Below the pieces are notes generated by a model. The model did not search any database. It was not told the origin of the DNA and worked only from the letters and a program-made list of their open reading frames with translations. Both the position numbers and the translations under genes were made by a program. This document shows, piece after piece, positions 1-32,654 of a DNA stretch of 32,654 nucleotides. Source of the DNA: a virus; the IMG/VR virus record IMGVR_UViG_3300045988_125832, positions 1 to 32,654 of that record. One strand, given 5' to 3'. The stretch's first letter is position 1. The number at the start of each line of letters is the position of its first letter.

Positions 1-99
1 TCTTTTTTCGTTGTGTCTCTGTGAATGCTTTATACTTCCCGCATACACTGTGACAACCAACTTTCCTGTCTACGCATTCCTTACATGGACAGTTTTTCA
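1..99. repeat. Terminal direct repeat copy A (identical to 32556..32654)
   Basis: Read directly: 1-99 (tcttttttcgttgtgtctctgtgaatgc...gacagtttttca) equals 32556-32654, offset 32,555 bp. Confidence 0.95.
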
Positions 100-100
100 C
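1..100 (-). CDS. 5' part of a 66-aa Cys-rich small protein gene that wraps the window junction (continues 32555..32455)
   Basis: GTG at 100-98 is preceded by GGAAGGAGTGGAAG. The frame stays open through base 1 and, via the repeat, to TAG at 32457-32455. Product: MKNCPCKECVDRKVGCHSVCGKYKAF... Confidence 0.55.
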   Translation of the reverse strand, partial: MKNCPCKECVDRKVGCHSVCGKYKAFTETQRKK

Positions 101-132
101 AACTTCCACTCCTTCCACTACCTATTTTTGCG

Positions 133-170
133 CAAAAAAATACCAACCATCGAATAATGATGGTTGGTAT
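133..170 (-). terminator. Rho-independent terminator after gene 184..459
   Basis: 12-bp stem ataccaaccatc (140-151) / gatggttggtat (159-170) with a 7-nt loop. The A7 run at 134-140 gives a U-tract on the minus strand. Confidence 0.7.
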
Positions 171-183
171 CAATATTATAATC

Positions 184-459
184 TTAATATTCATGAAGCA
201 CATACTTAATTAAAAAATCGTCTGCTTCATCTGGATCAAATTGATCAGGATCATAAATTGCCCTAGAATAATCTACAAATTGAGGTAAATGAGCTTCTGT
301 CATCTTAGCACTTCTGTAACCTCTTCGACGCAATTCATCCAATACCTCATCAGATAATGGTCTTGAATCTAAATTACCAAAGTCGTCCCTCGTTACAATG
401 CCCCTTGATTCGTATGCCTCTATAACATTTTGAATATCTTGTTCTGTAAACATCTTCAT
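184..459 (-). CDS. Small acidic protein of unknown function (moron-like); likely start at ATG 453
   Basis: ORF with AGGAGG (rc of 461-466) 7 nt before the ATG at 453. By my count 21 Asp/Glu against 11 Lys/Arg in 91 aa. Has its own promoter and terminator. Confidence 0.6.
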   Translation of the reverse strand: MKMFTEQDIQNVIEAYESRGIVTRDDFGNLDSRPLSDEVLDELRRRGYRSAKMTEAHLPQFVDYSRAIYDPDQFDPDEADDFLIKYVLHEY

Positions 460-482
460 TCCTCCTATAGTATGATATAAAA

Positions 483-511
483 ATTATACCACTCCAACCA
501 TCAATATTCAA
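483..511 (-). promoter_or_regulatory. Sigma-A-type promoter TTGAAT-17-TGgTATAAT for gene 184..459
   Basis: On the minus strand the -35 is TTGAAT (511-506) and the extended -10 is TGgTATAAT (491-483), with an exact 17-nt spacer. TTCGAC direct repeats at 521-526 and 531-536 lie just upstream. Confidence 0.6.
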
Positions 512-537
512 TTTTCAAAGTTCGACAAATTTCGACG

Positions 538-1782
538 CTACATCATCTGATCTAATGGCAACTCCATCTGAATTGCCGGATAATCTTCCCATGGAACGCC
601 TATGTAATCTAGGACTCTTCCCCAGCCATATTTCTCTCCAGTCTCTGGATCTGTACAACACCGGTACATGTAATACTCCCATTCTTTCTGGTTACGCTCT
701 CGCAATTTATCAAATCTATGTGGTCTTTTCTCCATGTGAATGCCAAAGCCACACATACTACATCCGGTTCGCTGTGCTCCTGTAGTCCGAAGATTTCCGC
801 ACTGATCCTGTACTACATCGCCGTAAATATCCGGTATAATGCTATCCACCGGCTCATATGGTATTACATTTCCATTCTTGTCTTTGCTGTAAGGTTGCTC
901 ATAGTACAACTTCTCAAACACATCCATGTTTTTGTGATACCAATCATCCATTTCCAATGCCAGCTTTAATATGTCATTTCGCATATACGGAGCAAACGGA
1001 GCCGATCGCATTGTGGTTTTTCCATAGTAGTTGCATCCGTGATCGGTAAGCGCTTCTTCTCTCTGCCCGCCTTCCGATGCCATCATTCCAAGATACGGAT
1101 AGCTCTGATGTTCCCTCGCCCAGTCGTCACATGGTTTTTCTTTGAGCCAGTAGCAACAATCATTTGATACTTTGAAATCCGGTTTCTGATAGTTCACTCC
1201 TTCATTTTCGTTTTCATACCCCCCGAACAATTTCAACCACTTCTGCGGCAGTTTCATCCGGCTATTCTTCTGAAAATGACCGAGTTCTCCACATTCACCT
1301 GTAATAATCGCATGTCTGACAGTTTTATTCTTTTCCGTCGGATTCTGTAACAATGCAATCTTACCTGCTATACGCTTACTGATTACCGGAAATCCAACCT
1401 CATTCAATACCTGTGTCTTTGTCTTATATGAATGCAGAATTGTCACACCAAGCGCTTTGTGCACTTTCTGAATACTTGCATCTTCCAGACTTGATACTGA
1501 TATTGCAGGTACATCAATTCCGATAGATTTCAAGAATACATGCAATGTAATGCTATCAAGTCCACCAACACTGACATGTGCTACTTTCCCACGTTTATCC
1601 ATCTCCTGAAGAAATTCTATTGCCCGGAGTTCTGACCGTTTCTTTTTTACTTCATATGGCTGATATTGCATGGCAATCATCCGGCTTTTTGCTTCACGCT
1701 TCTGTTCTTTCCACTTCTGGAATTCCACATCCGGCTTGTCTATCTCAATATCTTCCAAGAAGTCAAATTGTTCCTGTAACAT
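538..1782 (-). CDS. PP-loop ATPase / PAPS-reductase-family protein (DndC/IbrA-like) with CC...CxxC Fe-S signature
   Basis: VSVGGLDS PP-loop motif, plus NDCCYW and CSMCG Cys motifs as in APS/PAPS reductases. GAAAGGAGA SD upstream. Confidence 0.8.
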   Translation of the reverse strand: MLQEQFDFLEDIEIDKPDVEFQKWKEQKREAKSRMIAMQYQPYEVKKKRSELRAIEFLQEMDKRGKVAHVSVGGLDSITLHVFLKSIGIDVPAISVSSLEDASIQKVHKALGVTILHSYKTKTQVLNEVGFPVISKRIAGKIALLQNPTEKNKTVRHAIITGECGELGHFQKNSRMKLPQKWLKLFGGYENENEGVNYQKPDFKVSNDCCYWLKEKPCDDWAREHQSYPYLGMMASEGGQREEALTDHGCNYYGKTTMRSAPFAPYMRNDILKLALEMDDWYHKNMDVFEKLYYEQPYSKDKNGNVIPYEPVDSIIPDIYGDVVQDQCGNLRTTGAQRTGCSMCGFGIHMEKRPHRFDKLRERNQKEWEYYMYRCCTDPETGEKYGWGRVLDYIGVPWEDYPAIQMELPLDQMM

Positions 1783-1953
1783 GTATTTTATGTCTCCTTT
1801 CCTTGATTTTCTAATTTAATGGCAATATAATATTGATATAATTTGCCAATAACATATTTACTTACATTATTTATCTCATGCTGTTCCGCCATATATGAAC
1901 ATACAATTACAACTAATCTTAAATTAAGCATTACACTTACTGGAGGGACTATT

Positions 1954-2049
1954 ATGGCAATATATGATTTTTTTAAAAAGCTAACGGCGGGCGCAGGTGT
2001 GCGTGGGTTTGCGCTGGAATCCAATGTTGCAGGAACAGATGGTAAGTAA
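1954..2049 (+). CDS. Possible 31-aa peptide MAIYDFFKKLTAGAGVRGFALESNVAGTDGK overlapping the tRNA-like element
   Basis: ATG at 1954 lies 6 nt after GGAGGG (1942-1947). No homology recognised, and it is antisense to the flanking operon. Confidence 0.2.
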   Translation: MAIYDFFKKLTAGAGVRGFALESNVAGTDGK

Positions 2050-2091
2050 ATCTTTGGACACCGAGGGGTTCGATTCCCCTCGAACCCGCCA
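2005..2091 (+). ncRNA. tRNA-like element: canonical acceptor stem + T-arm + GCCA, aberrant D/anticodon region
   Basis: T-stem 2064-2068/2076-2080 with a TTCGATT loop. 7-bp acceptor 2005-2011/2081-2087. Discriminator G2088 and CCA at 2089-2091. The helix 2020-2024/2054-2058 closes a 29-nt loop. Confidence 0.45.
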
Positions 2092-2101
2092 CATAATCTT
2101 T

Positions 2102-4609
2102 TTACATAAAATCGAACAGCGTCAGCTCGTCCATCTCGTTTTCTGCTGCCTGCAGATATCCAACTCCATCTCGGAAATAATCAGGATTCAACTCACAGCC
2201 TTTACCATATCTTCCCATCTTAACCGCCGTCATTGGTACCGTCATAAGTCCGCCGAACGGATCATATACGACATCTCCCGGATTGCTGTATCTGTTGATG
2301 ATCCGCTCCACAATATCAAGCTGAAGCGGACATACATGCATCTGCGCTCTTCTTCGGCTCTGTGTCGTGTTAAGTGTCCGCATCCGGTTGATATCATCCC
2401 ATACCTCAAGTTGGTTCCATGATCCCGGAGCAACCACCATGAAAGTGGCCGGCAGTCTGCCGTCCTTATCAAGCTCTTTTGCAAGCTTCACATGCTCTTC
2501 ATAGTTGTACACGCTCTCTCTGCTGTATTTCCTGTATGCTTTCTGCAGATTATCCACCGATATCTCTTTCAGCTCATCTTTACTGATCAGACGATTGCCC
2601 GATGATCTCCAATATCCGTGTGCATCTATCTGCCATTGCGCTCTTGTGTACTCTTCCTTGCTCTTTGATACCGGATTATCTGCATATGCTTTGCTGTGAT
2701 CCGTTGGGAGCTTTCTGAACAGCAGAATATATTCCGGGCATCCTACACCCATCTTGGTACCATCCTTGCACTGTTCAGACCAGCCAAGGCGATATGTCTG
2801 GTTATTCTCTCGTACAACATCCGTCACAACAGTGATCATGCCGAAATACATAAAACCATGCTTCATGTAATGTTCGATACAATCCGCATGAAACGGCTCG
2901 ATCGTCGGCATACCGGTACCAGTCGCATTTCCAAACAGCACCCGATCTTTAACATGTACTGCTGCCACTCTGCCCGGTTTCAGCACTCGCAGAAGTTCCG
3001 GTGTCAGGTAGTCCATCTGTTCAAAGAACCGCTCTGTATCCTGATTGTGTCCAAAGTCGTTATAATTTGCGCTGTACTCGTAGTGATTGCCGAACGGTAT
3101 CGACGTATGTATCAAATCAACGCTGTTGCTTTCCATGACACGTGTTTCTTCCACGCAGTCGCCGTATACCGCTTCATAGTGATTTCCTCGCACGGTTCGT
3201 TCTTCTCTTGTTCCTTCCACTCCCATCTTCCTTTCCAATCGTTCAGCTTTATTCGCTGAATTCAGTCCATATTTCTTCACGATCTCAACCATCCGCTGAA
3301 CCATGTAATTGTGATTCTTCCATTTTTCCGTCAAGGCTTCCTTAATCTGCCGCTCGTTCTCCATGTAGATAATGTCAATCACAACCGGCTGGTTCTGCAA
3401 GAAACGGTAACATCTGTGGATTGCCTGTATGAAGTCATTAAATTCATAATCAATGCCAAGAAATATCTCACGGTGGCAATACCTCTGAAAATTACACCCG
3501 GAGCCGGACAGCGATTTTTTTGTTGCAAACAACCGTGTCTTTCCATTTGAGAAATCAATTACACGCTGTTCTCTCGTCTCATAATCCATGGATCCATAGA
3601 TATCAACCGTCTCTGGTAACGCCTTCTTGATTGCATGGCGTTCACTCTCCAGGTCGTGCCACAACAAGAAATAATCATCCGGCGAAGCATCTACAATCTC
3701 CTTCATCTTCTGTACCCGGATGTCTATGCTGTCCCGCTTAACTGCTGCCGCTTCTTTCAATCCTTCTGCCGCTTCCTGAAAGAGCTGCATCTGGCCGTCC
3801 CTGTCTGCTGTATCTCCGTAATGAATCGCTATCTCATGCCATCTGACATCAAGCGGTGGCAGATCGTATCCGACATCTGAGTAGTCAGGATTGAGATCAG
3901 ACGGCTTTGTAACGAACAGCGCCCAACTTGACACCCACAACCAGAATTCATCTTCCATATTCGGATACAGCGTCAGGTTGTTTGCCTTTGTACTATCCCG
4001 CTGGAAGAATCTTGTCAGTGCCTGTCCGGTGTCCATGACTTCCAGATATCCGGCATAGTGTATAAGCTCCTTGTACTTATTCGGCGATGGTGTAGCCGTT
4101 GCTACGAGCTTATATGGAACGTTCTTGAATTTATCCAAGAATGTCTGATATGTCTTACTTCCAAAGCTCCGGAGAACACTTGCTTCATCCAGTGACGTTG
4201 CTACGAAGTACGCTGGATCTATATCACCATCTCTCACTCGCTCATAGTTCGTCAGCACAATCTGACTGTCACACGCATTAACCTCATCCATCGTCCGGCA
4301 ATACTCCGGCTTGTCATATCCAAGCAGTTCCACCGCATCCCGGGTGAACTCCTGCTTCACGCCAAGCGGCAACACGATCAAAGCTCTGCCGCCGGTATGT
4401 TCCGCTGCCAGATGGCAAAATTCTATCTCCTGTACCGTTTTTCCAAGTCCGAACGCTTCAAACAATGCCCGGCGTCCGCCCTTAAGTGCCCATGCAACAG
4501 CATCTGACTGATGTGGTTTCAATGCCGGATTGATCTTTGAACGATCAACCGCAAATCCGCTGTCTGTTGCAAGGTCGATTTTGCTTTCTAAAAATTCTCT
4601 ATATGTCAT
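2102..4609 (-). CDS. SNF2-like helicase fused to beta-class N4/N6 DNA methyltransferase
   Basis: Helicase motifs GLGKT, DEAS, TATP and QAIHRCYR are present. Methyltransferase motif IV-like TSIPF precedes motif I DPFGGLMT (beta permutation). Start moved to ATG 4609 (GAGGTG SD, 1 nt after the sigma gene stop). Confidence 0.85.
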   Translation of the reverse strand: MTYREFLESKIDLATDSGFAVDRSKINPALKPHQSDAVAWALKGGRRALFEAFGLGKTVQEIEFCHLAAEHTGGRALIVLPLGVKQEFTRDAVELLGYDKPEYCRTMDEVNACDSQIVLTNYERVRDGDIDPAYFVATSLDEASVLRSFGSKTYQTFLDKFKNVPYKLVATATPSPNKYKELIHYAGYLEVMDTGQALTRFFQRDSTKANNLTLYPNMEDEFWLWVSSWALFVTKPSDLNPDYSDVGYDLPPLDVRWHEIAIHYGDTADRDGQMQLFQEAAEGLKEAAAVKRDSIDIRVQKMKEIVDASPDDYFLLWHDLESERHAIKKALPETVDIYGSMDYETREQRVIDFSNGKTRLFATKKSLSGSGCNFQRYCHREIFLGIDYEFNDFIQAIHRCYRFLQNQPVVIDIIYMENERQIKEALTEKWKNHNYMVQRMVEIVKKYGLNSANKAERLERKMGVEGTREERTVRGNHYEAVYGDCVEETRVMESNSVDLIHTSIPFGNHYEYSANYNDFGHNQDTERFFEQMDYLTPELLRVLKPGRVAAVHVKDRVLFGNATGTGMPTIEPFHADCIEHYMKHGFMYFGMITVVTDVVRENNQTYRLGWSEQCKDGTKMGVGCPEYILLFRKLPTDHSKAYADNPVSKSKEEYTRAQWQIDAHGYWRSSGNRLISKDELKEISVDNLQKAYRKYSRESVYNYEEHVKLAKELDKDGRLPATFMVVAPGSWNQLEVWDDINRMRTLNTTQSRRRAQMHVCPLQLDIVERIINRYSNPGDVVYDPFGGLMTVPMTAVKMGRYGKGCELNPDYFRDGVGYLQAAENEMDELTLFDFM

Positions 4610-4610
4610 A

Positions 4611-5168
4611 TCACACCTCACTTGCGACCAGCTCTCTATTACACAGCTTCTTGATCTGTCTCACTCGTTCAAACGATATACCGCACATTTTTGCTGTATC
4701 GGTCATGCCATATCCCTGCAGCATGCACCGCATTGGCTTCTGTGTTCTCGGAGACAACTGATCAACCATATGTCCGAAATCTATCATCGTAATAAGCTCT
4801 CCGATGCAATCATACTTATCCTCGAGCATCAGATCACCATACGTATCGCCGGTTTCATCTATCACCTTGTCAATCGATACATAACGATACTTGTCGAGGT
4901 CTTCCCGGTTGTGTGGCAATCGGATTGTCTCCGCATCGTAGTTGAGATATCTTCGAACATAACCCTGAATGTATAACCCAATATAGTTACGATTTAGGTG
5001 TTCCAGATCCTTGCTTCTGTCGATTGCTTCCACTAATGCCAGCATACCCACTTGGACAATATCCTCATAATTGGGAAATCCTCGATATTTGTTCAGATGG
5101 AAATACACCAGCTTGATATTTTCTATAATCTTCTGATTACGCATTTCTATATTTGACAATATTTTCAC
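4611..5168 (-). CDS. Sigma-70-family RNA polymerase sigma factor (regions 2 and 4)
   Basis: Region 2-like DIVQVGMLALVEAI and region 4.2-like MTDTAKMCGISFERVRQIK. GTG start 4 nt after the upstream stop. Confidence 0.7.
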   Translation of the reverse strand: MKILSNIEMRNQKIIENIKLVYFHLNKYRGFPNYEDIVQVGMLALVEAIDRSKDLEHLNRNYIGLYIQGYVRRYLNYDAETIRLPHNREDLDKYRYVSIDKVIDETGDTYGDLMLEDKYDCIGELITMIDFGHMVDQLSPRTQKPMRCMLQGYGMTDTAKMCGISFERVRQIKKLCNRELVASEV

Positions 5169-5172
5169 CTTC

Positions 5173-5631
5173 TTAACATGCTTCCTTTTTCTTCATCTTC
5201 TCCTGCATCCAAGCTTTCCACTCCCGCGTGTCCTCGGATACGGTCCAACTATCATTTTTATTGAGTAAATACTCGACTTTTTCCCACATCTCCGCATTCT
5301 TGATTGCAACACCTCTCGCAGACTTCCAACCGGTTTTCTTCCAACCGGTCAGCCAGTCATTTTTGAGTGTCCAGAAGACATGTTCTGTGCGTGTATAGAT
5401 ATGCACGGTACATCCTTTTTGCATACGCTCCAGCGCTGCAATGAGCAACGTCAACGTGATAATGTTTGTATTGCAATGTTCAAAATGCATCACATCGTAC
5501 ACAATCACAGGCTCGCCCTTGTACAGCATCTGCCGTCCATCTTCGTATGCTTCCATCACGTACATACCATCTGCCTTTGTGGCACGCGGTGCAATCGTCG
5601 AAGTCTCAATATATATCCTCACTTCCTGCAT
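5173..5631 (-). CDS. RNase H-like fold protein with substituted catalytic residues
   Basis: By-eye alignment to E. coli RNase HI: TNIITLTLLIAALE ~ TNNRMELMAAIVALE, and WKKTGWKSARGVAIKNAEMW ~ [20 protein letters not shown]. Start moved to ATG 5631 (AGGAAG 8 nt upstream). Confidence 0.6.
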   Translation of the reverse strand: MQEVRIYIETSTIAPRATKADGMYVMEAYEDGRQMLYKGEPVIVYDVMHFEHCNTNIITLTLLIAALERMQKGCTVHIYTRTEHVFWTLKNDWLTGWKKTGWKSARGVAIKNAEMWEKVEYLLNKNDSWTVSEDTREWKAWMQEKMKKKEAC

Positions 5632-6461
5632 TTTCGTCTCTTCCTTTCGTTGCACCGGTGCAACTTCGGCCAATCGTCGCCCGGTGCTCGTATCACTCTC
5701 TTGGTCTGCTGTATCTTTACTTCCGTGTAATAGACATAGCTGTACCCTGTTACCTGATTTATGCCAATTCGAATTGATTTTTTATCTATGTAATACCCCG
5801 GACGGGCTACCGGTCCATCCGTGATGATCTTCTTCATTGTCCGACGTACATATGCTTTCTTCTCTGGCTCCGGACGTACTAAGTTTCTGCTTGAAGAAAG
5901 ACTGGATGCGCGCTTGATCTCTTCCGGTTCAAATATGCTTGTCTGCTCAAGCTCTTCCGGAAGCGGCTTGCACAGATATGATGCAAGCTGTTCGAAACCT
6001 TCCTCGTCCCGGATCGGTTCGCTATGATGTGACAGCCCCGGCCAGTTCTTTGCTATCAGCAGTTCCGTATTCCATATGCGATTACAGATCAGGTGAATAT
6101 GGATGCCGCCGCGCTTGCCAATCTCTACGCGCCGTACCCACTTCCACTTCTCGCCGTGTGCTGCATAATCTCTCCGCATGCTCTTGTTAAAATTTGTTAA
6201 ATCCTTTTGGACTGCATCCATGCTTTTCCGCGTGCCTGCCGGGTATTTCAATGTGATCCAGCAATCGCCCGGTAAGAAGTTCTCCTTCAACAGGTGCCGA
6301 CACTTATTCTCCTTGTTGATCTGATTCTGCCGCTTCACCTGCTCCGGTGTGGCTTTCTTTCTCTTTGCCCGCTTCGCACCCTTCGCTCCAATATGTCCGG
6401 CGAACTTATATGCATGCTCAATGGAATTTGTAAATGTAAATGTATGTTTTCTGTATGCCAT
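5619..6461 (-). CDS. HUH rolling-circle replication initiator (Rep)
   Basis: Ordered motifs WITLKY, GGIHIHLI (HUH) and LASYLCKP (YxxK Tyr), with a Lys/Arg-rich N-terminus. Confidence 0.65.
   Translation of the reverse strand: MAYRKHTFTFTNSIEHAYKFAGHIGAKGAKRAKRKKATPEQVKRQNQINKENKCRHLLKENFLPGDCWITLKYPAGTRKSMDAVQKDLTNFNKSMRRDYAAHGEKWKWVRRVEIGKRGGIHIHLICNRIWNTELLIAKNWPGLSHHSEPIRDEEGFEQLASYLCKPLPEELEQTSIFEPEEIKRASSLSSSRNLVRPEPEKKAYVRRTMKKIITDGPVARPGYYIDKKSIRIGINQVTGYSYVYYTEVKIQQTKRVIRAPGDDWPKLHRCNERKRRKCRK
5649..5664. repeat. Perfect 16-bp palindrome GTTGCACCGGTGCAAC, copy 1 of 3
   Basis: Exact string followed by TT. It lies in the last codons of Rep, just upstream of the SD of the RNase H-like gene. 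Confidence 0.95.
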
Positions 6462-6589
6462 CTGGTGTATCTTCGTCCCTAACTTTAATATGCTAATACT
6501 GCCGAAAAGCGCGGTTTTATCCCGCTTTTCTTGACTTCGTAAGTTCGGTGTGATACACTCAGATTGTTCAGATTTGAGGTATTACACCT

Positions 6590-6616
6590 GAGCCGGTTTT
6601 TCAGCCGGCTCTTTTT
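6590..6616 (+). terminator. Plus-strand-oriented hairpin + T5 (terminator-like) inside a minus-strand operon
   Basis: Stem gagccgg (6590-6596) / ccggctc (6605-6611), then ttttt. The stop codon of the minus-strand ORF lies in the loop. Confidence 0.4.
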
Positions 6617-7134
6617 CTTTTCAATGCAGCTTCTCCGGTTGACTCCTTGTAATATGTGCCGTCCTCAGCTACCCAGTATCGGTACCGGTCGCCATTTGCG
6701 ATCCTGCTGCCTATGTACAGGCATCCTGCCGGAGGCTCCAATCCTGCGAAGCTCTTTGCGCTCATGTATGCTTTGTGAATGATCTCGTCCATCTTCGTCA
6801 CTTGTACGCCACCCTTCTTCGGTCTGACGTCTTGCTCTTCACGATCAGATGATCTGCGCAGTCTGCTTCCACGTTCCAGTTTTCCCACCGCAAGCCGTTT
6901 TTTTCCATGATTTCCTTTTGTTTTCGCGTCGGCTTTGCCGGGCGCTTCAGTTTCTCGTCTTTCAATCTCATCTTCTTCCTCCATTTCATTTGCTAATTCA
7001 ATCAGCTGTTGCCAGATTGTACCGGCTACCATGATCCAGAAGCCATATATCAGCCCCATCCAAAGTAGCACTGCACCCTCGACCATCGCGATCGTTGCCA
7101 GCTTATATGTTGTTATGATCATTTTGTTACTCAT
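6601..7134 (-). CDS. 177-aa ORF: N-terminal membrane segment, charged linker, C-terminal small domain (may be more than one gene)
   Basis: Long ORF with hydrophobic LATIAMVEGAVLLWMGLIYGFWIMVAG. An internal ATG at 6792 could start a separate 63-aa product (MDEIIHKAYMSAKSF...). Confidence 0.45.
   Translation of the reverse strand: MSNKMIITTYKLATIAMVEGAVLLWMGLIYGFWIMVAGTIWQQLIELANEMEEEDEIERRETEAPGKADAKTKGNHGKKRLAVGKLERGSRLRRSSDREEQDVRPKKGGVQVTKMDEIIHKAYMSAKSFAGLEPPAGCLYIGSRIANGDRYRYWVAEDGTYYKESTGEAALKRKRAG
6798..6971 (-). CDS. Alternative-frame 57-aa basic protein nested in ORF 6601..7134
   Basis: ATG at 6971 is preceded by GGAGGAAGAAG. The product MRLKDEKLKRPAKPTRKQKEIMEKNGL..W.V.. resembles small conserved proteins of Firmicute mobile elements (from memory). 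Confidence 0.4.
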   Translation of the reverse strand: MRLKDEKLKRPAKPTRKQKEIMEKNGLRWENWNVEADCADHLIVKSKTSDRRRVAYK

Positions 7135-7147
7135 CCTCTCATCCCTT

Positions 7148-7462
7148 CTACTGATATTCCGCTTGCAGATTGCCCCATCCGATCTGTCTCGCGACCGATG
7201 TCGGATTGAACGGCGGCACCTTGCGTCCTGCCTTCAATTCCTTCCGATAACGAAGGAAATCAACAAAGGCAAGATAGTTGACATACGTCACGCCGCAGCC
7301 GTCCAGGATTGTGTAGTTCCCGTATCTTCCACGTTGCACATACTCGTCAATTTCCGCAAGCCGGTTCGATACCGTCCGTGCAGATATATCAAGTGACTTC
7401 ATGATCTGCGCTTTGGTCACGTAAGGCGAAGCGCTGATGTACTTGATCGATGTTATCTCCAT
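7148..7462 (-). CDS. HTH DNA-binding protein (early regulator or excisionase-like)
   Basis: HTH-like TKAQIMKSLDISARTVSNRLAEI. Start moved to ATG 7462 (AGGAAG 8 nt upstream). Confidence 0.5.
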   Translation of the reverse strand: MEITSIKYISASPYVTKAQIMKSLDISARTVSNRLAEIDEYVQRGRYGNYTILDGCGVTYVNYLAFVDFLRYRKELKAGRKVPPFNPTSVARQIGWGNLQAEYQ

Positions 7463-7499
7463 GCTCCTCACTTCCTTTCTTTTTCTTTAACCGTCAGTT

Positions 7500-7547
7500 G
7501 GTGACAAGATGTCACCGACTCAACCCAACCGGTGACATCTTGTCACC
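7500..7547. promoter_or_regulatory. Two operator-like 17-bp sites GGTGACA-N3-TGTCACC
   Basis: 7500-7516 ggtgacaagatgtcacc and 7531-7547 ggtgacatcttgtcacc are exact reverse complements of each other, 31 bp centre to centre. Confidence 0.5.
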
Positions 7548-7550
7548 AGT

Positions 7551-7835
7551 TCAACTATCTTCGTTTTCCATCTTCAACTGCTTCAGCTGGTCAACCAGCA
7601 CCGCCCGTGTCTTATCGATAAGTCGAATATTATCTTCAATATCCTTTGCCTTTTTTGCTCTTGGATACATATCATAGAAGATCACTATCCCGAAGCTCTT
7701 ATACAGTTCCGCAACCTCTTCCTTCCCGGATGTATTCCGAATTGCCGGATGCCACATATAGACCTCTTCGATCAGCTGATACTCTTCATCCATGACAGAT
7801 CCGCCGATCATCTCTTCAAATTCACTCTTTGTCAT
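7551..7835 (-). CDS. Hypothetical early protein
   Basis: ORF with AGGAGGA 10 nt before the ATG at 7835 (the ORF-track start at 7844 is too close to the SD). Confidence 0.55.
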   Translation of the reverse strand: MTKSEFEEMIGGSVMDEEYQLIEEVYMWHPAIRNTSGKEEVAELYKSFGIVIFYDMYPRAKKAKDIEDNIRLIDKTRAVLVDQLKQLKMENEDS

Positions 7836-7914
7836 TTCCCTCATATCCTCCTGTTTATAGTTTGTCTCCGAAAAATTTTTTTAATAGACGCTTCTTCTGT
7901 TGCCTCCCGTCTGC

Positions 7915-7943
7915 TTGACTATTTCTCCCACAGCTTCTATACT
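7915..7943 (+). promoter_or_regulatory. Promoter P1: TTGACT-17-TATACT
   Basis: -35 at 7915-7920 and -10 at 7938-7943 with an exact 17-nt spacer. Paralogous to P2. Confidence 0.65.
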
Positions 7944-7988
7944 TTCCCTACAGGTTCCTGCCAGAACCGAGTAAATATGAAAGGGGGA
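7936..7988 (+). repeat. 53-nt promoter/leader repeat, copy 1 (hairpin 7953-7957/7964-7968 + AAAGGGGGA SD)
   Basis: 49 of 53 positions match 8482-8534. Two of the four differences are compensatory within the hairpin. Confidence 0.85.
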
Positions 7989-7996
7989 AATTCTAT

Positions 7997-8188
7997 ATGC
8001 CAACTTCTGATTCTTTATACACATTTCCGTCTAATCAGCAGGAAGCATTAGCTATGCTCTATCTCCAGAATCAGGACTTATCTGGTTTAACGCCGGCACA
8101 GCTTGCCGATAAGTACAACTCTGTTCGCGATGAGATCAAACAACGCTTCTCAGAAATTCGTGCAGAAAAGCGGAAAGGCATGTACTAA
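7997..8188 (+). CDS. Hypothetical 63-aa protein expressed from P1
   Basis: ATG is 8 nt after AAGGGGGA, with a dedicated promoter and terminator. Confidence 0.6.
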   Translation: MPTSDSLYTFPSNQQEALAMLYLQNQDLSGLTPAQLADKYNSVRDEIKQRFSEIRAEKRKGMY

Positions 8189-8196
8189 TTACACTT

Positions 8197-8229
8197 GCCT
8201 ATATCGCATATTGCGGTATAGGCTTTTTA
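8197..8229 (+). terminator. Rho-independent terminator for the P1 transcript
   Basis: Stem gcctatatcgc / gcggtataggc (one G-U pair), followed by ttttt at 8224-8228. Confidence 0.65.
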
Positions 8230-8415
8230 TAATGCTCTCAACATAGCTGCTTTTGCATTGATCAGCTGTGCAACTGCATCCACTACATCTGCATATCTCT
8301 CATCTTTTTTTGCATCAAGATTCCGTATCTGCTGACATACCGATATAATCGTTGCATCGATTTCTATATCAACTTTCTGCAGATTCATTTGTGCTTCTGT
8401 TTCTTTCATCGCCAT
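8227..8415 (-). CDS. Hypothetical 62-aa early protein
   Basis: ORF with GGAAGGAGG. Start moved to ATG 8415. The 16-nt RBS region 8421-8436 is identical to 9106-9121. Confidence 0.5.
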   Translation of the reverse strand: MAMKETEAQMNLQKVDIEIDATIISVCQQIRNLDAKKDERYADVVDAVAQLINAKAAMLRAL

Positions 8416-8460
8416 ACTCACGCCTCCTTCCCTTTGTCCTGCTTCCTACGTGTTTCCCTA

Positions 8461-8489
8461 TTGACCATTTACACATCCACCTCTATACT
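8461..8489 (+). promoter_or_regulatory. Promoter P2: TTGACC-17-TATACT
   Basis: -35 at 8461-8466 and -10 at 8484-8489 with an exact 17-nt spacer. Confidence 0.65.
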
Positions 8490-8534
8490 TTCCTTACAGG
8501 CTCCCGCCAGAGCCGAGTAAATATGAAAGGGGGA
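8482..8534 (+). repeat. 53-nt promoter/leader repeat, copy 2 (hairpin 8499-8503/8510-8514)
   Basis: See copy 1. ggttc/gaacc becomes ggctc/gagcc. Confidence 0.85.
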
Positions 8535-8541
8535 TTTTTCT

Positions 8542-8829
8542 ATGGTTATTGGTACAACTGAATTGATTAAATACCTTGATAGTGTCTGCCAAAACAATGC
8601 GGAACTGTTACATAACCAATTTCAAAAAATATGTCAGTACTCCAATAATGAGGTTGAGTTATGCCATAATGTTATGAATGAAGCCATCAATTTTTCGATG
8701 AAGCTATCAGTTTTGACAGTTCTTGATTTGATGTCCAAACTGGAACTATTGGATATTCAGCTTGATGATCCGGAGTCGACGCCTTTACACTTGGTTTGGG
8801 ATTCTGATCATCCTGATAAATTTGATTAA
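8542..8829 (+). CDS. Hypothetical 95-aa protein expressed from P2
   Basis: ATG is 7 nt after AAAGGGGGA, with the conserved promoter/leader. Confidence 0.55.
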   Translation: MVIGTTELIKYLDSVCQNNAELLHNQFQKICQYSNNEVELCHNVMNEAINFSMKLSVLTVLDLMSKLELLDIQLDDPESTPLHLVWDSDHPDKFD

Positions 8830-9094
8830 GCTCTACGGCAAGCCCCTCTGACTTGGCTATCCCTTTTGCAGTGGTTCTTTCAGCCTCAGAGCAAAAAAAC
8901 TTTATTTGGGAATCTATGTAATTACATATATTCTTTTTATATAGATTCCCTTTGTGCTTCAGGATTTCTTCCCTAACGGGTGGACTGAATTCAAATGCTA
9001 CGCTTGATATCTGCTTTGATATTGCAGGAAGAATCTCCTTATACAAAATTGAATCCATCATGTTCAAATCTTCTATATGCTTTGAATCACTCAT
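8687..9094 (-). CDS. Hypothetical 135-aa early protein
   Basis: ORF downstream of the cro-like gene with GGAAGGAGG upstream. Its 3' end overlaps 8542..8829 by 143 nt. Confidence 0.5.
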   Translation of the reverse strand: MSDSKHIEDLNMMDSILYKEILPAISKQISSVAFEFSPPVREEILKHKGNLYKKNICNYIDSQIKFFCSEAERTTAKGIAKSEGLAVELNQIYQDDQNPKPSVKASTPDHQAEYPIVPVWTSNQELSKLIASSKN

Positions 9095-9238
9095 CTTCCT
9101 ATTCTCGCCTCCTTCCCTTTGCTCCGCTGCCTCCTGTTATGGTTCTACATGTGTAGTAAGACGACATCGAACAGAAAAAACACTATAAATGAGATTTTTT
9201 TCTAAAATTTTTCTTTTGTTCTGCTTCCGTATCAAATT

Positions 9239-9472
9239 CTATATAGAATTTACGGTTTTATCGTAATCTAAAGGTAAAAAAATAAGTCGATTATATGGCA
9301 CTCCATATAACTCCTCAATTCTTCGAATGATCGGAACATCAGGATAGCTCTTCCCTCTTTCATAATTTCCAAGCGTATCCTTGCTTATACCAATGAGTTT
9401 TGCTGCTTCTTCCTGATTATATCCCTTTAATTCTCTAGCCTGTTTTAACGTCATTGCAACCGGAAAATCCAC
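9239..9472 (-). CDS. Cro-like XRE-family HTH regulator
   Basis: HTH QEEAAKLIGISKDTLGNYERG. GTG start 8 nt after AAGGAGGA. Divergent from the repressor gene. Confidence 0.8.
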   Translation of the reverse strand: MDFPVAMTLKQARELKGYNQEEAAKLIGISKDTLGNYERGKSYPDVPIIRRIEELYGVPYNRLIFLPLDYDKTVNSI

Positions 9473-9486
9473 AATTTTCTTCCTCC

Positions 9487-9558
9487 TTTCGTAATTTTCA
9501 AGTGTATCTTACTACGCTTTAACCGTAATGTCAACGTTTTTTCGTAATTTTTTCAATT
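9487..9558. promoter_or_regulatory. Three operator-like repeats CGTAAT-N3-6-TCAA in the switch region
   Basis: tttcgtaattttcaa (9487-), ccgtaatgtcaa (9524-9535) and tttcgtaattttttcaa (9540-). The middle one overlaps the -35 of the cro-side promoter. Confidence 0.45.
9506..9534 (-). promoter_or_regulatory. Early (cro-side) promoter TTGACA-17-TAAGAT
   Basis: On the minus strand the -35 is at 9534-9529 and the -10 at 9511-9506, with a 17-nt spacer. Confidence 0.5.
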
Positions 9559-9562
9559 TATA

Positions 9563-9591
9563 TTGATTTTTTTACGTTTTAATCTTATACT
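9563..9591 (+). promoter_or_regulatory. Repressor-side promoter TTGATT-17-TATACT
   Basis: -35 at 9563-9568 and -10 at 9586-9591 with a 17-nt spacer. Same -10 hexamer as P1 and P2. Confidence 0.5.
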
Positions 9592-9613
9592 AACATCCAA
9601 GGAGGTGATTTTT

Positions 9614-10246
9614 ATGGGTAGTCTTGGTAATAAACAAATTATGGCCAGGAACATACAGTACTATATGTCCTTACATCATAAAGATAGAAACGATATGTGT
9701 GAGGCATTGGGGGTTAAATATACTACCTTTACGGATTGGGTTAAAGGAAACTCTTATCCAAGAATTGATAAGATAGAACTTATGGCTAATTATTTTGGAA
9801 TTAGCAAATCTGATCTAGTCGAGGAACATTCTTCTCAATCCAATAGTACTAAAGGGCGCACTATCAATGTTCTTGGCCGAGTCGCTGCAGGTATTCCTAT
9901 CAATGCAATTACTGAAATAATCGACACCGAAGAGATATCTGAAGAAATGGCCAAGACTGGTGAATACTTTGGCTTGAAGATCCGTGGTGATTCTATGGAG
10001 CCGCGCATCTGCGATGGCGATGTTGTAATTGTTCGCCAACAGGACAATGCAGAATCCGGAGATATTGTAATTGCTATGGTCAATGGGGACGATGCGACAT
10101 GTAAACGATTAGTCAAATACGCATCCAGCATCGCACTTGTTTCTCTCAATAGCAAGTATGAACCTATGATGTTTACAAATGAAGAGATAATGTCCAAGCC
10201 GGTACGTGTGATTGGTAAGGTAGTTGAATTAAGAGGAAAATTTTAA
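9614..10246 (+). CDS. CI/LexA-type phage repressor (XRE HTH + S24 peptidase)
   Basis: N-terminal HTH, with GDSMEP (Ser) and CKRL (Lys) autocleavage motifs. ATG 9614 lies 8 nt after AAGGAGGTG. Confidence 0.9.
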   Translation: MGSLGNKQIMARNIQYYMSLHHKDRNDMCEALGVKYTTFTDWVKGNSYPRIDKIELMANYFGISKSDLVEEHSSQSNSTKGRTINVLGRVAAGIPINAITEIIDTEEISEEMAKTGEYFGLKIRGDSMEPRICDGDVVIVRQQDNAESGDIVIAMVNGDDATCKRLVKYASSIALVSLNSKYEPMMFTNEEIMSKPVRVIGKVVELRGKF

Positions 10247-10268
10247 TCCATAAAGGGGGACTTTTATT

Positions 10269-10547
10269 ATGTTTAACAAAGAATCTAAAGAAGAAAAAGA
10301 TGCCAGAAAAACAGCCGAGCTCATGCAGAAGTATGGCTTAGACTATATATCCGAAAAAGATAAAGAATCAATCAGAAAAATTCTAAGTAATCTGGTTGGA
10401 ACAGGTATGATGAAAACAGGTGTTAGTTTATCTCTTGGAAAGCCAGAAGAACAGGTTAAGATGGCATATTTATATGCTCTTATGGAACAAAACTGGATCA
10501 TTATCCGCCAATTGGACAGAATATCTAATTTACTAGATAAAGATTGA
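10269..10547 (+). CDS. Hypothetical 92-aa protein, first gene after the repressor
   Basis: AAAGGGGGA SD, 22 nt after the repressor stop. No TM segment seen. Confidence 0.6.
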   Translation: MFNKESKEEKDARKTAELMQKYGLDYISEKDKESIRKILSNLVGTGMMKTGVSLSLGKPEEQVKMAYLYALMEQNWIIIRQLDRISNLLDKD

Positions 10548-10589
10548 TATCATCATATACACATTATTCTTACAAAGGGGGATTTTATT

Positions 10590-11036
10590 TTGGATATTAA
10601 TGAATATATGAAATCACGAGTAGACGATCAAATTGAATGGTACGATAAGAAATCCGTAAAATGTCAGAGATGGTATAAGTTTTTACAAGCGATAGAAATT
10701 ATAATAGCCGCGAGCATTCCTGTTTTATCTGGTTATACAAGCCAATGTTTTACTATTCCTATAATAATTGGTGTCGAAGGTGCTGTTATTACAATAATCG
10801 AATCTCTCACCAAATTATATAAGCATCATGAAAACTGGATTGAATATCGAACCACTTGTGAATTATTACGCTACCAAAAATATTTATACATTACAAAATC
10901 AGCACCATATAATGATGAGCCTGAAAGTATTGATAATATTTTTGTAAGGAATATTGAAAATATCATATCCTCCGAAAACAATAAATGGAAAAACATTAAC
11001 ATCAAAGAAGCAGCAGAAAATAAATCTGCTAATTAA
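10590..11036 (+). CDS. 2TM SLATT/DUF4231-like membrane protein
   Basis: TTG start 7 nt after AAAGGGGGA. Helices [19 protein letters not shown] and [20 protein letters not shown] are followed by W.EYR..CELL..QKYLY. Confidence 0.7.
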
Positions 11037-11226
11037 CTCTTTGATATGTCTTTTCAAATATATCTGGTTTGCAAGGATATTGTTCACCGTTCACTCCTGT
11101 GATAATCCAATCTCCAGGAGAAGCGGTCATTCTTCCTTCCATGGTATTGATAATTAATTCTACATCTGTTTGATAAGCTTCGACAATTACAGGTTTCTTT
11201 TGAAATTTTTGTTTACAAGATTTCAT
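11029..11226 (-). CDS. PGDYG-family small phage protein
   Basis: [10 protein letters not shown]...[27 protein letters not shown] matches my memory of the PGDYG signature. GGAGG SD 7 nt upstream. Confidence 0.7.
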
Positions 11227-11260
11227 ATAGACGCCTCCTATTCAGAAAGGGGATTCACAA

Positions 11261-11677
11261 ATGACTACATATAATATTTTTATCAGTCACGCTTGGAAAT
11301 ATACCGAGCATTACAACAAAATTGTCCAATGGCTCAACGAAGCACAGAATGAAGGAAAGTTTAATTGGAAAAATTACTCTGTTCCCGAACATGATCCACT
11401 TATTGATCCTGATAGTTCAGAAGGAAAAGATGAGTTAAAAGCTGAACTTAAAGATCAGATCAGACCTGCATCTAAAGTCATTATTCTCGCAGGCATGTAT
11501 GCTGCTTACAGCGATTGGATCGAGTATGAGTTGGATACAGCCGTTGATACGGATAAATATATCATCGGCGTAAAACCTTGGGGACAAGAGCGTATTCCAA
11601 CTATTATATCAAATAACTCCGATGTTCTTGTCGGTTGGAACAAAGACTCAGTTATTAACGCAATTTTAAATTCGTAA
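11261..11677 (+). CDS. TIR-like protein (DUF1863 / ThsB-type)
   Basis: YNIFISHAW.Y..HY..., SDWIEYELD, IIGVKPWG and VGWN match the family layout. GAAAGGGGA SD. Confidence 0.75.
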   Translation: MTTYNIFISHAWKYTEHYNKIVQWLNEAQNEGKFNWKNYSVPEHDPLIDPDSSEGKDELKAELKDQIRPASKVIILAGMYAAYSDWIEYELDTAVDTDKYIIGVKPWGQERIPTIISNNSDVLVGWNKDSVINAILNS

Positions 11678-11714
11678 ATTTATTATAACAGATGTAGATA
11701 ATTATAACAAGCAG

Positions 11715-11743
11715 TGCTCCCTGGTGCTCTAGCACCGGGAGCA
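11715..11743. other. Strong hairpin after the TIR-like gene (no clear U-tract)
   Basis: tgctccctggtgct / agcaccgggagca, about 12 bp with one bulge. Confidence 0.4.
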
Positions 11744-11833
11744 TGCTATAAACAAACAATATAATACACTTAACCGGGCAGCCGAGAGGTGTTACACCAT
11801 ATCCGTTCGAGTCTTGGAAGGGAGTGGTGCCTT

Positions 11834-11911
11834 ATGAGTACATATGAGGAATTCATGGTGTTACTTACCATTGCAATACTTATTGTAACGATTCTGAATC
11901 ATAGAAAGTAA
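11834..11911 (+). CDS. 25-aa holin-like toxin (Hol_Tox-type) peptide MSTYEEFMVLLTIAILIVTILNHRK
   Basis: GGAAGGGAG 9 nt upstream. Single hydrophobic helix with a basic C-tail, followed immediately by a terminator. Confidence 0.55.
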   Translation: MSTYEEFMVLLTIAILIVTILNHRK

Positions 11912-11952
11912 GAAAAACACCTCAGCCGGTCAAGCACAAGGTGTTTTTCTTT
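11912..11952. terminator. Bidirectional rho-independent terminator
   Basis: gaaaaacacc (11912-11921) / ggtgtttttc (11940-11949). A/T runs on both sides. Confidence 0.65.
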
Positions 11953-12056
11953 GAATAGTTTGCCGGACGGATAGGTCGTATCTATCGCTCGGCTGTCTTG
12001 TTAAGTGTATTATATGCTATTTGGTTGATTTTTTCAACCCCAAATCACCTGCAGTT

Positions 12057-12072
12057 GTTGCACCGGTGCAAC
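12057..12072. repeat. Perfect 16-bp palindrome GTTGCACCGGTGCAAC, copy 2 of 3
   Basis: Exact string followed by TTTT. Intergenic, 175 nt upstream of the integrase ATG. Confidence 0.95.
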
Positions 12073-12247
12073 TTTTACAACCAGGGTACAGATTGTACCT
12101 TGCTTCATAACTTCATAACAAAAAGAATCCCCCGTGTTGGCGCACGAGGGACTCAGATACACCATCTAAGGGGATGGCATACATAAAACATACAAACATA
12201 TTATACCATCCCCTTCTTTAATTTACAATTAAAAGGAGGGATTTTTT

Positions 12248-13372
12248 ATGTGGTGTGAACCTAGAAAAAATGGAGTAGTTTATCGTGAGCGGTACAAGGA
12301 TCCTTTGACTGAGAAAAATAAGGTTGTTACAGTTTTCAAGTCTAAGGATACTGCTCAAAATCGTAACAAAGCCCAGCGTGAACTTAATGCAAAGATTGAA
12401 GCAGCCATTGCAGAACTTCAATGTGATGATTGCTCAATTACGCTATCTCAAATGCAAAAAGAATACCTGAAAGCTCAATCGGTTACTTTCAAGCAATCGA
12501 CCGTGAAAAGGAATCAGATTATTACTTCATCTGTTATTGATTTACTTGGTGCTGATGCGATAGTAGATAACCTTACGACTCAATTTGTAAATTCAAGGTT
12601 GCTCGGATCCGGAAAACAGGTTAGTACTCTTAATACCTATATTACACGGTTCAAGGCACTCCTTAATTGGGGATACATAAACGACTACCATAACAACATG
12701 AAATTGATCGCAAAGCTCAAACCATTTGTAGATCCAGCAGATGATAAAGAGATTACATCGAAATACTTAGAACCGGCAGAAGCCCAAAAACTTCTTGACT
12801 ACATCAAACAGGATAAAAGCTGGCACTGGTACTATGCAACTTCAATATTAATACTCACAGGCTTGCGTTTTGGTGAACTTTCAGCATTAGAGATACCTGA
12901 TATCGATACAAAGAATCTCACAATACGGATATCAAAGACATATGATTCAATCAATGATATTGTGACAACTCCGAAAACAGATAACTCCAAGCGCACGATT
13001 CACATCCAGCCAGATTTACTACTTGAACTAAAGAAGTGCTTGCTCTGGAGAAATGAAATGATGCTTGCCAATAATATTCGATCAGGTCTCCTGATTCCAA
13101 ATGTCAAAGCAGGAGAACATATGCATATAGCTGGCTATGAAAAATACCTACGTGTGACCTCCGAGAAACTTCTTGGCAGACATGTGACACCTCATATGCT
13201 TCGACACACACATGCATCTCTTCTTGCTGCAAATGGAATGACTCCGGACGAGATTGCCCGCCGATTAGGGCACAGTAAATCTACAATCACAAGCAAGATC
13301 TATATTCATGTTACACAAAAAGTTATCGAAAATGATAACCGGAAGATTGATCAAATAAAACTGTTTTCATAA
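12248..13372 (+). CDS. int: Tyrosine recombinase / phage integrase
   Basis: LTGLRFGEL (Arg), HMLRHTHAS (HxxR) and LGHSKSTITSKIYIHV (His, Tyr). AAAAGGAGGG SD. Confidence 0.92.
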   Translation: MWCEPRKNGVVYRERYKDPLTEKNKVVTVFKSKDTAQNRNKAQRELNAKIEAAIAELQCDDCSITLSQMQKEYLKAQSVTFKQSTVKRNQIITSSVIDLLGADAIVDNLTTQFVNSRLLGSGKQVSTLNTYITRFKALLNWGYINDYHNNMKLIAKLKPFVDPADDKEITSKYLEPAEAQKLLDYIKQDKSWHWYYATSILILTGLRFGELSALEIPDIDTKNLTIRISKTYDSINDIVTTPKTDNSKRTIHIQPDLLLELKKCLLWRNEMMLANNIRSGLLIPNVKAGEHMHIAGYEKYLRVTSEKLLGRHVTPHMLRHTHASLLAANGMTPDEIARRLGHSKSTITSKIYIHVTQKVIENDNRKIDQIKLFS

Positions 13373-13413
13373 TTTTTGCCCACTATCTGCCCACCTAGAC
13401 GATTTTTAACCAT

Positions 13414-13454
13414 TAAAAAACGGCGGAAACCCTTGATTCTACGTGGTTTCCGCC
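13414..13454 (-). terminator. Rho-independent terminator after the tail/receptor-binding operon
   Basis: ggcggaaacc (13422-13431) / ggtttccgcc (13445-13454). The A6 run at 13415-13420 gives a U-tract on the minus strand. Confidence 0.7.
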
Positions 13455-13608
13455 AAATAAAAAAGATGCCCAGAGCCAGCGTTTCCCTTTCTTCCTATTA
13501 TAATGCACATATATGCAAATGTACGAAAATAAGCCGTTTTTTAACAATTCTCAATACATGATCTATGCATATATGCGCACTTTTTTTGCACACCTGCTGC
13601 ACACCAAC

Positions 13609-14940
13609 TCACTCTTGTTGAATCGTATATGTCACTTTCATAGTCTTATCTGCCGTCTTTGTAACTGGCTTGTCCAGGTTGCTGATTGTTGCTAGATAGT
13701 TTTTTAGATAAGTGGTATATATTCTTCCGGAGTCATTTACAGTCATTTTATTTATTCCATTATTTATTATATACGGACGGGAACTATCATATTGCTTTAA
13801 CTTTGACAATTTCATGCTTTTTGTTATACAATCAAATATAGCAATACGATTATTATTCGTCACATAGATTTTTCCGTTGCTATTTGCTATTTTGTTCAGA
13901 TATATATAATTCATTTTTGTTTCATATTCATGCACATCTGTCGGATTTTTGGTATTGATCTCGTACAGTTTTTTGTTACTGTCACTTATGTATATATATT
14001 CATTATATGCATCTATTCCACCATCATTATACCAATTTGTCTGTGTGTTATTAGTTATATCAATCCGCTGCATTGTCATGTCCGTTATATCTAGTTTAAA
14101 GACTTGTAATGTTTTATTCTTATACGTTACACCTTTGTTTATGAAATAAATATATCTCCCATCATTACATGTGCGGCTCAAAGTTGACAATCCGTCAATC
14201 TCCATATCGATTTGTTCATAGCTAATTTTATTTATGTCTTGCGTTTTATTTTTTTCTATATTAAACGGACTAAATGTTGATATCTCTGATGCATATTTAT
14301 ATACCTTAAACTTGTTAGCACTTAAACTTCCACCATAGATATACTGAGAGTCTATATAGAAAGTGGTTATTCCATCTATCGGTTCTCTTGCATTGCACAG
14401 ACTGTAATCTCCATCTATATATTTGTTAACATTTGTAAGCTCACTTATACCAGCATCTCCAAACCCACATAGTCCCATGTCTCTATGTGTTAATGCTGCA
14501 GCCGCAATCACACCATTTCCCTGGTTGGTTGTCCAGTCGTATACATATGTCATTTTTTTGCTTGGCCAGTCAGCTACACTTTCTTTCTGATTATAGCTCC
14601 CCTGCGTCAACGCCTCATCAGCATTTGCTACATTAAATGCACCACAAGCCGTAGCCTCTATTCCGCCCGGCAATGTTGTTGCATCATCAGGTATTTCTTT
14701 GTCCGTTAATACTATACCACCAAATGCAACCTCTGTTGTTGGACATAATTCGTCCATTACTTTTCCTACGTTTAGATAATATCCATTATTGCTGAACATT
14801 TTTCCCAAAGCGTCAGTCATGTGATTGTCATGCTCAATCACTTCGGTTTCTCTGCATCCCCGAAGTTCCAAGCGCACATGTCCGTGAAACTTCGGTACCT
14901 GAATTTTGTTGATATAAATATTTTTGAGTATTGATTCCAT
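13609..14940 (-). CDS. Receptor-binding / tail fibre protein with beta-propeller-like repeats
   Basis: Last gene of the tail operon. Recurring YIY blades (QYIYGGS, RYIYFINKG, EYIYISDSNKKLYEIN, NYIYLNK..GKIYVTNNN). Confidence 0.6.
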   Translation of the reverse strand: MESILKNIYINKIQVPKFHGHVRLELRGCRETEVIEHDNHMTDALGKMFSNNGYYLNVGKVMDELCPTTEVAFGGIVLTDKEIPDDATTLPGGIEATACGAFNVANADEALTQGSYNQKESVADWPSKKMTYVYDWTTNQGNGVIAAAALTHRDMGLCGFGDAGISELTNVNKYIDGDYSLCNAREPIDGITTFYIDSQYIYGGSLSANKFKVYKYASEISTFSPFNIEKNKTQDINKISYEQIDMEIDGLSTLSRTCNDGRYIYFINKGVTYKNKTLQVFKLDITDMTMQRIDITNNTQTNWYNDGGIDAYNEYIYISDSNKKLYEINTKNPTDVHEYETKMNYIYLNKIANSNGKIYVTNNNRIAIFDCITKSMKLSKLKQYDSSRPYIINNGINKMTVNDSGRIYTTYLKNYLATISNLDKPVTKTADKTMKVTYTIQQE

Positions 14941-14941
14941 C

Positions 14942-17407
14942 TTATTCCTCCTCGTCGTTTTTAAACTGATACTGAAACTCTGTCAAGCTATCTTCCACAG
15001 ACGATACTATGAATCCAATCGTAAGTATCTTTGATTGTCCTACACTCTCATATGCATGTAACATACTTCCTTCTAATGCATCCGTCAAAGTTTCTTCTTC
15101 CGTCCAGGTCATGCCTGCATCATAGGATAGCTTAACTTTTATACCTTCATGGATTGCTGTTGCTCCGGTGATTCCATAGATACTTACATCCGACATATCA
15201 CACGTTGCCTGTACGATCTGTGCATGCGGTACCGCCGTGATCGTAATCATTGTATCTAGGATTGTGTCAGCTGCAGTCCATTTGTATATGTTCGGTGATT
15301 CTAGTTGCAAGATATAGTCCGATGCTGGTGCTGCATCTAATCCATATGTTTCAAAGTCTGCTGCCTGTAAATCGCCGGATAGAGTTATTTCACACAGCGC
15401 ATCATCCTGAATCGTGTAATGCTTGTCTTCCGACCAGAGCAGATACTTCACAACCTGTTCTGTTGCGCTCTCAGCATCCGAGTTTCCACTCTCACTTACA
15501 GAATCGATCACATCACTGACAACAACACTCTGGATTGATTCAAATTCTGTTGAGTCCAAATCGACAACATTCATCATTCCGCGGTCTATGTTCTGATTTA
15601 CTGACTTGTTTACAAATTCTGTTGCAAGTCTGAACGCTCCACCTTCATTTGATACATACCTTGACGAATATGTGCACTCGCTGTCTGTTGTAAAAGTCCA
15701 GCTCACGATTCCCCAGCCTATTTCTGTCTTATCAAGCAAATTCCCAACTGTTGTTATATCATCCAATTGAACGGTCTGGAGCTGTTCTTCTACGATGTTT
15801 TTATCTACATCTATCATATCTGCAACAACCGTACATATCAGATCTTTTGACACAGTGAGAGAATCCAATACTGCAATTTGGGTAAGTTTCTCTTCTACTG
15901 TGATGAATCCATCCCATTCGACTGTACCAACCAATCCCTGACCATAGATAACCGCACGTACCGCCCCCTGCGCTATCGCTATACTGCCACCGGCAATGTT
16001 TAACTTTACAATCCATCGATTGATGGAGTTTTCTTCAATCATAAGCATATACATCAAACTCAGTATATGCTTTCCGTTTTTCCATGTCTCTGTCGGATTA
16101 TATCCTATGATTGTTACTTCATTCAGCGTATACTCGATTGATCCGATCACATCTTCTTCTGCAGTTGCATCAAGCAGTACTTCTGCTTGAAAAAGCACGC
16201 CTATTGAGACGGACGATGTGAAACGGATATCTATGATTGCCTTTGACTCGCCGTCGCCGATCTGGATTGCACTCGCATTCTCATAATTAAAAAATAATAT
16301 CTCATTTGTTGATACGTTATTCCGTAGCCCTTCCAGATTCTTATCCGTCTTACTCTTCGCGCTTGCAAGCGCTGGATCCGATCCGAAGCCGGTAATCTTA
16401 TATCCTTTATTGAATGTATAATCATACATCATCACACATCCAAGCTTTCCCGGAGCGATACCATCCGTGCACCGGATGATATCGCCAAGGTCATACATCG
16501 CCCCACACAGGCAACCTGTCTCGAATGGCACATAGTCTATTTTCAAAAGTGCATCCAGCACCGCGCGCCGGATCTGCTCTTTGTAACTGTCTACACCATA
16601 TTGCAGAAACGGATTCGATCCAAGATTGTATGTCAGATAATTATCTGGATCAGATCCATAATAGCTTGTAGTGTTGTTTTCCATATTCACACAGGATAAT
16701 CCAGAGTAGCGTGTCTCAAACTTACTGAACTTTGAGCCGGTAAACCGTTCATGATTCGTAAGTGTATCAACAACATTCTGCGTGTAGCTTCTAAGTACAA
16801 GCTTTCCTTCGCGATCCATCGTCGCAATGGTACCTGTTGCCTGTGCTACCCAGAATACAAAATCCTGCCATGTCTCGATATCATTCTCTGTATAAAGCGA
16901 AAGACTCTCCGTTCCGTTCGGAAGTGCATCTACATCTGCCTGTGTCAGTCCCAACTCTACCTCACAGGTTGTGCAAGCAAGCGTTAACAACTCATATGGT
17001 GTGCCAATTGTAATATCTACCGTACAGGATCGATTGAAGCGAGCCATGTTGTCATATGCTGTGATATCAACGCCATACTCCGTGTCATTTGCTTCTGATA
17101 CTGTATAGACGCCAAGCGGTACATCTTCCCATGCGGTACCGCCAATCAAGAGTCCTTCTGATACTATGATCTGTGCATTCGTCCAATCTGGCACCTGCAG
17201 ATCCGGCTTGAATGTGCACTTCAACTCTCCTATGTACACACTGCCGATCTTGACATCGTTCTGCTCGCTGCACTGATTCGTTATCGTGAAGGAACCGCTT
17301 AATATGTCATGATTGGTAAATGCGATCTTATTTACTGTTCCGGCCAGGCGGAACGTCTGTACTTTTCTTTTTGTTTGTTTCAGATATTCTTCTGATACCT
17401 GATACAT
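14942..17407 (-). CDS. Tail-associated (Tal-like) baseplate hub / minor structural protein
   Basis: 821 aa, at the position after the TMP and Dit-like genes. Start moved to ATG 17407 (AAGGAGG SD). Confidence 0.6.
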   Translation of the reverse strand: MYQVSEEYLKQTKRKVQTFRLAGTVNKIAFTNHDILSGSFTITNQCSEQNDVKIGSVYIGELKCTFKPDLQVPDWTNAQIIVSEGLLIGGTAWEDVPLGVYTVSEANDTEYGVDITAYDNMARFNRSCTVDITIGTPYELLTLACTTCEVELGLTQADVDALPNGTESLSLYTENDIETWQDFVFWVAQATGTIATMDREGKLVLRSYTQNVVDTLTNHERFTGSKFSKFETRYSGLSCVNMENNTTSYYGSDPDNYLTYNLGSNPFLQYGVDSYKEQIRRAVLDALLKIDYVPFETGCLCGAMYDLGDIIRCTDGIAPGKLGCVMMYDYTFNKGYKITGFGSDPALASAKSKTDKNLEGLRNNVSTNEILFFNYENASAIQIGDGESKAIIDIRFTSSVSIGVLFQAEVLLDATAEEDVIGSIEYTLNEVTIIGYNPTETWKNGKHILSLMYMLMIEENSINRWIVKLNIAGGSIAIAQGAVRAVIYGQGLVGTVEWDGFITVEEKLTQIAVLDSLTVSKDLICTVVADMIDVDKNIVEEQLQTVQLDDITTVGNLLDKTEIGWGIVSWTFTTDSECTYSSRYVSNEGGAFRLATEFVNKSVNQNIDRGMMNVVDLDSTEFESIQSVVVSDVIDSVSESGNSDAESATEQVVKYLLWSEDKHYTIQDDALCEITLSGDLQAADFETYGLDAAPASDYILQLESPNIYKWTAADTILDTMITITAVPHAQIVQATCDMSDVSIYGITGATAIHEGIKVKLSYDAGMTWTEEETLTDALEGSMLHAYESVGQSKILTIGFIVSSVEDSLTEFQYQFKNDEEE

Positions 17408-17424
17408 GCTACCGCCTCCTTGCT

Positions 17425-17772
17425 TTATAACTCTTCCGCGCCGAAAGATACCGTCCAATACCCTTGTGTGTTCTGGCTATATTCCGAATTCTTCTCCAAA
17501 TCGCAATCAATACTCTCAATCCGCACCGTATACTCCGCTTCATCAATCTGCAGTTTTACCGACTGCATCTTTGCATATCCAAGCATCTTGTTCTTCCATC
17601 TTGAAGATACCTGGAACTTCAACGAGCCGGAGTATTTTCCGGCTCGCACGTCAATTGCAAGATCATCCCCTGCTTCTGACTGAAATGTATTTGATACTTT
17701 GCTGAAGCTCTCTGAATAATCGATTGGATTTGGTACACGTTCGCCATTGATTTTTACATATTTGTTCAGCAT
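17425..17772 (-). CDS. Distal-tail-protein-like small tail protein
   Basis: Gene immediately after the TMP. At 115 aa it is shorter than a typical Dit. Confidence 0.45.
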   Translation of the reverse strand: MLNKYVKINGERVPNPIDYSESFSKVSNTFQSEAGDDLAIDVRAGKYSGSLKFQVSSRWKNKMLGYAKMQSVKLQIDEAEYTVRIESIDCDLEKNSEYSQNTQGYWTVSFGAEEL

Positions 17773-20222
17773 TATCTTCCTCCTGATCTGTAATTATTGA
17801 TCTGGTTCGCACGTACAATGATGTCATTTAATTTTGACTGACCGATATATACCGGGATCACAATATCTCCTGCTGCCATCGCTGTCTGATTACCTGCAAG
17901 TGCGGCTTTCATCTCACGTGCCACGGCCGCAATCCATTTCTCGTTTTGATCAAGCGGAACAACCGCCTCCGCGCCATTACCTTCCAGCAAACCGACCTGT
18001 CCTTTTGCAAGCACGCCGCCTCGTTCCAGTTGTGGTACTCCAAGCTTACTGATCTTCGACAGGCTGACGCCCGGAATCTTGTTGATCACACCGATCACGG
18101 CATTGATCGCACCGATGAAGCCGTTTATGATACCGATTGCCTTGGATAAGACAAAATTAACGGCTGTTTTTACCGCCCCGGAAATCGCATTGCCGATTGC
18201 CATACCTGCACTTTTGAAGATACCTGTTACAGAGTTCCACACACCTGAAAAGAAACTGCCTAATCGATTGAAGATACTTGTTATGCCATTCCACGCCTGT
18301 TGGAATATGCCTGTGAAGAAACTTCCAACCGTGCTGAATACATTCCGTATGCTTGACCATGCATTTGTCGCGACGGACACGATCCCAGTCCATATGCCTG
18401 TAAAGAAGCTTCCAATCGCCTGAAAAGCAGATGTGAAGAATTCCTTAAACGCAGTGACAAGCTGGGACACTTTCTCACAGAAAGATTCCCATACAAACTG
18501 TGCCACCTCAACGATTGCATCCCAATTCTTTATAACTACGATAATTGCAGTAATCACCGCAATAACAGCTGCTGCAATCAGCAGAAACGGACCGATTGCA
18601 GTGACAACCCCGGTAATGGCCGGAATCATGGTTCCTGTAATAAACGTAGATGCGGTACCCATCCATGTTGTGATAGAACCGACTAAAGACACTATCTGAC
18701 CGCCATAAAATATAACCTTTCCTACCGAATTTATAAGAGTTCCTATCAATGCTATTAACGGTCCAATTACCGCCACAACACCTGCAATCGCTATAATATG
18801 CTGTTGCTGAGAATCTGACAAACTATTCCATTTTTCGCCCAATCCTCGTATTTTTTCTGAAATATTCTCTAATATCGGTGCTAACATAGATGCAAGCGTT
18901 GCTCCTACCTCGCTTGCCGCAACCTTTACGGTATTCATAGTTGTTTTCAGTTTGTCTGTATCATCAAGCATTGCATCATATGTCGTATTTACATTTCCTA
19001 TATTGTCTGTCATTGATGCACTTAATTCCTGAAAACTAAGTGATCCACTCTTGCATGCTTGATAAACTGCAGCTCCTGCTTTTGTACCAAACAAATCATA
19101 TGCCGCCTGCAAACCCTCTGTTTCTGTTTTTGCATCAACCATACTTGATTGAATCTCAGCCAATGCTTCATCTAAAGGTTTTCCATCAGCCGTTGCATTC
19201 TTTAATGCCTTCGACAGGCCACTCATAACCTGTGATGTATCTGCACCAGACATTTCTACTTTACCGAGAAAATTTGCACTTGATGCTGCATTCAATCCCA
19301 TCTGTTGCATTGCTGCAGAATTCGTAACCATAAGAGACGCAAGTGTGTCTACACTAATACCCGTCGCTTGTCCCGTTGCATTTAATGTGTCAAGCAAACC
19401 ACCCGTATGACTAATGTCTACATTGTACGCGGCCATTACCTTTTGAACATTATCAATAGATCCTGATACATCTGTATCATTCAGTTCTGCAAATTTAATA
19501 AACCGTGTAGACAAGTCTTCCAACGTAGAACCCGTCACACCAAATCTTGTATTGACTTCACCTACTGCTGCCCCTGCTGTCTCGAAAGATGTTGGAATAT
19601 CCTGTGCAATTTTTTTTGCAACATCTTCAAAACCTTCTAATGTCTTTCCTGTTGCACCAGTTTTTTTCACAATAATATCCATTCCAGCATCTACTTCATT
19701 AAACGCTGCAATAGACGCTGTGCCAGCGGCAACAATTGGTGCTGTAACATTTTTTGTCATGCTACTTCCAAAACTATTGATTGAACTTCCAACATCCTGT
19801 ACTTTTGTACCTACTTCCTGTATCTGTGCACCTGCTGCCTGCATCTGGCTTCCAAGCACCGACGCGGATTGTCTTGCCTGTTTCTCCAGGTCTTCCAGAT
19901 TCTTCGTCGTCGTGACAATCTCTGCCTGTAGCGCATCATATTCGCCCTGTGTGATATTTCCAAGCTCCAGCTCTTTCTTAGCTGATTCCGCCGCCTGCTT
20001 TTCCATATCCAGCTTTTCTTTTGTCTCTTTAATGACCTCATTCAAGGCATTCTGCTTTGCTTTAAGCAGATCTACATTCTTCGGATCCAGCTTCAGGGCC
20101 TTCTCCATTGCTTTCAAATTGCTTTGTGTAGATTTGATTTCCGCATTTGCTGATTTCAGTGCCTTTGTAAGTCCTGTTGTCTTTCCATCAATCTCAATCG
20201 TTATTCCTTTGATCTGTCCCAC
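17772..20222 (-). CDS. Tape measure protein
   Basis: 816 aa with a coiled-coil N-terminus, a hydrophobic Gly/Ala-rich core and GSFFTGI-type tandem repeats. GTG start after GGAGGTG. Confidence 0.9.
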   Translation of the reverse strand: MGQIKGITIEIDGKTTGLTKALKSANAEIKSTQSNLKAMEKALKLDPKNVDLLKAKQNALNEVIKETKEKLDMEKQAAESAKKELELGNITQGEYDALQAEIVTTTKNLEDLEKQARQSASVLGSQMQAAGAQIQEVGTKVQDVGSSINSFGSSMTKNVTAPIVAAGTASIAAFNEVDAGMDIIVKKTGATGKTLEGFEDVAKKIAQDIPTSFETAGAAVGEVNTRFGVTGSTLEDLSTRFIKFAELNDTDVSGSIDNVQKVMAAYNVDISHTGGLLDTLNATGQATGISVDTLASLMVTNSAAMQQMGLNAASSANFLGKVEMSGADTSQVMSGLSKALKNATADGKPLDEALAEIQSSMVDAKTETEGLQAAYDLFGTKAGAAVYQACKSGSLSFQELSASMTDNIGNVNTTYDAMLDDTDKLKTTMNTVKVAASEVGATLASMLAPILENISEKIRGLGEKWNSLSDSQQQHIIAIAGVVAVIGPLIALIGTLINSVGKVIFYGGQIVSLVGSITTWMGTASTFITGTMIPAITGVVTAIGPFLLIAAAVIAVITAIIVVIKNWDAIVEVAQFVWESFCEKVSQLVTAFKEFFTSAFQAIGSFFTGIWTGIVSVATNAWSSIRNVFSTVGSFFTGIFQQAWNGITSIFNRLGSFFSGVWNSVTGIFKSAGMAIGNAISGAVKTAVNFVLSKAIGIINGFIGAINAVIGVINKIPGVSLSKISKLGVPQLERGGVLAKGQVGLLEGNGAEAVVPLDQNEKWIAAVAREMKAALAGNQTAMAAGDIVIPVYIGQSKLNDIIVRANQINNYRSGGR

Positions 20223-20234
20223 GTAGCCACCTCC

Positions 20235-20773
20235 TTACATAGCTGCAAATTTATCAAAGTCATCCTGCGTCGCCTTGAGTGGATAGTTATATGTGTCATT
20301 GCTACTCTCAATCATCATGTCTAGCACATCTCCATGTGTTAACTCCTCAAGGTCCTGCATAGATATGTGTAGTGAAAAAGCCCGCAGCATAAAGATGTTT
20401 GTATTCATCTCCCTTACTGTGGGCTTTGGTCTTTTTTTAGTTCACTTGTGGTCGTAATATTGCGATTCCATACATTCAGGATGGATGTGATTGCCGCAGG
20501 ATCCTGGAAGTCTGCTTCCTCAAATTCTTCCATCCATGCAATATACCCTTCTTCTGAAGCTTCTTTAATCTCCTTCCGGTTCTGCATGTTCATCACATAC
20601 GCAAGCTTCGATGTATATTCAATCGCATCAAGTTTGTCTACGTCTTCTACGTTTTCCAACTTGGCAAGATCTTTTAACAGCTCGCGCTTAAATATCTGCT
20701 TATATCGAATCGCAGTCGCTGCGTTGCTCTCAACTGCCACCTCTCTCTTCCCAATTCTGATCACTGATCTCAT
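20235..20773 (-). CDS. Tail assembly chaperone G-T fusion via -1 programmed frameshift
   Basis: The A AAA AAA G slippery run lies 5 codons before the G stop. The -1 frame is open and in frame with ORF 20408..20235. Confidence 0.6.
20414..20773 (-). CDS. Tail assembly chaperone (G-like)
   Basis: Sits between the major tail and TMP genes. GGAGGA SD. Confidence 0.7.
   Translation of the reverse strand: MRSVIRIGKREVAVESNAATAIRYKQIFKRELLKDLAKLENVEDVDKLDAIEYTSKLAYVMNMQNRKEIKEASEEGYIAWMEEFEEADFQDPAAITSILNVWNRNITTTSELKKDQSPQ
20432..20438 (-). other. Heptanucleotide slippery site (A7 on the minus strand)
   Basis: Plus strand reads ctttttttag. In the zero frame this is CTA AAA AAA GAC. Confidence 0.6.
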
Positions 20774-20789
20774 AGTATCCTCCGTTTCT

Positions 20790-20805
20790 GTTGCACCGGT
20801 GCAAC
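20790..20805. repeat. Perfect 16-bp palindrome GTTGCACCGGTGCAAC, copy 3 of 3
   Basis: Exact string followed by TTT, 6 nt upstream of the chaperone gene SD. Confidence 0.95.
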
Positions 20806-20865
20806 TTTATATTTTGCAAGAAAAATGGGACGGTATCTTCTACCATCCCATTTCAATGATTGATA

Positions 20866-21486
20866 TTAACCTGCTGCCTGTTCTGATGCAGTCGGCTCCC
20901 ATACTTTTGTATACCAGCTCTTATACACTTCATCTGTTGTATTTGATCCGGTTGTTGCCTTAACCAGATTCTTTTCCTTGCCATTGATCACATTGACATC
21001 CGGACGTGGTGCAGCCGTAATTGTCACAGATTCTGTCACCGGCTCCGTGCTATCTTCTTTTGTCTGGGACGCAACGGAGTGTCGTGTCAGTGAGCAACGA
21101 TACAGTACATGTCTGCGTGCCTTTTTATCTCCTGAAAACTCAAACAAAAGAGCAATATACTTCTGTTCGTCTGTCGAAGATTCAACAAACACACCATCGA
21201 CTTCTTCCTGTCCCATCACCTCAGTTTCCACGTCCTCCGGTACAAGTGCAGATTCAAAATCTCCCTCATAGCCGGAATTGCTTGACAATACGGCATACGC
21301 GGTATCATCCGCATAAAACGTGTTGGATTCTCCGGACGGATCAAGCGATAAACTTACTGCTCCCGGCCATTTCTTTGGCGTACTGTATGTACTCTTGATC
21401 GTTCCATCCTCCTGCTCCGTCTCTGTGATAATCGCATAATGTGTATTTTTCAATCCAAACTTAATCTTATTTTTTTCTTTACCCAT
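20866..21486 (-). CDS. Major tail protein (phi13-type)
   Basis: MGKEKNKIKFGLKNTHYAIITE N-terminus. Start moved to ATG 21486 (GGAGG SD). Confidence 0.8.
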   Translation of the reverse strand: MGKEKNKIKFGLKNTHYAIITETEQEDGTIKSTYSTPKKWPGAVSLSLDPSGESNTFYADDTAYAVLSSNSGYEGDFESALVPEDVETEVMGQEEVDGVFVESSTDEQKYIALLFEFSGDKKARRHVLYRCSLTRHSVASQTKEDSTEPVTESVTITAAPRPDVNVINGKEKNLVKATTGSNTTDEVYKSWYTKVWEPTASEQAAG

Positions 21487-21488
21487 CT

Positions 21489-21803
21489 TTATATTACCTC
21501 CGCTTCGTATATGGTCATAAATACTTTCTGCTCGTTCTCGAACTCGTCTGTCATGCTCCACGGAATTTCCGCTTCGTCCAAGGCACTTTCGATCAACGCC
21601 TCCAGCTTCTCATCCTTCTTCGTACTATGCAGCACAGCACGCAATGAACTGATTTTCTGATATACCTTGTCATCTGCGAAGAAGTTATTGTCAGCATGGC
21701 ATGTGTATGTAACGTATGGTACTTTGGTGCCTACAGGTGCATGGTCATAGTGTACAGTCACACCCGGTACCGACAAGACTTTCTTTACATCTGCAATCGT
21801 CAT
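21489..21803 (-). CDS. Tail completion / terminator-like protein
   Basis: Position between the HK97 gp10-like and major tail genes. Confidence 0.5.
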   Translation of the reverse strand: MTIADVKKVLSVPGVTVHYDHAPVGTKVPYVTYTCHADNNFFADDKVYQKISSLRAVLHSTKKDEKLEALIESALDEAEIPWSMTDEFENEQKVFMTIYEAEVI

Positions 21804-22195
21804 CCTTTTTCCACCTGCCTTTTGAATTCTTCCGGAAACTCATCCTGCGCCCAGGCTTCCACCGGAGCAATATGCACGTGCGCAGCGGCGTGTCCTCGCA
21901 CTTCTCCGTTGATGATGATGTCATGTCCGTTCTCAAGAAGATGTGTCAGCTGGTACTGCTCGTTATACACAGTCATTCCTTCTGATGTTTTCTTGTATTT
22001 CCATCCATTTTTGTACTTTTTTCCTCTTTTTGCACGCTTGTTTTTGGGTGAGGTCTTTTTCAGCTTCTTTACAGCTTCCTCGGCTGTTTTCTCCGCTGCC
22101 GTATCAACCGCAGTGTGCACATGATGCTCAAACGCCGAAAAAATCGATTGTAATTCCATATCAAGCTGTCCAATTTTAATCGTCTTGTTCGACAT
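21800..22195 (-). CDS. HK97 gp10-like neck / tail-component protein
   Basis: Position, size, and the LLENGH...HAAAHVHIAP motif region. Confidence 0.6.
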   Translation of the reverse strand: MSNKTIKIGQLDMELQSIFSAFEHHVHTAVDTAAEKTAEEAVKKLKKTSPKNKRAKRGKKYKNGWKYKKTSEGMTVYNEQYQLTHLLENGHDIIINGEVRGHAAAHVHIAPVEAWAQDEFPEEFKRQVEKG

Positions 22196-22499
22196 ACGTC
22201 ACCCCTGCTTTCTCTTCGGCATACAGCTCGATCGTATCGGAATCTGTACGCTCATAGGTGCGATAGATCCCATATACCTTGTCTTTGTACTTCACAAGCT
22301 CTTCGCCGTTGTAATTTACCTTATCTGTGTCAAAGCGATACTTCGGATTCATACCGACCTGCCCGGCTTTGAAGAATTCCTGGCGATCAACAGACTGTAC
22401 TTTGCATATTACTGCACGCTCGGTCTTCTCAACGACAACCGGATTGCCGATATCATCTGTCCCAGTCTTAACCGCGATCAATATGATTTCATCATCCAT
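22176..22499 (-). CDS. Head closure / head-tail adaptor protein
   Basis: Position and size, within an overlapping gene chain. Confidence 0.6.
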   Translation of the reverse strand: MDDEIILIAVKTGTDDIGNPVVVEKTERAVICKVQSVDRQEFFKAGQVGMNPKYRFDTDKVNYNGEELVKYKDKVYGIYRTYERTDSDTIELYAEEKAGVTYVEQDD

Positions 22500-22776
22500 C
22501 TTCTGTCCTCGCTTTCTGCGACAACAGGCGGTTATTCAGCGCATACCGGAGCATCCGCGGCATACCCTCGCCGGTTGTCCGCTGCCGCCATTTCCACGCG
22601 GCATAGCTTATGATCAGCTCCTCATCATCTACAGGCGGCTCCGGCGAGAAGGTGATACCCTCCCGCTCTATCTCCGTCTGTGCTGCCTGCAGATACCGTG
22701 TCAGCCGCTGATCGTACACCTCAGCCGATATGCCGAGGTCAATCTTCAACATCGTCAATCTATCTGCATCTGTCAT
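22492..22776 (-). CDS. gp6-like head-tail connector protein
   Basis: First gene after the capsid gene. LKIDLGIS...D..L..YL.AA N-terminus typical of the family. Confidence 0.65.
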   Translation of the reverse strand: MTDADRLTMLKIDLGISAEVYDQRLTRYLQAAQTEIEREGITFSPEPPVDDEELIISYAAWKWRQRTTGEGMPRMLRYALNNRLLSQKARTEDG

Positions 22777-22786
22777 ACGCTACCTC

Positions 22787-24187
22787 TTATTCCTTTGTTC
22801 CTGCTGCCACCTTGGCATTTACTGTATCGTCCGCAAAGGTCATGTCGGCTGTCGGCTTTGTGCCGGAGATGCCGATTGCTACAAATCCCTCTGCGATTGA
22901 CGGGATACCATCGTATCTTGCAGTCCCTTTGAAAACTGTCTGATCTTCCAGGAACTTCACATGCTCGGACTGTGCGATGCTTGTACCCTCACGCTCTGCA
23001 AGCAGATAGAGGTCCCCATAACCGCCGACAATCACATTGTCCGGGATGAAATCAAGTGTCTCGATGGTGCCGCCGATGATTGGCATGGTGTCGTTCATGC
23101 CTGTCGCAATAGCACCGGCCGCATTGAAGGAAAGCGCCTCTGATACAAGCGTTGTCTTCGTCGTCTCGTTCATTGCCCAGAATCGTGTACCGGTCGAATA
23201 CTTACCCTTTGCCGCACCGGATGCTTTGATGATCTCCTTGAAGAGCTCTACACCGGTCTTGGCAGCCGCAATCGACTTGATATTTGTTGATGACAGATCA
23301 ACCCATGTACGTGCAGTTTCCGGGTAGCTCTCCGGCTTTATTGCCTGTGCAAGGCGTGTCACGATACCAAGCGGCATCTTTGTACCTTTTCCGTACAGGA
23401 TTGCCTTATCGAGTGCCAATCCAATCGCCTGTCCAAGTGCTGTAACGATCGTCTCAGCAAGATAGACATCGGAATCCTTCAGTACCGCATTGTTGATTAC
23501 AAGATATCCGCCGACCTTGTAGCCGTCTACTTCTGTATTGTTGAACGAAAGCGAAAGCTCGTTCAGCGCGGCGTACATCTCTGTCCATACACCCTCCGGG
23601 ATGGTGCCCTGGATGTTCTGACGTGCCTTTCCCGGTACGCTCTTTACGTTGACGTACTTATAGAGCTTGGAATATCCTTCGATATTCTCACGGAGCAGTT
23701 CCAGCATTACATCCGGGATAGTAAGCTCCGCATTGGTAATTGAGCGGTTTTCTGTGCCAAGTGTACGCACACGCTCCAGGAAGGTATGTACGTCCTCCCG
23801 CGCAAGGAACGCATCACGCTCCTGATTGTTCATTCCAAAAAACTTCTTTCTTGTGGTCATTGTCTTCACTGTATCTTCTCCTCTCTTTGTTGTATCTGCT
23901 GCCGGTGCAGCCTGTCTCTGTTTCTCCTCCAGATCAGCAAGCTCGGACTCTGTATCCGATACTTCCTTTTCCAGAGTTCTTACTGACTCGTCATTTTCTT
24001 CCTTATCCTTCTCGTACTGCTCTACTTCCTGTGACACTGCCTCCTTCTCTTCGTCTGTCTGTGCCTCTTCAATGGCTGCCTCAAGCTCCTTCTCACGTGT
24101 TGCAAGCTCCTTTGCCTTCTCACGTGCCTCTGTGAGCTTATTTGTGACTTCGCTCAGCTTCTTTCTGAGCATGATAACCTTTAACAT
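22787..24187 (-). CDS. HK97-family major capsid protein with N-terminal coiled-coil (delta-like) domain
   Basis: 466 aa, follows the prohead protease. Glu/Lys-rich first ~110 aa. Confidence 0.9.
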   Translation of the reverse strand: MLKVIMLRKKLSEVTNKLTEAREKAKELATREKELEAAIEEAQTDEEKEAVSQEVEQYEKDKEENDESVRTLEKEVSDTESELADLEEKQRQAAPAADTTKRGEDTVKTMTTRKKFFGMNNQERDAFLAREDVHTFLERVRTLGTENRSITNAELTIPDVMLELLRENIEGYSKLYKYVNVKSVPGKARQNIQGTIPEGVWTEMYAALNELSLSFNNTEVDGYKVGGYLVINNAVLKDSDVYLAETIVTALGQAIGLALDKAILYGKGTKMPLGIVTRLAQAIKPESYPETARTWVDLSSTNIKSIAAAKTGVELFKEIIKASGAAKGKYSTGTRFWAMNETTKTTLVSEALSFNAAGAIATGMNDTMPIIGGTIETLDFIPDNVIVGGYGDLYLLAEREGTSIAQSEHVKFLEDQTVFKGTARYDGIPSIAEGFVAIGISGTKPTADMTFADDTVNAKVAAGTKE

Positions 24188-24765
24188 GATCCATTTCCTC
24201 CTTTTAATTTTTGCTTCATGTCAAGTTTCCACACCTCATTTTGTCGCGCCCGGATGGTGTCGATATCCTTTTGACGTGCATTGACACTTGTCTCTTCGTA
24301 AGCAGGGAATGTACATACTGACACTTCATACAGCTTGACTTTCTTGATTTTCCAGTGAACAGAACCATCCTCACGGACGTCTGTCTCTTCATCCAGAATA
24401 TCAAAGCCAAAGCTGCACTGATCCACGTCATGCCGTTTCACTCTGGCGTACAGATTCATTGCATCCGAATCATCCGGATTAATGTTTATATGTCCCCAGA
24501 GTCCACGCTCATCCTGTCGTAGTGTCAGTGTTGCTGCTTTCGTTCGTCCAAGCACCATGCTCGTGTCATGATTGATTAACGCGCGGATATCATCTGAAAT
24601 TGTCTCAGTAAATGCTCCACTTTCGACACTTTCGCTGTAACCCGGTGCAATAATATAGGTGCTATTAAAAACGGCGAAGTAACCTTCAATCGAAAGTGCC
24701 TCGCCGTCTTCTCTCGTATTAAATTCCGATGCGACAGATCGTATCTGTCGAATATGTCTATCCAT
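24181..24765 (-). CDS. HK97-family prohead protease
   Basis: INHD (His) and CSFGF (Ser) motifs. Sits between the portal and capsid genes. Confidence 0.85.
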   Translation of the reverse strand: MDRHIRQIRSVASEFNTREDGEALSIEGYFAVFNSTYIIAPGYSESVESGAFTETISDDIRALINHDTSMVLGRTKAATLTLRQDERGLWGHININPDDSDAMNLYARVKRHDVDQCSFGFDILDEETDVREDGSVHWKIKKVKLYEVSVCTFPAYEETSVNARQKDIDTIRARQNEVWKLDMKQKLKGGNGSC

Positions 24766-25957
24766 TGTCTTCTCCCTTCTGTATCAATTTCTTCTGTGCT
24801 GCTGCCATGTCCCACGGTATATAGTTTTCAAGCGTTCTAAGTTCATCCAAGCCTTCCTTTGGTGACATGCCTATCTTGTCTCTGACTTCATTTCCAGTCA
24901 CAAATCCACGGTCTGACAGCGAACCGAATACGGATGCTATCGTCGTCAGATCCCAATCCATCACGGACAGGACATTGAACTTGATGTACATATTCGGACT
25001 GTATATCAGTTTCCGCGTCATCTCCTGCTGTAAGCCTGTGACAATCGTCTTTATTTTCGTCTTGACAAAATAATTCCACTCATCCTGCTTGTACTCTCCA
25101 ACGCCAAGCACGAACGCAGGCACTCCTAATATCGCGGCTACACTTTGCTTGTCCAGCTTTACATTGTCGGATATCGCAAGATCTGACAGAGACAACGGTT
25201 TGATCTGTTCTATCTCAAACTGTTCCGCAGGTATCAGCCACGGTGCACCAGCTTCGCCAGAATTCATGTACTCATTGATCAGCTTCTGTCTGCCCTTTGG
25301 CGACGAGAATTCTTCCGTCATTCCATCCACTTTGACGATCAGGCTTGGCTTGTACTTGCTCTTCATGAAAGCATTTGTTGTAGCCTGTGCCTGTCGCAGG
25401 TTGTCCGCGACATCTTTCAATTGTGCTGTAACGCCCTGCCCTTTGTACAGGTATACCTTATCCGGATTATATACAAAGTGCATCACCTCATCCGGGGCAT
25501 AAGGGATTCCATCAATCATCACATGATATCTGGTGTAATCGCCCTGATATGATACTCTGTTTGCAGCCACCGGCTCCATATCAGACAGATATCCATCTTC
25601 CGTGTATACTTTCACAACCGAATTGCCTTTGCCATACAGGAGCAGATTCATCACAATCGCTTCTATAAACGTCTGCCGCGTCATGGTACTGCACGGGTTT
25701 ATATCAATCTTTCGTGACAGTTCATTGATCACACGCTCGTCACCCCGTTCGGTGTTCTCCATGACGTGAATCGTCATTGCTCCAACCACTTCTGCAATCT
25801 TACGGCAGGCTGCTACAATCTCCGGGTTCTGGTCCAGAGATGTATAGCCATCACCGCACAGGATGTCATATGCTTCCGCGCTTCCGATCAGTACCGCCGA
25901 TCGTCTTGCTTTTCTTAGTGCCCGCTGTATCACGTTATTCTTTTTACTCATCTTCAT
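24758..25957 (-). CDS. Portal protein (HK97 family)
   Basis: About 400 aa, directly after TerL. Start at ATG 25957 or 25951 after GGGGAGGTG. Confidence 0.9.
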
Positions 25958-27692
25958 TCTCACCTCCCCACCAGCTCTTTGATTTCTCGCTCTTTTCGAG
26001 CGAATTCAAGTATCTGACGCACGCAAACACACTCGAATCGAACAAGTCGATACGTGCCGTCGGTTCTATCTTCTCAAATTGGATCATGTCGTCGGTCTTC
26101 TCAATCGCATGTACATTCTGCACGCAGTACTCATAAGCATCTGAATGCAGGTAATACAACGTTCCATCTTTGGCAGATTTCTCAATATGCCGGAACCCCT
26201 CCGACTTCACGTAGAAATACTGTGGCTGGTCGACTATACGGAACCCTGCCTTTTTCATCTGGATAAAGTACTCACGTGCAAACTTCTTATCGTGACCAAC
26301 CTGCTTGATCTTAAAGCCTTTGCTCCGCATCTCCTTGAACCAATTCACAATATCTCCAACGTTAACCGTCGGCGTGTTGCACATGGTCAGCCATCCATCG
26401 TCCCGCCAGCCAAACAGCGGTATGTTGTCTTCATCTGCTTTCCTTGCTGCTTCCACAACCGGGAAGAATGCATGCGTGATAATGATATCCACGCCCTTGT
26501 AATGTCCGAATAGTGCCGCTGCCGTGAGATCATGCAATTTCGACAGGTCGGCACCACCGTACCAGTCTATATTAAGCTTTGCGAGCTCCTCTATGCTCCA
26601 GGTATACTGCTTGTCTGAATTTTGGAACTCTTTTATATCAAAATATGCCTTCATCGCCGTGGTATATACATTCAACTGGCGGCTTAGAAAATCCTTCCGC
26701 TGTTGCGGATCGTTCTGTGCCTGTATGGAATCGTTCATGATAGCTTCCGGCCGGATTGTCACACCATATCCCGGATTTGCCTTTTCATGCTGGATTGGAT
26801 TGGTAAAATCTACATTTCCCTTTTCGTCCTGATCGGCACGAGATACAAAGCAGAACAATGTATCGTCCTTCACTATGCCATCCAACACTTTGTTTGCATA
26901 TTCCAACCGGCGATAGCAGAATGAATTCATGTTATCGCCCGCAGTTGTGATACCGATCATCAGCTTGTTCGTGTATGCTGCCATTGCCTCCTTGAATCGG
27001 TTGTACTGCGATGCACGCTTGAACGCATGCACCTCATCCGCGATGGCTATGTTACAGTTGAATGAATCCTGCGTGTCTGGATTGCTGGCAAGTGCTTCGA
27101 TGTACAAGGAACCCTCCGGCTCTTCATTCTCATTGTAAAAAGTGTACTCGATAGAGTGCTGTGCATTGTTATTCAGTACTTTAAACTCGCCTATCATGCC
27201 CCGGTATCGCAAAGTATGCAGGATATCGTCGAAGCTCTGCTTTGCCTGTTTCAGTGCCGCTGCAACAATATAGATCGTCGCACCTGATTTACGCTCTAAT
27301 AACCCCAGAGCAAAAGCCAGCGCCGCTATAAAAAGTGTTTTTCCCTGCTTTCGTGGGACAAAAATAAAGGCCTCTTTGTATCGTCTGATCTGAGTACCTT
27401 TATAGTAAAAGCCTATTAAGTTATATACGATGAATATCTGCCACGGCTGCAATATCAGCGGTGTGTTCCGCAGGGTATGTCCTTGCAGGTCCTCGCCTTT
27501 CACATGCACCATCACCCGCTCGATGATATTGATCACAAAATCCGGCTCTTTCGTGTGCAGCTCAAGATCATCGCGTTCCAGATCCGCCAGGAACCGTTTG
27601 CACTCTCGTACATTGTTTCCGGCAATGATCTTTCCAGCGACCACATCTTTCGCGTAGCGGATTGCCGCCTGCTTGTATGACTTAGCCGCCAA
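25944..27692 (-). CDS. terL: Terminase large subunit
   Basis: Walker A-like PRKQGKT and Walker B-like IADEVH, 582 aa. TTG start overlaps the TerS stop. Confidence 0.92.
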
Positions 27693-28152
27693 TGTCCCGC
27701 AGGATGTCTCCTAATGCAGACACCTTTTTCCCTTTGATTGCTGATTCGTCGATTTTTTTCAGCCCTGCCGGTGTGAGCCCCAGATCTCTCCAGTATGAAA
27801 GTGCAGATGTATTCATATCCCCCCAGCTCACCAGCAGTGGATTTTTTGTCATGTTGGTACTTCCGTTTTTGTTCGTATGCTCCACTACAGGTTTGGCACC
27901 GGTTTCGACGTATTCCTGATAGATTTTGTCACGCTCTGCAAGTATATTTGCGAGCGTATCGATCATCGGAAGAAAAGCATCTCGATACGTGCCAACCGCC
28001 TTGGTTGCTGATATTATTCGATTTTTCCATGCTGTCTTTTTCACCCGGTTTCCCCCTTTCTCAAAAAATCCTGCGTATTTGGAAAAGGCTCCACCCACCG
28101 TTCTATCCTCCGGCGCTCCAAAAACGCTAGAGAGGGGGGAGTCTGCTGCCAT
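27682..28152 (-). CDS. terS: Terminase small subunit (P27-like)
   Basis: Sits between HNH and TerL. Start uncertain (ATG 28152, or GTG 28044 after GGGGGA). Confidence 0.7.
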
Positions 28153-28423
28153 ATCGCTTCTTCATACGCATTTGTAACTGTTTTCCTGTCGCTGTAAGCT
28201 CATGTGAATCCCGATCATGCATGCGGTTGTGGCACTTCTGGCATAGCGTGATCAGGTTGCAGTCGTTGTACCGCTCATCCGGATACTGTTCGACTGGGTA
28301 CACATGATGCACATGATCTCCTGATCTTCGTTTGCCATATCGCTTACACTCTTGGCACTGGTAAGCATCTCGTCGCAGGATCACTGCACGTTTCTTCTTC
28401 CATCGTTTGTCGTTATACATCAT
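28127..28423 (-). CDS. HNH endonuclease (packaging-associated)
   Basis: CQECKRYG...HVHHV...CQKCHNRMH. Confidence 0.85.
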   Translation of the reverse strand: MMYNDKRWKKKRAVILRRDAYQCQECKRYGKRRSGDHVHHVYPVEQYPDERYNDCNLITLCQKCHNRMHDRDSHELTATGKQLQMRMKKRYGSRLPPL

Positions 28424-28841
28424 TGGATTTATCCTCTGATTTCTTCTGTAGGATGTCGATTGCTTTCGTAATCACTGCCGGAAGCTTCACGCCCATGAGC
28501 CCGGCATTCTCGACCAATGAGATTGTCTCGTTCGCTATAAAAGCAATCACGACCGCATCACGAATATAATTAGTGCCGATGACTAAATCTAATCTATATG
28601 CTACGATCACGAACACAAGTGTCATGCACTTTCTGCATAAGCCTTTCCATCCAGCTTTGCTCTCCAAACTGCCTGTATCAGTTTTTGGACTGTTCTTGAA
28701 TACGCCAGCAACAATCAGCCCAGATACATAATCAATCGCCATGAATATGAGCAGGGTTTTAATACCTGCATCCCATCCGCCAAATACGGATGCTATCGCT
28801 GATCCAATCACTCCTACTACTGTACATATCGCCTGTTTCAT
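28413..28841 (-). CDS. Holin (LL-H / phage_holin_4-like)
   Basis: Several TM helices. Start moved to ATG 28841 (AAAGGAGAG SD). Confidence 0.75.
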   Translation of the reverse strand: MKQAICTVVGVIGSAIASVFGGWDAGIKTLLIFMAIDYVSGLIVAGVFKNSPKTDTGSLESKAGWKGLCRKCMTLVFVIVAYRLDLVIGTNYIRDAVVIAFIANETISLVENAGLMGVKLPAVITKAIDILQKKSEDKSNDV

Positions 28842-28964
28842 CTTCTCTCCTTTCCAACGCAAAACAGCAGCTATATGTTTTCCATACAACTGCTGTTCTC
28901 CGTTTCTCTCAACTATCTCATGCTATCATAATATCACTTAATTTGTCCCCCGAGTACTCCACTT

Positions 28965-29150
28965 TCATTTTTTCTTAAAACTTCCGAAGAATTCTCTCAC
29001 TCTTACGTATAGCTTAAAAAACAAGTATGAATACGTCTCTCTTAATGCAAGTCTATAAAGCATCTGATCTTGCAACGTCAGGCTCTCTACAAATTCCTTT
29101 TCGTTAAAGTAATCAATATACTCCTCAATGATCTCATCCTCCGTTTTCAT
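28965..29150 (-). CDS. Hypothetical 61-aa protein
   Basis: ORF with a GAGGTGAG SD. Confidence 0.5.
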   Translation of the reverse strand: MKTEDEIIEEYIDYFNEKEFVESLTLQDQMLYRLALRETYSYLFFKLYVRVREFFGSFKKK

Positions 29151-29156
29151 ATCTTC

Positions 29157-29558
29157 TCACCTCACTTTCTTAGATAACAGATAGTAGAACTTTCGCCGAC
29201 TTCGATAGTATAATGCACGCGACGCTGGCATCCCTCGCGCCTCAAGCACCATATATGTACACTCGGTATCTGTTACTCCTGCCAATATGTACTGCGCAAT
29301 TTCCTTGTTTGCTTCCACTGCCGTATCTTCAATCAGCTTGCAACGCTTGCTTAGTTCTGCTGCCTTGATGGCTGCACTTGCGGTCGGGTTTGATAATCCA
29401 TTTCCTGTTGCTCCGGTTTCATGCGATCGTAGTCCGCGCAGTTCTCTAATCTCTTTTATCCAATCCGGGTACTGCATACAGTAGTGGTACAATTCCAAGA
29501 ATCTATGCTTCCCGATGTTGTAGCTTGCAACCGAGTTTCTTTGTCTCACCTTGCTCAC
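29157..29558 (-). CDS. Putative late-gene transcriptional activator (sigma region-4-like / ArpU-RinA-like)
   Basis: C-terminal HTH-like GMPASRALYYRSRRKFYYLL. Lies upstream of the packaging genes. Confidence 0.5.
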   Translation of the reverse strand: MSKVRQRNSVASYNIGKHRFLELYHYCMQYPDWIKEIRELRGLRSHETGATGNGLSNPTASAAIKAAELSKRCKLIEDTAVEANKEIAQYILAGVTDTECTYMVLEARGMPASRALYYRSRRKFYYLLSKKVR

Positions 29559-29564
29559 GCTCCT

Positions 29565-30374
29565 TTATACCTTCTTCGTGTACTCCAGACATATCCAGCC
29601 TGCACCGCTTTTCAGCTTTCCCCATTTCTCTCCGGATACTATCTTTTCCGCCACGATCGTATATACACCATTGTCCCGGATCACTCCGGTTACTGCATTT
29701 GCTATACCCGCATCATTACGGATATTCAGTGCCGATGCTGTGACCTTGACTCTATATGTATCTGCCTGTGTCTGCTCTGGTTGGACTGCTTCCTGCTCCG
29801 GTGTCTTTGTTTCTCCGTTTGCATTCTGTTCTGTATTCATACCAAGCGTTGCAAGGATTCCTTTCGCATATGCTACACCAAACGCCCGGCACTTCTCTTC
29901 TGTATCCGCTTTTGCCGCATCAGCTTTATTGTCTACAAATACACCCTCGCAGATAATCGCCGGGCATTTCGTCTGTCTAATAAAGCCAAAATAATCGCTT
30001 CCGTATGCGTTCTTTTTTGTCTTTAAGCCACGGCTTTTCTGCCCGATCTTCACAACTTCTTTCTCTATGTTCTGTGCAAGCACCTTTCCTTTGCCGCCAT
30101 TCACACTGTGCCATACTTCGAAACCTTCTCCGCCGCCTGCGTTGTTGTGTATGTCAAGCGCCAGATCTGCGTCCCAATGGTTACACATTGTTGTTTTTTC
30201 ATTGATTGAACTATCTATGTCTCCGTTCCTGCTGATCAATACTTCTACTCCATGCTCTTTCAAGTAATCGCGGCATCCCTTTGCCATCTGCAGATCAATA
30301 TCTTTTTCTACCAGATACTTCACTGCTCCTGGATCGCTCCCACCATGTCCTACTCCAATATATACCTTTGCCAT
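29565..30374 (-). CDS. Endolysin: N-acetylmuramoyl-L-alanine amidase (Amidase_3) + C-terminal SH3
   Basis: VGHGGSDPGA and DIHNNAGGGEGFEVW, plus the SH3-like tail YRVKVTASALNIRNDAG...GWICLEY. Start at ATG 30374. Confidence 0.9.
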   Translation of the reverse strand: MAKVYIGVGHGGSDPGAVKYLVEKDIDLQMAKGCRDYLKEHGVEVLISRNGDIDSSINEKTTMCNHWDADLALDIHNNAGGGEGFEVWHSVNGGKGKVLAQNIEKEVVKIGQKSRGLKTKKNAYGSDYFGFIRQTKCPAIICEGVFVDNKADAAKADTEEKCRAFGVAYAKGILATLGMNTEQNANGETKTPEQEAVQPEQTQADTYRVKVTASALNIRNDAGIANAVTGVIRDNGVYTIVAEKIVSGEKWGKLKSGAGWICLEYTKKV

Positions 30375-30381
30375 CTTTATA

Positions 30382-30756
30382 TTACCTCCGTTCATACACT
30401 CTTGCATTTATATATTTCTGTTCTTCCTCAGTCCACGCATCCAACAAGCGCCGTGCCGTCCGATACGCTATAATATAGCTTTCGCTCTTGCTGCCTTTGT
30501 AATATTCGTTGAGAAACTCTAACAGTGCCTGTTCCCGTATCTTCTGTGTTTCTGTCTTTTGCTCAGCTTTCCAATCCAGCTTTGTACCGCAGTTGTCGCA
30601 ATTGTGCACGCTGCTCCAACACATTTGATCTAGTATTTCTCCTCGATTGCCAAGATACCACTTTCTTTCATGACAGCACGGACATACTGCAAGCACTCTT
30701 GGATTGCCGTGTGCATCCTTGTATCTCTCATCAATCTCAATTAACAGTTCTGCCAT
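30382..30756 (-). CDS. Zinc-ribbon-containing hypothetical protein
   Basis: CPCCHERK...CDNCG. ORF only. Confidence 0.55.
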   Translation of the reverse strand: MAELLIEIDERYKDAHGNPRVLAVCPCCHERKWYLGNRGEILDQMCWSSVHNCDNCGTKLDWKAEQKTETQKIREQALLEFLNEYYKGSKSESYIIAYRTARRLLDAWTEEEQKYINARVYERR

Positions 30757-30824
30757 AGTATCCGGTTCCCCGGATTCTCACCCCCTTCCTTCTTTAGATT
30801 TATGATATATTTTCTTAGTGCCAA

Positions 30825-30863
30825 AATAAAAAAGGTACCAACCAATGAATACTGGTCAGTACC
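30825..30863 (-). terminator. Rho-independent terminator after the RHH gene
   Basis: ggtaccaacca (30834-30844) / tggtcagtacc (30853-30863). The A-rich tract at 30825-30833 gives a U-tract on the minus strand. Confidence 0.65.
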
Positions 30864-30879
30864 TCTCCTTTTCTAGTAT

Positions 30880-31062
30880 TTACTTGTTTTTCTCGATGAA
30901 TTCTCTCATCATCATGCTAAGCTGTCCGGCTTGACTTACTCCTGCCTTCTCACATGCATCTGCAAATGCCTCTACCAGCTCTCGCTTCAGCTTATATGAT
31001 TTGCTTATCAAGCCAGCTTTTGCATTCCACTTGTCCTGCGGTCTAATCTTCTTTTCTTCCAT
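30880..31062 (-). CDS. Ribbon-helix-helix (Arc/CopG-like) small DNA-binding protein
   Basis: KSYKLKRELVEAFADACEKAGVSQAGQLSMMMREFIE pattern. GAGGTG SD. Confidence 0.55.
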   Translation of the reverse strand: MEEKKIRPQDKWNAKAGLISKSYKLKRELVEAFADACEKAGVSQAGQLSMMMREFIEKNK

Positions 31063-31216
31063 CGTGCACCTCGCAATATATATTTAATCCAATTGATGCC
31101 ACACTCAATACAAGTGCTATTGCAATTGCCGCATCCAATCCTTTTCTGATTGCATAGTACACAAGAACCGCCGCCGAACAGGTGCTAATAATTGTTAATA
31201 CTTTTCTTATAGACAT
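31043..31216 (-). CDS. Possible 57-aa two-TM membrane peptide
   Basis: MSIRKVLTIISTCSAAVLVYYAIRKGLDAAIAIALVLSVASIGLNIY... Weak SD. Overlaps the RHH start by 20 nt. Confidence 0.35.
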   Translation of the reverse strand: MSIRKVLTIISTCSAAVLVYYAIRKGLDAAIAIALVLSVASIGLNIYCEVHDGRKED

Positions 31217-31236
31217 ATCTTCAAAAATGGCTTAGA

Positions 31237-31273
31237 ATAAAATTAGGCGGTGGGTGGGATATTCCCACCGCCT
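31237..31273 (-). terminator. Rho-independent terminator after the 38-aa peptide gene
   Basis: aggcggtggg (31245-31254) / cccaccgcct (31264-31273), then aattttatt on the minus strand. Confidence 0.7.
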
Positions 31274-31279
31274 GTGCCC

Positions 31280-31396
31280 TTACTTGAAGAAGGTTTCGTA
31301 GATCAAGCATACGATGGTTGCTATGCCTTGCAGGATGCTTACTACGATTGCAACCTTTTCAAGTTTGGGCTTTTTCTTTTGTTTTTTCTTAGCCAT
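31280..31396 (-). CDS. 38-aa Lys-rich single-TM peptide MAKKKQKKKPKLEKVAIVVSILQGIATIVCLIYETFFK
   Basis: AAGGAGGTG SD 8 nt upstream, with its own promoter and terminator. Confidence 0.55.
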   Translation of the reverse strand: MAKKKQKKKPKLEKVAIVVSILQGIATIVCLIYETFFK

Positions 31397-31422
31397 TTCT
31401 TATTCACCTCCTTACAAGTATT

Positions 31423-31451
31423 ATAATATCATACGGTGTACCGTATGTCAA
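31423..31451 (-). promoter_or_regulatory. Promoter TTGACA-17-TGaTATTAT with an embedded 8+2+8 palindrome
   Basis: -35 at 31451-31446 and -10 at 31428-31423. The spacer contains catacggt-gt-accgtatg (31430-31447). Confidence 0.6.
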
Positions 31452-31532
31452 TACTTTTTAATAAAAAAGATGAAAAATTTCTGACCAGTATTCACTTTTC
31501 AATGTGCATCTTTATTTAGTATTTACTAGACT

Positions 31533-31832
31533 TTACAGGTAATTCTTCCCGAAGATCTCCCGGAAGCTCTTACCTGGATAGTGCGCTTCAAAAGCCTTTT
31601 GTGCCGCTTCGTGCAATATCTGCATATAGTCGCTGTTCTGGTGTACCGCATCCGGTCCTGTCCGGTGATGCTCCGGGCACAGGTAAACCTTCAAGCCGTA
31701 CTTTTCTGACAGCTTCCGGTTCGGTCCTCCAAAGCAATGATGTTCTTCAATCGTATAGCCCTGCTGCCGAATTCCGAGCATGTCACACATGTAACAGCAT
31801 CCGTCTTTGTTCTGCATGATAGATCTACTCAT
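31533..31832 (-). CDS. Cys/His-rich (CxxC...CPEHH) putative zinc-binding protein
   Basis: ORF in an overlapping gene chain. CYMCDM...EEHHCFGG...CPEHHR. Confidence 0.55.
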   Translation of the reverse strand: MSRSIMQNKDGCCYMCDMLGIRQQGYTIEEHHCFGGPNRKLSEKYGLKVYLCPEHHRTGPDAVHQNSDYMQILHEAAQKAFEAHYPGKSFREIFGKNYL

Positions 31833-32116
31833 GATTCCCCTCCTTGCTTTACTATCTCGATTGCTCTATCCAGTCCTCTGTGGTACAAGTCATCATATTC
31901 TGTATCCAAGCAAGTACATATTTCATCCACATACTTGTCAAAATCCGCATATGAAAGCTCTTTTTCCTCTTCCAGTTGATTCAAAACATTATCTACGTTA
32001 TATGCCGTAGGTTCTGCGTCAATAATTCTGCAGAACCGTTCGTATTCATCCGAGCTCAAAGTGTACTCACTTACTCGATCTTTTAAGCTCATATCGTCTA
32101 TCAATCTACTCATCAT
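31829..32116 (-). CDS. Hypothetical acidic 95-aa protein
   Basis: ORF in an overlapping gene chain. Confidence 0.55.
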   Translation of the reverse strand: MMSRLIDDMSLKDRVSEYTLSSDEYERFCRIIDAEPTAYNVDNVLNQLEEEKELSYADFDKYVDEICTCLDTEYDDLYHRGLDRAIEIVKQGGES

Positions 32117-32465
32117 AAACCACGTCCTTGCTCACTTTTTTCGTTACCTTGATTGTGTCCTTATTTGTCTTGCTGATCGTGATTTTAACACCTCTTCCAT
32201 TGTCCACTATTATCTTCACTATGTTTCTCCGATCAACCAGCTCAACGCACTGTTTCAGATACTCGCACACTTCCTCGTCCGTCTCATTGATTGCCAGCTT
32301 AATGTTGTCTTTTGCCTTCTCCTGTCTTTTTCTCGCTCTCTGATGGATTCTCGCTCCTTGACAGTCGCACATCATGATTGCATGCTCCTCTGCCCGCTCA
32401 TCTGGTATCTCTTCGCCAAATAGTACAAGATTTCTGCAATATTTGCATATTTCTCTATTTGCCAT
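32106..32465 (-). CDS. Hypothetical 119-aa protein with CxxC...CDC motif
   Basis: ORF. AAAAGGAGG SD lies within the upstream gene end. Confidence 0.55.
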   Translation of the reverse strand: MANREICKYCRNLVLFGEEIPDERAEEHAIMMCDCQGARIHQRARKRQEKAKDNIKLAINETDEEVCEYLKQCVELVDRRNIVKIIVDNGRGVKITISKTNKDTIKVTKKVSKDVVYDE

Positions 32466-32654
32466 TACGCATCCTCCTTTTTGCTCTCTTTACACATTCC
32501 TGTTTCATATCAAGATACTCACTCAATGCTTCTTTCTGTTTTCTTATACATTCATTCTTTTTTCGTTGTGTCTCTGTGAATGCTTTATACTTCCCGCATA
32601 CACTGTGACAACCAACTTTCCTGTCTACGCATTCCTTACATGGACAGTTTTTCA
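32455..32654 (-). CDS. 3' part (plus repeated middle) of the junction-spanning 66-aa Cys-rich protein gene
   Basis: Same frame as 100..1 through the 99-bp repeat. TAG at 32457-32455. Overlaps the next gene start (ATG 32465). Confidence 0.55.
   Translation of the reverse strand, partial: KNCPCKECVDRKVGCHSVCGKYKAFTETQRKKNECIRKQKEALSEYLDMKQECVKRAKRRMRNGK
32556..32654. repeat. Terminal direct repeat copy B (identical to 1..99)
   Basis: Same as copy A. Consistent with a circular-assembly overlap or genuine terminal redundancy. Confidence 0.95.

Follow-up and report, generated by a model that had tools for sequence, protein, structure and literature searches.

Analysis of a 32,654-nt stretch of viral DNA (IMG/VR record IMGVR_UViG_3300045988_125832, here called the window) revealed that a temperate phage of gut Firmicutes carried a TIR gene and a SLATT gene in its lysogeny module, with a 65-aa gene of the PGDYG family lying in antisense between them (Table 1). 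The SLATT and TIR pair was well supported, on homology, as a putative prophage type VII-like Thoeris system. By itself, such a pair would today be annotated routinely as a phage-borne type VII Thoeris; the antisense PGDYG gene inside the cassette is what is new, and it is the noteworthy part of the locus. The best reading of the cassette, which we hold to be somewhat probable, is that of a type VII-like Thoeris carried by a prophage, into which a gene for an antagonist or for self-immunity is built.

Table 1. Features of the cassette and its flank (positions in the window)
Feature	Position	Strand	Evidence and remarks
CI/LexA-type repressor (HTH + Peptidase_S24)	9614..10246	+	Pfam Peptidase_S24 1.7e-32, HTH_26 3.9e-5
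orf92 (92 aa, ATG)	10269..10547	+	phrog_16443; lysogeny-module gene
SLATT_1/DUF4231 two-TM protein (148 aa, TTG)	10590..11036	+	Pfam/NCBIfam; predicted ThsH-like membrane effector
PGDYG-family small protein (65 aa)	11029..11226	-	phrog_419; antisense within cassette
Divergent spacer, 34 nt	11227..11260	.	back-to-back Shine-Dalgarno: GGAGG (minus-strand gene), AAAGGGGA (TIR)
ThsB-type TIR-like protein (138 aa, ATG)	11261..11677	+	PF08937, PADLOC ThsB; predicted signal-producing NAD-consuming enzyme

The sequence-only reading of this DNA had described a set of three plus-strand genes. All three were present in the ORF list, each was preceded by an AAAGGGG(G)A Shine-Dalgarno sequence, and they lay downstream of a CI-type repressor with HTH and Peptidase_S24 domains, as had been proposed. 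The ORFs were real but not contiguous: SLATT and TIR were separated by the minus-strand PGDYG gene, which the three-gene description had overlooked and which was the conserved third partner. The repressor is the head of the lysogeny-strand block that holds the cassette and is context, not a component of the system; a promoter-like site was found near its gene (9563-9591). The block was AT-rich, with a GC content of 0.32-0.34 (10001-11500) versus 0.42-0.52 in the structural genes, and the cassette is best read as a moron inserted between the repressor-linked orf92 and the integrase. The evidence supported the earlier proposal that the lysogeny module contains a repressor-linked anti-phage candidate, made up of SLATT and a TIR-like gene and gained as an AT-rich moron. 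Megablast of 9200-12300 against deposited phages returned no match, an Rfam scan of 9000-13700 gave no family at the gathering score, and no tRNA able to mark an att site was found. A small Hol-Tox-like ORF downstream of TIR was rejected as a part of the cassette, being present only in near relatives.

The 148-aa protein was confirmed as SLATT by Pfam DUF4231 (PF14015, 1.2e-23) and SLATT_1 (PF18181, 2e-12), by NCBIfam SLATT_1 (1.9e-39; 134.6 bits, the cutoff being 41) and by phrog_7395 (4.6e-48). The two adjacent hydrophobic helices noticed earlier were located at residues ~28-50 and ~51-76. The pN/pS of the gene was 0.20-0.35, and PADLOC returned no model match for the protein. It was taken as a putative ThsH-like effector, its equivalence to the ThsH proteins that have been tested being assumed. 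The proteobacterial partners of the nearest validated-type TIRs were proteins of ~296 aa, which were recognized by a SLATT profile derived from the window. Pfam SLATT_3 matched five ORFs of the dyad set, which may include these ~296-aa partners. A SLATT-anchored search of viral contigs used overly specific peptide patterns and returned only two near-identical contigs.

The 138-aa protein was, as proposed, a ThsB-type TIR (Pfam ThsB_TIR PF08937, 5.3e-18; PADLOC ThsB, 4.4e-14), and the ORFs of 9200-12300 all lacked SLOG, Macro and SIR2 domains, again in agreement with the earlier description. The TIR shared 35% identity (E = 8e-32) with the validated type VII ThsB of Pseudohongiella nitratireducens SCS-111 (IMG 2745918373), whose sequence was taken from Table S1 of the type VII preprint. 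In that preprint, the Pseudohongiella system defended against phage (bioRxiv 10.64898/2025.12.03.692087). The proposed catalytic residue, given as the Glu of WIEYELD, proved to be E90 in a W86-x3-E90 motif, invariant in 74/74 members of the TIR family; the wording itself was ambiguous, and the other glutamate of the stretch, E88, varied among D, Q, E and K.

The AF2 model of the TIR protein (pLDDT 88.9) matched the folds of EcThsB (8wcf), a B. cereus TIR (8fz9) and CMP N-glycosidases. These fold matches were modest (E-values 2.5e-5, TM-scores 0.55-0.68), and the best of them in the PDB included the CMP N-glycosidases BcmB and MilB together with DNPH1 and NDT. The protein might on this account be a nucleoside or nucleotide N-glycosidase, similar to a nucleoside 2-deoxyribosyltransferase or CMP hydrolase, instead of a signalling enzyme, with SLATT acting independently, for example in membrane superinfection exclusion. 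We consider this very improbable: the sequence belonged to ThsB_TIR and was homologous to a validated ThsB, the ThsB structures 8wcf, 8fz9 and 9b7d appeared in the same hit list, the TIR was strictly coupled to SLATT in genomes, and elsewhere the same TIR family was paired with candidate effectors of different types. The pair was assigned to a predicted Thoeris system because of the SLATT and TIR domain matches, the homology to a defending ThsB, the invariant E90, the TIR/N-glycosidase fold and the co-occurrence of SLATT with TIR.

The first gene of the presumed trio did not belong to the system. The sequence-only reading had joined orf92 with SLATT and TIR; in a three-protein system of this kind, the 92-aa protein would be the sensor or a regulator. 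The common strand, the similar Shine-Dalgarno sequences and the tight spacing agreed with such a system, and the block CI-orf92-SLATT-PGDYG-TIR recurred in close relatives (L001/L002, L148-150). These near-identical phages, however, were the only ones in which orf92 accompanied the pair; it was missing from all other cassettes (~60 loci, TIR identity 62-89% or lower). Homologues of orf92 (47-54% identity; L151-L156) were located between repressor and integrase, or beside the integrase, in lysogeny modules that had neither SLATT nor TIR. The protein matched phrog_16443 (PHROG 2e-25), a small family of only 26 clusters, and had no match in Pfam or among the defence families of PADLOC. Therefore orf92 was rejected as a component on gene-neighbourhood evidence, and the three-protein model, which these data already contradict, is scarcely tenable.

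The antisense gene was tightly packed between its neighbours. It was convergent with SLATT, the two stops overlapping by 8 nt, and divergent from TIR, with 34 nt between the starts and both ribosome-binding sites inside the spacer. Apart from the 8-nt overlap, no plus-strand gene overlapped 11029-11226. The spacer is too short for promoters; a site resembling a promoter of the minus-strand gene, but only by consensus match, was found within TIR codons 4-13 (11299-11271). The back-to-back layout of the spacer was kept in 37 distinct related spacers. The gene was also predicted by independent gene callers, and its ORF was intact across loci with a pN/pS of 0.09-0.29, showing that it is under purifying selection.

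The 65-aa protein matched phrog_419 (1.3e-25), whereas its match to Pfam PGDYG (PF14083) was below the cutoff of 27 (1e-3, 19.9 bits), the alignment covering no more than the initial third of the 102 profile positions. PF14083 was matched by 87/97 longer relatives, fold matches in BFVD (TM 0.92-0.93) were named "PGDYG protein", and one homologue was labelled as a PGDYG domain protein by NCBI. The protein thus seems to represent a shortened, half-length version of the PGDYG family. The AF2 monomer model (pLDDT 93.5) had five strands and a C-terminal helix, and the protein contained no hydrophobic segment. Searches of the PDB returned nothing with the single sequence, one chance-level match (E = 1.5) with a 64-sequence profile, and no match by fold (best E = 0.34). 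Tad1, Tad2, Tad3, Sequestin and all solved folds were rejected as its identity, given the lack of detectable sequence or fold similarity, and PADLOC gave no match for the protein. The word PGDYG was found neither in the literature searched nor in the supplements of the Sorek-lab preprints. The domain is widespread (17,397 representative proteins, with repeats inside giant non-phage proteins), the family occurred in 802/50,697 deposited phage records, and at such abundance PGDYG could be a general binding module.

Comparison of related loci showed how constant the cassette was. SLATT in the forward, PGDYG in the reverse and TIR in the forward orientation followed each other in this order in all 65 related cassettes, and wherever the flank of a related phage locus was long enough, SLATT and TIR were found together. 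The 80 nearest viral PGDYG loci were divided by tblastn into 40 with both SLATT and TIR and 40 with neither, a profile search shifting one or two of the 80 between the classes. The median identity across cassettes was 75% for PGDYG, 49% for SLATT and 50% for TIR, and in 36/42 distinct cassettes PGDYG was better conserved than either of the other two genes; the identity of TIR fell as low as 36% and that of SLATT as low as 32%. In Staphylococcus phage SN10 and the Streptococcus satellite Javan281, which have another TIR lineage, a second gene order occurred: SLATT and TIR were consecutive in the forward orientation, and PGDYG lay reversed behind them. The cassette was present on different prophage backbones, beside tyrosine integrases, serine recombinases or lysis genes. 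Isolated phages or satellites that carried it were C. difficile phage phiCDKH01, SN10 and Javan281. These observations suggest that the third gene belongs to the cassette because its position was invariant, its co-occurrence all-or-none, its pN/pS low and its conservation the highest of the three, and because it recurred in a second architecture and on multiple backbones.

Outside phage settings the PGDYG gene was absent from all 11 SLATT and TIR pairs examined, including one in a defence island of Brevibacillus formosus with a TIR 78% identical to that of the window; related genome loci that had the PGDYG gene showed phage hallmark families. These chromosomal pairs without PGDYG would fit an ordinary two-gene type VII Thoeris, in which PGDYG is an unrelated accessory gene trapped between or beside the pair and functionally unlinked to it. 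The two adjacent genes of the validated type VII operons agree with this, and so do the abundance of PGDYG in many phage contexts (802/50,697 records) and the 21-22/39 stand-alone loci that had no link to a sponge. We hold this reading to be quite unlikely. The identical position and orientation of PGDYG in 65/65 cassettes, while TIR and SLATT diverged to 36% and 32%, the recurrence in a second gene order with another TIR lineage, the all-or-none co-occurrence, the movement of the cassette as a unit among prophage backbones, the very tight junctions and the stronger constraint on PGDYG than on its neighbours all argue against it.

The role of the PGDYG protein was suggested by its relatives in other phages. 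PGDYG-family domains were fused to Pfam Tad2-like domains (2e-20, 1e-22), and the fusions among the 97 longer relatives were Tad2-like (3), PF21825/Sequestin (1) and Lar (1). PF21825 was the commonest family beside stand-alone PGDYG copies, being found at 12/39 loci versus 0/93 other loci (Fisher p = 1e-7), with 21-22/39 stand-alone loci lacking a sponge link. For both PF21825 and Tad2, a function as anti-Thoeris sponge has been validated (Tal et al., bioRxiv 10.1101/2025.07.12.664507; Yirmiya 2024), and Sequestin was itself discovered by the criterion of fusion to Tad2 (Tal et al.). Since its relatives elsewhere are neighbours or fusion partners of proteins that inactivate Thoeris, the PGDYG gene may be the phage's own antidote. 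Small accessory genes commonly adjoin one another in the early regions of phages. In the window phage, neither a further PGDYG copy nor a gene resembling Sequestin was present. Type VII Thoeris was not inhibited by Tad1 or MoTad2 (bioRxiv 10.64898/2025.12.03.692087). A broader possibility, which we raise tentatively and regard as rather doubtful, is that the PGDYG proteins are a new and very widespread anti-Thoeris family that could provide the missing antagonist of canonical-cADPR signalling, the antisense copy in type VII-carrying temperate phages and satellites being a self-immunity switch for their own lytic cycle.

The opposite role was also considered, in which PGDYG is a positive or sensory component: an adaptor for the phage-borne ThsB, or a non-activating copy of a phage protein that ThsB recognizes as its trigger. 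Anti-defence proteins are sensed by several defence systems. Among unrelated phages the PGDYG protein showed unusually high conservation (65-79% identity), as might be expected of a protein that immune systems sense, and cassette copies with PGDW differed systematically from stand-alone copies with the consensus vGDY. An obligatory positive part, however, would be expected in the same orientation as its partners and also in the chromosomal versions, whereas PGDYG was antisense everywhere and absent from the non-phage pairs; the fusions with sponge domains also point to counter-defence. We therefore regard a positive or sensory role as unlikely. An antagonist was preferred because of the sponge fusions, the adjacency to Sequestin, the absence outside phages, the precedent of BstA/aba and the position on the strand of the lytic genes, which was seen in the window, phiCDKH01 and SN10.

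The mechanism is established for validated type VII systems and was assumed for the window by homology, from which we infer its signal chemistry and pore action. In the lysogen, the ThsB-like TIR with catalytic Glu90 would sense a superinfecting phage and convert NAD+ to a signal of the cyclic ADP-ribose type, for which canonical cADPR is the most likely candidate. The two-TM ThsH-like SLATT would then bind the signal, oligomerize and breach the membrane, so that the infection aborts. For the PGDYG protein we infer the role of an antidote, which could act as a signal sponge or inhibit ThsB or ThsH directly. Transcription of the gene would run head-on into the SLATT and TIR transcripts. This arrangement could let the induced prophage silence its own abortive-infection system, or could buffer leaky signalling. 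An antidote co-expressed with the defence operon that contains it would defeat the defence; the logic of mutual exclusion between expression of antidote and defence was drawn from gene geometry and consensus promoter matches only. If PGDYG is an antidote, it would show how a prophage escapes its own abortive-infection system in the case of phage-borne signalling defences, and would add a new anti-Thoeris family through the same fusion logic as Sequestin. It could then also be the first inhibitor of cADPR-based bacterial immunity.

In PADLOC-DB v2, which we take to contain the Rst models, SLATT, orf92 and the 65-aa protein had no matches and TIR matched only ThsB and PDC-M50B, which spoke against the comparison with Rst_2TM_1TM_TIR suggested earlier. 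That system (Rousset et al. 2022, P2/P4 hotspots) is similar in being a phage- or satellite-borne combination of TIR with small membrane proteins, but it includes a 1-TM protein; the cassette has none, the 65-aa protein being without a hydrophobic segment. The locus also differed from Thoeris types I and II, since neither a SIR2-SLOG ThsA nor a Macro and TM effector was found among all ORFs of 9200-12300.

The description of the pair as an "uncharacterised architecture" did not hold. A bare TIR with a SLATT effector is type VII Thoeris, a validated system with canonical cADPR as its signal (Yirmiya et al., bioRxiv 10.64898/2025.12.03.692087, Dec 2025). TIR-SLATT neighbourhoods in Firmicute phages had already been predicted in 2022 (Iyer, Burroughs, Anantharaman, Aravind, PMC9503650, section 3.7.4). 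The Iyer loci are of the same kind as the window, with an HTH regulator or a zincin peptidase also noted nearby, and the examples named there, SN10 and Javan281, contained SLATT and ThsB_TIR plus the PGDYG gene. That computational study described a pair of TIR and SLATT only, and a term search of it gave no mention of the small antisense gene. Like type VII Thoeris, the window has a bare TIR of ~135-145 aa with a conserved catalytic Glu beside a SLATT membrane protein, co-encoded and assigned by domain, and has no SLOG, Macro or SIR2 domain; its effector is a short 148-aa SLATT_1 protein, for which equivalence to tested ThsH is an assumption. The two-gene adjacency was different: the validated operons consist of two genes with consecutive IMG gene numbers, whereas in the window the antisense gene lies between them. 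The cassette of the window also sits in a prophage lysogeny module, and the type VII paper mentions neither prophages nor a third gene. In the same paper, three of the SLATT-associated TIRs, not named individually, gave cADPR on infection, and 3/4 Bacillus type VII systems tested gave no defence (bioRxiv 10.64898/2025.12.03.692087).

For the antagonist reading, the closest parallel in concept is BstA/aba, an abortive-infection system that is encoded by a prophage and has its own cognate self-immunity (Owen et al. 2021, PMC8585504), which resembles the putative arrangement in the window as a prophage defence with an in-locus element sparing its own lytic cycle. The analogy is functional only, as aba is a DNA element within bstA rather than a gene for a protein, and BstA has no relationship with either TIR or SLATT. 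The immune-signal sponges of phages (Tad1, Tad2, Sequestin, Lockin, Acb2 and Acb4) are small homo-oligomers whose ligand pockets take up the signal and so cancel defence. Compared with the sponges, PGDYG showed no sequence or fold similarity to Sequestin, which is α-helical, whereas the PGDYG model was a five-stranded β module with a helix. Tad2 (PF11195), Sequestin (PF21825) and PGDYG are nevertheless alike as small phage proteins of ~60-90 aa, mostly stand-alone and encoded in early or accessory regions, and they are connected by mutual fusions, the PGDYG domain being fused to both sponges and adjoining Sequestin genes.

The window read as the genome of a temperate phage of ~32.6 kb. An ORF scan placed nearly all of its long ORFs on the minus strand, the exception being a short plus-strand block. 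Two viral contigs in IMG/VR, 32.7-32.8 kb long, shared this block at ~99% identity. Related proteins came from Lachnospiraceae MAGs and Caudoviricetes. The sequence-only reading had proposed three ORFs of this block, orf92 (92 aa), a SLATT gene and a TIR gene, as one system. Their coordinates were correct, their common AAAGGGG(G)A ribosome-binding sites were present in the sequence, and the block was AT-richer as described (GC 0.32-0.34 vs 0.42-0.52 in the structural genes).

Features of the plus-strand block and its surroundings (window coordinates)
Feature	Position	Strand	Remarks
Cro-like HTH gene	9239..9472	-	divergent from repressor
Repressor	9614..10246	+	HTH + Peptidase_S24 (Pfam domains)
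orf92	10269..10547	+	
148-aa ORF (SLATT)	10590..11036	+	TTG start
65-aa PGDYG-family ORF	11029..11226	-	between SLATT and TIR
138-aa ORF (TIR)	11261..11677	+	
Inverted repeat	11713-11745		GTGCTCCCTGGTGCTCTAGCACCGGGAGCA; just past TIR stop
25-aa hydrophobic ORF	11834-11911	+	MSTYEEFMVLLTIAILIVTILNHRK; flanks 11760-12160
Promoter-like site	12037-12009	-	strong
Terminator-like hairpin	12154-12125	-	
Tyrosine integrase (int)	12248..13372	+	

The 148-aa protein matched Pfam DUF4231 (1.2e-23) and SLATT_1 (2e-12) and NCBIfam SLATT_1 (1.9e-39; 134.6 bits, cutoff 41) and contained two hydrophobic segments, which bore out its assignment as a SLATT protein. The 138-aa protein was likewise confirmed as a TIR of the type found in ThsB, the Thoeris TIR protein, by Pfam PF08937 (5.3e-18), PADLOC ThsB (4.4e-14) and an AlphaFold model (pLDDT 88.9) whose fold matched EcThsB (8wcf), a B. 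cereus TIR (8fz9) and a ThsB-Tad3 complex. Related folds, those of CMP N-glycosidases and deoxyribosyltransferases, also matched the model; a non-signalling glycosidase was considered a very improbable identity for this protein. In the WIEYELD motif, E90 was invariant in 74/74 sequences and E88 was variable. A domain search of the cassette proteins found no SLOG, Macro or SIR2 domain, as had been stated.

Between the SLATT and TIR genes lay a minus-strand ORF of 65 aa, whose stop overlapped that of SLATT by 8 nt and whose start was 34 nt from that of TIR, the spacer carrying back-to-back ribosome-binding sites of both genes. The protein belonged to the phage family phrog_419 (1.3e-25), with a Pfam PGDYG match below threshold. 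This ORF is a real gene, because it was uninterrupted across the loci compared, its pN/pS was low (0.09-0.29, with synonymous change near-saturated, as in neighbouring genes) and it was annotated by independent gene callers. The model of the protein was confident (pLDDT 93.5) and had five strands with, at the C terminus, a short helix. A PDB fold search and a profile search found no solved structural relative; the fold matches were many uncharacterised phage proteins, several of them named "PGDYG protein".

The order SLATT-> <-PGDYG TIR-> was identical in 65/65 related cassettes, which were found on differing prophage backbones (in repressor-integrase modules, beside serine recombinases and beside lysis genes). 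In the isolated C. difficile phage phiCDKH01 the cassette corresponds to genes _16, _15 and _14, all three of them listed as hypothetical in its annotation. From the PGDYG side, tblastn showed that 40 of the 80 nearest viral loci contained SLATT and TIR and 40 contained neither, a division in which a profile search moves one or two loci. In 36/42 distinct cassettes the PGDYG gene was better conserved than both SLATT and TIR; median identities to the window were 49% (SLATT), 75% (PGDYG) and 50% (TIR). A second layout, SLATT->TIR-> <-PGDYG, was present in Staphylococcus phage SN10 and Streptococcus satellite Javan281, both examples cited by Iyer et al. 2022 (PMC9503650); their PGDYG proteins were 64-65% identical, and their TIR proteins were too divergent to be detected with the window TIR as query. 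The gene was antisense to the defence genes in every cassette of both layouts, and lay on the lytic-gene strand in the window, phiCDKH01 and SN10. The PGDYG gene thus belongs to the cassette. That it merely hitchhikes was judged quite unlikely, since this fits poorly with the 65/65 conservation of order and orientation, with the existence of a second layout and with the tighter constraint on this gene.

The third partner proposed earlier, orf92, did not hold up. In the 50 loci anchored on TIR and the 80 anchored on PGDYG it was found only in near-identical phages, and its more distant homologues (47-54% identity) lay between repressor and integrase or adjoined the integrase in loci with no SLATT or TIR. 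These neighbourhoods rule out orf92 as a component, make the trio of orf92, SLATT and TIR scarcely credible, and identify the cassette as inserted between orf92 and int. Reverse transcriptase (RVT_1) genes were seen beside the orf92 homologues in loci L151-L156. An RVT_1 gene also adjoined a bAvd-like gene and tail-fibre genes in a cassette-bearing Anoxybacteroides voinovskiense prophage (L133, 11328-13001), an arrangement that resembles a diversity-generating retroelement.

Between TIR and int, the 25-aa ORF matched Pfam Hol_Tox just under the cutoff (2e-4; 21.5 bits, cutoff 23.3), and the region gave a weak Rfam BsrG match (19.9 bits, E 0.12). With the promoter-like site and hairpin on the opposite strand, the region is a candidate type I toxin-antitoxin; as a cassette part the ORF was ruled out, being present in near relatives only. 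The inverted repeat, long, GC-rich and lacking a T-run on reading the sequence, was not detected by a terminator scan and is possibly a bidirectional terminator or a cassette boundary.

SLATT+TIR pairs without the PGDYG gene exist in surroundings of no obvious phage character. In a Brevibacillus formosus island the pair (TIR 78% identical to that of the window; SLATT-TIR gap 103 nt) lay beside Wadjet JetD, SEFIR/TIR and TIR-TPR-S genes, and the PGDYG gene was absent. Ten further PGDYG-free loci had mainly polysaccharide, transposase, TPR and methylase families as neighbours, with no phage hallmark family among the commonest, whereas genome loci with the gene had recombinases, amidases, baseplate proteins and ImmA-like peptidases nearby. 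This contrast is supportive rather than decisive for a tie to phage context, since the samples were modest and PGDYG presence also follows phylogeny.

Stand-alone PGDYG copies in other phages lay in ordinary phage gene blocks and shared the direction of the genes around them. Fusion of the domain to the Pfam Tad2-like domain (Thoeris anti-defence 2; E-values of 2e-20 and 1e-22) was seen in five or six of 39 such loci, and recognisable partners among 97 longer relatives included Tad2-like (3), PF21825 (1) and Lar (1), a restriction-alleviation protein. The family PF21825 corresponds to Sequestin, a validated sponge for 3'cADPR that was discovered through its fusion to Tad2 and Acb4 (10.1101/2025.07.12.664507). 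It was the commonest Pfam family among 142 distinct flanking ORFs (11 ORFs) and occurred, mostly as immediate neighbour, in 12/39 stand-alone loci vs 0/93 other loci (p = 1e-7). Altogether, ~17/39 stand-alone copies were fused to, or near, a known anti-Thoeris sponge, and 65 of the collected PGDYG-bearing loci lay inside a Thoeris cassette. From these associations we infer that Thoeris signalling is probably what the protein acts on, antagonism being the simplest form of such action; a positive or sensory role was regarded as unlikely. As an antagonist encoded antisense in the prophage's own Thoeris operon, it could confer self-immunity at induction, for which BstA/aba is a conceptual precedent (PMC8585504), or could alternatively be a threshold buffer. 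The geometry might also cause mutual transcriptional interference, because the PGDYG/TIR spacer leaves no room for promoters and the PGDYG and SLATT 3' ends converge and overlap; promoters were judged from consensus matches.

In L073, L075, L085 and L095 (about 3492-4494), a 163-aa ORF directly preceded the stand-alone PGDYG gene, and in L073 a Sequestin gene followed it, so arranged that the three look like a small anti-Thoeris island. Three members of DUF4406 (E 5e-5), a nucleoside 2-deoxyribosyltransferase-like family, occurred among PGDYG-flanking ORFs; these are presumed to be the 163-aa ORFs, and ADPR-type signals are conceivable substrates of this candidate enzyme. PGDYG tandem repeats, with as many as 30 matched stretches in a single protein, were found in very large, non-phage-looking proteins (P0241, 3743 aa; P0243, P0245, P0250, P0251), and therefore the fold is a general module beyond small phage proteins.

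TIR proteins of the window type (42-56% identical) also had other neighbours (L035, L039, L049; L031, L043; L033, L036-L038): a protein of 322 aa in which a caspase-like His/Cys motif was seen by eye, a ~400-aa protein and, as a third type, a 296-aa protein recognised by the window-derived SLATT profile. This suggests that one TIR lineage serves several effector types, the non-SLATT assignments being putative. In Brevibacillus formosus (L135-L137, 5958-8417), a single operon beside the SEFIR/TIR and JetD genes, and lacking the PGDYG gene, combined genes for TIR_2 + TPR-S, SLATT_1 and ThsB_TIR proteins; it is possibly a Thoeris with two effectors, such as is mentioned in Fig. 5I of a preprint (10.64898/2025.12.03.692087).

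That preprint, of December 2025 (Yirmiya et al., 10.64898/2025.12.03.692087), describes type VII Thoeris, in which a TIR protein is combined with a SLATT effector (ThsH). The system is reported to defend E. coli and B. subtilis, to make canonical cADPR upon infection, to show toxicity specific to cADPR and not to be inhibited by the sponges Tad1 and MoTad2. Compared with TIR sequences from its Table S1, the window TIR was 35% identical over the full length to ThsB of the validated Pseudohongiella nitratireducens system (E 8e-32); to B. licheniformis ThsB there was distant similarity only. TIR genes of firmicute phages in conserved neighbourhoods with SLATT are likewise reported by Iyer et al. 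2022 (PMC9503650). The claim of an uncharacterised architecture is outdated, because these two works already cover TIR + SLATT, and the pair in the window belongs to a known kind of system. Gating of a 2-TM effector by a TIR product, the general mechanism raised earlier, is now supported for type VII by the preprint. The sequence-only reading was thus largely right in its observation and in the kind of system, and was incomplete in missing the PGDYG gene, besides its outdated novelty and wrong third partner. No mention of the conserved antisense gene or its sponge links was found in the literature and supplements searched; these set the locus apart from known TIR + SLATT systems and provide a clear, testable hypothesis.
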